A stretch of DNA of 63,907 bases, the filler included, from Thermoplasmatota archaeon (GTDB taxonomy: Archaea > Thermoplasmatota > E2 > JACPAO01 > JAHFTW01), in NCBI GenBank assembly GCA_041623215.1. It is 10 parts of 10 records of this genome, joined end to end, with 100 filler letters (N's around TTAATTAATTAA, not from the genome) between each part and the next. Parts side by side here need not be neighbours in the genome. Positions count along the whole stretch, not along the records: positions 20,069 to 26,510 come from JBFJXH010000100.1; 9 more parts are not named here. One strand, 5' to 3'. The translations under genes and the position numbers were made by a program. Below, piece after piece: positions 1-63,907 of the stretch. Under the pieces are notes generated by a model that had not been told where the DNA came from, did not search any database, and saw only the letters and a program-made list of their open reading frames with translations. Position 1 is the stretch's first letter, and the number at the start of each line of letters is the position of its first letter.

Positions 1-523
1 GCTCAGGCCAAAGACAACGATAGCATCCCTGGCCAGGTAACAGGAAGGCCACTTGTCCGTGCCATCGCTCCACCGCGCCGGTCACGAGCGGGATTCCCGC
101 CTCTTGGCAAGCGTCGCTAGCGGCGTAGCGTGCCTCGGCGGTATCGGTACCCTCGATGACGAGGTCATGGGCACGTACCAGCGTGGCCGCGTTGGCAGGC
201 TCAAACAGTTCCTGCATGTCGTCCACATGGCAATCTGGAAACCAAGCCTCGAGGCGCCGCTTGGCTAGGCGCGCCTTGGCTTGCCCCACATCCTTGGGCC
301 CATACAGGAGCTGGCGGTGGCGATTGGATTCCTCGACCACGTCGGGGTCCATGACCGTGAGTCGCCGAACACCTGCAGCGGCGAGGGCCGACGCAACCGG
401 ACACCCAAGGCCCCCCGCGCCGATGACCAAAACTCGTGCTGCCGCCAGGTCCGCCTGCCCGTTGAGGCCTAAGAGGGGCACCTGGCGCGCATGGTCCACA
501 AAGGGCGCTTGGCTTACCGGCAC
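1..523 (-). CDS. ThiF/MoeB/UbaA (E1-like) family adenylyltransferase, 3' end runs off window
   Basis: Manual translation from GTG at 523: ARQVPLLGLNGQADLAAARVLVIGAGGLGCPVA...DPDVVEESNRHRQ...GQGCYRCLWP (GxGGLG, SNxxRQ, CYRC motifs). Absent from the ORF track because it is truncated. Confidence 0.9.
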   Translation of the reverse strand, partial: MPVSQAPFVDHARQVPLLGLNGQADLAAARVLVIGAGGLGCPVASALAAAGVRRLTVMDPDVVEESNRHRQLLYGPKDVGQAKARLAKRRLEAWFPDCHVDDMQELFEPANAATLVRAHDLVIEGTDTAEARYAASDACQEAGIPLVTGAVERWHGQVAFLLPGQGCYRCLWPE

Positions 524-547
524 TTAGGCATTGAGCCGCTGGTTCGG

Positions 548-973
548 TCAAACGGTTGCATTGCGGGCCGCTCGCGCATCCTTGACTTCCGCCACAATGG
601 AGGTCAGCGTTGGACGGCCAGGGCCGTTGATGAGGATGGTCACCAAACCGCCTAGAAGCGCCAAGTCGAAGTCCCAAACGCCCTGGAATCCCGCATCAAG
701 CTTGACGACCACGATGGCTGTCACCATGACCAGCGACAGCACGGCGGCGCTGAATCGTGAAAGGACGCCTGCGAAGAGGGCCAGCGCACCCAGCGTCTCC
801 GCCACCGCCACCATGGGAGCAGCAATACTGGCGGCCGGAATCCCCCAGGAAGCAAACATGTCTGCGGTGCCGCCAATGTCCTGCCACTTGTCCACGCCAT
901 ACGACAGGAACACAGCCGCTAGCACGATGCGAAGCGGCCACAGGGCATACACGGCTCCTCGAGACTCAGCCAT
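548..973 (-). CDS. DoxX family membrane protein
   Basis: PLRIVLAAVFLSYGVDK...AETLGAL...GPG; 4 TM segments, typical DoxX pattern. Confidence 0.85.
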   Translation of the reverse strand: MAESRGAVYALWPLRIVLAAVFLSYGVDKWQDIGGTADMFASWGIPAASIAAPMVAVAETLGALALFAGVLSRFSAAVLSLVMVTAIVVVKLDAGFQGVWDFDLALLGGLVTILINGPGRPTLTSIVAEVKDARAARNATV

Positions 974-1042
974 GGCCGGCCAGCACGCTTTGGCGCTTTG
1001 GCCCTTTGGGTGAGTGACCGCGTTGCCCGCGTGGAGGATCGT

Positions 1043-2707
1043 CTAGACGCCCACTTGGCCAGCTAGGCGGCTGCCTTCGGGCCACCCGGCGGTGGACTCT
1101 GGGTCTTCGACGCCGGGTCGAATCGCATCCGTGGGGCAGGCGTCAAAGCAGGCGCCATCAGCGATGCAAAGGTCGCGGTCTACGCGAGCCACATCCGTGG
1201 TGACGGCAGCGCCGGTGGGGCAAGCTGCATCGCAGCCGTTGCAGACAATGCAATCGTCCGCTAGCACCCACGCTTTCTTGTCTTCAGGGACGTTATCCTT
1301 CACCCAGGCTCGCACCGCATCGGCGTCCGTCGGGTCACCCGCAAATTCCCCGCCGGCGGCAGATGCTTCCTCCACGGACGCGGCCGGTTCTGGGTCGGCC
1401 GGGGCCGCAGCTTCGGCGCCGGCTTCGCCCTTACCGTTCGGCGTGGAGTCGCTCGCAGCAGCAGCCGCAGGAGCGGCCGCTTCCACCTTGGGCTTGGCCG
1501 TTTGCGGCGCAGCAGCCGGCGCTGATGCAGCCGGTGCAGCTTCGGCCGGCGCGTCCGCGTCGGCTTTGCCAGCCTTGATTGCGCGCTCGTGGGCTGCTTC
1601 GCGGTCGGCCGCCAAGGTATCCTTGACCGGGACCATCCATTTCGCTTGATGCAGGTTCTTGGCCTTGGCAGCCTTGGTGAGGCCGGCTACAAGTCCCTTC
1701 CAGTCACCGACGAGGCCGATGTCCGCGTAATCAAAGATGGCAGCGTTGGCGTCGCTGTTGATGGCAATGACGGTGCCGGACTCCTTCATGCCCTCGATGT
1801 GCTGGATGGCGCCACTGACGCCAACGGCGACGTAGAGCTTGGGGCGAGCGGACAGGCCGGTTTGGCCAATTTGATGCTCGCGGGGCAACCAGCCCTTGTC
1901 GGCCACCGGGCGGGAGCAGGCCAATTCGCCACCAAGTGCATCGGCCAATTCCCGCAGCGCATCGAGGCCTTCGGGGCCACCGACGCCAAGGCCACACGCA
2001 ACCAATACGTCTGCCTTGGTGATGTCAACGCTTGACTTGTCGACGATGTAGTCCACAACTTCGGCGTGGTAGGTATTGTCATTCAGCCAGGCGACATCCA
2101 CGTCCTCGACTTCGCCAGCGCGGGCGGGGTCAGGGTCGTTGGGTACGAAGATGCCCGGGCGAGCCGTGGCCATTTGGGGGCGGTGACGGTCGCAGCGGAT
2201 GGTCGCGAGCATTTTGCCGCCAAACGCGGGCCGGCGAGCCAGCAATTCGCCGCTGGCAGAGTCCACGTCCAATTCCGTGCAGTCTGCCGTCATGCCGGCA
2301 TCAATCTTGACCGCCACGCGACTGGAGACATCGCGACCTGTGTGGGTCGCTCCGATGAGGACAACCGTGGGCCTGCGCTCCTTGACCAGTTTGGCGATGA
2401 CGTCGGTACTCGGTTGCGCCAAAGGCGTGTTGAGAATGGGGTGGTGGCAGCGAACAACCTTGTCCGCACCATAGGTAATCAGGCGCTCGGCCATGTCACC
2501 GGTCTCGTGACCCAACAGGAGGGCCGTCACCGTGGTGTTCAGCTTTTCCGCCATGGGGATGGCAGCGCCAAGCAGTTCCCGCGTCACATCTTGGACGTTG
2601 CCTTCGCGCTGCTCCACAATCACCCAGACACCTTCGTAATCGTCCAGGGATTCCGGCTCGGCGGCGGGCTTGAGTTCGATGTTGGCGTAACGACTCTTGG
2701 TGGCCAT
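1043..2707 (-). CDS. fixB: Electron transfer flavoprotein alpha subunit (FixB/EtfA) with Ala/Pro linker and C-terminal dicluster ferredoxin domain
   Basis: MTADCTEL, RPAFGG, QMATARPG, SRPVAD, QIGQTG, GVSGAIQH motifs; C-terminal CIVCNGCDAACP and CIADGACFDACP. Confidence 0.93.
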   Translation of the reverse strand: MATKSRYANIELKPAAEPESLDDYEGVWVIVEQREGNVQDVTRELLGAAIPMAEKLNTTVTALLLGHETGDMAERLITYGADKVVRCHHPILNTPLAQPSTDVIAKLVKERRPTVVLIGATHTGRDVSSRVAVKIDAGMTADCTELDVDSASGELLARRPAFGGKMLATIRCDRHRPQMATARPGIFVPNDPDPARAGEVEDVDVAWLNDNTYHAEVVDYIVDKSSVDITKADVLVACGLGVGGPEGLDALRELADALGGELACSRPVADKGWLPREHQIGQTGLSARPKLYVAVGVSGAIQHIEGMKESGTVIAINSDANAAIFDYADIGLVGDWKGLVAGLTKAAKAKNLHQAKWMVPVKDTLAADREAAHERAIKAGKADADAPAEAAPAASAPAAAPQTAKPKVEAAAPAAAAASDSTPNGKGEAGAEAAAPADPEPAASVEEASAAGGEFAGDPTDADAVRAWVKDNVPEDKKAWVLADDCIVCNGCDAACPTGAAVTTDVARVDRDLCIADGACFDACPTDAIRPGVEDPESTAGWPEGSRLAGQVGV

Positions 2708-3546
2708 TATGGCATCACCGCCACGTGGGACTCGATGAGATAATCAACGATGGCCTCCGCATCGCGGGACTTGTCACAGTCGCGCTCGTCGCCGCTGCTG
2801 ATGTCAACCTTGCCGACGATGGTGGGGCTGCCTTTGAGACCAACCCAACTCGGGTCCTTGATGTCGGTGAGTTCCGCGAGCGGCCACACCACTAGTTCCG
2901 TGTCCTTGCCACGAAGCTTGCCGCGAAGGGTCGCTAGGCGGGGCACATTGATGCCAAGCTCGCAGGTGACGCAGGCAGGCAGGGGCATGCGAAGGATTTC
3001 GTGACCGCCACCAATGCTGCGGGTGGCCGTCAATTGTTCGGAGGCGGGATTCCAATCGAGGGAGTGAATGTACGTGGCCTGCTCGGTGTCCAAGTGGCCT
3101 GCAACGCCAGGGCCAACTTGGCCCGTGCTTGCGTCGGTTGTTTCTTCCCCAAACAGAATCAAGTCGACGTCGCCAAATTGAGCGCTAATCTTCTTGATAC
3201 CGGCTGCCAGCGTCAAGCTGGTCGGGTAAGTATCCGCGCCCGCGAAGGCACGGTCTGTAATGAGTACGCCGCGGTCGGCACCCCGCGCGACGGTTTCGCG
3301 CAGCATGACGTCGAAGAACGGCGGGCCCATGGTGACGACGCTGACTTGCGCGCCGAAGCGGTCCTTGAAGTCAAGGGCCAGCTCGAACGCGTTTTCGTCG
3401 GGGGGATTGATGATGTTCTTGACCTTGGAGCGGTCAAGCGTCTTCTTGACGGGGTCAATGGTTAGGTCGGTGGCATCGGGCGTCATCTTCATGCACACCG
3501 CAATGTGCATGGGGCGGCCCAAACTCTTGATGATGTGGTCGCTCAT
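2707..3546 (-). CDS. fixA: Electron transfer flavoprotein beta subunit (FixA/EtfB)
   Basis: INPPDENA, TMGPP, FAGADT, TTDASTGQVGP, GLKGSPT. Confidence 0.93.
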   Translation of the reverse strand: MSDHIIKSLGRPMHIAVCMKMTPDATDLTIDPVKKTLDRSKVKNIINPPDENAFELALDFKDRFGAQVSVVTMGPPFFDVMLRETVARGADRGVLITDRAFAGADTYPTSLTLAAGIKKISAQFGDVDLILFGEETTDASTGQVGPGVAGHLDTEQATYIHSLDWNPASEQLTATRSIGGGHEILRMPLPACVTCELGINVPRLATLRGKLRGKDTELVVWPLAELTDIKDPSWVGLKGSPTIVGKVDISSGDERDCDKSRDAEAIVDYLIESHVAVMP

Positions 3547-3552
3547 GGTTAA

Positions 3553-3849
3553 TCACCCGTACTTGTAATTGACACCGTAATTGCCGCGGGGGTGTTCCCA
3601 CTTGACGGAGCCGGGCGTGCACACGATATCGCAGGTGCCGCACTCAACGCAGTCTTCGTAGGTGAACTTCATGCGTTCGTCAATGAATTCGAAGCACTGG
3701 GCAGGGCATGCTTGGATGCACATTTCGTGGGGGCACGTTTCGCAGATGTCTGGGTCCACGGTAATGTGCGCGTGTTCTTCGGCATCGGTGACATACTTGG
3801 TCGCACCGAGGCGCGCCTTGATGTTCACTTTGCCCGTGGTTTGGCTCAC
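3553..3849 (-). CDS. fixX: FixX-type ferredoxin
   Basis: CETC...CIQACPAQC and CVECGTCDIVC, W..PRG.YGV.YKYG C-terminus. Confidence 0.92.
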   Translation of the reverse strand: MSQTTGKVNIKARLGATKYVTDAEEHAHITVDPDICETCPHEMCIQACPAQCFEFIDERMKFTYEDCVECGTCDIVCTPGSVKWEHPRGNYGVNYKYG

Positions 3850-5147
3850 AGGTTCACCCCCATGGTAATGCCATCTTGGAGGATTTGTCGCTTGCTGATG
3901 CCGGCGTCTGCCATGGCAGCAAAGACATGCTCCTTGGTCTTCTTCTTCGGCCCCTCAGCGTTCAACATGTTGCGGAAAATGCCCGCCAAGAAGTCGGGGT
4001 AGTGAGTGAACATGCGCGGGTTCCAGAGCGCCTTGTTGACGTTGGCGAATTTCTTGAAGTCCTGGACCACGTGGACATCATGCAACGCCTTCTCGTAGTG
4101 GCGAAGCGTGACCTTGCTGGCGTCGCCCTTGTTCTTGGCGTGCAGCGCTGTGTCGGCAGCCGCAATGCCGCTCTTGGCAGCGTAGTTCATGCCTTGGATG
4201 ACGATGCCGTTACTGAAGCAGAAACCGGCCGCGTCGCCCGCCACCAGGGCGCCGTCGGTGTAGAGTTCGCTGAAGGCACCGTAACCCCCTTCAGGCACGA
4301 GGTGGGCACCGTATTCGACGAGTTCGGCATCCTTGACGAGGCCGTGGATGTAGGGGTGCATGCGGAAGTCTTCCACCACGTCGTGGCTGGTGACTTCCTT
4401 GGCCCCCTCCAGGCTGGGCAGATTGAGGACAATGCCGAGGCTGAAGGTGTCGCGGTTGGTGTACAGGAAACCGCCAGCCATCACGCCATCTTGACGCCCC
4501 AGGATGAATTCGCCCGCCATGCCGCCGTCCGGGCCGATGCCGAATCGGTCCTCCATGACGCCAGCGTCGAGCTTGAGAACTTGTTTGACACCGAGCGCGT
4601 AGTCGTGGGCGTCGAGTTTCTTGGCCCCGTGGCGCAGATCGGCTTCTAGGCACAACCGCGTGTTGGCGCCATCAGCGACGATGACGGTGCGAGCCGTGGT
4701 TGTCTCGCCGCCTTGGTGGACGCCGACAATTTTGCCGCGTTCCCGGTATAGTCCGTCCACGTTGACGCCGGTGATGACATTGGCGCCAGCCTCCTCCGTC
4801 TTCTTCAGAAGCCAGGGGTCGAGGCGCGCGCGTAGCACAGAGTAGCCAAGCGTGTTGGTCTTGAGCGACTCATCATGGAAGTCCATGACGAAGGCCGATT
4901 CGTTCCCCAGGAACCCGACCTTCTTGTTGCTAATCGGGCGTTCGAGGGGCGCTTCCTCTTTCCAGTCAGGATAGACGGCGGCGAGGTCGTTGCCCCAAAG
5001 GACACCTCCGGACAGGTTCTTGGCGCCAGCTTCGTCGGCGCGCTCGACGAGGAGCACATTGGCCCCTTCTTGGGCAAGGCGCGTGGCTGCGGTGCAACCG
5101 GCTACGCCGGCGCCCACGACGATGGCGTCAAACTCTGGGTTGGCCAT
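3846..5147 (-). CDS. fixC: FixC/EtfC FAD-dependent ETF-quinone oxidoreductase-like protein
   Basis: FDAIVVGAGVAG, KNLSGG, GGFLYTN, EYGAHLVPEGG, GDAAG; start placed at ATG 5147 because a TATA-like TTATCAA lies ~26-33 nt upstream. Confidence 0.92.
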   Translation of the reverse strand: MANPEFDAIVVGAGVAGCTAATRLAQEGANVLLVERADEAGAKNLSGGVLWGNDLAAVYPDWKEEAPLERPISNKKVGFLGNESAFVMDFHDESLKTNTLGYSVLRARLDPWLLKKTEEAGANVITGVNVDGLYRERGKIVGVHQGGETTTARTVIVADGANTRLCLEADLRHGAKKLDAHDYALGVKQVLKLDAGVMEDRFGIGPDGGMAGEFILGRQDGVMAGGFLYTNRDTFSLGIVLNLPSLEGAKEVTSHDVVEDFRMHPYIHGLVKDAELVEYGAHLVPEGGYGAFSELYTDGALVAGDAAGFCFSNGIVIQGMNYAAKSGIAAADTALHAKNKGDASKVTLRHYEKALHDVHVVQDFKKFANVNKALWNPRMFTHYPDFLAGIFRNMLNAEGPKKKTKEHVFAAMADAGISKRQILQDGITMGVNL

Positions 5148-5194
5148 GGACAGGGCGCGCGACTTGGGTGTCCTTGATAAGGGGTGCGTCCGGA

Positions 5195-5683
5195 TTACTC
5201 CGGCTTCACGGTGATGTCGACGGTTCCCGCCCAATTGAGTGCCGTCGAGGTGTCGTCCGACATGTCGGCCGTGATGATTTGGAACGAGTAGCGGCCGCCC
5301 GCCGAGATCCCCTCAAACGAGATGGGGCTGGGCCCGCCTTGGTGGAAGACTTCATTGTCATCAGCGTCCCAAACGCGCAGCGCCAGGCGACAGACTGGGT
5401 CCGTGCAACTCCAAGTGGCGGTCACCTGAAGAATGCCGGGCGGTAGCGTCGCTTGGTCGGCGAAGGATGTGACGAATCCGAAGGGCCCAACCGCTGCCGC
5501 GCCGGCGAAATCCATGGACGTGGCAAAGGATTGGTTGTTGGCTCCGCCAGAGGCCTCTTCGCCATCCGCGTTCGAAGTAGCATCGTCGGCCATGTCGTCC
5601 AGCGGCACCTCGTCCGAGGTTGCATCTGGGGCATCGGTGCACCCTGCAAGCATGAGGATTAGAAGGACTGCAAGCCATCTCAT
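5195..5683 (-). CDS. Hypothetical lipoprotein
   Basis: MRWLAVLLILMLAGC lipobox, acidic linker, beta-rich C-terminal domain. Confidence 0.7.
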   Translation of the reverse strand: MRWLAVLLILMLAGCTDAPDATSDEVPLDDMADDATSNADGEEASGGANNQSFATSMDFAGAAAVGPFGFVTSFADQATLPPGILQVTATWSCTDPVCRLALRVWDADDNEVFHQGGPSPISFEGISAGGRYSFQIITADMSDDTSTALNWAGTVDITVKPE

Positions 5684-5832
5684 CAACAGAGACCCGAAAT
5701 TCTGGTTGTTAAGCAGATTGGCGCTGTTTGGAAAACTCAGACTGGACCGCCAGCTCAGCCCGTGACAGGCGTGCCCGGCCCCTTGTGGCACGCCAGGGCG
5801 CGGCACCCCACCATCCGTTCCGTCGGGCGGCG

Positions 5833-6624
5833 TCAAGGGCCACGCGCTGGCTCGGGCGTACCGTCCCCTAGGCCCCGAAGCAGTTCGATTTCCTTGCGCC
5901 ACACGTCCGGTCCGCCCGGTGTTTCCAAGTAGCCTGGCGTGGCCGCAAAGCGGGAGTCCCGCATGAGCCGCATCCAGAAGTCCATGTCTAGGTGTCCGTC
6001 CCCAATGTTGGCGTGCCGGTCTACACGTGCACCAAGCGGGCGGTCACTGTCGTTGAGGTGGAAGGCCACCAGGTCTGGCAGCCCAATGGCGTCGTCGAAG
6101 GCGTCGAAGACGGCGTCATAGTCCGCGAGCCAATCGTGGCCGGCAGCCCATGCGTGCTGGGTATCGACGCAGACGCCACGCCGGTCGCGGGGCAGTTGCT
6201 CGACCAAGTGGGCCACTTCTTCCCACGATGTGCCGACGTTGGTGCCTTGGCCGGCGGCGTTCTCCACCACCGCCTTCACGCTGCCGGGCACGCTGTCAAG
6301 AACTTCGTTGACGCAGGTGGCGATGCGGTCGAGGCAGGCGATTCGCTCGGCCGAATCGTCACGCATCTTCTTGGATGGGTGGGTGTGGCTGCCGGGATGA
6401 AAATTCAGAAAAGCGACGCCCAGCGCTTCGCAGCGTTCGAGTTCGCGTTGGAAGGCGGCCTGGGCGTTGGCACGTTTTTCGGGGTCGGGCGTGCCCATGT
6501 TGATGAGGTAAGAGTCATGGACCATGACTGGCCCCAGGCCTGCCTCTGTGACGGCGCGGCGAAACCGTGCGGCGTCCTCATCTGTTAGCGGTGGGGCGTT
6601 CCATTGGCGCTGGTTCTTGCAGAA
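5833..6624 (-). CDS. nfo: Endonuclease IV (5' truncated by contig end)
   Basis: KNQRQW, HDSYLIN, FHPGSH, ENAAGQG, CVDTQHAWAAG, HLNDS, DRHANIG, YLETP. Confidence 0.95.
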   Translation of the reverse strand, partial: FCKNQRQWNAPPLTDEDAARFRRAVTEAGLGPVMVHDSYLINMGTPDPEKRANAQAAFQRELERCEALGVAFLNFHPGSHTHPSKKMRDDSAERIACLDRIATCVNEVLDSVPGSVKAVVENAAGQGTNVGTSWEEVAHLVEQLPRDRRGVCVDTQHAWAAGHDWLADYDAVFDAFDDAIGLPDLVAFHLNDSDRPLGARVDRHANIGDGHLDMDFWMRLMRDSRFAATPGYLETPGGPDVWRKEIELLRGLGDGTPEPARGP

Positions 6625-6724
6625 NNNNNNNNNNNNNNNNNNNNNNNNNNNNNNNNNNNNNNNNNNNNTTAATTAATTAANNNNNNNNNNNNNNNNNNNN
6701 NNNNNNNNNNNNNNNNNNNNNNNN
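6625..6724. other. Artificial contig spacer; the same spacer occurs at 13331-13430, 19969-20068, 26511-26610, 32958-33057, 39383-39482, 45640-45739, 51866-51965, 57964-58063
   Basis: 100-nt N/TTAATTAATTAA/N; contig lengths fall monotonically from 6624 to 5844. Confidence 0.98.
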
Positions 6725-7936
6725 GAGCTTCAGCGACTGTCCGAGCCGGTCCAGCAACGCACGTTCATCGCGAGACAGGACGCCATCTGCCCACGCGGCC
6801 TTGACTGCCTCACCATAGGCAAAGGCGCGTTCCGCGTCGTCCATGTCCATGATTGGCTTGACGCCTGGCAGGGCCTTGTCGCTGAGGCGTTCCGCAAGGC
6901 GCTGGAGCGGTGCGATGGCAAATACCAGCAAGCCGGCACCGGCAATACCCCAATATTGGCTGCCCGTGGTGTCGCCCAACACGGTGGCAGCGGCTTCACT
7001 GATGACAAAGAAAACGGCCACGAAAGCGGCAGCGACGGTGGATTGCTTGATGGTCCACTTGACGCGCACACCAAGGCCAAGAAACTGGTGGCGGAGGATG
7101 GCGTAGGAGAGCGCGAGGGCTGCCAGGAAGCGGCCTGTGCCGTAAATCCAATCGGCGTCCGCAATGTACAGCGATGATATGCCGGCGACCGACGTCCACA
7201 GTGCCATCAACAGTAGGAGTTGCCTGGTCTGCCACTGTGGCCGGATGACCAAGGCGGTGCCAAGGATGGCGAGCGAGGCGACGAGGGGCCACGTCCATGT
7301 TGCGATGGCGAGGCCGAGTAGTGCGTCGCTGGTGAGTTGGGGGGCCAGCGCCAGCACGAGGGAGTGGCTCGCGGCGGCTATGCTGGCAGGCCAAATGGAC
7401 AAGGCGGCTGCGGCGACGGCCAGTTCGCCGCGCTGGCTGGCCGAGGCATCACCTACCCGTTCGAAGAGATGCCAAATGGCGAACCATAGAATCCCCCAGG
7501 AGGGGCTCCACACGAGCATGAGAATGTCCGCCGCCGTGGCGTCCTCGAAAAGGATACCCTCGACGCTGGGGGGCATGGTGTAAATGAAGGCGGCGGCCAG
7601 GGCCGTGGCAGTCCCGCCCGCGATGGCGGCCCGTGTCGCTCGCCGCGACCACCCGACACGTCCGCCAACGAGAAAGGAGAGGCGGGCGGCCATGATGGCT
7701 GCAACCAGCAGCAGGGGATTCCTGATGAGTTGCTCGAGGGTGGAGAACTCTCGGCCGGTCACCGCCTTGGCGGTGTACTCGCCCATGAAGGCTAGGCCAA
7801 AACTGACCAGGTACAGCGCAAGAACGGTGCTGATCCGGCGCCGGGGCTTGACCAAGAGAATGCCCGTGCCAAGCAAGGCAAGGGCGAGTCCACTTGCCAA
7901 ATTGAACCACCCAATGGGTCCTGGCTCGAACGCCAC
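6725..7936 (-). CDS. Polytopic membrane protein with C-terminal TerB-like helical module (3' truncated)
   Basis: ~10 hydrophobic segments, then PLQRLAERLSD and AWADGVLSRDERALLDRL; paralog of 28132-29244. Confidence 0.75.
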
Positions 7937-7951
7937 GCTGCTGGACCTGCA

Positions 7952-8671
7952 TCACCAGTCAATGACCTTCCGGTCGCGCCAGAAGCGCCCGCTTGGGGCG
8001 CCCTCGGCCAAGCGGCACAGCCAGACGATTCCGTCCGCGCCGTCTTCTAGGCTACGGGGCGCATTGGCGCCGCCCATGTCGGTTCGCACCCAGCCGGGGC
8101 AGACGCTGGCACTGATGAGGCCGCGTGGGCCATATTCGCCGTGCAAGTAGGCGGTGAGGCCGTTGAGGCCGGTCTTGGTGACCCTATACGTGGGTGCGGT
8201 GCCACTCATGCCTTCGCCCAGGGCTCCCATGCCGCTGCTGACGTTGATGACGCGGCTACCCCGGTTGGCAAGCAGGTGGGGCAAGGCATGCTTGGTTACC
8301 AGCAAGGGGCCGCGCAGGTTCGTGGTAAGGACGCGGTCCATGACCTCGGTGTCCAACGTGTGGAGGGTCGCGCCCTTGAAGTCGCCCACGCCGGCGTTGT
8401 TGACGACGATGTCCAAGCGTCCTGCCTGCTCGATGGTCAAGTCAATGGCTTGCTGGATACTCGCTTCGTTGGCCACGTCGATGGCGACGGGGTGAATATG
8501 GCCGTCACTTGCCTTGGCGACATCGGCCAAGGCTGTGGGATCGCGGCACGCGGCGAACACGGTGGCACCCAGGTTGGCTAGGCCAAGTGTGGTTTGGGCG
8601 CCGAGGCCGCGATTGGCACCGGTCACCAAGGCCACTTGGCCGCTTAACGAGTCAAGCACGGGCACGTCCAT
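7952..8671 (-). CDS. SDR family oxidoreductase (carbonyl reductase-like)
   Basis: TGANRGLG, NNAG, YRVTK, CPGWVRTDMGG. Confidence 0.93.
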   Translation of the reverse strand: MDVPVLDSLSGQVALVTGANRGLGAQTTLGLANLGATVFAACRDPTALADVAKASDGHIHPVAIDVANEASIQQAIDLTIEQAGRLDIVVNNAGVGDFKGATLHTLDTEVMDRVLTTNLRGPLLVTKHALPHLLANRGSRVINVSSGMGALGEGMSGTAPTYRVTKTGLNGLTAYLHGEYGPRGLISASVCPGWVRTDMGGANAPRSLEDGADGIVWLCRLAEGAPSGRFWRDRKVIDW

Positions 8672-8701
8672 GGGGCACCATGGAGGTCGTGGCCCTTGGA
8701 G

Positions 8702-8839
8702 TTACTGGGCCCTGCGGCGGGGCCACAAGAACAGCAAGGGCACGAACAGGAACAGGAAGAGGCCGCCGAACCACAAGCTCAATAGGATGCTGGCTGCAAT
8801 GCCGGTGGCAAAAATGAGCCACCGGACGCTCGGGTTCAT
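8702..8839 (-). CDS. Small membrane protein (45 aa)
   Basis: [49 protein letters not shown] overlap with gcvH stop. Confidence 0.65.
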
Positions 8840-9219
8840 TCCAGGGTTGCCAGGTAGCCTGCCGCATCCAGCAAGCCGTCGATGGCGCCCGCGTCTGCGG
8901 GTTTCACTTTGATGAGCCACCCGTCTTGGTAAGGCGAGTCGTTCACGGTTTCGGGAGCGTCCTCCAGCGCCTCATTGACAGCGATAACTTCGCCTGCCAC
9001 GGGCACATAGACATCGCTGGCGGATTTTACGGACTCCACCACACCAAACGCTTCACCGGCGTCGAAGCTGTCGCCCACGTCGGGTAGTTCCACGTACACG
9101 ATGTCGTTGAGCGCGTTTTGGGCGTGGTCAGTGATGCCGATGGTCGCGGTGCCGTCATCCTCAAGCCGAATCCATTCGTGGCTCTTGGCGTAACGAAGCG
9201 TGTCCGGGGTCTCGCTCAT
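8836..9219 (-). CDS. gcvH: Glycine cleavage system H protein
   Basis: [20 protein letters not shown] (lipoyl-Lys), NDSPY.DGW. Confidence 0.97.
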
Positions 9220-9365
9220 TGCCGCGCCATTCGCCGTGGGGATTTATCGGCTGGGGTGGCCCGGCGCCCTGAAGGGCCGGCGACGCGGTTCTGGCGGGTC
9301 GGCTACGACGGCGGACGAGGGCGCAACGGTCATATGGAACACCCAAGTCGGCGGGCCGCACACAC

Positions 9366-9439
9366 CCGGACTTAGTCTAGCCCGGTTAGGCGGGGGACTG
9401 TAGATCCTCTTTACGTCGGTTCGAATCCGGCAGTCCGGA
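9366..9439 (+). tRNA. tRNA-Tyr(GTA), no intron, C1:G72
   Basis: CCGGACT/AGTCCGG acceptor stem, GGGGA-CTGTAGA-TCCTC anticodon arm, GTCGG-TTCGAAT-CCGGC T arm. Confidence 0.93.
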
Positions 9440-9638
9440 CTTTGGTTGGTGGGGGGGCCCAAAACGTGCGTTTCACCAGCGTGGGCGCCGCTTCGCCTGG
9501 AGCCACACGAGATTGACATATCTGCAACAACCTGGCTTTGTCTATGGCAGTATATGGCTGCGGCCCCTCCTGTTGCCCTCCTAAAGCAAAAGCAAGCGGT
9601 TAAGTCTGCCAGCCAAAGTCGATGGTGAGGGATGCATC

Positions 9639-9842
9639 ATGCCCTACGAACACACCACCGACAAAGGCACCTACGTTCTGCACAGCCGCGCCGTCCAACT
9701 CAAGGGCGGCCGGGAGCAGGTCATCTACTTCTTCTCGAAGAAGGGCAACACCCCCAACTCCGGCAGTCCCTGCGACATGCCTGATGGGAAGAAGGTCGGC
9801 ATCAACGCCCGCACGGGCCTGCCGTACCTCGCCAACGCGTAG
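9639..9842 (+). CDS. Small basic hypothetical protein (67 aa)
   Basis: Strong GC3 bias, TTAAG box upstream, GGTGAGG SD-like element, pyrimidine tract after the stop. Confidence 0.85.
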   Translation: MPYEHTTDKGTYVLHSRAVQLKGGREQVIYFFSKKGNTPNSGSPCDMPDGKKVGINARTGLPYLANA

Positions 9843-9847
9843 GACCT

Positions 9848-9880
9848 CATCCAACCTCCTTCTTCCCCCTCCCTCCTTTC
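9848..9880 (+). terminator. C/T-rich tract, putative terminator
   Basis: CCAACCTCCTTCTTCCCCCTCCCTCCTTTC directly after the stop. Confidence 0.5.
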
Positions 9881-9882
9881 GA

Positions 9883-10260
9883 CTACTCGTCGCCACCCGG
9901 CGGCCCCTCTCGCTCACCCTCTGTGAACGCTGCCTGCTCGCCGCGCGTCCGCCAAATGGTGGAAACGACGCGCCACGTCATGTACGCGCTTCCAGCCACC
10001 ACCGGCAACAACAAGAGCGCCACCCACGGCCCACCCGCCGCGAAATAGGATCGCGCACCCAGACCAACCAAGAGAAGGACCACTACGGCCACCAAGCCAA
10101 TGACCTTCCCGTACAGCGTCATCAACGCCACCAACAGGAACGGCACCGCCACGGCCAACAACGCTAAACCAACGCCCGACGGCTCCATCAACAACCGCCC
10201 CGCCACAAACGCCGCGAACACAAGGATGGCCAGAAGCACCGGAGCTGGACGACGCTGCAC
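9883..10260 (-). CDS. Hypothetical membrane protein
   Basis: 4 TM segments; start uncertain (GTG 10260 or TTG 10278). Confidence 0.65.
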   Translation of the reverse strand: MQRRPAPVLLAILVFAAFVAGRLLMEPSGVGLALLAVAVPFLLVALMTLYGKVIGLVAVVVLLLVGLGARSYFAAGGPWVALLLLPVVAGSAYMTWRVVSTIWRTRGEQAAFTEGEREGPPGGDE

Positions 10261-10456
10261 GAAGCCGGCGACAACCAAGCAGTTGATGGGTGTGCTGCTG
10301 CGTTTGGTGGGGTGACCATTGGAGCGTTGGTTGCCCTACCGCATGGTCATGAAACTGGAATCAAGGGATATTGGTCTGGCAAGAGAGTGGGGTAGGGGAT
10401 GTCTCCGAAGCCGCCTCCATCGGGCAAACCCTAAGCGTCCGGCTGGCAACGCGGGT

Positions 10457-10760
10457 TTGACCCCGTCGCTTCAGCGCGACTGACGGTAGCCCCCCTCGGG
10501 GGGCAGCTGAGGAAGGTCACCACACCTGTAGGGTGGTCCGCAAGGACTGGCTGGGAGACTGGCCGCCTGGGAGCAGAAACGACACAGTCCGGGGTGCCGC
10601 GTGATGGCAGTTCAAGTGCCTGATTTGGCCTCGGGAATTGGTGAAACGGCCACGGGAACCTGGGTGCAAGGCAGTTGCCGCTAAGTCGAATGTCGCAAGC
10701 GTCACGGCCGTGAGGCGGTGGCGGGAACAGAATGGTGCCTACTCGAAGCTGCGGGGTCAA
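10457..10760 (+). ncRNA. rnpB: Archaeal RNase P RNA
   Basis: P1 ends TTGACCCCG..GCTTC / GAAGC..CGGGGTCAA; P4-region signatures GAGGAAGGTCACC and GAACAGAATGGTGCCTAC; GAAACG and GTGCAAG conserved regions; T-tract after. Confidence 0.9.
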
Positions 10761-10867
10761 TTTTCCTTTCACGTTCGCGGGCGGGGGGCGGTGGCCGTCA
10801 TGCGGCCGCGGGTCCCAGAGAGTCACGGTTGTGGCCGGGACTTTGCGGGTTGCCTCGGCTAGTGGCC

Positions 10868-12079
10868 CTAGGCGTTTGACGCCAAGTGGTACACGGGCAC
10901 GGCGCTTGCGTCGTCGTTGACCAAGGGCAGCCACAGGCCCGTGGCATCCACGGTGAAGTGGACGAAGTCGCTGCTCGTACCTCCGGCCATGGTCAAGTTG
11001 TGGCGCTCTAGCAGGCCGTCACCGAGGTGGGCCAGCATGGGTCGGCCAGGTGCTTCGCCTTCGGACCAGGCAAGCCAGGCGCCTCCGGCGGGGTCGGCTT
11101 CGAGCCACGGACTTGGAAACCGGGGTGACGGCGCTTGGTTGACCTGCTCGAGGTCGCTCCAGGTTGTCAGGTCGGTGGATGTGGTCACGAATATGTCTTG
11201 GCCACGCAGGATGGCCAGCCACACGTCGTTGCCATTTTGGGCGATGGCGGGGAAGCGGCTGCCGGGGTTGTCGGTGACCGTGATGTGCTGCAGGTCGGCG
11301 GTTGTGACCAATGCAAGACGCAGGCCGCCCGTAGCGCCGGTTAGGCTTCCTGCCACGTATGGCACTACGAGTGCGCCGTCTCTAAGGATGGGTCGGCCGG
11401 GAATCCCGTAGTCGTCGCCTTCGGCGCTGATGCGGCGGGCGCTGCCAAACGACGCGCCGGCATCGGTGCTCGTCACGAGCCAGAGGCCATCGGGCGAACC
11501 TTGGTAGCCGACGGCGGTGGCAGCTGAGACAGGCCACCGAGGATAGACAACGTGCGCGGTGTCGCCGTCCACGAGGAGCCACGGCCGTTCCGCTTGCGTG
11601 AAGACGCCGCCGTCGCCCGTGGCGCCAATGAATGTGTTGGTGTTCCAGGTGTCGCCGCCGTCGTCGCTGCGTGCGACTTGTAGGCCTTGGAAGGCAAGCA
11701 CGGCGCCTACGGCGGTTCCTTGTCCGCCTAGGACCAGCGCGAGAAACCAGAGCCGGCCCTGGGCATCCGTCACGAGTGTGCCGTCGCCGCGACCCGTTGC
11801 GGTTGCGCCCTCGGGCAGCGGTGGCCAAGGAACTTCGCTCCAAGTGCCATCGAGGCTGCGTGCAATTGTATCTGTCGTGGCGGCCGTTACGTAGACGGCC
11901 CCGTCGGGGCTCGTGGCCACGGTTGGCTCATAGCAAGAGAACTGGCACCTGGGCAGGCCGTCATGGGCGAACCAGGATGGCTCCGCGGGCGAATCGTCTG
12001 GCTCGTCTGTGGGTTCCTCGGATGGACTGACGCATCCAGCTAGCAAGGCAACGAATAGGACGGACGCGACCACCTTCAT
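10868..12079 (-). CDS. Sialidase/BNR-repeat beta-propeller lipoprotein
   Basis: LLAGC lipobox; Asp-box repeats RSDDGGDTW, STDAGASF, STDLTTW. Confidence 0.8.
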   Translation of the reverse strand: MKVVASVLFVALLAGCVSPSEEPTDEPDDSPAEPSWFAHDGLPRCQFSCYEPTVATSPDGAVYVTAATTDTIARSLDGTWSEVPWPPLPEGATATGRGDGTLVTDAQGRLWFLALVLGGQGTAVGAVLAFQGLQVARSDDGGDTWNTNTFIGATGDGGVFTQAERPWLLVDGDTAHVVYPRWPVSAATAVGYQGSPDGLWLVTSTDAGASFGSARRISAEGDDYGIPGRPILRDGALVVPYVAGSLTGATGGLRLALVTTADLQHITVTDNPGSRFPAIAQNGNDVWLAILRGQDIFVTTSTDLTTWSDLEQVNQAPSPRFPSPWLEADPAGGAWLAWSEGEAPGRPMLAHLGDGLLERHNLTMAGGTSSDFVHFTVDATGLWLPLVNDDASAVPVYHLASNA

Positions 12080-12161
12080 GCAGCCGCCTTCCGGCAAGGC
12101 AACTTCATGTTTCTGGTGCGGTCGCACAAACCGCTAAGCACCTCGCCACTTCGCGCGCCTT

Positions 12162-12887
12162 GTGCAGGATGCCTTGGCGACCTTCTACCGCAACCACCGC
12201 GTCATTCGGCCGCCCACGCCGACGCCAAGCGACGATGTCCCGGTGGACTTGGTTTGCTTCGATATGGATGGCGTTCTCATCGACGAGGGCAGCAGTTGGG
12301 TCATGGTGCACCGGCACTTCGGCGTCGAAAACGAGGCGGGGCTGCGCGCTTATCTGAACGGTGAATTTGACGACGTGGAATTCATTCGTCGCGACGCCGC
12401 GCTATGGCTGGCCAAGAAGCCGCAGATTACGCGCGATGATTTCGTGGACATCTTTCGCGACCCGCCCTTTGTCCCGGGCGCCAAGGAAACGGTCGACGCG
12501 TTGCACGCTAACGGCGTCGAATGCGCAATTGTGAGTGGCGGCGTGGATATCATGGCGGAGCGTGTCGCCGCCCGGCTTGGCATCCATCACGTGGCAGCCA
12601 ACGGATTTCACTACGATGATGATGGGCATTTGACCGGCGACGGCGTCGTGAAGACACCGCTCAATGACAAGGCTGCGCCCGTGCTGGAGTTTGCTCGTGA
12701 ATTGGATGTGCCTCTCGACCGCTGCCTGAGCATAGGCAACAGCTTGCCGGACGTGAGCATGTTTGAGGTCACCGGCCGCAGCATTGCCTTTCACCCCGAA
12801 GATGACTGGACGCGTGAGCACGCAACCTGGGTCCTGGAGGACGGGCCGTTGGATCAGATGTTGCCCCTGGTTTTCCAGCACCGGTGA
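12162..12887 (+). CDS. HAD-IB phosphatase (phosphoserine phosphatase-like)
   Basis: FDMDGVL, IVSGG, K, GNSLPD. Confidence 0.88.
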   Translation: MQDALATFYRNHRVIRPPTPTPSDDVPVDLVCFDMDGVLIDEGSSWVMVHRHFGVENEAGLRAYLNGEFDDVEFIRRDAALWLAKKPQITRDDFVDIFRDPPFVPGAKETVDALHANGVECAIVSGGVDIMAERVAARLGIHHVAANGFHYDDDGHLTGDGVVKTPLNDKAAPVLEFARELDVPLDRCLSIGNSLPDVSMFEVTGRSIAFHPEDDWTREHATWVLEDGPLDQMLPLVFQHR

Positions 12888-12982
12888 CCGCGCAATCCTT
12901 GAGCGACCTCCAAACCGTCAAATACAGCGCCCAAGTGGCCGGCTTCCGCCGAGACGACCCAGGAATGGGCCGTCTCTACTAT

Positions 12983-13055
12983 GGCCCCGGTAGTGTAGTG
13001 GTTAACATAGCAGATTGTGGTTCTGCTGTCCTGGGTTCAACTCCCGGTCGGGGCC
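12983..13055 (+). tRNA. tRNA-His(GTG) with genomic G-1
   Basis: G-GCCCCGG/TCGGGGC-C, GCAGA-TTGTGGT-TCTGC, CTGGG-TTCAACT-CCCGG. Confidence 0.93.
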
Positions 13056-13060
13056 CCTCC

Positions 13061-13285
13061 ATGTCCACGCCTCCTCGGCGTTCGCTGGCGTCGTTTCTTC
13101 GCAAAGGCGCCGCCCTCATCTTGGTCGTAAGTAGTCTCACCGCCGGCATGATTGGCGTGGGCCTTGCGGTGGGTGGCAATGGTTGGGGTTGGTTGATTGG
13201 CGCTTTGGCCCCCGTGGGCATTTGGGCAGCCACGTTGGCCGCGCCGGAAGCGGGCACCAGTGGCTACTGCGACGACAACTTGTGA
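13061..13285 (+). CDS. Small 2-TM membrane protein
   Basis: MSTPPRRSLASFLRKGAALILVV...; starts right after tRNA-His. Confidence 0.6.
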   Translation: MSTPPRRSLASFLRKGAALILVVSSLTAGMIGVGLAVGGNGWGWLIGALAPVGIWAATLAAPEAGTSGYCDDNL

Positions 13286-13430
13286 CCAGAGCGCATCGGT
13301 GTCGCTTCGGCGGCTTTGAATCCCTTGTCCNNNNNNNNNNNNNNNNNNNNNNNNNNNNNNNNNNNNNNNNNNNNTTAATTAATTAANNNNNNNNNNNNNN
13401 NNNNNNNNNNNNNNNNNNNNNNNNNNNNNN

Positions 13431-13876
13431 CCTACTACAGCCGACGCGGCTGGCTTCACGATGAGTGGGCCGGGCCATTCCGGGAACTCCGCCAGGTCGG
13501 TGATGATGCGAGATTCGGGCAGCTGCAGTCCTAGCTTCGTGGCAAGTTCATGGGTAGCTACCTTGCTAAAGGCAACCTCAAAGGCCGTCGCTGTGGGCAG
13601 GGTCGTGGGTACCGTAATCTGCTGGCGCGCGCCGTGGAGCGCGAGTGCCTCTTGGTCATGGCACGGCATGACGAGGTCAAACTCCTCGTCGGCGAGCAAG
13701 GCAAGCCATGCGTCAGGCGTTAATGCTTCGTGCCGGACTGCGATGGCCCGGCTAGCCGCCGCGGCTGCGTTGGGTCCGCACCCCGCGACTTCCACTGTGT
13801 GGCCGGCTCGCCACAGGGAGCGGATTGTCGTCAGAAACGCCCGTGTGTCGTGCCCAAGCACCAAAACGCGGCTCAT
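13431..13876 (-). CDS. ATP-grasp domain protein (3' truncated)
   Basis: SKVATHELATKLGLQLPES, GPLIVKP; ATGA-coupled to upstream deacetylase. Confidence 0.75.
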
Positions 13877-14799
13877 GAAGCCCCCCGCCGGTCGTAGAAG
13901 TCAGACAACGTCTGCCCTTGGAAGCCACCAGTTTTTGCATACGCAAAGAGCGCGTCCAAGTCCGCGTACAGAGCATCGATTGCCCCCGCATCAGGAAACG
14001 TCGGACTGCAACCTGGCGACAGTTCACTGCTGTGGAGCATGAACACCGCAGGCCCGCCTTCCTGGCTTACCTGGTCGAGCAGGCTGGTTAACAGGCCAAC
14101 CTGGCCCACCGCGCGGGGGCGCAGCCATTCCGGGCGGCCAAGCAGGGGGATTGCCCCGAAGCGATGGGGCAAGGCGTCCAACGGAGGCCGGGGGCGTCGA
14201 CGAATCGTCATGGGCACTTCCAGCATGCCGAATTGCCTGTGGGGCCGCTGTAATGCATGGCGATAATCGGGCCCGCCGCGGCCTTCGGGAAGACCGCCTG
14301 CGGCGGCCCAGCTTACATGCGGGGTGACGCTTGAATCCACCACACAACCTGCCCGTTGGACAACTCGTGCCAACCGCTCGTCCCACGCCCACCGCCCGCC
14401 TCGGTGGGACCTTGGTCGCACGCCTAGGGCATCGAGCAATTGGTCGCATGCATAGCCCACTTTAGCTTCCATGATGTCCTCGTCGTAATCTGTGAGGAAG
14501 GGCAGATGCTGCCAGTGCTCTTTGTGGTCTGGGGCGTGGGGTGGGGTTGACCAAGCGTGAACGTGCAGGCCAACTTCTGCCGTTTTCCGGTCAAGCGAAG
14601 AAGTTGCCAGTTGCACGAAATGAGGGTCTGCCGCCATGGCGGGGTCCGTGAGGTAGGTGGCGGGCAGCCCATGGTGGTCGCACAGGGCCTGGAACCGGCT
14701 AAGGCCCCGTGCGTTTCGTGTTGTTGTCTTCGGACTCGGAATCCAGGCGTTGTCTGCCTCAGCATCAATGGTGACGATGAAAGGGGGTCCGTCGGCCAT
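13873..14799 (-). CDS. Polysaccharide deacetylase (WalW-like)
   Basis: FIVTIDAEADN, EVGLHVHAW, SHRGGRW, DSSVTP, FMLHSSELSPG. Confidence 0.85.
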   Translation of the reverse strand: MADGPPFIVTIDAEADNAWIPSPKTTTRNARGLSRFQALCDHHGLPATYLTDPAMAADPHFVQLATSSLDRKTAEVGLHVHAWSTPPHAPDHKEHWQHLPFLTDYDEDIMEAKVGYACDQLLDALGVRPRSHRGGRWAWDERLARVVQRAGCVVDSSVTPHVSWAAAGGLPEGRGGPDYRHALQRPHRQFGMLEVPMTIRRRPRPPLDALPHRFGAIPLLGRPEWLRPRAVGQVGLLTSLLDQVSQEGGPAVFMLHSSELSPGCSPTFPDAGAIDALYADLDALFAYAKTGGFQGQTLSDFYDRRGAS

Positions 14800-14827
14800 G
14801 GCCTTACGGGGGACTCTCGAGGGAGTT

Positions 14828-14856
14828 CAAAAGGGAGGGGAAAGGGAAAAGGGAAG
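14828..14856 (-). terminator. C/T-rich tract after Kelch gene
   Basis: Minus strand CTTCCCTTTTCCCTTTCCCCTCCCTTTTG. Confidence 0.5.
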
Positions 14857-14869
14857 CAAGCGGCCCTAC

Positions 14870-17323
14870 CTATGCAAGGTAGAAGCCGGTTTCGCCGTCG
14901 TAGACGCGGTAGCCGGTGTACATACCGTAGAAGTTCCACGGGTACAAGGCATCGGGAGCGATGCCGTTGCGGTTGCGGCACGTCTGCTCGTTGTCGCTGA
15001 TGTCGACACTGTTGCAGACCGTCTTCTTGTAGCCAGCGTGCTGGATGTTGAACCGAAGCTCGTGGGCGCCAGGCATCTGTGCGTGCAGGGACGAGAACCA
15101 CCAGCCGCCTTCGAAGTCGTCGTTGGGGTTCTTGCGCGGGTTGCCGATGTTCAACAGAATCTCACCGTCAGCGTCAGTGGTGACGATGTATTCGTTGTCC
15201 GCCACAAAGCCGATGGGCATGGCAGCCGTTGACCGGGGATCGGAGCTGCGGCCCGCTTGGTCGCGGCTCTCGTAGTTCTCGCGGATGCGAAGGTTAACGT
15301 TGGCCGCCGGCGACCCGTCAGCGTAGTACAGGCTCGCGTTGATGATAACTGGGTCCGAGATGGTGTAGTTGCCCGTGAACTGGTTCAAACCAGATCGGAT
15401 GGTGATGGGAATCACCACATCGGCGGACGACGTGCGAACCATGTCTGGCTCCTCAGCTGCAGTCACCGTGGCCGTGAGGGTCGTGGCCCCCGCAGTCACA
15501 CCAGCGGCGCTGGGGTCCAGGACGCAGCTCATTTCGTACGGGAATGTGGTCACCGAGGTGTCAATTGATTCCGTGCACGGCGCAGCGAGCCAACCGTTGG
15601 TGGCTACGATGCTGGCGTCAAGGATTGTGTCCTTAGCGCCCGTGTAGGTCACGTTGAACGAGAACGTAGCCACGTGCGAGTTGTTCAGCGCCACATAGTA
15701 GGGGTGCTGGGGTCCGCTGTAGAACGAGGTGCCGTAGTCATCCGTGCTGAGTTCCTTCGTAATGTCGAAATCCACCACATGGGTTTGGAACCGAACAATC
15801 TGCGTGCTGTGCGTGTCGCCGCGTCCTGCCTTGCCGCCGAAGATGTAGGCGTAGCCGGAGGAGGGGTCGTACACAGCAGCGGCGCCGAATACGGCATCCG
15901 ACAGCAGACCTTCGTCATCCAGACCGGTTTGGGCAGCGGTGTTGTAGTGGCTAATCCACGGGTAGGGCCCGACACGGTATTCGATACACGCGTTTTCTCC
16001 AGGGTCGTTACATTGGTTACGGTCGTGGGTGCGGTGCACCAGGTAGTAGCCGTAGCCGCCAGCAACGTGCACGGTTCCGGTCACGTCGTTGTAGAAGGCA
16101 GCCATGTGGGTGCCTTGGCGGTACACTTCGTTGCCGAAGTCGCCGTACTCGGAACTGCCGCCGTTGGTTTCACGCACCGGGGTGTGGCGCGTGAAGGTCT
16201 GGGTACCGACGTCGAAGTGGAGGGTCGTGTTGGCCCAGGCCTCTTCGCCGTGGAACTTGCCGCCCAAAAGGACAATGGTGGTGTCGTCCGCGTCGTAGGC
16301 ACAGGCGTGCCCGTAGGCGGCCTGCGGGAGCGTAGCCGTGATGGTCGCCGTGTCAATGGTCTCGGTGGCGAGGTCAAAGATGAACGTATCATTGTGGTAC
16401 TGGTCGTAGAAGCCAGCCGGGTCAATGGTGTAGCCGAGGGGGCCTTCCTTGCCGCCAAAGAGGTAGGCCTTGTCGCCAATCTTGCAAGCGGCGATGCCGT
16501 GGGCGGCGTAGGGGAGCTTCTCGGACAGAATCTCCGTGGTTCCAGTCGTGGACGTGGGTCCAGGCGTGAACTTGTAGATGTTGTCGGTGTGCTCACTTAC
16601 GACATCCACGTGGTAGCCGCCGAAGATGTAGGCGGAACCGCCGTACCAAACGGCGCTGTTCCAGCCAGCGCCACCGTCGGGGAAGTCGGCGCCGTCGACG
16701 ACAATCAACTTGCTGCCGACCGCGGCGTTAGGGTCGTAGGCGTACACGTGGGGGCTGTACGAGGTTTCCTGGTCGCCGTAGTCAACCCAGGGGTTGAGGG
16801 GGCAGTCGGCGAAGACCAGCAGGCAAGCTTCGTCAGCCAGCGTGGTGTTGTAGGTGCGGTTAACGTCAAAGGGGCTGTCGGAGCCGTCAGGGAGGTAGCC
16901 GTCGCAGAGGTCGTCCACGGGTTCGGCGATGCCGTTGAGGCTAACGGAGCCGTCCAAGGTACCGGGGGAGTCGTCTTCGCCCCAGTTGTCATCGTCGTCG
17001 CCAGGGCTGAGTGTTGTGTATTGACACGTGTCAATCTGGCTGTGGCGGCGGTCGCCGGAATCCACACCGACGGCCGTGTTCTCGCCACCAAAGAGGTAGA
17101 TGATGCCGGACGTCTCGTTCCGTACGGCAGTCAGGCCGGCTAGGCCTTCAGGCAATTCACCGATCTCACCGGGGAAGTCGCTGTCATCGACAGTGGACGC
17201 TTCAACGGTGTTCGAGTCGGGGTTCAGGCCGAGCGTGACGAATCCCACGGCCACCATGACGGCCGCGAGCTTCAGCACGGTTGTGTTCGGGAAAATCGGT
17301 TTACTGCTCAAGACTACCACCAA
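14870..17323 (-). CDS. Secreted Kelch-repeat protein with Ig-like C-terminal region
   Basis: N-terminal hydrophobic helix; six GG-type Kelch motifs (YLFGG, YIFGG, YLFGG, VLLGG, HVAGG, YIFGG); start uncertain. Confidence 0.85.
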   Translation of the reverse strand: MVVVLSSKPIFPNTTVLKLAAVMVAVGFVTLGLNPDSNTVEASTVDDSDFPGEIGELPEGLAGLTAVRNETSGIIYLFGGENTAVGVDSGDRRHSQIDTCQYTTLSPGDDDDNWGEDDSPGTLDGSVSLNGIAEPVDDLCDGYLPDGSDSPFDVNRTYNTTLADEACLLVFADCPLNPWVDYGDQETSYSPHVYAYDPNAAVGSKLIVVDGADFPDGGAGWNSAVWYGGSAYIFGGYHVDVVSEHTDNIYKFTPGPTSTTGTTEILSEKLPYAAHGIAACKIGDKAYLFGGKEGPLGYTIDPAGFYDQYHNDTFIFDLATETIDTATITATLPQAAYGHACAYDADDTTIVLLGGKFHGEEAWANTTLHFDVGTQTFTRHTPVRETNGGSSEYGDFGNEVYRQGTHMAAFYNDVTGTVHVAGGYGYYLVHRTHDRNQCNDPGENACIEYRVGPYPWISHYNTAAQTGLDDEGLLSDAVFGAAAVYDPSSGYAYIFGGKAGRGDTHSTQIVRFQTHVVDFDITKELSTDDYGTSFYSGPQHPYYVALNNSHVATFSFNVTYTGAKDTILDASIVATNGWLAAPCTESIDTSVTTFPYEMSCVLDPSAAGVTAGATTLTATVTAAEEPDMVRTSSADVVIPITIRSGLNQFTGNYTISDPVIINASLYYADGSPAANVNLRIRENYESRDQAGRSSDPRSTAAMPIGFVADNEYIVTTDADGEILLNIGNPRKNPNDDFEGGWWFSSLHAQMPGAHELRFNIQHAGYKKTVCNSVDISDNEQTCRNRNGIAPDALYPWNFYGMYTGYRVYDGETGFYLA

Positions 17324-17478
17324 TGTAGTGGACCCTGGCTATTCCTGCGACCATATTAGGCTTGTGGGTAATCAGGCGGGCCACCAGAGGAACGGCTCGG
17401 GCGACGGTGGCGTGCCGCTCGCCGTCTCATGCCCGAGGGGGTTGCGCTTGCGGGGGGATTTCCGCAGCCTATGATAGG

Positions 17479-17562
17479 CGCCAGCGGCAGGATTTGAACC
17501 TGCATGTCCGTGAGGACGGCAGCTTTCGAGGCTGCTGCAATACCGGGTTATGCGACACTGGC
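17479..17562 (-). tRNA. tRNA-Ser(CGA)
   Basis: GCCAGTG/CGCTGGC, GCAGC-CTCGAAA-GCTGC, long variable arm, GCAGG-TTCAAAT-CCTGC. Confidence 0.93.
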
Positions 17563-17639
17563 GTTGAGCGTCCTAGCCGGCAGCGGTCACCGACTGGGGG
17601 CAGGGCTGCGCTCAAAAGGGACCCCTATTTGCCCGTTTC

Positions 17640-17849
17640 GTGGAAATCCAAGTGACCTTTCGGCCGCCGCGCCGGCCCGGCGAAACGATTCAACTACCGG
17701 ATGGCGCCGACGTCAATGATGCGCTTGCCGCGGTGGCGGAGCGTCCCGAGGTGGTGCTGGTGCTCCGGGGCGGCCAGATTATCGTCGAATCAACGCCGCT
17801 AGTGGACGGAGATGTTCTCGAAATCCTGAGCGCGGCGAGTGGCGGCTAA
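17640..17849 (+). CDS. MoaD/ThiS/SAMP ubiquitin-like sulfur carrier
   Basis: 69 aa beta-grasp pattern, LVDGDVLEILSAASGG with C-terminal GG. Confidence 0.9.
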   Translation: MEIQVTFRPPRRPGETIQLPDGADVNDALAAVAERPEVVLVLRGGQIIVESTPLVDGDVLEILSAASGG

Positions 17850-17993
17850 GCCAACGCTTGTGCGGGGTGGAGGGCAGCCGGCGTCAGGCCTGTTTCCTGG
17901 GCGGAGCGGAGACAAACGGAGATTGACTGGGGTTGAATGTCTCATTCAACCGGTACACCGAGCACCTATGTTCAACGGCTGATTCTGGTACCC

Positions 17994-18914
17994 ATGGCCA
18001 AAGCCATCCTCCTCGTCGCACTGCTCGGCGCAACAGCCCTGGCAGGCTGCACGACCCAATCCGACGCCAGCGATCAGCAAGCCATGTTCCTGGACTTGTA
18101 TGATGACCAACCATTTGGCGGCGGCCAAGCGACGCCGTTTCACACCTGGCTGGTTTCCGGGGACCGCCTCCAGTTCATGCACTGGAACAACGAAGACCCC
18201 GCAGAAGCGGACGGGCTGTTCTTCACCGGCGACGGCTTCCGGGCCATGGGCTGCATCGGCGCCGGAGGCGTCAGCCAAGCAGAGGTTGACGCAGGCTACG
18301 TACATTTCCACAAGGAGTCGGCACCTACGTGGGGCGAAGGCCACCACACCAATAGCGACCCCACCACCATGGGCTGGTGGCTGCGACACCTACAGGTTGA
18401 CCCCAACGCCGACCCCATGAGCGTTGGCGCCAGCGCCGTCGGGGACGTTTATCCTCTCATGCCCTCGTACGAATCGGCCCCTGCCTGCGGCGGTGCGCGA
18501 AGCCTGTACAGCGACACCCCATTCTCGGGCGGCCAAGACACGCCCTTCCATACGTGGCTCGTCGAGGGCGACACCATGAAGTTCCTTCACTGGAACAACC
18601 CCGACCCAGCCAAGGCGAGCGGCCTGTTCTTTGTCGGCGACGGGTTTGCCGCCAACGGTTGCATTGGTATTGGCGGAATCAGCCAGGCGCAAATCGACGC
18701 CGGCTTCCATCATTTCCACAAGTCGGTCAGTCCCACTTGGGGCGAAGGTCACCACACCAACGACCAGGCAACAACGCAGGGCTGGTGGCTACGCCACATT
18801 CAGGTTGACCCCAACGCCGACCCCATGGGCATTGGTGCCAGCCAGCCCGGGGAGGTGTACTCGTTGATGCCCTCCTATGAGGATGCGCCCGACTGCATCG
18901 GAACGACGCTATGA
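17994..18914 (+). CDS. His-rich lipoprotein with two tandem ~136-aa domains
   Basis: ALAGC lipobox; internal repeat with 408-bp period (18096, 18504). Confidence 0.85.
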   Translation: MAKAILLVALLGATALAGCTTQSDASDQQAMFLDLYDDQPFGGGQATPFHTWLVSGDRLQFMHWNNEDPAEADGLFFTGDGFRAMGCIGAGGVSQAEVDAGYVHFHKESAPTWGEGHHTNSDPTTMGWWLRHLQVDPNADPMSVGASAVGDVYPLMPSYESAPACGGARSLYSDTPFSGGQDTPFHTWLVEGDTMKFLHWNNPDPAKASGLFFVGDGFAANGCIGIGGISQAQIDAGFHHFHKSVSPTWGEGHHTNDQATTQGWWLRHIQVDPNADPMGIGASQPGEVYSLMPSYEDAPDCIGTTL

Positions 18915-19339
18915 ATGCCTCACGCGCCGTCGTGCTCGCCGGTCTCGTCGCCGCTGTGGTGCTTGCCGGCTGCACCGACTCGACCATCGACGCCCCTGAT
19001 GCAGGCTCCGACGGGGGTGACTCGTTCGCCGTCACGGTCTCGGCCGATTACAACAGCGGCGGCGGAAACGCGTTCTTGCCGCGAGACATCGCCGTCAAGG
19101 TGGGCGATGAAGTAACCTGGACCATGGATAACGCGGAGCCGCACACGGTTGACTTTGCCGAACCGGGAGCTAGCGAGCGCGCCGGTGTTTCGCAAACCTT
19201 CAGCGGCAACCTCGACGCCGGCACCTCTTATTCGGCGACCTTCACGCAGCCGGGCATCTACGAGTACTACTGCCTGTACCATTCAAGCATGCAAGATGGC
19301 AAGCGCGTTGGCATGGTGGGCACTGTGACCGTCAGCTAG
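18911..19339 (+). CDS. Plastocyanin/halocyanin-like cupredoxin lipoprotein
   Basis: VLAGC lipobox; EPHTV, YYCLYH...GMVGTVTV type-1 Cu ligands. Confidence 0.92.
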   Translation: MNASRAVVLAGLVAAVVLAGCTDSTIDAPDAGSDGGDSFAVTVSADYNSGGGNAFLPRDIAVKVGDEVTWTMDNAEPHTVDFAEPGASERAGVSQTFSGNLDAGTSYSATFTQPGIYEYYCLYHSSMQDGKRVGMVGTVTVS

Positions 19340-19409
19340 CTGCGCGAACCATTGCCATGACCGAGCCGTGGATGGCCGGGCGCTGACCCGTCTTCGAAGC
19401 TTGCCCCGT

Positions 19410-19968
19410 TCATTCACAGCCAGATGTGGATTCCGCCATGCTGTTGGTGGCCGGCTGCCAGGTCCACGCTTCGACGGCGTCTCCCACAGCCTGCTGGACG
19501 AGCCACCGGCCATTGTGCCACGTGTAGGTCACCTTACCGCCGATGCACGGTAGTGCTCCGGGAATGGCCTCGCTGGCCGCGGGGGGACGGCTTGGCAGGG
19601 GCTCCGCAGTCGTTGCGATTGGCTGCACCGATGCCGTTAGAACCTGCTGGCCGTCGGTGGCCATCGCCAGCGTGTGAGTGCCGTTTGCGTAGGTGACACT
19701 CCACCACGGCGCGTACCCATCGGCCGGTTGGCGGTCAGGAACGACGGGAATCCAGAGCGGCCGCGGCAGGGGCGTTTGCATCCAAGCTGGCGGACCCAGC
19801 TCATCACCGTGGGCCACCACGGCCGTCGCTCCTGGCAGGTGCCCACGGGCGGTCGCCTGCGTTGCCTGCAAGGCCGCGGAGACATTGATGCCAATCCGTG
19901 GGCCATAGGCGCCCGTGGCGTCCAGCCAGGTGGGTCCGTGGTGCGGCCAGGCCACGTCCGGATCGGCG
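19410..19968 (-). CDS. Hypothetical protein (5' truncated)
   Basis: Open frame to contig end; no recognisable motif. Confidence 0.45.
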
Positions 19969-20068
19969 NNNNNNNNNNNNNNNNNNNNNNNNNNNNNNNN
20001 NNNNNNNNNNNNTTAATTAATTAANNNNNNNNNNNNNNNNNNNNNNNNNNNNNNNNNNNNNNNNNNNN

Positions 20069-20374
20069 CCAGTAAGCGTGGCGGCGGCCAACGCCGTGCT
20101 AGACGAACTAGAGAAGGGTAACCTGGTGGCAGGCGTGGCGGCACGCGGGCGCATCCTTGGCGAGGCCTTGGATGCCCACAATCAACCGCTTCGCGGAGCC
20201 GGTCTCCTGTGGGGTATTCCTCATGCCAACGCCAGCGAAGTCGTTCAGGCTGCGCGCGCGAGCGGTATTCTTGTGGGTCAGGCAGGTGGCGAGACGGTCC
20301 GGCTCTCTCCCGCCCTCAACATACCTGAAGACCAGCTTGCGGACGCATGCCGGGCCTTGATGCTTGCAATCTAG
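20069..20374 (+). CDS. Class III aminotransferase C-terminus (ArgD/LysJ-like, 5' truncated)
   Basis: AAANAVLD, RGAGLLWG, TVRLSPALNI. Confidence 0.85.
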   Translation, partial: PVSVAAANAVLDELEKGNLVAGVAARGRILGEALDAHNQPLRGAGLLWGIPHANASEVVQAARASGILVGQAGGETVRLSPALNIPEDQLADACRALMLAI

Positions 20375-20440
20375 GGCCGCAGCGACGTGGTGGAATCCTA
20401 GCGCCCGAATCCCCAAGAACCATGGCTGACTGGCGGAGCC

Positions 20441-21088
20441 ATGGAGGTGCGCGACCTCGGCCGGATGGACTATGGCGAGTGCTTGCAGCTCCAGCGTCAG
20501 CTTCGCGACCAACGGCAACGCGGCGAGGGCAACGATGTGATTCTCGTCGTCGAACACCCGCCGGTTGCGACGCTTGGCCGGCGCGGCACGCCGGACCAGG
20601 TGTTTGACCCAACCTTACCTACCTACGTCATTGAGCGAGGGGGCGAAGCCACCTTCCACGCCCCGGGGCAACTGGTCGTGTATCCGATTGTGCGGCTCCG
20701 CGAGGGTGACCGTGATGTGCGTGCCTGGGTCCGTCACCTCGAGCTCTTCCTGATCGACGTGCTGGCGGAGTTCGGCATCCCCGCTGAGTCTCGTTCAGAG
20801 ACGCCAGGAGTTTGGACCACCGGGAGCGGCAAGAAAATTGCGAGTATCGGTATTGCCATCCAGCACTGGGTGTCGTTCCATGGGGTTGCGCTCAACGTAG
20901 ACCTCGATCTGTCGGGCTTTGAACGCATTGACCCCTGCGGCCTTGGCGCGGCGGTCATGACGAGCATGGCGGCCGAGGGCAAGTCGCCTGGCTTCCCGCA
21001 AGTCAAGCAACGAGTCTTGGAGCGCGCCGTCGAGCATTTTCAAGCATTTTCCTCTAATCGCACAGAATTGCACGTCAACGATAATTGA
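20441..21088 (+). CDS. lipB: Lipoyl(octanoyl) transferase
   Basis: EHPPVATLGR, RGGEATFHAPGQLVVYPI, KIASIG, FHGVALNV, IDPCG. Confidence 0.95.
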   Translation: MEVRDLGRMDYGECLQLQRQLRDQRQRGEGNDVILVVEHPPVATLGRRGTPDQVFDPTLPTYVIERGGEATFHAPGQLVVYPIVRLREGDRDVRAWVRHLELFLIDVLAEFGIPAESRSETPGVWTTGSGKKIASIGIAIQHWVSFHGVALNVDLDLSGFERIDPCGLGAAVMTSMAAEGKSPGFPQVKQRVLERAVEHFQAFSSNRTELHVNDN

Positions 21089-21220
21089 TGAATATTCTAG
21101 TGACTTTGGTCGGCAAATCGCGCTTGGGCGCATGCCCCTCGGCCAACCGACGTAAAAACGACCTTATTCCAAGCTTTGCGAGCGACGCGGAATAATGCTG
21201 CCCTGAGCGAATCTCGGTCA

Positions 21221-21240
21221 ATTTCCACTGGAAACCGGGG
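21221..21240. promoter_or_regulatory. ORB-like palindrome in recombinase promoter
   Basis: ATTTCCACTGGAAACCGGGG (minus strand GTTTCCAGTGGAAAT), just upstream of TATA-like CTTTAGA. Confidence 0.45.
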
Positions 21241-21275
21241 CCCTTTAGAGGGCGCCTTGGCTGCCAATGCATGGG

Positions 21276-22094
21276 ATGCCTACTCGAGTCGCGCTGTACA
21301 CCCGCGTTTCGACCGAGGACCAGGCGAAGGAAGGTTTCAGCCTGGATGCCCAGCTTGATCGGCTGCGTCTTTACGCCAAGGCCCAAGACTGGAACATAGC
21401 GGGGGAGTTCATCGACGAGGGCCACAGCGGACGCACGGTCAAGCGGCCTGCCTACCAAGCCATGCTTGACGCCATGGAGGACTGGGACACGCTTCTAGTC
21501 CTGAAGATGGACCGAATCCACAGGAATAGTCGCAACTTCATGGCAATGATGGATGCACTAACGCGCGCCGACAAGGGCTTTGCCAGTGTCACGGAGAGCT
21601 TGGATACCTCCACCGCCATGGGGCGCTTCGTCATGGATATCATTCAACGCATAGCCCAACTGGAATCTGAGCAGATTGGCGAGCGCGTCTACCTGGGCAT
21701 GGAACAGAAGGCGAAGACGCGCGGAGGCAGTCTAGGCCGGCCAGCACCCTTTGGCTACCGCTATGGCGACGAACGCCAGCTGGTGATTGATGAAGAAGAG
21801 CGGCCCTGGATTGAGCAAATCTTCCGGCGGTTTCGGGAGGGCCAGGGCAAGCAGGCGATTGCCGACTGGATGAACCAAGAGGGGCCTGCCACGCGCCGGG
21901 GCCGGCACTGGACGGTCTGGAACATTACGCACATCCTGACCAACCCTGTGTATGCGGGGGCGCTCCATTGGCAGGATCAGGTGCAGACTGATATGCATGC
22001 AGCGATCCTGCCCCCCCGGGACTTTGACGCGGTGCAGGAATTGATTCGCGCTACAAGTCCTAAGAGGCGCTTGGTCCGCCTGACGCGGCTGTAA
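21276..22094 (+). CDS. Serine recombinase (resolvase + recombinase domains, no zinc-ribbon domain)
   Basis: YTRVST (catalytic Ser), KMDRIHRN, DTSTAMGRF, APFGY, ILTNPVYAG. Confidence 0.93.
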   Translation: MPTRVALYTRVSTEDQAKEGFSLDAQLDRLRLYAKAQDWNIAGEFIDEGHSGRTVKRPAYQAMLDAMEDWDTLLVLKMDRIHRNSRNFMAMMDALTRADKGFASVTESLDTSTAMGRFVMDIIQRIAQLESEQIGERVYLGMEQKAKTRGGSLGRPAPFGYRYGDERQLVIDEEERPWIEQIFRRFREGQGKQAIADWMNQEGPATRRGRHWTVWNITHILTNPVYAGALHWQDQVQTDMHAAILPPRDFDAVQELIRATSPKRRLVRLTRL

Positions 22095-22114
22095 CAGGAG
22101 TGCACCCCCAATAG

Positions 22115-22148
22115 GCGTTTGATATATGGACTACCGTATGTCAAACGC
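22115..22148. repeat. 34-bp imperfect inverted repeat
   Basis: GCGTTTGATATATGG-ACTA-CCGTATGTCAAACGC; 13/15 arm matches, both mismatches are G:T. Confidence 0.8.
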
Positions 22149-22256
22149 ATTCTAGGCCGGTCGCGGGCGACCTTTATATATGGTGGCCCAGGCCGAGACA
22201 AAATCTGCCCGTATGCGCAAAAAATTGTGTGATTCTGATTAGCGCTGATTTTTCAG

Positions 22257-22589
22257 CTATTGGCGGAATTGCATGAATTCCACCTCGATGCGGCCCAAAA
22301 GGAAGTTTGCCACCAGAAGCAGGATGGTGAATCCCCCAGAAAGGCTGCCGGTGATGGTAGCCACCTGGGCCATCAGGCCGACGAAGCTCCCAGTCTCGGG
22401 CACATAGGCAAGAATCCCGGTGGCTACGAAGACGATGATGCCCATGGAGATGCCAACATGGCAAGCCGTGCGGATGGAGGCCCAAATGCCCAAGCGTCGG
22501 CGCCATCGCGCCACGCCAGGACCCTTGCGAGCCTTGGTCAAATCAAGAATTCGCCGATACCTGTTTTGAAGAAACCAGGGGGTGGCCAT
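22257..22589 (-). CDS. Hypothetical 2-TM membrane protein
   Basis: Basic N-terminus, two hydrophobic helices. Confidence 0.65.
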   Translation of the reverse strand: MATPWFLQNRYRRILDLTKARKGPGVARWRRRLGIWASIRTACHVGISMGIIVFVATGILAYVPETGSFVGLMAQVATITGSLSGGFTILLLVANFLLGRIEVEFMQFRQ

Positions 22590-22653
22590 GGCAGGGCAGG
22601 GTCAGACCTGCACAAAGATAGAGGGGGCTGAGGATGGGATTGTTTGGGTAGGG

Positions 22654-22722
22654 TTACGGCGATACGCGTTCAGTGTATTCCCACTCGTCCGTAACCACGC
22701 GGATCCAGGAATAGGCTTCCAC
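22654..22722 (-). CDS. Candidate small ORF, 22 aa (MEAYSWIRVVTDEWEYTERVSP)
   Basis: TTAAATA box at 22793-22799, GGGAGG 6 nt before GTG, C/T-rich tract after TAA. Confidence 0.55.
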   Translation of the reverse strand: MEAYSWIRVVTDEWEYTERVSP

Positions 22723-22905
22723 AATGGTCCTCCCGCCGCGATGGCCGGCCTCCCAACCGACGTCCCGCGGGAAGTTTCCAGCCCCTACGCCCTATTTAAG
22801 GGCTGGCAGGTGAAGCAACGCTTCGCTTGGAGCAGAGCTTTGCTGTTTAACAAATGCGGCGTATGCGCGAAACGCAGAATAGTCACCTAGTGAGCGATAT
22901 GCTAG

Positions 22906-25158
22906 CTATTTGCGCCACAAACGCCGGATGGAAGAGCGCGCTTGGCGCCGCGATTGTTGCAACATCGCATGGTAGTGACAGCGACCCGCCATCGGGCACC
23001 GAATGCACGCGGGTTGATCCTCGTGGCACGCGGTTGTTGCGATTTCTGCCAAGTCCCGCAGATGCGCATTAGCGTCCTTGCCGGCCCGTTCATGGGCTGC
23101 ACGAAGAAGTTCGAGGGTGGCGGCAGGGCTGTGGCCCTCAACAATGCCAAGGCGTGTGGCAACCCGATGAATGGACTGCGTCTCGGCTGCCGTTGGTGGC
23201 TTGGCCGGCGGTATGGGGGTTGGCGCCGGCATGGCCTTCGCCGCGCTTCCTTGGACATTAGGGCTGGATGCCATGGCTGGAGAAGGCGGGGTGGGCGCCG
23301 ATGCAAGCGCCGACGGCCTCAAGGGTTCTTGGGCGCGCTCGATTGGCTCCCTGGCGACAAACGTGACTGTCGGTGGCTCAATGTCGGTCACAGCCGCCTT
23401 CGCCTCGTCCTCCGGGCGCCCACGCGCGTGGTGAGGGCCATCCAGGAAGGAAACGGGCGTTACTTCGGTGGCCGTTGACTCTCGCAGGAGGTCTTCTGCC
23501 GCCCCCCTTGTGTCATCTTCCAAGGCCGCGACCCGCGCGCTGGACGCGGGCACCGACGGGAGCACCGTTAGCATATCCGGTTCGGAGTGTTGGGGGGTAT
23601 TGGGCACCTCGAGTGACGGCTTGGGTGTGTGCTGCTTGGCGGCCCTCTTTGGCACGGCGTTCCCGCCCAACCCTGGTGCCCCCACCACATCCACGGACAT
23701 ACCACCATGGCGGCTCTGACGCGGTCGTACGTCAACGTACACCGGCCTTGTGAGTCCACCCCCACTCACTAGGGCCGTACCCACGGGCAATCGCTGAATT
23801 TCATCCGCAGCATCACTGGTAATGCCCTCAATGCTCGCCGTTACCGCCTTGAGATCGTTTGGATTCGTCAATTTGAGAATAATCTGTGTGTTGCATTGTG
23901 ACAGCACATTTTTGTCTATTTTAGCAGGTCGCTGGCTAATAATGGCCAGCCCCAGGCCAAATTTGCGACCTTCACTTGCGATGGTGCGGATGATGCCGGT
24001 TGACAGTGCGTGGCCAACGCCCCGCTCCGGGCAGAAATTATGTGCTTCCTCGACCACCAATATATGGGGTGGAATATTGGCGAGCTTCCGTTCTTCCCAT
24101 AATAGTTGCGAGATACGGGTGGCGACTACTTCTTGCAGCTCAGGCGGCACCCCCCGCAGGTTGATGATGGTGCACCGGCCCGGCTGGACCAAATCGGCAA
24201 CGGACGTTCCTTTGACGGCAAATAGGCCGGTGGCCAGCAGGGCGTCCAAGGCAGCCACAACATTCCACTTGGCGTTGCTCTTGGCAAGAGACACGGCCTC
24301 ACGGACATCCTCAAGGCCATAGGCCGGCAGTTGCTCTGCTGTTTCTTTCACCGCTTGATACAGTAGCCCGAGCTGGCTGCTGGGTAGCTTGCCGGGTACC
24401 AAATCGGCGATCTCGCGGCCTTCCAAGTTGAGCCCTTCCAGGAGCAAGCGCTTCGCATCGGGGTTGGCAGTGGTATCGACGGCAAACTCCTGCACCTGCG
24501 ACTGAAAGGCCTTGGGCTTGATGGCAAAGCGCGCCATATCCTCGATATCACCTTCACTCAGGTTGGGGCTGCGAAGGCTGCCGTATTCGCCGTGCGGGTC
24601 GAGAATCACGAGCGGCACTTTGGCCTTGAGAAATTCCTCCAGGATTACGCCTACCGTGTAGGACTTGCCGGCACCGGTTTTTGCCAATACGCAGAGGTGC
24701 TTCTGGGCAAGGACATTCATCCCCAGGTTCACATTGAGCTGCCCGCCCTTAATCTTGCCAAGAAACGCGCCATCATGGCCCGCGTCGAGGCCGAGGACCG
24801 CACGGACAAGTCCTGGATCTGCCGCATAGGCGGGCTGACCGGGGGCAAAGGGCGTGCGCGGCAGTTGGACGCGCCCGCGCTCGTCCATCCATCCAATGAC
24901 GGCGACATCGGCCGATAGCTTGTCCGCGCTGGGATGATGGTTTGGTTCTTCTGCGACGTTCAAGGCTTCGTCGAAGCCCATGCTGGCATGACGCCGCACT
25001 TCCTGGACCTGACAAAGTACCCATTGGCCTCCGTGTTCGACTTGGATGTAGGCCAAGCGCGCAAGACTTCCGTCGGAGAGCGCTAGGGTAAATCGGTGGG
25101 CGGTCGCATCCCCGTAAATCGTGCCCACATGGCTGGCATCTACCATCGACTGATGCAT
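22906..25158 (-). CDS. HerA-like ATPase with C-terminal EndoIII-type 4Fe-4S module
   Basis: N-terminal HAS-barrel-like region, AKTGAGKS, VVEEAHNF, EGRKFG, SQRPAK, SQCNTQ; C-terminal C-x6-C-x2-C-x5-C. Confidence 0.9.
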   Translation of the reverse strand: MHQSMVDASHVGTIYGDATAHRFTLALSDGSLARLAYIQVEHGGQWVLCQVQEVRRHASMGFDEALNVAEEPNHHPSADKLSADVAVIGWMDERGRVQLPRTPFAPGQPAYAADPGLVRAVLGLDAGHDGAFLGKIKGGQLNVNLGMNVLAQKHLCVLAKTGAGKSYTVGVILEEFLKAKVPLVILDPHGEYGSLRSPNLSEGDIEDMARFAIKPKAFQSQVQEFAVDTTANPDAKRLLLEGLNLEGREIADLVPGKLPSSQLGLLYQAVKETAEQLPAYGLEDVREAVSLAKSNAKWNVVAALDALLATGLFAVKGTSVADLVQPGRCTIINLRGVPPELQEVVATRISQLLWEERKLANIPPHILVVEEAHNFCPERGVGHALSTGIIRTIASEGRKFGLGLAIISQRPAKIDKNVLSQCNTQIILKLTNPNDLKAVTASIEGITSDAADEIQRLPVGTALVSGGGLTRPVYVDVRPRQSRHGGMSVDVVGAPGLGGNAVPKRAAKQHTPKPSLEVPNTPQHSEPDMLTVLPSVPASSARVAALEDDTRGAAEDLLRESTATEVTPVSFLDGPHHARGRPEDEAKAAVTDIEPPTVTFVAREPIERAQEPLRPSALASAPTPPSPAMASSPNVQGSAAKAMPAPTPIPPAKPPTAAETQSIHRVATRLGIVEGHSPAATLELLRAAHERAGKDANAHLRDLAEIATTACHEDQPACIRCPMAGRCHYHAMLQQSRRQARSSIRRLWRK

Positions 25159-25247
25159 GGGCCAGCGCTTCTTGGACCTTCCCAGTCGAAACGGTGCTTC
25201 TCGTGCACGGGCGCCGGCCTCAGTCGGTGCCGGGGCGACGGCACTGC

Positions 25248-25496
25248 CTACTGAAGGCCTTCCAATTGGCCCATGACCTGGTACAGCACGGTGCGTCCAT
25301 ACATGGGCAGGTTGGGGTCGTTCGCCATCTCGTCAAGCGTGCTAATGGCCTTCGCCTTTCGGACGTCCAATGGCTCGGCGTCGCTTACTAGCAACGCTTT
25401 GGCAGACTCGGCGGCTTGCCGCACGTTGCGGGGCACCGTCGAATCTTCGATGAGCATTTCCAATCCGCCGATGATGTTGCCAAGAAGCGCTGCCAA
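25248..25496 (-). CDS. UPF0147 family protein
   Basis: EDSTVPRNVR, AISTLDEMANDPNLPMYGRT; TTG start after GGAGG. Confidence 0.85.
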   Translation of the reverse strand: MAALLGNIIGGLEMLIEDSTVPRNVRQAAESAKALLVSDAEPLDVRKAKAISTLDEMANDPNLPMYGRTVLYQVMGQLEGLQ

Positions 25497-25548
25497 GAGA
25501 TTCCCTCCAAGGGCCACCAGGGTAGCCGGAGCCGGCCACTTAGGGCCC

Positions 25549-26510
25549 CTATTGAACCGTTTCGGTGGCCCTGGGGGGTGGCACATAATCAACAATGGCT
25601 GCGATGGCCGCGGCGCGCGCGGCGCCAATCCCCTCGACCTCTCGTAGTTCTGATTCCGCGGCTTGGAAAACCGCTCGAACTGAGCCAAATCGGTCCAGCA
25701 GCCGCCGGGCCAGGACGCCTGAAATGTCCGGCAGTCCAGCTAGGATAAACAGGGAACGCTCCAAGTCATCCATGGGCCCAGGACCTGGCCGAATGGCAAC
25801 AGGACGGCCTTGTCGTCCCTGCTCCCGCCGAGCCACGGCAAGGAGCCAGGCGCTCGTCTCGTCGGCATTCCGTGTCTGCACGACGGGAATTCCGAAGTCC
25901 ACCGTCAGGCTGGCCAATGCTCCCGTGATGGCGTCTGGATGGAGGCCCCGGCCGGCGCCCGGCGACTCTCCTTCCAAGATGATGATGGGCTTCGGGTAGG
26001 TCGCCAGGGCTTTGGCTTGGGCAAAAAGCCGCCCGTCAAGCAGGCTTTCCACCAAGTCGTCACAGCTCTTGCGCTCCACGGCTACTCGGTCTGACAGAAT
26101 GTAATCCCCCACCTCCAGGGTTCGCGTTTCGATGCTAGCCCCGGCTGCGTGGAGCCGACGGACGACGCCCCCTGCCTGCTCGCGGCTGTCACATACGATG
26201 CGTGGACCGCCCGCACCCGTCGCCTCGGTGCTGTCCTTGTTGGCGCCCATCGAAGCGGCTTGGTTGGCCGGCACGCCGGCGCTCGGGCTGCTTGGGCGGG
26301 AGGGTGCCTCTGGCGACGAGAGTTGCGTCTGACGCCCCCGCGCATCGCTTGGGGCCGGGGCACCTGCCATCTCTTGCCCAGCGACCCCGGCTCCCGTTTG
26401 CAGGCGATAGCGCAGCGACTGAAGCTCCTGGATCATTTTCTGTTCCTTTCGTTTGGCTATCCAGTGGGCGCCCTCATCGGCCGTTCCTTTGGTCATGAGA
26501 ATGACCACCC
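25549..26510 (-). CDS. hef: Hef helicase-nuclease C-terminal part (ERCC4 + HhH2), 5' truncated
   Basis: ILMTKGT.DE helicase tail, DSRE, GDY, VERKSCDD, GRLFAQ, VEGIG. Confidence 0.88.
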
Positions 26511-26610
26511 NNNNNNNNNNNNNNNNNNNNNNNNNNNNNNNNNNNNNNNNNNNNTTAATTAATTAANNNNNNNNNNNNNNNNNNNNNNNNNNNNNNNNNN
26601 NNNNNNNNNN

Positions 26611-27713
26611 ACATGCCATGTATCTCCAGGATAGGGCGTGCAGGATGCATCCGCATCCCACGAAAATCCCATGATGTGGACGTAGTCGTTCCAGTCTGCA
26701 TGAGGCCCATCGATGCAGGAATCGTGGTCGAGTCCCATGACATGGCCCAATTCGTGGATGGCGATACGCATTCCTGCATTCGCAACGCCGTAGGTGTAGA
26801 AGTTGAAGTAGAATGGTTCGACGGCAGAACCAGTCAAAACTTCAGGCCCGTATCCATTGGCGATGCCGGCTGGCGTATTGATTTTTCCCATCCCCATAAC
26901 GGCCACGATATCCGAATCATGATCCGTGAATCCCGATTCGTAGTCGCGCAGGGCTAGAAGTTCCAACCGAGAACCAATGTTTCCATCCAATCCGTGCTGG
27001 CTGGGCACTGGGCCACTCCAGACGATACAGAAGTTGGTGTTGGGGTGGCGCGTGTGCTTCGCGTACTCCCCATCCGCGCGGGCGGCGATGAAATTGTAAA
27101 ACCAACTGATTTGCTTGTCGCGTTCGTCTGGGTAATCGAGGTCTGAATCGTAGTAGACCGAAATTCGGATTGCCGTCTCGGGATTGTAGCCAGTTGCATC
27201 AGCGCGCTCATACACGCATTGTGTGTAATCTGGAGCTGCGGCTGCTTGCATTGTAGCGGTTGAATTGTCCCCTTCGGTGGCAGTCGTCGCTCCGTTCTCT
27301 TCCGAGGGGGATGATGCACTTGTTCCCGAAATGGCTTGTTGCACCTGGCGGGTGTATTCGGCCCGGACATCATCTTCATCGGGCAGGAGGTTGGTCTGAA
27401 GGTATGTCTCCGCCAGGCTATGGAAGACAGCGGTCACCAATGAAGGGTCCGCGCAGTACTCGCGAACCTGCAGGACGGCTCCATAGATGCTGTGTGTCCG
27501 GAGTGTCGGAACGCCCACGCATGTCTCAAGGGCCATGATAATGTGGTTGAGGAGGGCCTCCTCTTTGTCTCCCGGGTCCAGGAGGATGGCCGCCACAGAC
27601 TGCTCATGTTCTGAGTCGAAATCCGCAGGATCCACGACATCTGTGGCGGTTATGGATACGGTGGGGGCCGCAACCACAATCAGGAGGAAGCATGCGGCGA
27701 ACAGGGCGCGCAT
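26611..27713 (-). CDS. Secreted zinc metalloprotease (metzincin), 3' truncated
   Basis: Signal peptide; HELGHVMGLDHD and downstream HIMG Met-turn. Confidence 0.85.
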
Positions 27714-28131
27714 GCTTAAAGGAAAGGCCAGGGGTATAATGGCCTTTTGTGCTGCTCAGTGGCGAAGGCTGGCCGTGCCCTCATCTGGGGCTGCCGTGCG
27801 ACCTGCGAGGGTTTGCCTTTGACAAGTGCCACTTCGACATCCCCCACCGTGCGGGCGCCTTCCTATGGTGAAATGGCGACCACGGCTTCGACCCCTACCC
27901 CATGGCGGAGTTGAACTTGGAGCGCGGTCACGAGGCCGACGCGGGTGCCCCGCGCGTCCTCGCCAAGCGTTGCATGACGGCATTCCAGCGGGGCACCGTC
28001 CTCACCGGGCACCTCGACCAGAAGTTCATGGAGATCGGCGCCGAACGGTCGAACTGACCCGCGCGCCGACGCGCGCGGAGGCGCGTCGGGTCGAGTGATT
28101 TGTTATCTCGTAGGTTCGACTGGGGCGGGGA

Positions 28132-29244
28132 TCATGCGCCAGCGGCTACTAGGTCCTCAATTTCGAGAGCGCGGGATGCGCTCAAGCCCAACCGGTGCCG
28201 GACGCTCTTGAGAACCTGGCGCTCCTTAGTGCCCACGCTTCCATCCGAGTATGCAATCTCGATTTGTTCACGGTAGAAGGCTTCTCGTTCTCTGGAGGAC
28301 ATCTTGGTCCCATCTCTTCCAGCTGGAATGGCCAGGTCTGCCGCCCGTTCAGCCAATTTTTGCAACGGGCCGAGAGCAAAGAACAGGCCCCCTGCTGCGA
28401 GGCCGGCAGCGGCCAGCCCCCATGAGGATGCCGCAAATTCACTGACAATGGTTTGCACGCCGACGAAGACTGCCACGAAAATGCTCGCGATGGTCGTCCG
28501 GCTCAGGCTAAAGTGGAATTTACGTTCGAGGTCAAGCGCCCGCCCGGTGAGGACAGAGTAAACCAACATTGGAAGGAACACCAGAATCAAGACAAGGTTT
28601 CCTCCTACCAGCAAGTAGGTCTCGACCGCAACTGCCAATTGCACGGGGGCCAGCCAGAAGAACCCGGCACTGACGCCGAAGAAAACTGCCATTGTGATGT
28701 CGTGCGAAATGAAGGCCAAGAGGTATGCATTCGCTCGACGTCGTGCAACGGAGCCCGCGACGGTTTGGCGGCGCCCTCGCCAAACAATTGCAAGAATCAG
28801 CACCGACACCACGACGAAGCCGCCCGCCTGAATACTGGTGGCAATCTCGTGCCGCCAGGGCCCAAAGTAATAGCTGAAGTAGTTCAACAAGCCGAGGCCA
28901 AGGCCGAGAGTGATGGCCCCGGCCAGGCGCCTTGGTCGCCATCTCGTGTTTTCTGGAGCAGCCATGGCCACGGCCAGGTAGAGCCAAGCAGCGGCGGCAA
29001 CGCCAATCATAACTCGCATCGGCGCAACGACCGCCCACGCGGGCGACTCGGTGGTAACGTGGCCTCGTTGGTAGAGAATCGTCAACAAAGCAAAGCCGCC
29101 CCAAAAAAGAAGCGTGCTAAGTGAAAACCAAGCGAACGCGATGTTGGTACGCGAGCGGCTAGACGACAAAAGTGCCATGCCGATTACGAACAGGATTGCG
29201 ACGTAAATCGCCGCGAGCACGCCTGCCAATAATCGCCAGTCCAC
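28132..29244 (-). CDS. Polytopic membrane protein (HisKA_7TM-like N-terminus) with C-terminal TerB-like module
   Basis: RSRTNIAFAWF, PLQKLAERAAD, AYSDGSVGTKERQVLKSVRHRLGLS. Confidence 0.75.
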   Translation of the reverse strand: MDWRLLAGVLAAIYVAILFVIGMALLSSSRSRTNIAFAWFSLSTLLFWGGFALLTILYQRGHVTTESPAWAVVAPMRVMIGVAAAAWLYLAVAMAAPENTRWRPRRLAGAITLGLGLGLLNYFSYYFGPWRHEIATSIQAGGFVVVSVLILAIVWRGRRQTVAGSVARRRANAYLLAFISHDITMAVFFGVSAGFFWLAPVQLAVAVETYLLVGGNLVLILVFLPMLVYSVLTGRALDLERKFHFSLSRTTIASIFVAVFVGVQTIVSEFAASSWGLAAAGLAAGGLFFALGPLQKLAERAADLAIPAGRDGTKMSSREREAFYREQIEIAYSDGSVGTKERQVLKSVRHRLGLSASRALEIEDLVAAGA

Positions 29245-29459
29245 ACTTGGGGACTGAACCCACCTATGAAAGCGGTGGCGAAAGCAGTCAATCCATCATG
29301 GTTGGGGTAATTGGCTGCGGCGGCGGGCATGCTGGCCACCGGCGAGATAACTTGTTATTCACCGGAAACCCAGGAGCAACTTCGCGCTTTCCTCTGTTGT
29401 ATTCCGAGGCGTGATATACCGCCAGTCCCCCGGCGCAGGCCACGGCCCGTGCAGTTACC

Positions 29460-31112
29460 CTACACGTCACCGACGCCGGCGTATTCTCCCCACTCTTCGC
29501 GGAGGACGCCGCAAATCTCGCCAATCGTGGCGTACGATTCGACGGCTTCCAGCATAATGGGAAGCACGTTGTCGGTCCCTTGGGCAGCGGCGCGAAGCTT
29601 GGTAAGTGCGGTTTGGACGGCTTGGGTGTCCCGTTCCTTGCGCAAGGCATCCAACTTGGCCAATTGGGCTTTTTCGGCGGCGTCATCCAATTTCAGTACG
29701 TCGGGCTCGTCTTCTTCGTCCAATGTGTAGTCGTTCACGCCGACGACGATGCGGTCGTTTTCTTCCACTTCGCGTTGGAATGTGTAGGCGGCGTCGTGGA
29801 TTTCCTTTTGCACCCAGCCTTTCTCGATGGCGGCCAGCATCCCGCCCATCGCATCGATTTTGTCAATAATCTGCGTGGCGTCCTCTTCCAAGTCGTTGGT
29901 GAGGGTTTCAATGGCGTACGACCCGGCCAGGGGGTCGATGACGTTGGCGACGCCGGATTCCTCGGCAATGATTTGCTGGGTCCGTAGGGCAATGCGGGCC
30001 GATTTTTCCGTTGGCAAGCCGAGCGCTTCGTCCAGGGCATTGGTGTGTAGCGATTGGGTGCCGCCAAGAACGGCGGCGAGGGCTTGCACAGCGACGCGGA
30101 CGATGTTGTTCTCCGGTTGCTGCGCTGTGAGCGTTGACCCGGCCACTTGTGTGTGGAAGCGAAGCATGGTGGACTTGGGGTTGGTGGCGCCGAAGCGTTT
30201 GGTCATGATGTGGTGCCACAGGCGTCGTGCCGCACGGAACTTGGCCACTTCTTCCAAGAAGTCGTTGTGGCCGTTGAAGAAGAAGGCAAGGCGGGGCGCA
30301 AAGGAATCCACCTCGAGCCCTGCGTCCACGGCCGCTTGCACGTAGGCAATGCCGTCGGCCAGGGTGAAGGCCAATTCCTGGGCGGCGGTTGAACCGGCCT
30401 CGCGGATGTGGTAGCCCGAGATGGAAATGGTGTTCCAGCGTGGCACCTCGGCAGCGCAGTAAGCGAAGGTATCCGTGATGAGTCGCATGGACGGCTCGGG
30501 GGGGAAAATGTAGGTCCCCCGGGCAATGTATTCCTTGAGGATGTCATTTTGGATGGTGCCACTAATCTTGTCCGCCGCCACGCCTTGTTTGCGTGCCACC
30601 GCGACGTACATGCACAGCAGCACCGCGGCGGGCGCGTTGATGGTCATACTCGTGGTCACCTTGTCCAGGGGAATGCCGTCGAACAGGGTTTCCATGTCGC
30701 GAAGCGAATCGATAGCGACGCCCACTTTGCCCACCTCCCCGAGGCTCATGGGGTCGTCGGAGTCCATGCCGATTTGGGTTGGCAAGTCAAATGCGACGGA
30801 GAGCCCCTTAGCACCTTGGGCCAGTAGCATGTGGTAGCGGCGATTGCTCTCCTCCGGCGTCGAAAAGCCAGCGTATTGGCGCATTGTCCATGGGCGGCCT
30901 CGGTACATGGTTGGTTGTACGCCTCTGGTGTAGGGTGCCTCACCAGGGTAGCCAAGGGCTGCGTCGGCGTCAAAGTTAGCCAAGTCATCGGCTGCGTACA
31001 ACGGCGGCATGGGGCGTCCGCTAAACGCCGAGAACGCCTCTTTTCGCTCTGGGTGCTTGGCAGTTGCCGGCCCATAGGTGTCTGCGTCCCAGTCCGTCTT
31101 GGACCGTACCAT
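29460..31112 (-). CDS. Methylmalonyl-CoA mutase, substrate-binding (large) subunit
   Basis: [45 protein letters not shown]; no B12-binding domain. Confidence 0.96.
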
Positions 31113-31197
31113 GGCTGCGCCAACGGAAGCCGGGTGATAAGCCGGTCGCGCCCAACGGTTTGGTCACAACTTTGTACGTCCACCCCGGATACGTAGC

Positions 31198-31674
31198 GTG
31201 GCTCCCAGAATCGTCCTTGTTGCGGCCGCCGCGGCAGCTACCATCCTGGGGTTGGTCATCGGTTCGCCAGACCATGTCGGATTGCAGATGTTGGGTGGCG
31301 TCTTCGTGGTCATTGCCATGGGATTCCTGGCGGCCGCCTGGTGGCCCACCTGGCAGCAGTCCACGGACCGCAAGGCGTGGGCCTTGCCTGCCCTGGCCAT
31401 GATCCATTTGCTGGCATCCTTGGCCAGCCTCTATGTGAATCGCGGCCCGTGCGGAGGCGGCCCACTACCCTACACGCTGGAGCACCTCTACCTTCGCTAC
31501 ATGAGCGCAACCCGCGCGTTGCCCCTGTTATTCTTCCTCGTGGTGGGAGCAGCTGGCAGCGTGCCGCCGCGCTTCCGACAACCCGGGCTGGCAACTTTCG
31601 CCATGGCCGTCTTGTGGCTCGCAGAAAGCGTCGTGCTTGACTACGCGCCGCTTGACTGCGGCATCTTGGAATGA
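31198..31674 (+). CDS. Hypothetical membrane protein
   Basis: ~5 hydrophobic segments; divergent from the mutase. Confidence 0.65.
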   Translation: MAPRIVLVAAAAAATILGLVIGSPDHVGLQMLGGVFVVIAMGFLAAAWWPTWQQSTDRKAWALPALAMIHLLASLASLYVNRGPCGGGPLPYTLEHLYLRYMSATRALPLLFFLVVGAAGSVPPRFRQPGLATFAMAVLWLAESVVLDYAPLDCGILE

Positions 31675-31684
31675 CGGGGACGCA
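31566..31684 (+). repeat. 119-bp exact direct repeat; second copy 32839-32957 at contig end
   Basis: GCCGCGCTTCCGACAACC...GAATGACGGGGACGCA identical in both copies. Confidence 0.92.
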
Positions 31685-31789
31685 AGGACCTGACAACGAG
31701 TGCGGCGCAACCGATTGGACCTGGCTTCCCCTGCAAGGCCATGCGGCACGTTCAAGGCTGCGCCGACCGCCTGGCCCAAGTGCTCGAAC

Positions 31790-31968
31790 GACGCCTCGCC
31801 TGGGTACCCAAGGGCCGCATCGGCGTGAAATTCGGCCGAGTCGTCGGGTGAGTAAATGGCGTCCTTCTCGCGACCGGTGAACGCCGAGAAGGACTCCTTA
31901 CAATCGGGGTGCTTGGCCGCCGCGGGGCCATGGGTCTCCTGGAGCCAGTCGTCCTTGGAGCGGGGCAC
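31790..31968 (-). pseudogene. Diverged 5' fragment of methylmalonyl-CoA mutase
   Basis: VPRSKDDWLQETHGPAAAKHPDCKESFSAFTGR...[10 protein letters not shown] aligns with [33 protein letters not shown]...[10 protein letters not shown]. Confidence 0.85.
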
Positions 31969-32024
31969 GTGCCGTGCACGAAGCCTGGCTTCTAAACGCC
32001 GACCGGACTTGTTATTTCGTATGT

Positions 32025-32468
32025 ATGGCCTCATGCCCCGTGACCGTCGACAGGAACGCTTGGGGGGCGACCATGACCTTGTACGGTATGTTTGCGGCGG
32101 CCGTATTCTTTGCACCGGACTGGCTGTTTCTATACATCATCGCGGCAATTTTTGTGGTGCCTGCTGTCAGTGGCATCGCTTGGAGTGCTGGCGTGCAGGA
32201 CGGCGGCTCAGTGTTGGTGGCCGGCGGCGCTCTCCTGACTGGGTTCGTGGGTGCCACTCTCGCTGGCTTAGCCGTGGCTGGCCTGCGAATCGAAAATTAT
32301 GCCGACCTTTGGATATTCGATGGCCCGTTCCTTATTGGGGCGGTCGGGGGACTTTCATTGGCTGGGTTTACTTGGTGGAAATCCTCGCTCTGGCGAGCGC
32401 ATCTGGTGGTTTTGGCCACGGCGAATATCCTGCTGGGCATGGCGATTCACGGCTGGCCCGAAACGTAG
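32025..32468 (+). CDS. Hypothetical membrane protein
   Basis: 4-5 TM segments; start uncertain. Confidence 0.6.
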   Translation: MASCPVTVDRNAWGATMTLYGMFAAAVFFAPDWLFLYIIAAIFVVPAVSGIAWSAGVQDGGSVLVAGGALLTGFVGATLAGLAVAGLRIENYADLWIFDGPFLIGAVGGLSLAGFTWWKSSLWRAHLVVLATANILLGMAIHGWPET

Positions 32469-32739
32469 TGCCGCTGCCCACGCCAACGCCGGGCTCACTG
32501 TTGCTGCTTTTCCACCGGTTCTTGCCAGGTGGCTACAAGGGCCCGTTGCTTGCGCATCGGGCCATGGGTACGACCGGGATCAAATCTGCTGTCGCTCGTT
32601 GCCTTTGTCAACTTGCCCCCACCGCTTCGATGCCCGAACGCATCAGGCGCCATGTATGCATGGCGCAGTATGGGACCGGCCCTCGGCCGCCTCGCAAGCG
32701 AGCCGGCGTCCATCCGATCCCAGCCTAACTTCGTTCGAA

Positions 32740-32812
32740 TGGGACCGGCCGGGATCGAACCCGCGACATCCAGATCTTCAGTCTGGCACTCTCCCAACTG
32801 AGTTACGTTCCC
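32740..32812 (-). tRNA. tRNA-Phe(GAA) with two stem mismatches
   Basis: CCAGA-CTGAAGA-TCTGG; A5:G68 and G51:G63 mismatches. Confidence 0.85.
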
Positions 32813-33057
32813 AGGAGGGGCGTCATGGGCGTGTATCGGCCGCGCTTCCGACAACCCGGGCTGGCAACTTTCGCCATGGCCGTCTTGTGGCTCGCAGAAA
32901 GCGTCGTGCTTGACTACGCGCCGCTTGACTGCGGCATCTTGGAATGACGGGGACGCANNNNNNNNNNNNNNNNNNNNNNNNNNNNNNNNNNNNNNNNNNN
33001 NTTAATTAATTAANNNNNNNNNNNNNNNNNNNNNNNNNNNNNNNNNNNNNNNNNNNN

Positions 33058-34090
33058 CCCGTGGCGTGCCGGGCCGCCTGTAAGCATCATCGTCCACCAC
33101 CCCAACGATGGCGTGGATGGCCTGGGCTTCGATTGGCAAGGCACCGGTCAGGCACCCTTTGTAGCCCGCTACGCCGCGGCTTTGGACCCTCAACGCGACG
33201 GATTTGGCTACCCGAGCCTCCTGGTGGATGGCGTCATTTTCACCGACGGGTTGCCTGATTCGGAACAACCGGCTCGCACACGAGACCTGTACGAAGAACA
33301 ACTTGCGACGCGAATCCAAGGGGCCAACACCGGCGGCCGTGCGCCCATCCAACTGGACGTAGCCGCCCTCCGAGGCGGTGCCCAGGCCGCCGGCAACCCG
33401 AGCGTTCCGGCCCTGCTTGATGCCATGGTCGTCGTAACGCCCATCGCGGCGGACTCCCTGGCGGATGAGGAGCTGAGCCTCTGGGTTGCGCTCGTGCAGG
33501 ACCCGGTCCATTACGCCCCCCCGGCGGCCATCAGTAACGGCATCACCGAGCATCGGCTGACGCTTCGCGCCCTCCATCATGGTGGCACCATCAATGCGAC
33601 CGATGGGCTTCGGATCCGCCACACCTTCGACTTGCACGCTGCCAACGTGCTGCCGCAGAGTAGCGAGTCATCCACCGCGCTCTCCCGCACAGACAATGTT
33701 TGGGACGAGTTGGCGCTCGTGGTGTGGGTGCAGGCTGACCGCCCCGGCGCCATCTACCAAGCGCGCGAAGTGGCCCAGGCAACAACCCATCCCGTTAGCC
33801 AAGCGGCCCCGACGCGGCAAACGGACCGGGGCGTGTTGATGGAACTACTATCGGCTACCTGGTGCGACCCGTGCCTGTTCGGCGACCGGGCCATTGAGCA
33901 CTTGGCCGATGATTATGGCCACCCTGCGCTGCGGCTTGGCGACGCCTCGGTGCGCACCTACGGCCAAGCAATGCCAAAGCTGGCCTTGCTCGCGGCCGGT
34001 GTTGCGGCGCTTGCCGTGGCGCTCCTGCCCGCCAAGCGAATCGGGCCCCGGCGCGACCATGACAACGAGGGCAACGAGGGCTCACCATGA
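33058..34090 (+). CDS. Omp28-like thioredoxin-fold membrane-anchored protein (5' truncated)
   Basis: IIVHH, GYPSLLVDG, LWVALVQD, LVVWVQ, EVAQA, then VLMELLSATWCDPC and a C-terminal TM. Confidence 0.7.
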
Positions 34091-36705
34091 CGCAGGCGCT
34101 GGAGTGGCTGATTCGTCTCGCCCTAGCCGCCACCACACTTGCGCTCGTAGGACTGCTCGTGCCCGCGCTTCGCTCACGCCTACCGGCCGCCACCTTCCCC
34201 CTCATCACGCGGACCGCAGCGGCCCTTGCCGGTGCCGCGTGGCTTGCCTTGGCACTGCAGTTTCTGCTTGGCAATGTCCACATCCAACACGTCTGGATTT
34301 ACACCAGTCGTGACCTTGCATGGTGGTATCGTCTGGCCGGTGCCTGGGCCGGCCGTGAAGGTAGCCTGCTGCTGTGGGCTGCCATCCTGACCGCCGTCAC
34401 GGCGACCGTGACTCGAAAGGGGGCTCCGGCGGCCGACGCCACCCGGCGGCACTTCTACGCCTGGCTCTTGGTCTGGCAAGCGGCCTTTCTGGTCCTTGTC
34501 ATCCAGCAAGGGACGTTCACCCCGACGCCGGCCCACCTGGTACAAGCGAGGCCCGAAGGCAACGGTCTGAACCCGACGCTGCAGACGCCCTTCATGCTCA
34601 TCCACCCGCCCATCCAGTTCATTGCGTACGCCTTGGCCACGGTGCCGGCGGCGGGCGCGTTGGCAGCCATGACGCGGCGCATCGGTGCCCGTGACAGCGA
34701 CGATGCGGGTAGCCGTGCGGTTCAAACCGCCTGGATTGACCTTGTGACGCCGGCGTCGCGACTGGGATTCGTGAGCGCCACCGCGGGCCTCGTGCTTGGC
34801 GGCGTATGGGCCTACTACACGCTCGGCTTCGGCGGCTACTGGGCCTGGGACCCCGTGGAAGTGGCCAACCTGCTGCCCTGGATTGCCTGGGTTTTATGGC
34901 TCCACACCGCCCTGGCTCGGCGACGGTCCGGTGATCTTCCCGCCATGGCGCCGATGCTGGCCACGCTGCCACTAAGCCTCACGCTGCTCTCGACGTTGGC
35001 AACTCGCTCCGGCCTCTGGGTATCGGTGCACGCCTTCACGGACCCCACCAATGCCTTCGACCCCGACCCCGCCTCCCGGTTCCTGGGCATTCTTGCGGCA
35101 GCGCCCGAGCTGGCTGGCTACCTCGCTCTGGCTCTCGGCTCTCTCTTCGTTCCCCTCACACTATGGGCGCGAAGCGCTGGCACCGGAGCTGGTGTTCGCA
35201 TCGTAGGCGGGGCGCTGGCGGCACTGACCGCCCTCGCGCTGCTGGCCCCCACGAAGCTCGTGTCCTGGTGGTTCGAAGCAGCCTCCTGGGTGCCAGGTCC
35301 GCCCGGCCTCGGCGTCTTGCTGGTTCCGGCCGCCGCCCTGGCCCTTGCCGGCCTGACCCATCTAGGCGCAGAGGAAACCGCCAAGCCGCTGGGTCGCCGC
35401 GATTTGCTCAAAGACCGCGGCCTGCTGGTCGTGGCGGCCAGCCTTCTGGGCCTAGGCCTCCTAGTCATTGGCATCCTGTTTTTCCAAAGCATCAATGGCT
35501 GGGACCGGGCCGCCTATGATGCTCGCACGCCGCTTCTCCTGGTCCCGCTCTTGTTGGGCATCATGGTCATGCAAGGAAGGGCCCTGCTGGGCCGGCGACG
35601 CATCCTACTGGTTGTGGGCATGGCCATCGTTTTGGCCATCGGTGCAAGCTTGGCCTTCCCGGCTCAGCGAGGCGGCGCCGCGCTGATTGTGGTCGCCCTC
35701 ATCGCCATCATTGTCGGCGTCGCCCGGCTGGCGCACACCCTGCCCGGCCCCCGCAACCGCCGGGGCCCCTATGCTATGGCCATCATCGCCGGTTGGCTCG
35801 ACTTGGCCTGGTGGCTTTCCCCTCCTTCATGGCTGCCGGGCTGGCCGTCGCAATTGATTTTGGGCGCCGCCGCAGCGTGGGCCATTTGGCAACTGCACCG
35901 CGCCGCCACCGACCCCTCCATCGACGGCCGCGTGGCCCTTGTCGTCGCCGCCGGCCTGGGCGGATTTCTCATTGCCCCCCTGTTGGCCGGCATCGCTGCC
36001 TGGCAGTTGCACAAGGCGGGGCACCTGGCAGGCACCAAGCAGCGCGGACCACCGCCGGCCAAAGCGATTCGCGCCACGCCCATGCGACCCGCAGCCATCC
36101 AGGGCCTACATGTCGCCTTGGTCATCTTGGTTGCTGGCTACGCAGCCAGCACCTGGTGGGTGGACGACGAGCGGGGCATTGTGGACCATGAAACCACCCT
36201 CGAAGTGGGCGGACTCGCGATGAGCCTCGGGGGGCAAACGAGCCACGGCGAACCGGGAACACCCTGGGTTGCCAGCCTACATGTCCTGGTGGAATCGAGC
36301 GGCGGACACACAGCGGCACCGGAGGTGTACTGGGAGCCGCGCTCCGCCAGTCATTACCCGCTTCCCGCCACACATCGTTCCTGGTGGCGCGACCTCTACT
36401 TCGACGTGGATGCCATCTGCATCACGGATGCCGGACGCCCACCGCCGCCCAGATCCGGCAACGAATCGAGCGAGGATGCAACCGCCGACCCGTGCGCAGC
36501 AGAGGATGCCTGGGTCGCCACGTATCAGCCGGCGGCTCGCATGGTGGACCCGCAAGTGGAAGCTGTACGCTTGCACGCGCTGAGTCTGCCCGGCATTGGG
36601 CTGGTGTGGGTTGGCGCGGCGCTGCTGACCCTCTACGCCGCCATGCTGACCCAGCCGGCCACGAAGCTCAAAGGTCGTGAGCGGAAAGGAAGCCGGTGGC
36701 AGTGA
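34087..36705 (+). CDS. ccmF: Cytochrome c biogenesis heme lyase CcmF
   Basis: WAGREGSLLLW, GLNPTLQ, IHPP, WAY..LG.GGYWAWDPVE, RSGL..SVHAF, DLY. Confidence 0.92.
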   Translation: MTQALEWLIRLALAATTLALVGLLVPALRSRLPAATFPLITRTAAALAGAAWLALALQFLLGNVHIQHVWIYTSRDLAWWYRLAGAWAGREGSLLLWAAILTAVTATVTRKGAPAADATRRHFYAWLLVWQAAFLVLVIQQGTFTPTPAHLVQARPEGNGLNPTLQTPFMLIHPPIQFIAYALATVPAAGALAAMTRRIGARDSDDAGSRAVQTAWIDLVTPASRLGFVSATAGLVLGGVWAYYTLGFGGYWAWDPVEVANLLPWIAWVLWLHTALARRRSGDLPAMAPMLATLPLSLTLLSTLATRSGLWVSVHAFTDPTNAFDPDPASRFLGILAAAPELAGYLALALGSLFVPLTLWARSAGTGAGVRIVGGALAALTALALLAPTKLVSWWFEAASWVPGPPGLGVLLVPAAALALAGLTHLGAEETAKPLGRRDLLKDRGLLVVAASLLGLGLLVIGILFFQSINGWDRAAYDARTPLLLVPLLLGIMVMQGRALLGRRRILLVVGMAIVLAIGASLAFPAQRGGAALIVVALIAIIVGVARLAHTLPGPRNRRGPYAMAIIAGWLDLAWWLSPPSWLPGWPSQLILGAAAAWAIWQLHRAATDPSIDGRVALVVAAGLGGFLIAPLLAGIAAWQLHKAGHLAGTKQRGPPPAKAIRATPMRPAAIQGLHVALVILVAGYAASTWWVDDERGIVDHETTLEVGGLAMSLGGQTSHGEPGTPWVASLHVLVESSGGHTAAPEVYWEPRSASHYPLPATHRSWWRDLYFDVDAICITDAGRPPPPRSGNESSEDATADPCAAEDAWVATYQPAARMVDPQVEAVRLHALSLPGIGLVWVGAALLTLYAAMLTQPATKLKGRERKGSRWQ

Positions 36706-38860
36706 AGGCCGGGTCGCTGGACGGAATCACGCCCTGCGGCAATACATCGCGGTACGGCGCTTGCAAGTAGCGTGCATCCAGCAATAGGATGGCACAGCGA
36801 TCGGTCCCGCTACGAATGCCTCGCCCCATCGCTTGCAGGACCCGCTGCATAGCCGGATAGGTGTAGCCGTACGCCTGGCCCTTGCCGGGAAATCGTTCCT
36901 GCAAGTAGCCAATGGTCGCCGTGACCTCCAGATCCGGAGGCGCCAGCGGCAAGCCCACGATGATGACGGAGGACAGCAAGCCGTCCTTGAAGTCCACGCC
37001 TTCGCTAAATGACCCGCCCATGACCCCCAGCAGCAAGCCGCCGCCCCGTCCAAGGGCACCGCGCAAACGGTCCAAGACCTGGTCCCGTTCTGCCTTGCCC
37101 ATGCCGGACTCCTCCTCCACGACCTCCTTGCCAGCCACGCGCGTATCGCCGGTCAGCGCGTGCCGCACTTCGCGAAGGATTGCATAACTTGGGCAATACA
37201 CGGCAACGTTGCCTGCCGTCGCTTCGCAAGTATCCATGATGGTGGTTGCAATGCGTGTCCACAAGGCCTCGGAGCGCTCTTTGAAACGTGTGGTGTAACC
37301 GGTCGCCGCGACGACCAAGCGGTTCTCCGGGGGAAACGGACTGGGGTAGGTGCGAACCACCGTCGAATCCCCATCCAGGCCCAATAGGTCACGAAACATT
37401 TCCGGCGGTTCCAACGTCCCGGACATCAAGATGGCCGCGTGCACGCGACCAAAGACATCGCGCGCCGGCAAACCAGGATCCAGCAAACGCACATGCAGGG
37501 TCAAGGCGCCTTCGTCGTCCCATTGCAGGAAGCGAAGGCCGCCGCGACGGAAGCGGCCCCAATCCTCTAGCGCCTCGGCCAATTGTTCCGCGTAGACTTG
37601 GACATCGGTTCCCTTGGCTTGCTTGGTCGCCAGCGGTCCAAGATCTTTGATGACATCGGAGAGGGTTCGATGTAAGCCTGAGCCCTCGACGGACGCCAAC
37701 CCGCCCTCGTTGCGGGTGGCTTCGAAAATGCGGTGTAAGTCATCAACCTCCAGGCGAGCCACCTGGGACTTGCCGTCGCCCAAGCGCTCCACCTCTGCCT
37801 TGCCCTGCTCCCGCGCTTCGCGGGCCAACAGCGCCAGCGTCTTTCGCAAGGCCGCGACATCGGCGACCACCCCGCGCTCCCGGTGGGCACGCGCCTCACC
37901 TTCCACTTGGTCAAGCAAGAAGTCGGAAATCTTGTGGGCGTGGTTCTGCTTGATGCGGTCGGGCAGGTTGTGAGCCTCATCAACGATGACCACCAGCTGA
38001 TGCAGGTCCACGCCCAAGCGCTCGAGGCTCCGCTCGCGGATGTCGCTGAACAAGTGATTGTAGTCTGCCACGACCACTTGCGCCTGGGTCGCCGATTCCA
38101 TGGCCACCAGGTGCGGGCAAAGATGCGCCTCCTTCGCCACCTGCATCAGTTCCTCGACATGGAAAACCCCGGCGCGGATGCGTCGAAGCGTATCCTCGTC
38201 AACGTCCCGAACGAAGGAGCAACCGCCCTTACCCGCTTTGGCAGCACGCGTCTCGCGAGCGCAAAAGTCAGGGAAACGGGCCGGGTGCAACTCGTTCGCC
38301 TCGGGCCGCAGGCACATATCTCGCTTGGCCACCAAATCCACGACACCAAAATGCGCCCCCCGGCGGTCGCGGATGGAGCGCAAGGTATCCACGGCGATGC
38401 GATGCTGCGACTGGCGACTGGTCAAAAACAGGACCGTGCGGCCTTCGTCAATGGCGTGCTGCAGCGCCGGGGCCAACGCAGCCGCCGTCTTGCCGATGCC
38501 CGTTGGCGCCTGCGCCACCAGGTGGGTGCCGCTTGCCACCGCCCGCGTAGCGTCGCGGGCAAAGCGCCGTTGGCCTGCGCGAATCTCGTCGTACGGAAAC
38601 AGGCCGAGATTGGGATGCGGTGTGCCGCCGTCGGCGGGCTGGTAGGTGCTCGCCTGAGGGGTTAGCGTCGGCTCAATGCCGGGGGTCGTTCCAAAGCCAT
38701 CGCCCAAGCCCATGAGGCCTTGTTGGCCTTGCTGCAAATGGACTGCCTTGCCGCCACTCATCACGGTACGGGCGCGACCCGCCTGGCTGCACTTGGCACA
38801 GACTAAGGTGCCCTTGACGGGGCGAAGCAAGTTGCGACAAGTCGGGCAGAACGCGGCCAA
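36668..38860 (-). CDS. xpd: XPD/Rad3-like FeS DNA helicase with N-terminal zinc ribbon
   Basis: APTGIGKT, four FeS Cys, DEAHN, MSGTL, SFSEGVD, QAMGRGIR; TTG start ~25 nt after TTAAAG. Confidence 0.9.
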   Translation of the reverse strand: MAAFCPTCRNLLRPVKGTLVCAKCSQAGRARTVMSGGKAVHLQQGQQGLMGLGDGFGTTPGIEPTLTPQASTYQPADGGTPHPNLGLFPYDEIRAGQRRFARDATRAVASGTHLVAQAPTGIGKTAAALAPALQHAIDEGRTVLFLTSRQSQHRIAVDTLRSIRDRRGAHFGVVDLVAKRDMCLRPEANELHPARFPDFCARETRAAKAGKGGCSFVRDVDEDTLRRIRAGVFHVEELMQVAKEAHLCPHLVAMESATQAQVVVADYNHLFSDIRERSLERLGVDLHQLVVIVDEAHNLPDRIKQNHAHKISDFLLDQVEGEARAHRERGVVADVAALRKTLALLAREAREQGKAEVERLGDGKSQVARLEVDDLHRIFEATRNEGGLASVEGSGLHRTLSDVIKDLGPLATKQAKGTDVQVYAEQLAEALEDWGRFRRGGLRFLQWDDEGALTLHVRLLDPGLPARDVFGRVHAAILMSGTLEPPEMFRDLLGLDGDSTVVRTYPSPFPPENRLVVAATGYTTRFKERSEALWTRIATTIMDTCEATAGNVAVYCPSYAILREVRHALTGDTRVAGKEVVEEESGMGKAERDQVLDRLRGALGRGGGLLLGVMGGSFSEGVDFKDGLLSSVIIVGLPLAPPDLEVTATIGYLQERFPGKGQAYGYTYPAMQRVLQAMGRGIRSGTDRCAILLLDARYLQAPYRDVLPQGVIPSSDPAFTATGFLSAHDL

Positions 38861-38939
38861 CGAGCGGCGCAAGCAAGCCTGCTTTAAGGGTCCAGGGGAG
38901 GCGTGGGGCCATTCGCCCACGCCGGGGCCACCTCACACA

Positions 38940-38981
38940 CAAAGGGAAGGCGGTGAGGGGGAAGGGGAAGGGGAAAAGGAA
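38940..38981 (-). terminator. C/T-rich tract
   Basis: Minus strand TTCCTTTTTCCCCTTCCCCTTCCCCTC after the 38996 stop. Confidence 0.5.
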
Positions 38982-38995
38982 CCGATGCGAATCAA

Positions 38996-39382
38996 TTACG
39001 CTTCGGGGATGGGCTCATCGAGCAGCAGGGTCCCGCCGGTCTGGCGGCCCACGGCACCGAAGGTGCGCTGGAAGGTCTCGGCGTCGGCGCCGGGCCAGTC
39101 ACACTCGCCCGTGCAGACGTCAACGAGGGCGCTCCACACGCGGCCGGTGATGGGGTCAATGTCGATGTCGAAGAAATCGTACATGCCGCCGATGTCACCG
39201 TGGCAGCGGTCTTCGCAGCCACCACGCTTGATGGGCTTGTCCAGTTCGTTGACGGTTGTGATGGCGAAGACGGGCTCGTCGCTGTCGGCGTTGAGACTGA
39301 CGCCGATGTAGGCGTGCCACGTGGTGTGCAGCAACTCGTCCTCGTCGTCATGGGCGTCCCAGCCGCTTGGCGTGGTGGTCCC
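38996..39382 (-). CDS. C-terminus of probable sialidase-like beta-propeller protein (5' truncated)
   Basis: TWHAYIGVSLNA, DFFDIDIDP.TGRVWSALVD.C. Confidence 0.6.
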   Translation of the reverse strand, partial: GTTTPSGWDAHDDEDELLHTTWHAYIGVSLNADSDEPVFAITTVNELDKPIKRGGCEDRCHGDIGGMYDFFDIDIDPITGRVWSALVDVCTGECDWPGADAETFQRTFGAVGRQTGGTLLLDEPIPEA

Positions 39383-39482
39383 NNNNNNNNNNNNNNNNNN
39401 NNNNNNNNNNNNNNNNNNNNNNNNNNTTAATTAATTAANNNNNNNNNNNNNNNNNNNNNNNNNNNNNNNNNNNNNNNNNNNN

Positions 39483-39847
<365 letters not shown>

Positions 39848-39884
39848 GACTGAACTAGGTTCAGTCTACTTATTTTTTCTTTCC
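39848..39884 (+). terminator. Hairpin plus T-tract after 23S
   Basis: GACTGAAC-TAG-GTTCAGTC then TTATTTTTTCTTTCC. Confidence 0.55.
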
Positions 39885-39951
39885 ATTTCACTTCTAAAAG
39901 GCTGCGTGTGCATATTGCATATGGGGAGTCATCCCCACTTCACTCTCGAAG

Positions 39952-40075
39952 TGGTGGGACGGCCATAGTGACCTGGTTCACCCGTTCTCATACCGAACAC
40001 GGAAGTTAAGCAGGTCCACGTTGCGCCTTGTACTGTTGTGCGCGAGCCAACGGGAAACCGCATCGCTGTCCACCA
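39952..40075 (+). rRNA. rrf: 5S rRNA
   Basis: GGCCATAG, CCCGTTCTCATACCGAACACGGAAGTTAAG, terminal stem TGGTGGGAC/GTCCACCA. Confidence 0.95.
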
Positions 40076-40093
40076 TTTCTCTCTCCACCCGCG

Positions 40094-40117
40094 GGGGAGG
40101 GGCTTCGGCCCCTCCCC
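40094..40117 (+). terminator. UUCG-capped GC hairpin after 5S
   Basis: GGGGAGGGGC-TTCG-GCCCCTCCCC followed by a pyrimidine run. Confidence 0.65.
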
Positions 40118-40173
40118 TGGCTTCTTTTCCTTCATCATTTGATCCGGTGAGCTTGTCTCCCGGGAGGCGCCTT

Positions 40174-43100
40174 ATGGCCCGTTTCTGCCAGCACGGAAAC
40201 TTCCCCGACCGTTGCCCGAAATGCCGGGATTCGAGCGTAGCCGAGGCCGAGGAGCGGATGCTCCGAAATCGTGCCCGGGGCGATGTGGCGAGGCAGGTCA
40301 TGCGGGAGGAACCTGCCCTGCACTATCCTTGGCAGCGTGAGGCGTTTGAAGCCTGGGTCGAGTGTGGCCGGTACGGCCTGGTCGCCTTGTCCCATGGTTT
40401 GCCGATGGGAGACTTGCCCTTCGCCGTGATTCATCACACCTTGCAGATGAGCGGGGACACCAACGTTTTGGTTGCCTGTACGCCGGAGGACCGTGAAGGC
40501 CTCGTGGCAACGATGCAGGAACGCTTTGGCTTGAAGCCGTCGTCGCTACTGGACCATCATTTCATGGAGCCACGAGAGGACGGTGTGCTCATCGTGGCGG
40601 ACTTGCAAGAATTGTCAACGGTGGACCTGTCCGCTTGGGGGCGTTTTGCGACGACTGGGCTGCTTGTACTCCTAGACGCGGATGGCATGACGCCACCGCT
40701 AGGCCGCGCCTTTCTGGAAGCGCCCTTCGCCTCAAGGTTCTGCCTTAGCCGGCAGCCGTCATCCTTTGACCTGTTGTCTAGCCAGACCTGGGCGCGCGTG
40801 TATGGCCCGCTGCTGTATCGTTACACAGAGGCGCAGGCGCGCGACCTTGGTATTTTGCCCCGCATTCGGTATCGCCTGCACGTGGCGATGCTCAAGCCAG
40901 AAAACACGGACGACGGGCCCGTCGGACCGTGGGATGGTTCTGACATTCCAGTCCAACTACCCGATTCCGAGGCAGGCGTATTTGCTCGTGGTCGAGCGCG
41001 TGACGTCGCGCTCGAGCGCTGCAAGGCAACCGAGGACCTAGTCGTCCTGCACCCGGGTGTGCCTGTACCGGGCGCCAAGGCGACGCTTGCGCTGAAGAAC
41101 CTGCCCGCCGAACATACTGATGGCGCGCCAGCCGGGTGGCTGCTTGCTGACCCCGCAGCGGATGGCCGCGCCATTATGCGCATCGCGACAACCGCCTGGA
41201 AGACGCTTGGCGAACCGGGGCTAGTCGAAGATACCGTCGTATTACCCGTACCCGCGGACCTTTGCCATACACCGCCTTGGGACGACCGTTGGCGCCAGGC
41301 TGCACGCCAACTCGACCGCGTGGCCACGGGGCTTCTGCTCGCCGACGATCCCGACCAGGCGATGGTGGTGGAGGACCTGGAAACCATGGTGGGCGCCGCG
41401 TTGGCTCTCCGCGGCCTGCCTGGCCCTGACCTGTATCGCCTCACGCCCGTTGTGGCGCAGGCAGCTGCCCTCGCCCACGCCGGCAAGAAGGTTCCACCGG
41501 CCGACGTCCTGGCCGCCATCCGCAGCCACGGCGGTCTGGCGGGCGCGTTACTGGTGGCCGCCGAGAGTGGCCCCGCCAGCTTGCTTCGGTTAGCCCACCC
41601 GCGCATCACGCCCATGGTGCCTGACCTTCCACACCCGTCCCTGTACGATGCGCGCCGGCATGCATGGCGCGGTCGCACGTTCTCGGTGCTCGCCGCCGAG
41701 GCCAGCAAAAAGGACGGCGACTTGGTTACAGCATGGGGACGCTATGCCGAGCTTCGCTTCCTGTTTGCAAGCAGCCACCTCTTGGAGGCGGCAACCAGCT
41801 ATTGCAAGCGCCACCGCCTCAAGGGACCCTTGGACGATGCCGCACTCCACAAGGTTCCCGACATTTCCAGCGTGAAGGTGCGGGGCAAGACGGCGGCCGT
41901 CAAGGTCCTGCAGGAATGGTCCGATGCGTTGTCCGTGGCCGAAGAACATGAGCGGTCGTTCTTGGCCGACATGCATCGCCGGCAGCCGGAGCGGGAGCGC
42001 CGCCGCGAAGGCATGGCTTTGCCGCGCATGCATGTGGGGCACCGAACCCCCTCGTCTGTCACGGTGGAGTTCCGGGGCGGCCGCATGCCGGCCACGAACA
42101 TTGCTCCCGGTTCGGAGGTCGCTCTCGTCGAAGCCGGCAAGCGCGTGGAATTGGCCTCGGGCCTTGTCTCCAAGATGAGTGGCCGGCGCCTTACGATTGA
42201 CTGCCCGGCTGGCTTGCCGCGCAATTTGCCTGACCTGGTAACCGTCAACCTCGTCTTTGACGCGACAGTCTTCGAAGCCTACCATTCTGCCATCTTGGGC
42301 GCCCTGCGAGCGGCCAAGACCCGCGAGGGAGCCGACGACGGCCCAGATGGCTTGCTGCGGGCGTGCCTGTTAGGAGAAACCAAGGCCGCCAAGAAACGGC
42401 CGCAAAAACTGGAGCTGGATGCCCTGACCGAAAGTCAACTGGCTTCCGTCAACGCGGTTTTGGCGGGCGGACGGGTCAATCTCGTGCATGGGCCTCCGGG
42501 TACCGGCAAGACGCACACCCTGAGCCACCTGGCCATTGCCCTAACGCGAGCCGGTCACTCGGTGTTGGTGACGGCCGACTCCAACGCTGCCGTGGACAAC
42601 CTCGTGGTGGGCCTGCGACGGGCTGGGGCGCCCGTCGTCCGCGTGGGCCACGCACCTAACATTCGCGATGACAACGCGCTGCCGGCACGAATCGATCCAT
42701 TGGATGCTCCGAGTTTCGTGCGTTGGGCCGGCGAGCACGGTGTGGTGGTGGCCACCACCAACTACGGTGCCTACCGGTACATTGACGCGCGGGGCACCAT
42801 GAGTCCGTACATCTTCGATTATGTCATTCACGATGAGGCCGGCCAATCTACGGCACCCTCGTCGCTTGCAGCGGTCATGCGGGGCCGAAACCTCGTCTTG
42901 GCAGGCGACCCGCTGCAACTGCCTCCTACCGTGGTGTCCATGGATGCCAAGGACGCAGGCCTCGACGTTACGCTCTTTGAGCGCATCGAGGAACTGACTG
43001 GCGGCGACCGCACCTGGTTGCTCAAGACGCAGTTCCGGATGCGTGACCAAATCGCACGGTTCAGCAACGAGCGCTACTACGAGGGGGCCATCCAGACTGC

Positions 43101-43902
43101 TGACAGCGCCGATGCCCAGGACGGCATCGAAAACTACCCGGCCCTCGCCTTCCGGCACGTTACCGGCTTGGAGAACCCCCGGCAACGCAATGGATCTATC
43201 TCTAACGACTATGAAGTGGCCTGCATCAAGGCCGTCATCGATGACATCCGCACCCAGGTGCGCGACAAGGGTTGGACCATGGCAGTACTGACGCCGTATC
43301 AGGCGCAACGCGAGGCCATCCGACGGGAAGTCCCCGATGTGGAGGTATCGACCGTGGATGCGGCCCAGGGACGTGAATGGGATGTGGTGTTGTACTCGAG
43401 CGTGCGCAGCAATCCTCGGCACCGCCTCGGCTTCGTGGCCGACGAACGGCGTCTCAATGTGGCTGTAACGCGCGCGCGCCGCAACTTCATCCTAGTCGGC
43501 GACGAGCGCACCATCAGCGACCACCCCGGATTCAAGCTCTACCTTGGCTTGTGCCAGAAGATCCACGTCAGTTATGGCCAAGCGGCTCCGCGGCCGAGCG
43601 AACGCCAACGGCAACCACCGACCGGGCGACAGGGCGGACGCGGCCGGCGGGGCGGACGAGGTGGACGGGGCGGCAGAGGCCCCCGCCACGACCGCGGCAC
43701 CGGCTCGCCTCGCGGGCGGCCAGACGACCCCGATAGCTCTCCAAGTTCAAGTGAAGGCGAAGCAGGGAACGGCGGCCGCAAGCGAGGACGCCGTCGCGGG
43801 CGCTCCCGGGCCAGCGATGGCGCCCCCGGCTCAGAAGGTAAGAGCGACGAGGGGAAACGCAGCCGAAGAACCGGCAGCGAAACTACTGACAACTCGGGTT
43901 AG
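40174..43902 (+). CDS. UPF1/DNA2-like SF1 helicase with degenerate N-terminal SF2 domain and RGG tail
   Basis: GPPGTGKT, SNAAVDN, DEAGQ, GDPLQLPP, QFRM, TVDAAQGRE, RLNVAVTRAR; ATG after GGGAGG. Confidence 0.9.
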   Translation: MARFCQHGNFPDRCPKCRDSSVAEAEERMLRNRARGDVARQVMREEPALHYPWQREAFEAWVECGRYGLVALSHGLPMGDLPFAVIHHTLQMSGDTNVLVACTPEDREGLVATMQERFGLKPSSLLDHHFMEPREDGVLIVADLQELSTVDLSAWGRFATTGLLVLLDADGMTPPLGRAFLEAPFASRFCLSRQPSSFDLLSSQTWARVYGPLLYRYTEAQARDLGILPRIRYRLHVAMLKPENTDDGPVGPWDGSDIPVQLPDSEAGVFARGRARDVALERCKATEDLVVLHPGVPVPGAKATLALKNLPAEHTDGAPAGWLLADPAADGRAIMRIATTAWKTLGEPGLVEDTVVLPVPADLCHTPPWDDRWRQAARQLDRVATGLLLADDPDQAMVVEDLETMVGAALALRGLPGPDLYRLTPVVAQAAALAHAGKKVPPADVLAAIRSHGGLAGALLVAAESGPASLLRLAHPRITPMVPDLPHPSLYDARRHAWRGRTFSVLAAEASKKDGDLVTAWGRYAELRFLFASSHLLEAATSYCKRHRLKGPLDDAALHKVPDISSVKVRGKTAAVKVLQEWSDALSVAEEHERSFLADMHRRQPERERRREGMALPRMHVGHRTPSSVTVEFRGGRMPATNIAPGSEVALVEAGKRVELASGLVSKMSGRRLTIDCPAGLPRNLPDLVTVNLVFDATVFEAYHSAILGALRAAKTREGADDGPDGLLRACLLGETKAAKKRPQKLELDALTESQLASVNAVLAGGRVNLVHGPPGTGKTHTLSHLAIALTRAGHSVLVTADSNAAVDNLVVGLRRAGAPVVRVGHAPNIRDDNALPARIDPLDAPSFVRWAGEHGVVVATTNYGAYRYIDARGTMSPYIFDYVIHDEAGQSTAPSSLAAVMRGRNLVLAGDPLQLPPTVVSMDAKDAGLDVTLFERIEELTGGDRTWLLKTQFRMRDQIARFSNERYYEGAIQTADSADAQDGIENYPALAFRHVTGLENPRQRNGSISNDYEVACIKAVIDDIRTQVRDKGWTMAVLTPYQAQREAIRREVPDVEVSTVDAAQGREWDVVLYSSVRSNPRHRLGFVADERRLNVAVTRARRNFILVGDERTISDHPGFKLYLGLCQKIHVSYGQAAPRPSERQRQPPTGRQGGRGRRGGRGGRGGRGPRHDRGTGSPRGRPDDPDSSPSSSEGEAGNGGRKRGRRRGRSRASDGAPGSEGKSDEGKRSRRTGSETTDNSG

Positions 43903-43955
43903 GTCGCTCCAGGACGCCGGCGTCACGGCCCGGCGGCGCGGCGCCACGAATCTCC

Positions 43956-44543
43956 CTAATCGTGCTTCAATCGCTTCTTGTCGGCTGCTGCACGCTTGAG
44001 ACGTCGCTGGATTGTAAGGCCGACGAGAATGACGCTGGGCGTGGCGGCGAGGTACCCGAGCGTTAGACTGCGCCGCTCCTCGTCCAGGTAACGGGTCGTC
44101 ACCTTGACGCCCACTACGTGCGGCTCGGGGATGGTATCGTTGGCGTAATGATTGTCGCTGTGGTCGAGGACGAGTGCCAGGCGGGTTTCTCCGTCGGCAA
44201 CCACTGCTAGGTCCGTGCTGCCGTTGACGCCGAGGCGGCTAAACTCGCGGTGGAAACTGAACGGCTGGCTTAGGTTGATGGTTCCACTGTCGGTCAAACG
44301 GGCAACCCACTCCTCGTCCATGACGTACACGTCGATGGGGGGGCCCTGAATGTCCAAGTGCACCGTAATCGGGCCACCCGCAATGCTTGGCTCAAGGAAA
44401 TCGACGCGAACTTCACCGGGAGCAATGTTGAAGGCAGGCGGCCTGGACTCCCGTAGCTCAAGACCTTCGGCGCCGTAGTAAACGCCTGCAAACAGTGCGC
44501 CAATGACGGCTAGGCCGAGTAGCGCCGTGAGGATTCGAATCAC
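43956..44543 (-). CDS. Hypothetical membrane-anchored protein
   Basis: N- and C-terminal TM helices flanking a beta domain. Confidence 0.7.
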   Translation of the reverse strand: MIRILTALLGLAVIGALFAGVYYGAEGLELRESRPPAFNIAPGEVRVDFLEPSIAGGPITVHLDIQGPPIDVYVMDEEWVARLTDSGTINLSQPFSFHREFSRLGVNGSTDLAVVADGETRLALVLDHSDNHYANDTIPEPHVVGVKVTTRYLDEERRSLTLGYLAATPSVILVGLTIQRRLKRAAADKKRLKHD

Positions 44544-44544
44544 G

Positions 44545-44904
44545 TTACCCCTCGAGCCAATTCCGCCCCACGACCCGGTCGTCGTCCGGGGTATGGATGC
44601 GTTCCGCCGTGGCGCAGTCCGTGCACAGGCCTAGCATGGTCCAGCTGTGAGGCTTGCAGGCAAAGCGTCCGCATGCGCTGCATTTCAGTCGTGTTTCCAC
44701 GCGGCTGCAAATGCCACAGGGGTGCTGACCATCTTCACCGCCGGCGCCTTGGCTGGCTAGCCATTGTTCCAGCTCCTTGTTGGCGCCCTTAATCTGCGTC
44801 GCCTTGCGTGCCCGCTCTTCTCGTACCACCGCCAAAGGGTCGGTGGTCTTGGCACGGGGCCCTAAGTCCAACAGGTCATCATCGTCCAGGAGCCCCATCA
44901 CCAT
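44545..44904 (-). CDS. Zinc-finger protein
   Basis: CGIC..CSAC..CKPH..CTDC; GGAGG SD; overlaps carS stop. Confidence 0.7.
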   Translation of the reverse strand: MVMGLLDDDDLLDLGPRAKTTDPLAVVREERARKATQIKGANKELEQWLASQGAGGEDGQHPCGICSRVETRLKCSACGRFACKPHSWTMLGLCTDCATAERIHTPDDDRVVGRNWLEG

Positions 44905-45581
44905 GGCACCTCCTTGAGTCCAATCCAGTAACCGACCCGATTGACCAGCAGGTGCAATCCTGGCGTCAGGACTAGGAGGGTTGCCAAGACGACCCAGTCG
45001 CCAAACAAGGCTTCCCACAGCCAGCCATCGGCCAGAAGCGGGGCTCCGATGACCATGCCGAGAAGGCCAAAGACCACGAAATCGAGCTGGTCAAAGGGGA
45101 ACCAGGGTGCTCCCCGTTCGCGACCGGTGCGGCGCTTGACAAATGACTCTAGTGCGTCGCCCAGAAGCGCCACAAAGCCAGCAACGAAGCCGAAAGCAAA
45201 CACCCCCCACCACGCGGACGCGACCGCATCCACCGCCGCGCAGTCGGCGCTACCGGGGCAAGGTGGCGCTTCGTCCCCGATGGCTCCGCCCGGATAGCCT
45301 CCTGCGCCGTAGTCCCAGCCAGCAAAGAAGCCAGGTTCATGGAACGAAGGGGCAACGGCGGAGATTGCCACTGCGGTGAGGCCCGCCGCAACGCCTCCCA
45401 ACAGCAGGCCGCGCCAGGTTTTGCCGTCGCCAAGCAAGCGTTTGCCGTCGCGGTGCATGCGGCCCCCGTCAATAGGATGGCTCCACTTGGGCGCCAACTT
45501 GGCCGTGAACACGGGACTCATGTTGGCCACATAGACCGGCAGGAACAGCCACAATGCATGGACGATGCTGGTCCACGCCAC
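44898..45581 (-). CDS. carS: CDP-archaeol synthase
   Basis: LPVYVANMSP, PIDGG, LGDGKTWRG, GDALESFVKRR, DQLDF, IGLKEVPW. Confidence 0.95.
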   Translation of the reverse strand: MAWTSIVHALWLFLPVYVANMSPVFTAKLAPKWSHPIDGGRMHRDGKRLLGDGKTWRGLLLGGVAAGLTAVAISAVAPSFHEPGFFAGWDYGAGGYPGGAIGDEAPPCPGSADCAAVDAVASAWWGVFAFGFVAGFVALLGDALESFVKRRTGRERGAPWFPFDQLDFVVFGLLGMVIGAPLLADGWLWEALFGDWVVLATLLVLTPGLHLLVNRVGYWIGLKEVPW

Positions 45582-45739
45582 GACGTTCCACCGATGAACC
45601 TGCTAAAAAGGCCACCAGAACCAGGGTGGCCCGGGTCCANNNNNNNNNNNNNNNNNNNNNNNNNNNNNNNNNNNNNNNNNNNNTTAATTAATTAANNNNN
45701 NNNNNNNNNNNNNNNNNNNNNNNNNNNNNNNNNNNNNNN

Positions 45740-48700
45740 GATGCAGACCTTGATGGCCGCATCGACAACGTGACCCTGACCATGAGCGAACCGGTTCAAG
45801 CCAGCACGCTGGATGCCAGCGAATGGTCGGTGACTGGCTACGACGCCCCATTCGCGATTAGCAACGACACGGCGCGCACGACGCTGACTCTGTCTTTCAA
45901 CGAAACCGGCTTCGACACGGGTGCCACGCCCATTGTAACCTACGACGGCACGGGCGTCCGCGACGACGCCGGCAACATCGTGAACGACTTGAACCGCAGC
46001 GCGTCCGATGCAGCCTCACCTGTCCTGGTTGCAGCTCTGACCGCGGACCTTGGTGGCACCTGGGGCCAAATCGACAACATCTCCCTCGTCTTCTCGGAAC
46101 CGGTGAACACGACGTCCTTCATCCCCAGCGAGTTTGACGTCACTGACGGGTCCCACGATTACGCAGAAATTGGCTCCTCGGGCCGCGGCTGCGATGCCGC
46201 CGGACTAAACTGCTCGACCGTCCAACTCAACTTGACCGAGGCGGGAAGCTTCGACACCGGCGCAACGCCAGGCATTGACTACGGCAGCACCACGCTGACC
46301 GATGCAGTTGGCCTTACGCTCGTGCCTGGCACAATGGCTGCTGAGGACCGGGTTGCACCAGTGATTCAGCACGCCCAGACGCGCGACATGGATGCGGACG
46401 GCAGCCTTGACGCATACGTGGTAACCTTTAGCGAGGGCCTCAACAGTTCCACCGCTGGAACGTCCGGCTGGGCTGCTATCGATCTGGGCGCAGCCACAAG
46501 CTGGCACTTTGTCGATTCGCCCGCCAATACCACCCTGCACCTCAACTTCACGGCGACTGGCAGTCCCAATACGGGGGACGTACCAAATCTGACCTACCAA
46601 GCTAGCGGCTTGCAAGGCCTCGACGGTAACGCCGTGGCCACGCACGGAGCGGACGCAATCGTCGAATTCGACGGCGCCGGCCCGGCATTGCTGGCAGCCA
46701 AGACCATCGACCAAAGCGGCGACGGCTGGCTTGACGCATTCTTGCTGACCTTCAGCGAAGAGCTGGACGACTTGACTGCGGGCATACCAGTAGTTGAGTT
46801 CACCGATGGATCGCCATTCTCGGCGACGCTTTCGTCCACCGGTACCACTGCCAACGACCACCAATTCATCATGGACTTCGGCGGCGACGCAACGTGGAGC
46901 ACGGCCTTCGGTACCGGCGAACTTCCCGCCTTCAATGTCTCTGCCGGCATGCTGGCGGACGAAGCCGGCAACCTGGCCCCGGCCATTGAGGGTGCCAACC
47001 TTACCGTCACGGACGGCGCTGCACCCGTGCTTCGACTTGCTCAAGCCGATGTTGGCACGACAACGCTTCGCTTGTTCTTCAGTGAAGGCGTCAGCACAGT
47101 CGAAGGCAACGGCCTCGAACCCGGCGACCTTGACCTGCTGTCTACGAACGGCGTAGGCGCGGGAACGCTTGACTTGTTGGCTCACGAAGCAGGCGACGCG
47201 CAAGCGGTTGGAACTACCGACTTCCCCTTGACAACCGCCGACATTGGTTCCGACTTCATCACCGTGTACGAGGACCTCATCAAGGAGGCATCCGGATCGC
47301 TCAAGCTTGCTCCAGGCGACACTTACCTCAGCGATGAATTGCCGCCAACGGTCCTCCACCTAGCCACGGTTGACGACAACGGCGACGGCATGCTCGACGG
47401 CATTCGCGTCGACTTCAGCGAATCCGTGTCCATGTCCTCCTTCAACGCTACGCGCGTGACCATCGATGGAGAGACCCCGACCGGGTCAAGCTCCGCCGGC
47501 CTGGCCAGCGTCCTGCTGTCGTACACGCCCGGCCCCGGCGACCTGTCGCATACGGGCCACCTGCCAGCCATCACGCTGGACGAAGGGACGTTCACCGACC
47601 TGGCATCCGGCCATGCTTCCGTAGCTTCCAACGCGACCGAGTCCGCTGCACTCCTTCATGACGAAGCGGCCCCGGCCATCGTTGGCCATGCCACAGACGA
47701 TGTTGACGAAGACGGGTTCATCGACAGGGCCATCATGACCCTCAGCGAAAACGTCACGCTGGGAGCCACGGGAGACTGGAATGTCACCGGCTACAACATC
47801 ACATCCATTAGTCAATTCAACGCGACCACAGTCCATTTGGAACTTGGCGAATTGGGTGCGTTTGACACCGGCGCGATGCCCCTGTTCAACTACACCGGCG
47901 GCGCTCAGGTTGCCGACGATGCAGGCAACATGCTGCCATCCTCGGACGGTGTCCTAGCCGACGGCGCGCGCCCGGTGCTCGTGGCCATTGACGCCATGCA
48001 GGCAAGCAAGGATGTCACGCTATTCTTCAGCGAGGCTGTCGAGCGTCAGGGTGGCGGAAGCTTGTCTTCGATTAACTTCCGCTACCACAACAATGGCGCT
48101 GGCGCCAGTACGCTCACGCCCACGCTCACCACGAGCGACGGCGGCAGCACCTGGCACGGCACCCTGAACAAGGTGCTCACTGCGACCGACTTCACCGAGG
48201 ACCGCATCAGCACCAGTACGGTGGACGGCCGCTTCGTGCAGGACCTGGCCGCCATGCCCAACTACGCAAATGGCGCGCTCAAGCAAGCCTTCAGTGACCA
48301 AACCGCGCCTGCCATCTTGACTGCTACCACGGGCGATGTGGACCGCGACGGCCGCGTTGACTCTGTGCTTGTGACCTTCACCGAGGCGGTGTACCTCGTC
48401 GCAAACGCCACCGACGACTGGGGCCTTGATACGACCAGCGCCACGAGCTACCTGGGCGACGGCGTAGTCCTCGGTGTGGAAGCTGTTGCGGGCCGCACGG
48501 ACCAGCTCCGGATCCTTGTCAATGAAACCGGCAGCGGGTACGACACGGCTGCCACCGGCCTGGGCCTGAGCTACGCGGGCAGCAACGTCACCGACCGCAG
48601 CCCGCTTGCCCACCGGTTGGCCAACTTGACGAGCAATGTGACCGTCACAGATGGCGCCAGCCCAGTAATTCTCACGGCTACCACGGTGGACAGCGGCCCT

Positions 48701-51163
48701 AGCTTCGACGGTCAACTGGACCGTGTGAACATCACCTTGTCCGAGCCACTGGCAGGGACTGCCAACAAGGACAACTTCACGGTCGGCACGTACACGCTGG
48801 CCGGCCTGGAAAATGGCTGGAACACCACCACCAAGTTCCTCGTGCTTACCGAGAAGACCTCCGGGGACACTGGGGCTACCCCGACCGTTGGCGTTAGTGC
48901 CAGTAAACCGGCCCGCGACGCTGCCGGAAACCCCGCCGTGACCCTGACCGGGCTCACCACCATGGATGGCGCCCGCCCAGTCCTCCAGAAAGCCGTGGCG
49001 GTCACCAACGTAGCCATCCTGCGCTTCAGTGAAGCCGTGTACGGCGACGTCGGCGGCGGCGGCCGCATCGTTGTGTCCGACTTCGGCTACAGCGACGACA
49101 ACGGCGTCGGCGCGAGCAAGATTCGCTCCCTTACGCACAAGGGCGGCCAGTCTTCCGTGGAAACCATCCTGGACAAGGACATCGTGGCCGCCGACACCAC
49201 GGCGAGCACTGCCGACAAGGTCAACGTCACGACAGGGGCAATCTTCGATGTCAACGGCCTCGCGGCAATTTCGCCCGGAACCGTTGCGCTGACCAAGGAC
49301 CTCTCGCCACCGGGCGCTCCCACGGGCCTGACTAGCAGCGCCTTCACCACCGCTTCAGCCGGTTGGAGCAAGGCCAGCACCGGGTCTTTCCAATGGCAGC
49401 CTCCCGCAGCTGACCCCAACGGCCGCTTCGTCGAGAAGTATCAAGTCCGACTGGACAGCGGCAGTTGGGTGGATGCCGGCAACTCGCGTCAGCACAACCT
49501 CGATGTTGGCGAAGGCTCGCACACCTTCTCAGTCCGAGTCGTCAGTGTCAACGGCCAGACCGGCCCAGCAGCAACCTACGCGTTCAAGGTAGACAGCATC
49601 ATCCCTGTGGCGCCTGCCATTACCAGCAGCACCCACGCCACCAGCGGCCTGTGCGCGGCTGACAAGGACGCTACATGGTCTTGGAGCGGCGGCAGTGACG
49701 CTGGAAGCGGCCTTGGCCCAGATGCCATCGCCGTCGCCATCAACGGTGCAACCGTAACTGCGACGAACAGCACCTTGACGCGAACCAACATGACGGATGG
49801 CACGCACACGCTCAGTGTGAGCGTCACCGATCTTGCGGGGAACGTGAACACTTCGAGTTACAGTGTACTCGTTGACAACGCCGCGCCGTCCACGACGGTC
49901 AGTGGCCCGACGGTTGCCAACAGTGCCTTCACTGTGCGCTGGAGTGCCGCCGACACCTGCGGCGCCGATGCGTTCGTGATTGAAACCCGCAAGGCCGGCG
50001 GCGACTGGGAGACGTTCTACGATGGCAACGCCACAGTCACCAGCCTCACTCGCGCCATCAACGGCACCGATGGCGGCGATGGCGTGTACGAATTCCGCGG
50101 CAAGGCGACCGACAAGCTCGGCAACGAAGAGGACTTCGCTGACAACGGCAACGCAACGCTATCGGTCCTCGTGGATGCCACGGCACCCTCCAAGCCAGGT
50201 TCGGCTACCGCGACCGCGTTGGCCGGCGGAGCGATCCGATTCTCCTGGGACGCAGCAAGCGACGCTGGAACCGGTCTCGACGAGTACAAGGTGTACCGCC
50301 GCGCCGGTGCCAGCGGGAATTTCCAATTCCTCGCCAACGCTTCCACGAGCACACTGAGCATCGTGGACCCGGCATCGAACACCCAGGACGGCGTCACCTA
50401 CCACTACCAAGTGGAAGCTCACGACAAGGCAGGAAATGTTGGTGCACGCTCGTCCACGGGCAGTGCCAAGGCGGACCATGATCTGAACGTGCAAACCGCA
50501 TCCCAGGAAAGCTTGGACAAGATCAACGAGTACCTTGGTACGTCCATCACCAGCTTGAAGGCACGTGCCAGCGGCTCTGGTGTCCGCCTCGACTCCATTG
50601 AGAGTAGTGGCGGTGTGACCCTCGACCGCATTGTGCGAATCGGCGACTTGTCCAGCAACGATGCCTTCCTGCTGGCCAAAACCGGTCAGCGTCCCGGCGC
50701 CTTCTGGATTCCGCTGACGGACGAAGTCGTCCGCCTGACGGCTGTAACGGGCACGGTTACCACCGAGGAATTGACGACTTCCAGCTACAACGTGGAATTC
50801 ACGGTAGCAGACAAGGAAGACGGCGAATGGATTGAAATCAAGGTGCCGGACGCCTACAGCGAACGCAGCCTCCTGCACGTGAGCGCGGCCAATGGATCGC
50901 GCATTCTTTCGGGCGACAGCGTGCTGCGCGACGATGGCTCCATCTACGTGCTCGACGATCCCGAGACCACCTACGTCCTCGCGTATGGCCTGCTTGCTGG
51001 CGAGGTGGATAATGGCGACGACAACCCGGTGGCCGGCGACCCCAACGACGGTGGTCTGCCCTGGTGGGCGTGGCTCCTCATCGGCCTCGCCCTCCTGGCC
51101 GCCATCGCTGGCGGAGTCGGGTACTACCTGTATCAGCGCCGCGAAGACCTCAACTGGGCGTAG
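45740..51163 (+). CDS. Large cell-surface glycoprotein with Ig-like repeats, FN3-like domains and C-terminal TM (5' truncated)
   Basis: Repeated DxDxDG.xD, TFSE, DxAGN; many N-x-S/T sequons; WWAWLLIG...YQRR anchor. Confidence 0.88.
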   Translation, partial: DADLDGRIDNVTLTMSEPVQASTLDASEWSVTGYDAPFAISNDTARTTLTLSFNETGFDTGATPIVTYDGTGVRDDAGNIVNDLNRSASDAASPVLVAALTADLGGTWGQIDNISLVFSEPVNTTSFIPSEFDVTDGSHDYAEIGSSGRGCDAAGLNCSTVQLNLTEAGSFDTGATPGIDYGSTTLTDAVGLTLVPGTMAAEDRVAPVIQHAQTRDMDADGSLDAYVVTFSEGLNSSTAGTSGWAAIDLGAATSWHFVDSPANTTLHLNFTATGSPNTGDVPNLTYQASGLQGLDGNAVATHGADAIVEFDGAGPALLAAKTIDQSGDGWLDAFLLTFSEELDDLTAGIPVVEFTDGSPFSATLSSTGTTANDHQFIMDFGGDATWSTAFGTGELPAFNVSAGMLADEAGNLAPAIEGANLTVTDGAAPVLRLAQADVGTTTLRLFFSEGVSTVEGNGLEPGDLDLLSTNGVGAGTLDLLAHEAGDAQAVGTTDFPLTTADIGSDFITVYEDLIKEASGSLKLAPGDTYLSDELPPTVLHLATVDDNGDGMLDGIRVDFSESVSMSSFNATRVTIDGETPTGSSSAGLASVLLSYTPGPGDLSHTGHLPAITLDEGTFTDLASGHASVASNATESAALLHDEAAPAIVGHATDDVDEDGFIDRAIMTLSENVTLGATGDWNVTGYNITSISQFNATTVHLELGELGAFDTGAMPLFNYTGGAQVADDAGNMLPSSDGVLADGARPVLVAIDAMQASKDVTLFFSEAVERQGGGSLSSINFRYHNNGAGASTLTPTLTTSDGGSTWHGTLNKVLTATDFTEDRISTSTVDGRFVQDLAAMPNYANGALKQAFSDQTAPAILTATTGDVDRDGRVDSVLVTFTEAVYLVANATDDWGLDTTSATSYLGDGVVLGVEAVAGRTDQLRILVNETGSGYDTAATGLGLSYAGSNVTDRSPLAHRLANLTSNVTVTDGASPVILTATTVDSGPSFDGQLDRVNITLSEPLAGTANKDNFTVGTYTLAGLENGWNTTTKFLVLTEKTSGDTGATPTVGVSASKPARDAAGNPAVTLTGLTTMDGARPVLQKAVAVTNVAILRFSEAVYGDVGGGGRIVVSDFGYSDDNGVGASKIRSLTHKGGQSSVETILDKDIVAADTTASTADKVNVTTGAIFDVNGLAAISPGTVALTKDLSPPGAPTGLTSSAFTTASAGWSKASTGSFQWQPPAADPNGRFVEKYQVRLDSGSWVDAGNSRQHNLDVGEGSHTFSVRVVSVNGQTGPAATYAFKVDSIIPVAPAITSSTHATSGLCAADKDATWSWSGGSDAGSGLGPDAIAVAINGATVTATNSTLTRTNMTDGTHTLSVSVTDLAGNVNTSSYSVLVDNAAPSTTVSGPTVANSAFTVRWSAADTCGADAFVIETRKAGGDWETFYDGNATVTSLTRAINGTDGGDGVYEFRGKATDKLGNEEDFADNGNATLSVLVDATAPSKPGSATATALAGGAIRFSWDAASDAGTGLDEYKVYRRAGASGNFQFLANASTSTLSIVDPASNTQDGVTYHYQVEAHDKAGNVGARSSTGSAKADHDLNVQTASQESLDKINEYLGTSITSLKARASGSGVRLDSIESSGGVTLDRIVRIGDLSSNDAFLLAKTGQRPGAFWIPLTDEVVRLTAVTGTVTTEELTTSSYNVEFTVADKEDGEWIEIKVPDAYSERSLLHVSAANGSRILSGDSVLRDDGSIYVLDDPETTYVLAYGLLAGEVDNGDDNPVAGDPNDGGLPWWAWLLIGLALLAAIAGGVGYYLYQRREDLNWA

Positions 51164-51183
51164 GCCCAAGCTGGCTCGTAGCA

Positions 51184-51228
51184 CCTCTTCCCTTTTCTTC
51201 TCCCCTTGACGACCCCCTCCCCCCTCCG
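51184..51228 (+). terminator. C/T-rich tract
   Basis: CCTCTTCCCTTTTCTTCTCCCCTTG after the stop. Confidence 0.5.
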
Positions 51229-51312
51229 AACCGAGGCCGCACGATGTGCCTGCCACCTTCGGAGATTACGAGCCAAACGTCGGCAAAGACGCGACCAACC
51301 GGCGGGTCGCCC

Positions 51313-51865
51313 TCAAACCTTGACCGTCATCGTGACGGCGTTGCCGCCGCCGAGACATAGCGTGGCGAGGCCCCGCCCGCCGCCACGTGCCTGCAAGGCG
51401 TGAATGAGCGTCGTCAGAACGCGGGCGCCCGATGCCCCAATCGGGTGGCCCAAGGCGACGGCGCCGCCATTGACATTGAAACGGTCCGATGGGACACCCA
51501 ACTCCTTGACAACAGCACAGGAAGCGCTCGCGAACGCTTCGTTGTGCTCCCAGAGATCAATGTCGTCAGCGGCAAGTCCGGTTCTGGCAAACAGGTTTTT
51601 GACCGACACGATGGGCGCTTCCATGACCCATTCCGGCTTGGTGCCAGATGCATCGTACGCCTCAATGGCGGCGAGCACCGGAAGTCCATGTTCTTCGGCC
51701 CATGCCCGGCTGGTAACAACAATCGCCGCTGCACCATCCGACAGCTGGCTTGCGTTGGCCGCCGTAACCTGACCGTTGGGCCTGAACACGGGGCGCATGG
51801 CACCGATGCTCTCGGCCGTGGTGCCCTCGCGGATTCCTTCGTCGCGCGCCACGACCACATCTTCC
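51313..51865 (-). CDS. Acetyl-CoA acetyltransferase (thiolase), 5' truncated
   Basis: SDGAAA, NEAFA, NGGAVALGHPIGASG, CLGGG. Confidence 0.95.
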
Positions 51866-51965
51866 NNNNNNNNNNNNNNNNNNNNNNNNNNNNNNNNNNN
51901 NNNNNNNNNTTAATTAATTAANNNNNNNNNNNNNNNNNNNNNNNNNNNNNNNNNNNNNNNNNNNN

Positions 51966-53187
51966 CCTCCAGCAGCCGGCCAAGGGCATCATCGAGTTTG
52001 GGGTCCGGTTCGCCTGGCGCACACCAATGCAGGATATTGCGCGGTGACGCCTGGCCGGTCGCTTCGTCGGCAAAATTTCCGGCCTGCTTGGCCCCATAGG
52101 CGTCTGCAAACGCTCGTGTCTTCGGGCCTAAAATGTCTTCCAACTCGCTCCAAAGCCACGTGGTAAAGCGCCCCTCCTCTCCCTCAGCGTCCGCGTCCTC
52201 CCCGCTGGCCAGCAGGCCATCGGCACGTGTGAAGTCGCGTTGCACCCCGTGGATGGTTCGCTCGAGGGTGCGGGCAAAGGCACCGTCACCCGTGGCCGCG
52301 TAGCAATCAACGTAGAAGGAGACAAGCAAGGCCTGATCGTACAGCATTTTTTCAAAATGGGGCACCAGCCAATCGGGGTCCGTGCTGTAGCGGTGGAACC
52401 CCCCACCGACATGGTCGTGGATGCCCCCCCGCTGCATGGCTCGGGCCGTCGTGAGCGCGCCTTCACGCGCGGCCGCGTCGCCCTCCAACAGGAACGCCAG
52501 TGTCGTGGCCATGGGAAACTTTGGTGCGCCGCCAATGCCGCCTCGTTGGCGGTCCAGCCGCGCCTCAAGCGTGGCATGGGCTTGCCGCCTCCAGCGCCTC
52601 ACTTGGTCCGCGTCCAGCGTGATGAAGGATTCAGCGTCTTGCGCATGGCCTCCGTCGTGGCCAGCGCCGTGGCCCGGGCCGCGTGACCGATTACCGGTGC
52701 CCAGGTGCTCCTGAACATGCCGGGCGCCCGCCATCAAGTCGTCGCGACGCTCGTCCCAGGCGTGGCGGATTCGCTCCATGAGTTCGAGAATGCCAGGATG
52801 CTGCCCGCGCCCCCGCCGAGGGACATAGGTGGCGGCAAAGAAGGGCGTCTTATCCGGCGCGCACCAGACGTTGAGCGGCCAGCCCCCGTTGCCACGCGTG
52901 GCCTGACAATACGCCATGTAGGCTGCGTCCACATCGGGGCGCTCTTCGCGGTCCACTTTGATGGCGACAAACTGCTCTCCAATGGCAGCTCCCACCTCGG
53001 GGTCCTCGAAGCATTCGTGCGCCATGACGTGGCACCAGTGGCAGGTTGCATAGCCAATGGATACGAGCACGGGCACGTCCCTTCGTTGCGCCTCTTGCCA
53101 CGCCGCGTCGCACCATGGCCACCACGGAACCGGGTTGTCGGCGTGCAGGCGCAGGTAGGGGCTGGCAGCGCCCGCAAGCCGGTTCAC
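51966..53187 (-). CDS. YyaL/SSP411 thioredoxin-domain protein (3' truncated)
   Basis: NRL...SPYL..HA.NPV, CHWCHVM, KVDREERPDVD, GGWPL, PHFEKMLYDQA. Confidence 0.95.
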
Positions 53188-53260
53188 AGACGCCCGAGGG
53201 CAGCGCGAGCTTCATGGTTTGGATGGCAAGTCGTAAAGCGCGCTTGCCAGGTGCCAGGGC

Positions 53261-55447
53261 ATGGTGCGCGTCGTCAGTCATTTCGGCTTGACCATGGCGC
53301 TCACTGCCGCGCTAGGACTGGGCCTAGCGCTAGTCTTACTCCGGATTCGACCACGATGGAAGCCGACGGCGCTTGCTAGCGGAGCGGCGCTCCTAGGTGG
53401 CGCAGTGGTCGCATCTCTCTTGCAGCGAGGCCGTTTCCTGCAACTCGATCAAGCGGTCTGGCGCTCCATCGACAGCCACGTGCCGGACCTTCTGCAAGAC
53501 GTAGTAACCTGGGCGACGGTGCCGTTCAACCACTATGTGGCGCCTACGGCACTGTTGGCCTTGTCAATCCTCGCCTTCCGGCGCCACGACGCCGCAAGCG
53601 GCTATCGGTTCTTGCTGCTTGGGCCTGCCTTGGCCGCCGCCCTCTGGGTCATCCACACATCGTACCTGCGCGGGGCACCAGCCGACGACGGATACCTGCT
53701 CACGCTCTTGACCACGAGCCCCAATGAACAGGCCGCCTACGCCGTTGCCGCCACAGCGGCCATGTGGCAAACTCGGTGGCGACTTTGGGTCGCCGCGACG
53801 GGCGCCATCGCAACCGGTGGTGCGTTGCTAGCGGGTCAAGCATGGCTTTCGGATGTCGTGCTGGGCCTATTGTTTGGCGGCGCGTTCGTCGCCATTGCGG
53901 CAGCTCTTCCGGCACCCGTGTGGCGCCAGGCGCAAGTTCCGGCCTGGGTGCACACGTGGTTTCGGGAAACAAACAAGGGATGGTGGGGCCTCGTCGCCGT
54001 CGGCACGCTCGCCCGCATCCTGTCTCTCTGGACCTACCCCTACGGCGCTGACGTCAGTGTTTACTCTGTCATGGGTTGGTCGGTTGCCCAAGGCCATGGC
54101 TTGATGCTGCCGTGGGGAGGCGTCTATGCCTTCGATGGTCAGGCTGCGCCAAGCCACCACTTTCCGCCCGCCTACCCGTGGCTTCTGGGGGCCGTCTATC
54201 GCGTCACGGGCCCTACGGAAGTTGCCACCCACGGCGTATCCGTGGTCCTGGGCCTGGCGGCCATTTGGACGGCATGGTGGACGACCCGCGACCTGTATGG
54301 CCAGCGCGCCGGGGCCATGGCGGCCACAGCCATCGCGCTCAATCCGGTCCTCGTGTGGACCACGGGGGAAGCGATGCCAGAAAGCTTGGTCCTGGCCCTA
54401 TTTGCCTGGACCTTATGGGCGATTCTAAAGAGCCTCCAACAGCCCGCCTACATTATTCCAGCCGGCATCTTGGCGGGTATCAGCTACCTAAGCAAGTCCA
54501 GCATTGGCTATTTCTTCATCATCGCCGGACTCGGAGGACTCGCGTGGCGGCTGAGATTCCGCGGGTGGCGCGTGCTACGGGACCCCTACTATGCGACGGC
54601 CATTACTGCGTTCGTTGCCATCGTGGCAGCCTGGTCATGGCGCAATTGGCGCCTCTTCGGTTCGTGGGAGACCAGCGCGCACCTGTCGCAGGCGTACGGC
54701 GCGGCGGCCGCCGTGCCCCTCGACTGGCTGCTTCGCACGCAGGCAACATTTCTCCTTATGGCGGTGCTAGCCTATCTGCTTCTGGCAGGCCTGGCACCGT
54801 GGGTGCATCACTTGCGACGCCTCCGCCTGTTGGCTGATGAACACACAAGCGGGTTGTGGCTCGCCGCGCTGCTTCCCCTCTTGCTCACAAGCGCCATCGA
54901 TGCTGCGCTTTGGATTGGTGAGCATTTCAAGAGCCTCGGCAACGTCCGCTACCTTTCCTTTGTTGCGGTGCCGCTGCTTTGGCTCCTCTTTGAGCTGCAG
55001 CGCTCCCATCGCGCCGCGCCGACCGAAAACTTGCCGCCGCATCCCCAGGCGGATGCTCCCACTCGGGTGCCCGCTCCCACGGCAAGCGGTGGAACGTCGG
55101 TTGCCCATTCCATGGGCGTAGCCGTCGCCATCAGCCTGTGTGTTCTTCTGGCCGGGACCGTCGTGGTCAGCTTCAATCCGCTCGTTGCACCGGACCTGAC
55201 AGCCCCCGGGCACGTATTTGGAGGACTCATCGCCGACGGCGAAGATGTCGCCTTTGTGGCGGTCAATACACCGTATGCATTCTACTTCGGTTTGACCCAC
55301 GGAGGGACGCGCGAAGTTACGGTTCAAGCGCCCGACCATCTGGGCGCTGCCACAGCTGAGTGGCTCATCACGCCCCTGACGCCTGGCGAAGGCTACGAGC
55401 CTGTCGCCTCGGTGGAAGGCGTTGGCCTGTGGAGGCGCACCGGATGA
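53261..55447 (+). CDS. GT-C (ArnT/PMT_2-like) glycosyltransferase with degenerate PAP2-like N-terminus
   Basis: ADVSVY, HHFPPAYP, YLSKSS; N-terminal LDQAV...AWLSDVVLG. Confidence 0.8.
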   Translation: MVRVVSHFGLTMALTAALGLGLALVLLRIRPRWKPTALASGAALLGGAVVASLLQRGRFLQLDQAVWRSIDSHVPDLLQDVVTWATVPFNHYVAPTALLALSILAFRRHDAASGYRFLLLGPALAAALWVIHTSYLRGAPADDGYLLTLLTTSPNEQAAYAVAATAAMWQTRWRLWVAATGAIATGGALLAGQAWLSDVVLGLLFGGAFVAIAAALPAPVWRQAQVPAWVHTWFRETNKGWWGLVAVGTLARILSLWTYPYGADVSVYSVMGWSVAQGHGLMLPWGGVYAFDGQAAPSHHFPPAYPWLLGAVYRVTGPTEVATHGVSVVLGLAAIWTAWWTTRDLYGQRAGAMAATAIALNPVLVWTTGEAMPESLVLALFAWTLWAILKSLQQPAYIIPAGILAGISYLSKSSIGYFFIIAGLGGLAWRLRFRGWRVLRDPYYATAITAFVAIVAAWSWRNWRLFGSWETSAHLSQAYGAAAAVPLDWLLRTQATFLLMAVLAYLLLAGLAPWVHHLRRLRLLADEHTSGLWLAALLPLLLTSAIDAALWIGEHFKSLGNVRYLSFVAVPLLWLLFELQRSHRAAPTENLPPHPQADAPTRVPAPTASGGTSVAHSMGVAVAISLCVLLAGTVVVSFNPLVAPDLTAPGHVFGGLIADGEDVAFVAVNTPYAFYFGLTHGGTREVTVQAPDHLGAATAEWLITPLTPGEGYEPVASVEGVGLWRRTG

Positions 55448-57627
55448 TTTCGGGCTTTGGCGCCGGGTTCCTGGCAACCCTCTTGGGTGGCCTGGTGGGC
55501 TATGCCCTGATTCTGGCCTGGTCGGCCAAGAAGCAAGGGATTAGCCGAACGCACGTCGGTCCGCCGAGGAACATCGTCGCGGTGCTAGGGGCAAGTGCCG
55601 GGGCCGCTGGCCTGCTTGTTTGGCTTGTGCTCCAGGGCGTCAACAATCCCCTTGATGCTGGCATCGCACGTCTGCTTCGGCCCCTTACGACCAATCTGCC
55701 GCCTCTCGTTCGAGGCGGTATGCTGCTACCTTCGTGGACTGGACTCTTGGCCGCCGTGGCAATAGCGGCCATTTTTGCCGCCCCGAGAGGCATGGCTCGC
55801 GCACGGCTGGTGGCGGCGGGGCCGCTGCTGCTTCTGCTGCAAGTCTTGGTCCAAGGCAACATCCGCCGACCGACCCCGCTGGCCCCCTCAGCGTACACGT
55901 TTTTTCCCGGCGCGCCCGACGCAACAGCGATGGTTTTGTCCGGCCTGGCTGTCGCATGGTGGATAGCTTGGACGAGGGGAGAATTAGGGGACAGTCACCG
56001 CCTGCCTCGACGGCTTCCAGCGGCCATTGCCATCATTGCCAGCGGCATGGTCCTACTTGGCGGGGGCGCGTGGCCCACGAGCCTGCTGCTTGGCGCGATC
56101 TTGGGTGTTGGGTGGACCTTGCTGGCCTCCGTGCTTCTTGATTGGACTGCGGCCGTCGCGCCGCAATTCAAGGCACCGCACATTCCCTACGTTTGGACAA
56201 TCTTGCTCATCGCCGGCGTCGGCCTTCGCATCGCCACGTACTGGACCCAAGGGCTTGGCCCGGACGGCCAAATCTACGCCGTCATGGGTCACGCATTGCT
56301 TGAAGGCGGGTCCTTCACCATGCCTTGGGGCGGCATTTACGATGGCCTTGGCACGGCCGATGCTTCCCCCAGCCAGCACTATCCGCCAGCCTATCCAACC
56401 ATGCTGGCAGGCGCCTTCGCGGTTGCGGGCTTTGGCCCCGGCGCCGTTCATGTCGTCGCCATCGCCACCGGCCTTGCCAGCATCGTCGTGGTGTACGCTT
56501 GCACCCGGGACTTGTACGGGTCCCCGGCCGCCACCACCCTATCAGCGTTGGTTGCCATCGGACCCTTCTTCATCCGCAACACCGGCAACGGATACTCGGA
56601 AAACCTGATTCTACTGTTGTTTGCAGCCACCATGTGGGCCATCCTCAAGAGTCTCGACAAGCCCGCCTACATTGTACCCGCTGGTATCCTGGCCGGCCTT
56701 GGCTACCTCAGCAAGTCCAGCATTGGCTATTTCTTCGTCATTGCTGGCCTCGGGGGATTGGCATGGCGGCTTCGCTTTCGTGGCTGGCGCGTCCTTCGCG
56801 ACCCCTACTATGTTGCCGCCATTATCTCGTTTGGCGCGATTGTGGTCGGCTGGGCGTCGCGCAATATCCTCGTGCACGGTACCTGGCAGACCAGCAAACA
56901 CCTCACCGCCGCCTACGAAACCGCACTCTCGTCGCCTTTGGACTGGACCCTGCGCGCGTTGTTTGTGGCCGCTTATTTTGCTGCCGCAGGATACGGGATT
57001 GTGCTCGCCGTACTTCCGTGGCTGAAGCACCTTGGCAACATTCCATTATTGGATGATGAGCACGACAGCGGCCTGTGGTTGGCTGCCTTGCTGCCCCTGG
57101 TCTTGACCGTCCTCATTGAATCTGCCATTTGGATGCACGAAGGTCAATTTGTGCTCGATTCCGTTCGCTACCTCTTGTTTGTGATGGTGCCCATTGGCTG
57201 GCTGCTTGCCAGGCATCTCCACTGCAAAGACCAGCTGCGTCAACGCGGCAAGATGCCCGGTGGCGGGTCGACAGCCCTAGCGCTCACAGCGTCCATCCTG
57301 CTGCTGGCCGTTGGGGCCATTGTCTACACCCTACCAACCCCCGCGACGCCGGACGAACAGGTGGGGGAGACCTTGCAATCGCACCTGCAGCCAGGCGACT
57401 CCCTCGCCTTTGTTGGCGATTGGGGCATTTACCAATACTACCTGGCGGCCACCGATTGGAACCGCCGGCCCCTTGAAGTCAGCGTGCACCGGGACGGCCC
57501 CCCGGTTGGTTTAGCAACAGACTGGGCCCTGGTGCTGGGGGCCGAAGTCCCCGGCGTCAATTACGAACCGGCGGCAGCTATCGGTAGTGGAGACGCCCCT
57601 TGGGCTACCCTTTGGCAAGCAATCTGA
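55444..57627 (+). CDS. Tandem paralog of the GT-C glycosyltransferase with PAP2-like N-terminus
   Basis: DGQIY, QHYPPAYP, YSENL, YLSKSS; ATGA-coupled. Confidence 0.8.
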   Translation: MISGFGAGFLATLLGGLVGYALILAWSAKKQGISRTHVGPPRNIVAVLGASAGAAGLLVWLVLQGVNNPLDAGIARLLRPLTTNLPPLVRGGMLLPSWTGLLAAVAIAAIFAAPRGMARARLVAAGPLLLLLQVLVQGNIRRPTPLAPSAYTFFPGAPDATAMVLSGLAVAWWIAWTRGELGDSHRLPRRLPAAIAIIASGMVLLGGGAWPTSLLLGAILGVGWTLLASVLLDWTAAVAPQFKAPHIPYVWTILLIAGVGLRIATYWTQGLGPDGQIYAVMGHALLEGGSFTMPWGGIYDGLGTADASPSQHYPPAYPTMLAGAFAVAGFGPGAVHVVAIATGLASIVVVYACTRDLYGSPAATTLSALVAIGPFFIRNTGNGYSENLILLLFAATMWAILKSLDKPAYIVPAGILAGLGYLSKSSIGYFFVIAGLGGLAWRLRFRGWRVLRDPYYVAAIISFGAIVVGWASRNILVHGTWQTSKHLTAAYETALSSPLDWTLRALFVAAYFAAAGYGIVLAVLPWLKHLGNIPLLDDEHDSGLWLAALLPLVLTVLIESAIWMHEGQFVLDSVRYLLFVMVPIGWLLARHLHCKDQLRQRGKMPGGGSTALALTASILLLAVGAIVYTLPTPATPDEQVGETLQSHLQPGDSLAFVGDWGIYQYYLAATDWNRRPLEVSVHRDGPPVGLATDWALVLGAEVPGVNYEPAAAIGSGDAPWATLWQAI

Positions 57628-57686
57628 TGCGCGGAGCCTCACACGGCGCCACCAGCACGGCCCGAAGACCCCGCCCGCTGAAGCTA

Positions 57687-57963
57687 CTACTTGAATCGAT
57701 AGCGAAGAATCGCGACGATGCCGGAGAATGCGTTCATCAGAATGCCACCCTCTTCACTGGCTTTGCTAACAATACGGACGATGGTGCCCTGTGCTTCGGC
57801 CATGTCCGACAAGTCTTCCACCAGGTCCTTCTCGGATACTTCGACGAAGTTGCCCCCACCCCAGGTCTTGGCCATTTCGTCAAAGGCGTCGTCAGTCAAG
57901 TGATTCTGGACGGTCTTGTGAACCGTTTCCGCCGTTTTCTTGTTGGTAAACGTCAGGCGCGTC
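57687..57963 (-). CDS. Peptide chain release factor aRF1 C-terminus (5' truncated)
   Basis: DLVEDLSDMAE..GT.V..VS..SEEG..LMNAFSGIVAILRY. Confidence 0.8.
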
Positions 57964-58063
57964 NNNNNNNNNNNNNNNNNNNNNNNNNNNNNNNNNNNNN
58001 NNNNNNNTTAATTAATTAANNNNNNNNNNNNNNNNNNNNNNNNNNNNNNNNNNNNNNNNNNNN

Positions 58064-58941
58064 CAATCGCGCCGCAGGCTGGCCTCGGCGCCGCCCTTGA
58101 AGCGCCGCACGACGCGCCCTGCAATCGACTCCCGGAACTCAGGGTCTGCGGCCTGATTGTAGGTGTCGGGGTCGTGCGGTTTCAGGATGGTGCCGTTGCC
58201 GGCTAGCATGGACTCGGGAGATTCGGGGCGCGTGTAGAAGCCCGCCGTCAGGTCATGCACAATCGGCAGGTCGGTTGCGCCCGACATGGCGAGGCTGGCC
58301 AACTGGGTTCGAAACGCCTGCACAGGCAGCGCCACGCCCCACGATGCGAGCAGTCCCTTGGTCCAAGCCCCTCCTGCCACGACGGTCACATCCACGTCGC
58401 TTGGCCTGGCATCCACGCGCTCGCCGAGCGTCAATTGGACGCCCTCATCGGCAAGCCTGGCCTGCAAGGCGCCCAGGAGGTCGCCTGCCTCGATGGCGCC
58501 GTCCTCCTGCGCGACCAAGACCTCCTCCCCTGGCTCGAACACGAGGCCCGGAAACTCCGCTTGCGCCGCGCGCCAGTCAAGCCGCTCGGGCTCCTCCGTG
58601 TGGCGTTCGAGGCGGTCCTGGATGTCATCGAGGCGGGCACGCCCGCCTTCGCCCGCCGCAATCGTAATGGAATCATAGGGGCGCCAAGCGGCTTTCGCGT
58701 GGAGGTTGCCTGCTGCCATGGCTAAGCTAATCACCTCGCCAATCAGGCCTCGCGTATCGGCAATGAGGCGGTACTCGTCGTCGCTCCAGGTCATGGTTGA
58801 CAGGATGCCTGCCGCGCGCCCGGTTGCTCCCGCTCCAAGCGACGGCTCCTGTTCAATCAAACGCACGTCATGGCCGCGTTCAGCCAAGTGTAGGGCGCTG
58901 CTGGCTCCCAGGATGCCGCCTCCGATGACCGCAATGTCCAC
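58064..58941 (-). CDS. DAO/sarcosine oxidase-like FAD oxidoreductase (3' truncated)
   Basis: IAVIGGGILG, GATGRAAG, AGGAW; GTG start ~25 nt from TTAAG. Confidence 0.88.
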
Positions 58942-59101
58942 GCCGGGTCGAGGCAGCACCGCCTTAAGCCGCCTTGGTCCGTGACGTCGATTCTGCTTGG
59001 CTCCGGACGGCGTTTGCTGGGCGTCGCTTAGGCTTCCGGGGCGGACGCACTGTCCGGTTGGGCGAGGTTGCCCTTTTGAGGGTGTCCGGGCTCGCTTCGC
59101 C

Positions 59102-60259
59102 GTGCGCCAAGAGGGCTTGCCTGCATCCGAAGTGGAAGCAGCGCTGGCCCGGGCGCGGGGCGAGGATTTCTCGCTTGCCGAGGGCACCATCCTTGGCTCC
59201 ATGTGCACGGCGCCTCATGCCGTAGCTCGCGCTGCCCACGACGCCTTCCTGGAGACCAATCTCGGGGACCCGGCGCATTTTCCTGGAACCGCCCGTCTCG
59301 AGCGGGAAGTCCTTGCGGATATGGCCGCCCTGCTGCATGCCCCCCCCGGCTCCGAAGGTCGGTACCTGACCGGCGGAACCGAAGCAAATCTTCTTGCCCT
59401 TCACTTGGCGCGCGAAGCCACGGGGAAGCGGCAAGTGGTCTTGCCTGATTCGGGCCACTTCAGCTTTGAAAAAGCTGCGCGCCTGCTGGAAATGGAACTG
59501 GTGTGGGTGCCGACGCTGCCGTCCGGCCACGCCGATGTGGATGCCATGGCGGCTGCCGTTAGTGATGAGACGGCGGTCATGGTCGCCGTTGCCGGTACCA
59601 CTGAATTGGGCCTCATTGACGATGTTCCCGCACTATCCAAAGTGGCGTCCAGGGCTGGGGTGCGCCTGCACGTTGATGCCGCGTTCGGGGGCTACATCTT
59701 GCCGTTTCTGGAAGCTGCGGGCCGGCCGCCCGCGCCGTTTGATTTCGCGTTGCATGGCGTTACAACGTTGGCGCTGGACCCGCACAAGATGGGCATGAGC
59801 ACCATACCGGGCGGGGCGCTATTTGCGCGCGAGGCGGCTGATTGGCAAGCACTCGCCGTCGAGACGCCCTACGTCAGCACCCAAACCCAAGCGAGCCTGA
59901 TGGGCACGCGGCCCGGCGCGGCCGTCGCGGCGTGTTGGGCGGTGCACCAGCACCTTGGCCGCCAGGGCTTTGCCAGCAACGCAGCTCGAGTGCTTGGCGA
60001 CGCGGCCTGGCTGGCAGACCAACTAACCAGGCGCGGTCTGGAATTGGTTGCCAAGCCGGAGCTCAACGTCGTCACGTTCCGGGCGCCCAAGCACGCGGGC
60101 AGCGCCGAGGACTTGGCGGCGGGCCTTGAGAAATCAGGCTTCCGCGTCAATGTTGTTCCCCGCTTCGACGCCATTCGAATTGTCGTCATGCCCCACGTTC
60201 AACGCCCATCGCTTGAAGCGCTTCTAGCCGCCCTCGACAAGATTTTGGTGGCTGCATGA
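59102..60259 (+). CDS. mfnA: Tyrosine/aspartate decarboxylase (group II PLP)
   Basis: ILGSMCT.PH, TNLGDP..FPG, GGTEAN, HFSFEKA, HVDAAFGG, DPHKMG, GTRPG. Confidence 0.9.
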   Translation: MRQEGLPASEVEAALARARGEDFSLAEGTILGSMCTAPHAVARAAHDAFLETNLGDPAHFPGTARLEREVLADMAALLHAPPGSEGRYLTGGTEANLLALHLAREATGKRQVVLPDSGHFSFEKAARLLEMELVWVPTLPSGHADVDAMAAAVSDETAVMVAVAGTTELGLIDDVPALSKVASRAGVRLHVDAAFGGYILPFLEAAGRPPAPFDFALHGVTTLALDPHKMGMSTIPGGALFAREAADWQALAVETPYVSTQTQASLMGTRPGAAVAACWAVHQHLGRQGFASNAARVLGDAAWLADQLTRRGLELVAKPELNVVTFRAPKHAGSAEDLAAGLEKSGFRVNVVPRFDAIRIVVMPHVQRPSLEALLAALDKILVAA

Positions 60260-60999
60260 ACCGCCCTGGCGACGCCCCAGACAAGGAGGACCCACATGGC
60301 GGGGCGTCGACGAATGGGGCGAGTGGCGCGAAAGATTGGCGCCGCGACCCGCACCGACGCGACCCAATCGATTGGTCGCTTGAATCGTCGCCGGTCATTG
60401 ACAAGGGTGGCTACGGCTACCTGATTCATCCTCTAACGGACGGCGTGCCCCGCTGCCCCCCTGAACTCCTAGTGGCATGGCAAGAGTGGGCCATGAGTCA
60501 ATCGGACCTCGTTGAGGATGCCACGGTACTGGTGGCCCCCGAGGCAATGGCGTTGCCGCTGGCTGCTATTCTCGGGGTGGCCGCCGACCGACCCTATGTC
60601 GTCGTGAGAAAACGGGCGTATGACTTGCCTGGCGAACTCGTCGCGCATGCAGAAACGGGGTACGCGGGCAATACTTTGCACCTAAACGATGTCTTCGAAG
60701 ATGACCGCGTCCTGGTCATTGATGATGTTCTTTCCACCGGCGGCACCCTAGAATCTCTGTTGGAGACCGTCATGCAAACGGGCGCCACACTGGTCGGGAC
60801 CTTGGTGTTTCTCGAGAAGGGCGGCGGCCGAGCCAAACAACGCATCGCCGACCGCTTTGATGCGCCCATTCGGGTGATGCGGCGCGCCCGGGTTGAAGGC
60901 GATCGCGTTCGTGTGTTGCCCGTCGAAGGCAGCCGAGCGGACAAGGCACGGGGCGTCCGCCAGTCGCGGGCCGCCAAGTCCGATTCCGACCCCTTATGA
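60256..60999 (+). CDS. hpt: Hypoxanthine/guanine phosphoribosyltransferase
   Basis: Y.IHPLTDGVP, EAMALP, RKR.Y.LPGE, IDDVLSTGGT. Confidence 0.88.
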   Translation: MNRPGDAPDKEDPHGGASTNGASGAKDWRRDPHRRDPIDWSLESSPVIDKGGYGYLIHPLTDGVPRCPPELLVAWQEWAMSQSDLVEDATVLVAPEAMALPLAAILGVAADRPYVVVRKRAYDLPGELVAHAETGYAGNTLHLNDVFEDDRVLVIDDVLSTGGTLESLLETVMQTGATLVGTLVFLEKGGGRAKQRIADRFDAPIRVMRRARVEGDRVRVLPVEGSRADKARGVRQSRAAKSDSDPL

Positions 61000-61020
61000 G
61001 GTGCAACGACGAAACCCTGG

Positions 61021-61854
61021 TTGGTGCCGTCGTCCTCACGTCCTCGTCCGCCCGCCGTCTTCCTGCGCAAACTCGTCAAAGCCTACGAAGTGGGTGATGA
61101 GTTTGTGCCGGTGCTCAAGGGCATCAATTTGGACGTTCAGCACGGCGAATTTCTAAGCGTCATGGGGTCAAGCGGCAGCGGCAAATCGACGCTGTTGAAC
61201 ATGGTGGGACTGCTCGATACTCCCACGCAGGGGCTGGTCATTATCGACGGCCGGCGGGCCTCCACTTTGACCGCGGACGAACGTGCTTTCCTTCGCCGCG
61301 ACAAATTGGGGTTCATCTTTCAGAGCTTCAACCTGATGCCGCGACAAACCGCGCTGCAAAACGTGATGCTGCCCTTGGCCCTGGCACGAGTCCGGCGGGC
61401 AGATCGAGAGCAGCGAGCGCGGAAGCTGCTGGAAGCGGTTGGCATTGGCGACCGCATTGGCCACATCCCAGCCAAGTTGTCTGGTGGCCAGCGACAACGC
61501 GTAGCTATTGCGCGAGCTCTGGCGCTCGACCCACCCATTTTGCTCGCCGATGAGCCAACGGGCAACCTGGACTCCAAGACCAGCAAGGAGATTATGGCGC
61601 TGTTTCGGCGCCTGCACCAGAGTGGCCGAACCATTATCCAAGTAACACATGAATTAGAGATGGCCCGTCACGGCTCGCGCATTGTGACGCTCGCCGACGG
61701 CCGCATCGTCCGCGACGTGCGAAAGCCACCGAGCAAGCGTGACGACGGAAATCCCGCCGCGCCCCTGCCCACGCCTCCTGCCCCTGCCCCGACGCCCAAG
61801 CCTGCCATGGGGCGCATCCAGGCGGCCCGGAACTCATCGGGGGTGCCAACGTGA
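61021..61854 (+). CDS. ABC transporter ATP-binding protein (MacB/LolD-like)
   Basis: [33 protein letters not shown]. Confidence 0.95.
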
Positions 61855-63134
61855 CGAAGCGTAGACGCGCCAAGTCAGGGTTTCTCGGCGAAGCGCTTCG
61901 CATGGCCACCGCCTCCTTGTGGAGCCACAAAGGCCGGACCGTACTCACCATCATTGGCGTCGTCATCGGCACCGGCAGCGTCATCGCAGTCACCGGCCTT
62001 GGCGCCGCGTTCGAAGCTAGCATTACCAGTCAATTCGACTCGGTTGACGCAACCAGTATCTTCGTCACCGCCACCCAGGATGGCCCCCAAAATGGACCAC
62101 CCGATGCAGGGCAATTTGGCACCATCTTCACAGCGGTGGACCGGCAGGCGCTAGAGGCGTTACCCGGCGTTGCGCGCGTCGAAGCCAGCGGAACGGTTCC
62201 CGTATCTGGTCTGACCATCGGCAGCACCACCCTGCCGTTTCGCTCGTTGACTGCCACGCAAGTCGATAGCACCGACGTGCGAAACCCCGCCGATTACGCG
62301 GGGGGTTCGGTGTTTGCTGCCGGCCGAGAAGAGGCGGTCCTAGGCGCCGATATCGCCGACATCCTAGAGATTGGCGTCGGCGACATGCTCGGCATCAATC
62401 GCCCTGATGGCACCACCATCAATGCAACCGTGACCGGCATCCTTGCGCGCGATGAATCGCTCTTTGGCACCCGTAATGGCCAGGTCTACGTGCCCGTGGA
62501 CCCTTTCCATGACACGCGCATTCGCAGCCCCAGCACCGGGCAACAAGTGCCGGTCTTCGACGGCTTCACCGTGGTGGCCGTGGACGCCGTAACCACGGCC
62601 CGCGTCCAGGATGGCGTGGCGGACTACTTCGGCGAAGGCCGAGGCAGTGACGCCGACCGATTGCGCACGACCGGCATTGTCATTGCTGTGGCAACCGCCA
62701 GCGACATCACCCAACAAATCAGTGCTAGCTTCGACCAGGCCACGGTATTCATTGCCGCGATTGCGGCCACCAGCTTGCTCGTCGGGGGCATCATGATTGG
62801 CACCATCATGCTCATCAACGTCACCGAGCGAACCCGCGAAATTGGCGTCCTGAAGGCGCTTGGGGCGCGCGACCGTGAGGTGCTGCAAATGTTCCTTCTT
62901 GAGGCCGCCATTATTGGCCTCGTGGGCAGCCTCCTGGGAGCCGTTGTCGGCCTGGTGGGTGGCTACGCGCTTACCGAGGGCCTGTTCGGCGACCAAGACG
63001 TCTCCTTCGTGCCGGCCTACGATTGGCTGGTCATTGGCATCTCGGTCGGGACCTTGACGGGGGTCATCGCGGGTCTGTTGCCGGCCAGGCGCGCCACCAA
63101 AGTGCAGCCTGTGGTCGCATTATCCTATGAATAG
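61851..63134 (+). CDS. ABC transporter permease (MacB/FtsX-like)
   Basis: RTVLTIIGVVIG, VTERTREIG..KALGA, PARRA. Confidence 0.95.
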   Translation: MTKRRRAKSGFLGEALRMATASLWSHKGRTVLTIIGVVIGTGSVIAVTGLGAAFEASITSQFDSVDATSIFVTATQDGPQNGPPDAGQFGTIFTAVDRQALEALPGVARVEASGTVPVSGLTIGSTTLPFRSLTATQVDSTDVRNPADYAGGSVFAAGREEAVLGADIADILEIGVGDMLGINRPDGTTINATVTGILARDESLFGTRNGQVYVPVDPFHDTRIRSPSTGQQVPVFDGFTVVAVDAVTTARVQDGVADYFGEGRGSDADRLRTTGIVIAVATASDITQQISASFDQATVFIAAIAATSLLVGGIMIGTIMLINVTERTREIGVLKALGARDREVLQMFLLEAAIIGLVGSLLGAVVGLVGGYALTEGLFGDQDVSFVPAYDWLVIGISVGTLTGVIAGLLPARRATKVQPVVALSYE

Positions 63135-63188
63135 CGCCATGCCAAGAATTAAGCACGCCCGCCCCCCTCGCCGCACTTGGTAGGGCCC

Positions 63189-63542
63189 ATGAACTCACTG
63201 CTCAAACTATCCCTTTCCCTCGGCATCGCCTTCGGTTTGCTCGCTGCCCCGGTCAGCGGAACAACGGTCCCCGTTGACACCCCCGATGAACGATATTACT
63301 TCGAGGTGGAAACCAACCAATGGTGGCGCGAAACCAACGGGTCGTGCAATCCGGACGGCCTCGACAAGCAAGGTGGGAGTTACCAGGGCAGTCCGTGCTC
63401 GGCCGACGAAAGGGTCGACCCGACGGATGCGTGCGGGCACGACTTCGTTTACCCTGCATCGGTGTGTACCAATTCCCGCGGCGTTTGCATCAGTTCCAAG
63501 AACCTTCGACGCTGCGTTTCTACGCCGGTGATTCTGTTCTAA
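63189..63542 (+). CDS. Small secreted Cys-rich protein
   Basis: Signal peptide, 6 Cys, own TTAAG box upstream. Confidence 0.65.
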   Translation: MNSLLKLSLSLGIAFGLLAAPVSGTTVPVDTPDERYYFEVETNQWWRETNGSCNPDGLDKQGGSYQGSPCSADERVDPTDACGHDFVYPASVCTNSRGVCISSKNLRRCVSTPVILF

Positions 63543-63584
63543 TTGGCCCCCAAACCTTTTCTGTAACTGGGCCCGGGCCGGCCC

Positions 63585-63907
63585 GTGGAGCTCTACGGCT
63601 ACGACCTGGACTTCGAGACGCTGTTGCCGCGCATTCGTGAAGAACACCCTGGCTTGGAGCTCATTGGCCTCCAGTTCCCGGATGGCCTTCGTGACCACGC
63701 CACCGAGATTGCTGACCTCGTCGCGGAAGGTACGGGAGCCCTGCCGGTCATCAGCGCCGACCCCTGTTACGGTGCCTGCGACCTTTGCGACGACGAGATG
63801 GCAAAGCTCGGCGTGACGGTGCTGCTGCACTTTGGCCACACGCAAATGCCAAGCGTTCCCACCAAGCACGGCGTGACGGTCTACTTCGTCCCCGCCCGCA
63901 GCACCCA
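63585..63907 (+). CDS. dph2: Diphthamide biosynthesis radical-SAM enzyme Dph2 (3' truncated)
   Basis: Manual translation: IGLQFPDGL, ADPCYGACD, LHFGH. Confidence 0.93.
   Translation, partial: MELYGYDLDFETLLPRIREEHPGLELIGLQFPDGLRDHATEIADLVAEGTGALPVISADPCYGACDLCDDEMAKLGVTVLLHFGHTQMPSVPTKHGVTVYFVPARST

Follow-up and report, generated by a model that had tools for sequence, protein, structure and literature searches.

The question raised by this locus is whether a serine recombinase, in place of the tyrosine recombinase XerA and its site dif, can resolve chromosome dimers in archaea. The locus lies within a window of 63,907 nucleotides (the whole stretch of DNA that was analyzed) from a Thermoplasmatota archaeon, in which N spacers separate the contigs of a metagenome-assembled genome (MAG), and it occupies a single 6442-bp contig (20069-26510). 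According to the published sources, archaeal serine recombinases have never been fully investigated (PMC8371274), there is no evidence for serine resolvases in prokaryotic chromosome segregation (a 2022 review, PMC8987985), and the described Xer substitutes are of the tyrosine type only (PMC8138268). Similarly, the main text of PMC4153887 mentions neither xer nor recombinase nor resolvase, and a search covering mainly open-access main texts returned no report of a serine recombinase in chromosome dimer resolution. The first-pass annotation of this locus had suggested that the host domesticated a serine recombinase which acts at a site of its own, possibly for chromosome maintenance. Indeed, a lineage-wide distribution, a conserved palindrome and a near-exclusion of XerA all favor that proposal, and we consider it quite probable that a two-domain serine recombinase and its single-copy conserved site resolve chromosome dimers in place of XerA/dif.

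A short serine recombinase among housekeeping genes

Pfam domains together with profile and fold matches identify the gene at 21267..22094 (+ strand) as a short serine recombinase with a catalytic domain, helix E and a recombinase domain. The open reading frame encodes 275 aa counted from the first ATG, or 272 aa counted from the ATG at 21276, and contains a Resolvase domain at residues 8-150 (PF00239, E 1e-36) and a Recombinase domain at residues 176-261 (PF07508, E 8e-18). C-terminal of PF07508 there is no further Pfam domain; the protein has no CxxC motif, and the zinc ribbon and coiled coil are absent. The motifs YTRVS, which includes Ser15 (codon 21309..21311, + strand, in invariant alignment columns), and DRIHR (residues 82-86) are unchanged across 78 homologues; Ser15 is the predicted catalytic residue, a role taken from the serine recombinase family. 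Therefore, the domains and invariant motifs bear out the earlier description of an intact serine recombinase that ends at about 272 aa without the zinc-ribbon and coiled-coil portion. In its Resolvase-type catalytic domain, catalytic Ser and conserved Arg residues the protein fits the serine recombinase superfamily, and it shares with large serine integrases the Recombinase domain after helix E, stopping at 275 aa without their zinc ribbon and coiled coil. It likewise lacks the small C-terminal HTH of resolvases and invertases of about 190 aa, since its C-terminus is PF07508, and it has no tyrosine recombinase catalytic domain of the kind found in Xer proteins.

Structural comparison gave a similar picture. 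The AlphaFold model (mean pLDDT 81, pTM 0.52) returned serine integrase structures as its top Foldseek matches, over the front half, and superimposed on the LI and Bxb1 structures with an rmsd of 2-3 Å over about 125-135 columns. The protein scored far under the NCBIfam cut-offs for CcrA/B/C and XisF, and a PF07508 search of the source genome revealed no second recombinase-domain gene. Comparison with a same-genus orthologue (pN 0.11; pS 0.76, the latter saturated) indicates that the gene is under strong purifying selection.

The genes surrounding the recombinase are also maintained within the source genome's family. For example, upstream lipB (20441..21088, + strand) and a downstream HerA-family ATPase gene (22906..25158, - strand) had tblastn matches at 14/15 and 11/15 family loci, respectively, and across the family the neighbors are lipB, DUF357, HerA and Hef. 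A UPF0147 gene and a Hef fragment are further neighbors here, as the first-pass annotation had described; it had omitted a small convergent ORF (22257..22589, - strand) that encodes 110 hydrophobic aa without a Pfam match and had weak matches at 2/15 family loci. The neighbors are rps8e, SRP19, TrkA, proteasome and FttA genes in family f5, and thermosome and Nre genes in f8. No mobile genes were found beside the recombinase within the 6.4 kb available here or across longer stretches in relatives, so that the earlier statement of a locus free of mobile genes holds for the contig itself and, over longer distances, for the relatives only.

A conserved inverted repeat with an asymmetric centre

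The candidate recombination site (22115..22148) starts 20 nt past the recombinase stop codon and consists of two arms (22115-22129 and 22134-22148), 87% complementary, around a 4-nt centre; this is the 34-bp inverted repeat that the first-pass annotation had reported. Its conserved core reads GG-A-CT-A-CC, and position 11 (22120, 22143) is a conserved T/A pair. The AT-rich patch said to surround it is real but mild, with a GC content of 0.51 as compared to 0.63 genome-wide. To survey the site we used 58 archaeal loci, of which 50 remained after removal of 8 duplicates, and a matrix that was trained largely on these same loci with the window's copy left out. At a threshold of at least 15 bits the site was found at 46 of the 50 orthologue loci, and the palindrome is therefore conserved beside orthologues; three of the remaining four loci do have a site, with a low score or at a greater distance, and the contig of the fourth is cut short. 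These 46 sites lie 6-804 nt downstream of the gene or, at five loci, just upstream, with 27 oriented one way and 19 the other.

Conservation within the repeat is patterned. The GG and CC flanking the 4-bp core are conserved, and the arms differ among lineages yet remain complementary. The central dinucleotide, which is the predicted crossover (22131..22132, + strand), is CT in 43/46 sites and TT in 3/46. Serine recombinases make cuts 2 bp apart and have a 2-bp crossover (PMC5357621), and the asymmetric 2-bp centre of the repeat has, as judged from its bases, the layout of such a crossover; a CT centre is predicted to give the site a direction. Conservation fades around position 12; at position 11, T is present in 45/47 and its paired A in 46/47. 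This pattern matches LI integrase, whose recombinase domain has a footprint of 13 bp and contacts T11 (PMC3783163). As the zinc domain of LI integrase reads positions 16-24 (PMC3783163), a zinc-less protein would be expected to read approximately the conserved span of the site.

The site also appears to be unique within each genome. In the source genome the held-out matrix placed the window's copy first, at 28.5 bits, and the second-best match (17.6 bits) was not palindromic. Among 121 genomes of the class, about 65 had one palindromic match and none had two, as counted by eye, so that the Xer/dif-like trait of one site per chromosome holds in a sample composed mostly of incomplete MAGs. None of the fetched loci carried two sites, and we found no distinct attP/attB or attL/attR pair bounding a mobile element, only a single site in housekeeping surroundings. 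Nor does the repeat match an Xer-type site, in which a 6-8-bp spacer separates two 11-bp arms, as the repeat has a 4-bp core with a conserved 2-bp centre.

A different arrangement was found in methanogen lineages (mcrA-positive, four tested), which have two tandem recombinase paralogues and an asymmetric site in which only 4-6 of 13 arm pairs are complementary. A fixed pattern for this asymmetric site was present in 31/46 recombinase-bearing genomes as compared to 0/10 Xer-bearing genomes; it gave an extra weak match in two genomes and mostly missed genus g40. Relaxing the pattern in that genus produced many chance matches; two candidates were retained post hoc once their context had been checked, and even the relaxed pattern found no site in G269. 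The pairing of two tandem paralogues with an asymmetric site suggests that one paralogue may act on each half-site, as in XerC/XerD.

Distribution and near-exclusion of XerA

Using a match at E <= 1e-45 as the orthologue call, we sampled 301 Thermoplasmatota genomes and detected the recombinase in 116 of them; the sampled genomes are related to one another, so that these counts are not independent. The recombinase was present in 10/10 genomes of the source family, 11/11 of f4, 26/36 of f5, 36/36 of f8 and 10/24 of f21, and none was found at this threshold in f11, f29 or f36. Homologues with 61-85% identity, from a search that sees only proteins of 151-482 aa, were 270-345 aa long (mostly 270-300) and, where labelled, mostly from Thermoplasmatota. 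A profile search free of length limits ranked the short forms first, followed by proteins of 460-495 aa. A quick tree of 35 recombinases recovered the source family, f4 plus f7 and two paralogue clades, with many weak inner branches, and it broadly agreed with an EF-2 tree of the same 28 genomes, suggesting broadly vertical inheritance. Thus the lineage-wide distribution, the housekeeping neighbors and the tree together uphold the suggestion that the gene belongs to the host lineage. The best phage and plasmid matches shared about 35% identity, and IMG/VR gave two matches, both on short contigs in which no viral genes were recognized by eye.

XerA was above the cut-off in 59/301 genomes, and only six genomes carried both genes. 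Of the XerA matches in these six, two belong to hsdS clusters of type I restriction systems, three are extended at the N-terminus, and a contig end truncates the last. The same division is seen among the 38 genomes of the source order, where the recombinase occurs in 29/38 and XerA in 4/38 with no overlap; all XerA genomes of the order belong to family f2, and in two of the four a dif-like 11-6-11 repeat adjoins xerA within the fetched stretches. In the source genome, which is 88% complete, the only Pfam tyrosine recombinase match is an integron integrase. From these counts the recombinase and XerA appear nearly mutually exclusive, a result that favors the domestication proposal. Neither gene exceeded its threshold in 132/301 genomes: f11 and f29 have a conserved Xer-like gene below the cut-off, and in several other families with neither gene no clear Xer-like candidate was found. 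A comparison of f2 xerA with the f1 recombinase, made for a shared gene slot, revealed no neighbors in common.

Position of the site on the chromosome

To place the site relative to replication we took the main cdc6 as the origin of methanogen chromosomes, an assignment supported for this methanogen order (PMC4153887). Of 12 closed methanogen chromosomes, 11 have the site at 113-179 degrees from this origin; nine of these sites were located by the fixed pattern and the other two were chosen with the relaxed pattern, and in G269 none was found. The distance is 156 degrees in one further closed chromosome, whose site is symmetric. The methanogen site is sometimes 124-168 kb from the recombinase genes, and it is then nearer to the antipode than the genes are.

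Strand asymmetry was sampled in part, with a coverage of about 21-49% per chromosome. Where the site is furthest off-centre, in G101 and G212 (about 49% and 25% sampled), raw GC skew and gene orientation place the switch in asymmetry close to the site rather than at the antipode. For example, in G101 the site is at 0.313, the orientation optimum at 0.32, the T-skew switch at 0.35 and the G-skew switch at 0.39; in G212 the site and the orientation optimum are both at 0.38 and the G skew at 0.39, with a discordant T skew. The T and keto skews of G172 (21% sampled) agree with the site, whereas its G skew and gene orientation do not, and the sign of the T skew is opposite between G101 and G172. 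In G350, 14 small samples gave no usable skew signal.

A terminus location, as a chromosome-maintenance role would lead one to expect, is therefore shown in closed relatives by distance from cdc6 (12) and by skew (3), and the site marks the terminus in closed Methanomassiliicoccales-type genomes. G048 argues against it in the source family. In this 1.7-Mb MAG, the sole genome of 38 with cdc6 and site on one contig, the two are only about 149 kb apart, and no replichore or skew signal was seen on that contig.

Alternative explanations

Could the enzyme and its site serve some other purpose? The recombinase might bind the site for another chromosome job, such as decatenation, terminus anchoring or organization, or autoregulation, with little or no dimer resolution. 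Single copy number, vertical descent and terminus position would suit such a role equally well, and it would also accommodate the operator-like boxes at the site and at the gene promoter, the upstream ORB-like box and the G048 site that is not opposite cdc6. Yet the catalytic motifs of the recombinase are invariant, the site is centred on a conserved asymmetric dinucleotide, and the recombinase excludes XerA even inside one order, all of which leaves this explanation unlikely. We judge it rather improbable that the host keeps the site as a landing pad or gene-capture platform where small elements integrate and excise in an IMEX- or integron-like manner. Capture by itself would leave both the exclusion of XerA and the terminus position unexplained, two sites were never seen in one fetched locus, and no contig joints or loose ends fell at the site among those listed in three metagenome assemblies. 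The nearest longer relatives, at 460-495 aa, do have the size of phage-type integrases, and some loci carry extra genes between gene and site or past the site; occasional use by elements is, however, an expected side effect for dif sites.

Two further explanations fare worse still. The palindrome could act only as RNA, in the form of a terminator or stabilizer hairpin between convergent genes, with no DNA target, a possibility that the first-pass annotation had raised itself. The repeat begins 20 nt past the recombinase stop, it folds better as + strand RNA (z -2.7 vs -1.6), and its arm mismatches on the gene strand are more often G:T (34) than A:C (12), a bias that a hairpin would also give. 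Nevertheless, the repeat occurs in both orientations, upstream of the gene as well as downstream, and up to 168 kb away; its fixed bases, loop included, are conserved; its arms are non-complementary in the paired-paralogue lineages (4-6 of 13 pairs); and a terminator scan of the window flagged a different small stem, at 22159-22172, and not the 34-bp repeat. A terminator-only reading is thus rejected for the family on the grounds of orientation, distance and non-complementary arms, with a residual G:T bias, and we regard it as very unlikely. Hardly credible is a mobile-element remnant, in which a truncated integrase would persist beside a leftover att site. The domains are indeed those found in the N-terminal half of large serine integrases, but the gene is near-universal in whole families (36/36 in f8, 11/11 in f4), appears to be under strong purifying selection between housekeeping neighbors, and has phage and plasmid matches of only about 35% identity and two IMG/VR matches without recognized viral genes. 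Distribution and selection largely refute this explanation.

Proposed mechanism and relation to known systems

In the dimer-resolution reading that we prefer, a recombinase dimer would use its recombinase domains to bind the site of roughly 26 bp, and in a chromosome dimer two directly repeated copies of the site would be brought together in synapsis. Double-strand cleavage across the central CT, subunit rotation and rejoining would then yield two monomers. Without the zinc ribbon and coiled coil, the recombinase is predicted to accept two identical sites instead of attP and attB, and flanking boxes are candidates for biasing the reaction towards resolution. Serine recombinases make double-strand breaks and form no Holliday intermediate, so that control must differ from that of FtsK-gated Xer recombination. 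An LI integrase that lacks its coiled coil recombines all four site pairs tested in excision (PMC3783163), a result consistent with an enzyme that recombines identical sites. In the same study LI integrase without its zinc domain bound DNA poorly (PMC3783163), and the recombinase may therefore need partners.

Known systems share parts of this arrangement. As in the Xer/dif systems (XerA/dif, XerS/difSL, XerH/difH and XerCD), each chromosome appears to have a single inverted-repeat site, which in closed relatives lies in the terminus region, and there are both single-gene and two-paralogue forms. Similarly, the recombinase gene often adjoins its site, as for XerS and XerH (PMC5357621), repeats flank the site as is reported for Thermococcales dif, and archaeal dif was defined by the same criteria that we applied here (PMC2958812). 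In contrast to Xer/dif, the recombinase fold is of the serine and not the tyrosine type, its activity here being predicted from sequence; the site has a 2-bp centre as compared to the 6-11-bp Xer spacer; and one genome of the source family has a site that is not opposite cdc6. The recombinase shares a catalytic domain, helix E and recombinase domain with the large serine integrases (LI/A118, TP901-1, Bxb1, SPbeta SprA, CcrA/B/C and XisF), and the site layout fits a recombinase-domain footprint. Unlike these enzymes it has no zinc ribbon or coiled coil (275 aa vs 450-600), and it is associated with one self-symmetric site and not attP/attB, being chromosomal and vertically inherited. The small serine resolvases and invertases, such as Tn3, gamma-delta and Sin, whose structures were also among those matched by the recombinase, resolve plasmid or transposon multimers. 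With these the recombinase has in common serine chemistry, likely recombination between identical sites and possible accessory boxes; it differs in its integrase-type recombinase domain at the C-terminus in place of a small HTH and in its chromosomal location, and no multi-subsite res site of their kind was seen.

Dimer resolution and the chemistry of plasmid serine resolvases are thus each known, and the new part would be their chromosomal combination with an integrase-derived enzyme. On balance we favor, with some reserve, a third class of dimer resolution, in which a serine integrase stripped of its directionality domains was domesticated early in Thermoplasmatota and replaced XerA/dif in about 40% of sampled genomes, with one-gene/symmetric and two-paralogue/asymmetric forms and with lineage-specific accessory boxes that give control without FtsK. 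With the enzyme named and its 26-bp target predicted, serine-type chromosome segregation becomes directly testable at this locus, and the recombinase, at 275 aa and with so short a site, could serve as a compact engineering tool.

Flanking boxes and repeats

Several sequences near the site and the gene promoter are candidates for such control: the 19-bp boxes that flank the site in families f5 and f6, a TATA-like box, phased degenerate palindromes and an ORB-like box at the promoter. Operator-like boxes occur both near the site and at the promoter of the recombinase gene. The TATA-like TTTATATA (22173..22180, + strand), a candidate accessory element or promoter revealed by comparison of family loci, lies 24 bp beyond the site. 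It is found within 60 bp of the site at 8/15 family loci, at five of them exactly at +24, and it stays with the site in G247, where the gene sits elsewhere. Upstream of the gene, an ORB-like sequence (Orc1/Cdc6 box; 21222..21240, + strand) contains the sole exact 12-mer match in the source genome to the published ORB core (consensus from PMC4153887), and is only partly retained in relatives. The TGCTAGA-N5-TCTAGCA boxes of f5 and f6 are absent from the window's locus and were set aside as a feature of it, and an A/T-tract periodicity around sites was dropped as a weak signal.

The first-pass annotation had also pointed to a recurring CGTATG-N2-4-AAA sequence, which is indeed present at 22135, 22210 and 22860. 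The copy at 22135 is the site's own arm, and the pattern was derived from these same copies, so that a shuffle control overstates it. Its standing as a set of further sites was not sustained, as it was not found outside the arms in 15 family loci and four further stretches. Finally, a motif search revealed a weak, degenerate palindromic box of the CGCnAnnnnTnGCG type at 22216..22229, putatively an accessory box, with a log-likelihood of 51 as compared to 18-22 in three shuffles. At several family loci a box of this type lies +47, +57 or +67 from the site, and the one in the window overlaps the CGTATG repeat at 22210.

Sequence boxes around the recombinase gene and its site

Upstream of the recombinase gene, at 21222-21240 in the window, lies a near-perfect sequence match to an ORB (Orc1/Cdc6 box), and this is the only exact match to the ORB core in the entire genome. 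The cdc6 gene of the same genome is located on a different contig from the recombinase and has an ORB-like box of its own, and in relatives the 3′ part of the box alone is retained upstream of the recombinase. Expression of the recombinase may be coupled to the replication cycle through the ORB-like box.

A different element, the 19-bp palindrome TGCTAGA-N5-TCTAGCA, was observed in two other recombinase-bearing families, f5 and f6 (L011, L014, L016, L020, L028, L029, L045 and L052, among other loci). It is positioned approximately 130-215 bp from the candidate recombination site, on one or both sides, and also at the recombinase promoter. The recombinase locus holds the top-scoring matches genome-wide in these families, and the palindromes are candidate accessory or operator boxes.

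Additional recombinase-type genes were found beside the main gene. At six loci (L012, L019, L023, L027, L055 and L058) it is adjoined by a gene for a protein of about 250 aa in which two CxxC motifs are fused to a recombinase domain, without the catalytic domain; this gene is mostly located between the recombinase gene and the site. At five others (L042, L047, L051, L054 and L056) a diverged second serine recombinase of about 250 aa, bearing the motifs YIRxS and DRFSR, starts about 100 bp past the main gene, immediately beyond the site.

Tyrosine recombinases, dif-like repeats and replichores

The XerA-bearing sister family f2 is without the serine recombinase, and dif-like 11-6-11 inverted repeats adjoin xerA at two of its loci (L092:2519-2546 and L225:2707-2734). 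In family f11, 20 of 21 genomes encode one conserved tyrosine recombinase of about 360 aa, as do 41 of 42 in family f29; this protein scores under the XerA cut-off and is probably the Xer equivalent in both families. One end of contig C96 in the window's own genome holds the gene for an integron integrase (L070:1432-2262; TIGR02249 above cut-off), which is odd for an archaeal MAG and could reflect misbinning. The window itself joins ten MAG contigs with N spacers between them (6625-58063), and gene order over the spacers is artificial. As judged from the skew switch and the site position, the replichores are markedly unequal, at about 31/69 in genome G101 and 38/62 in G212.
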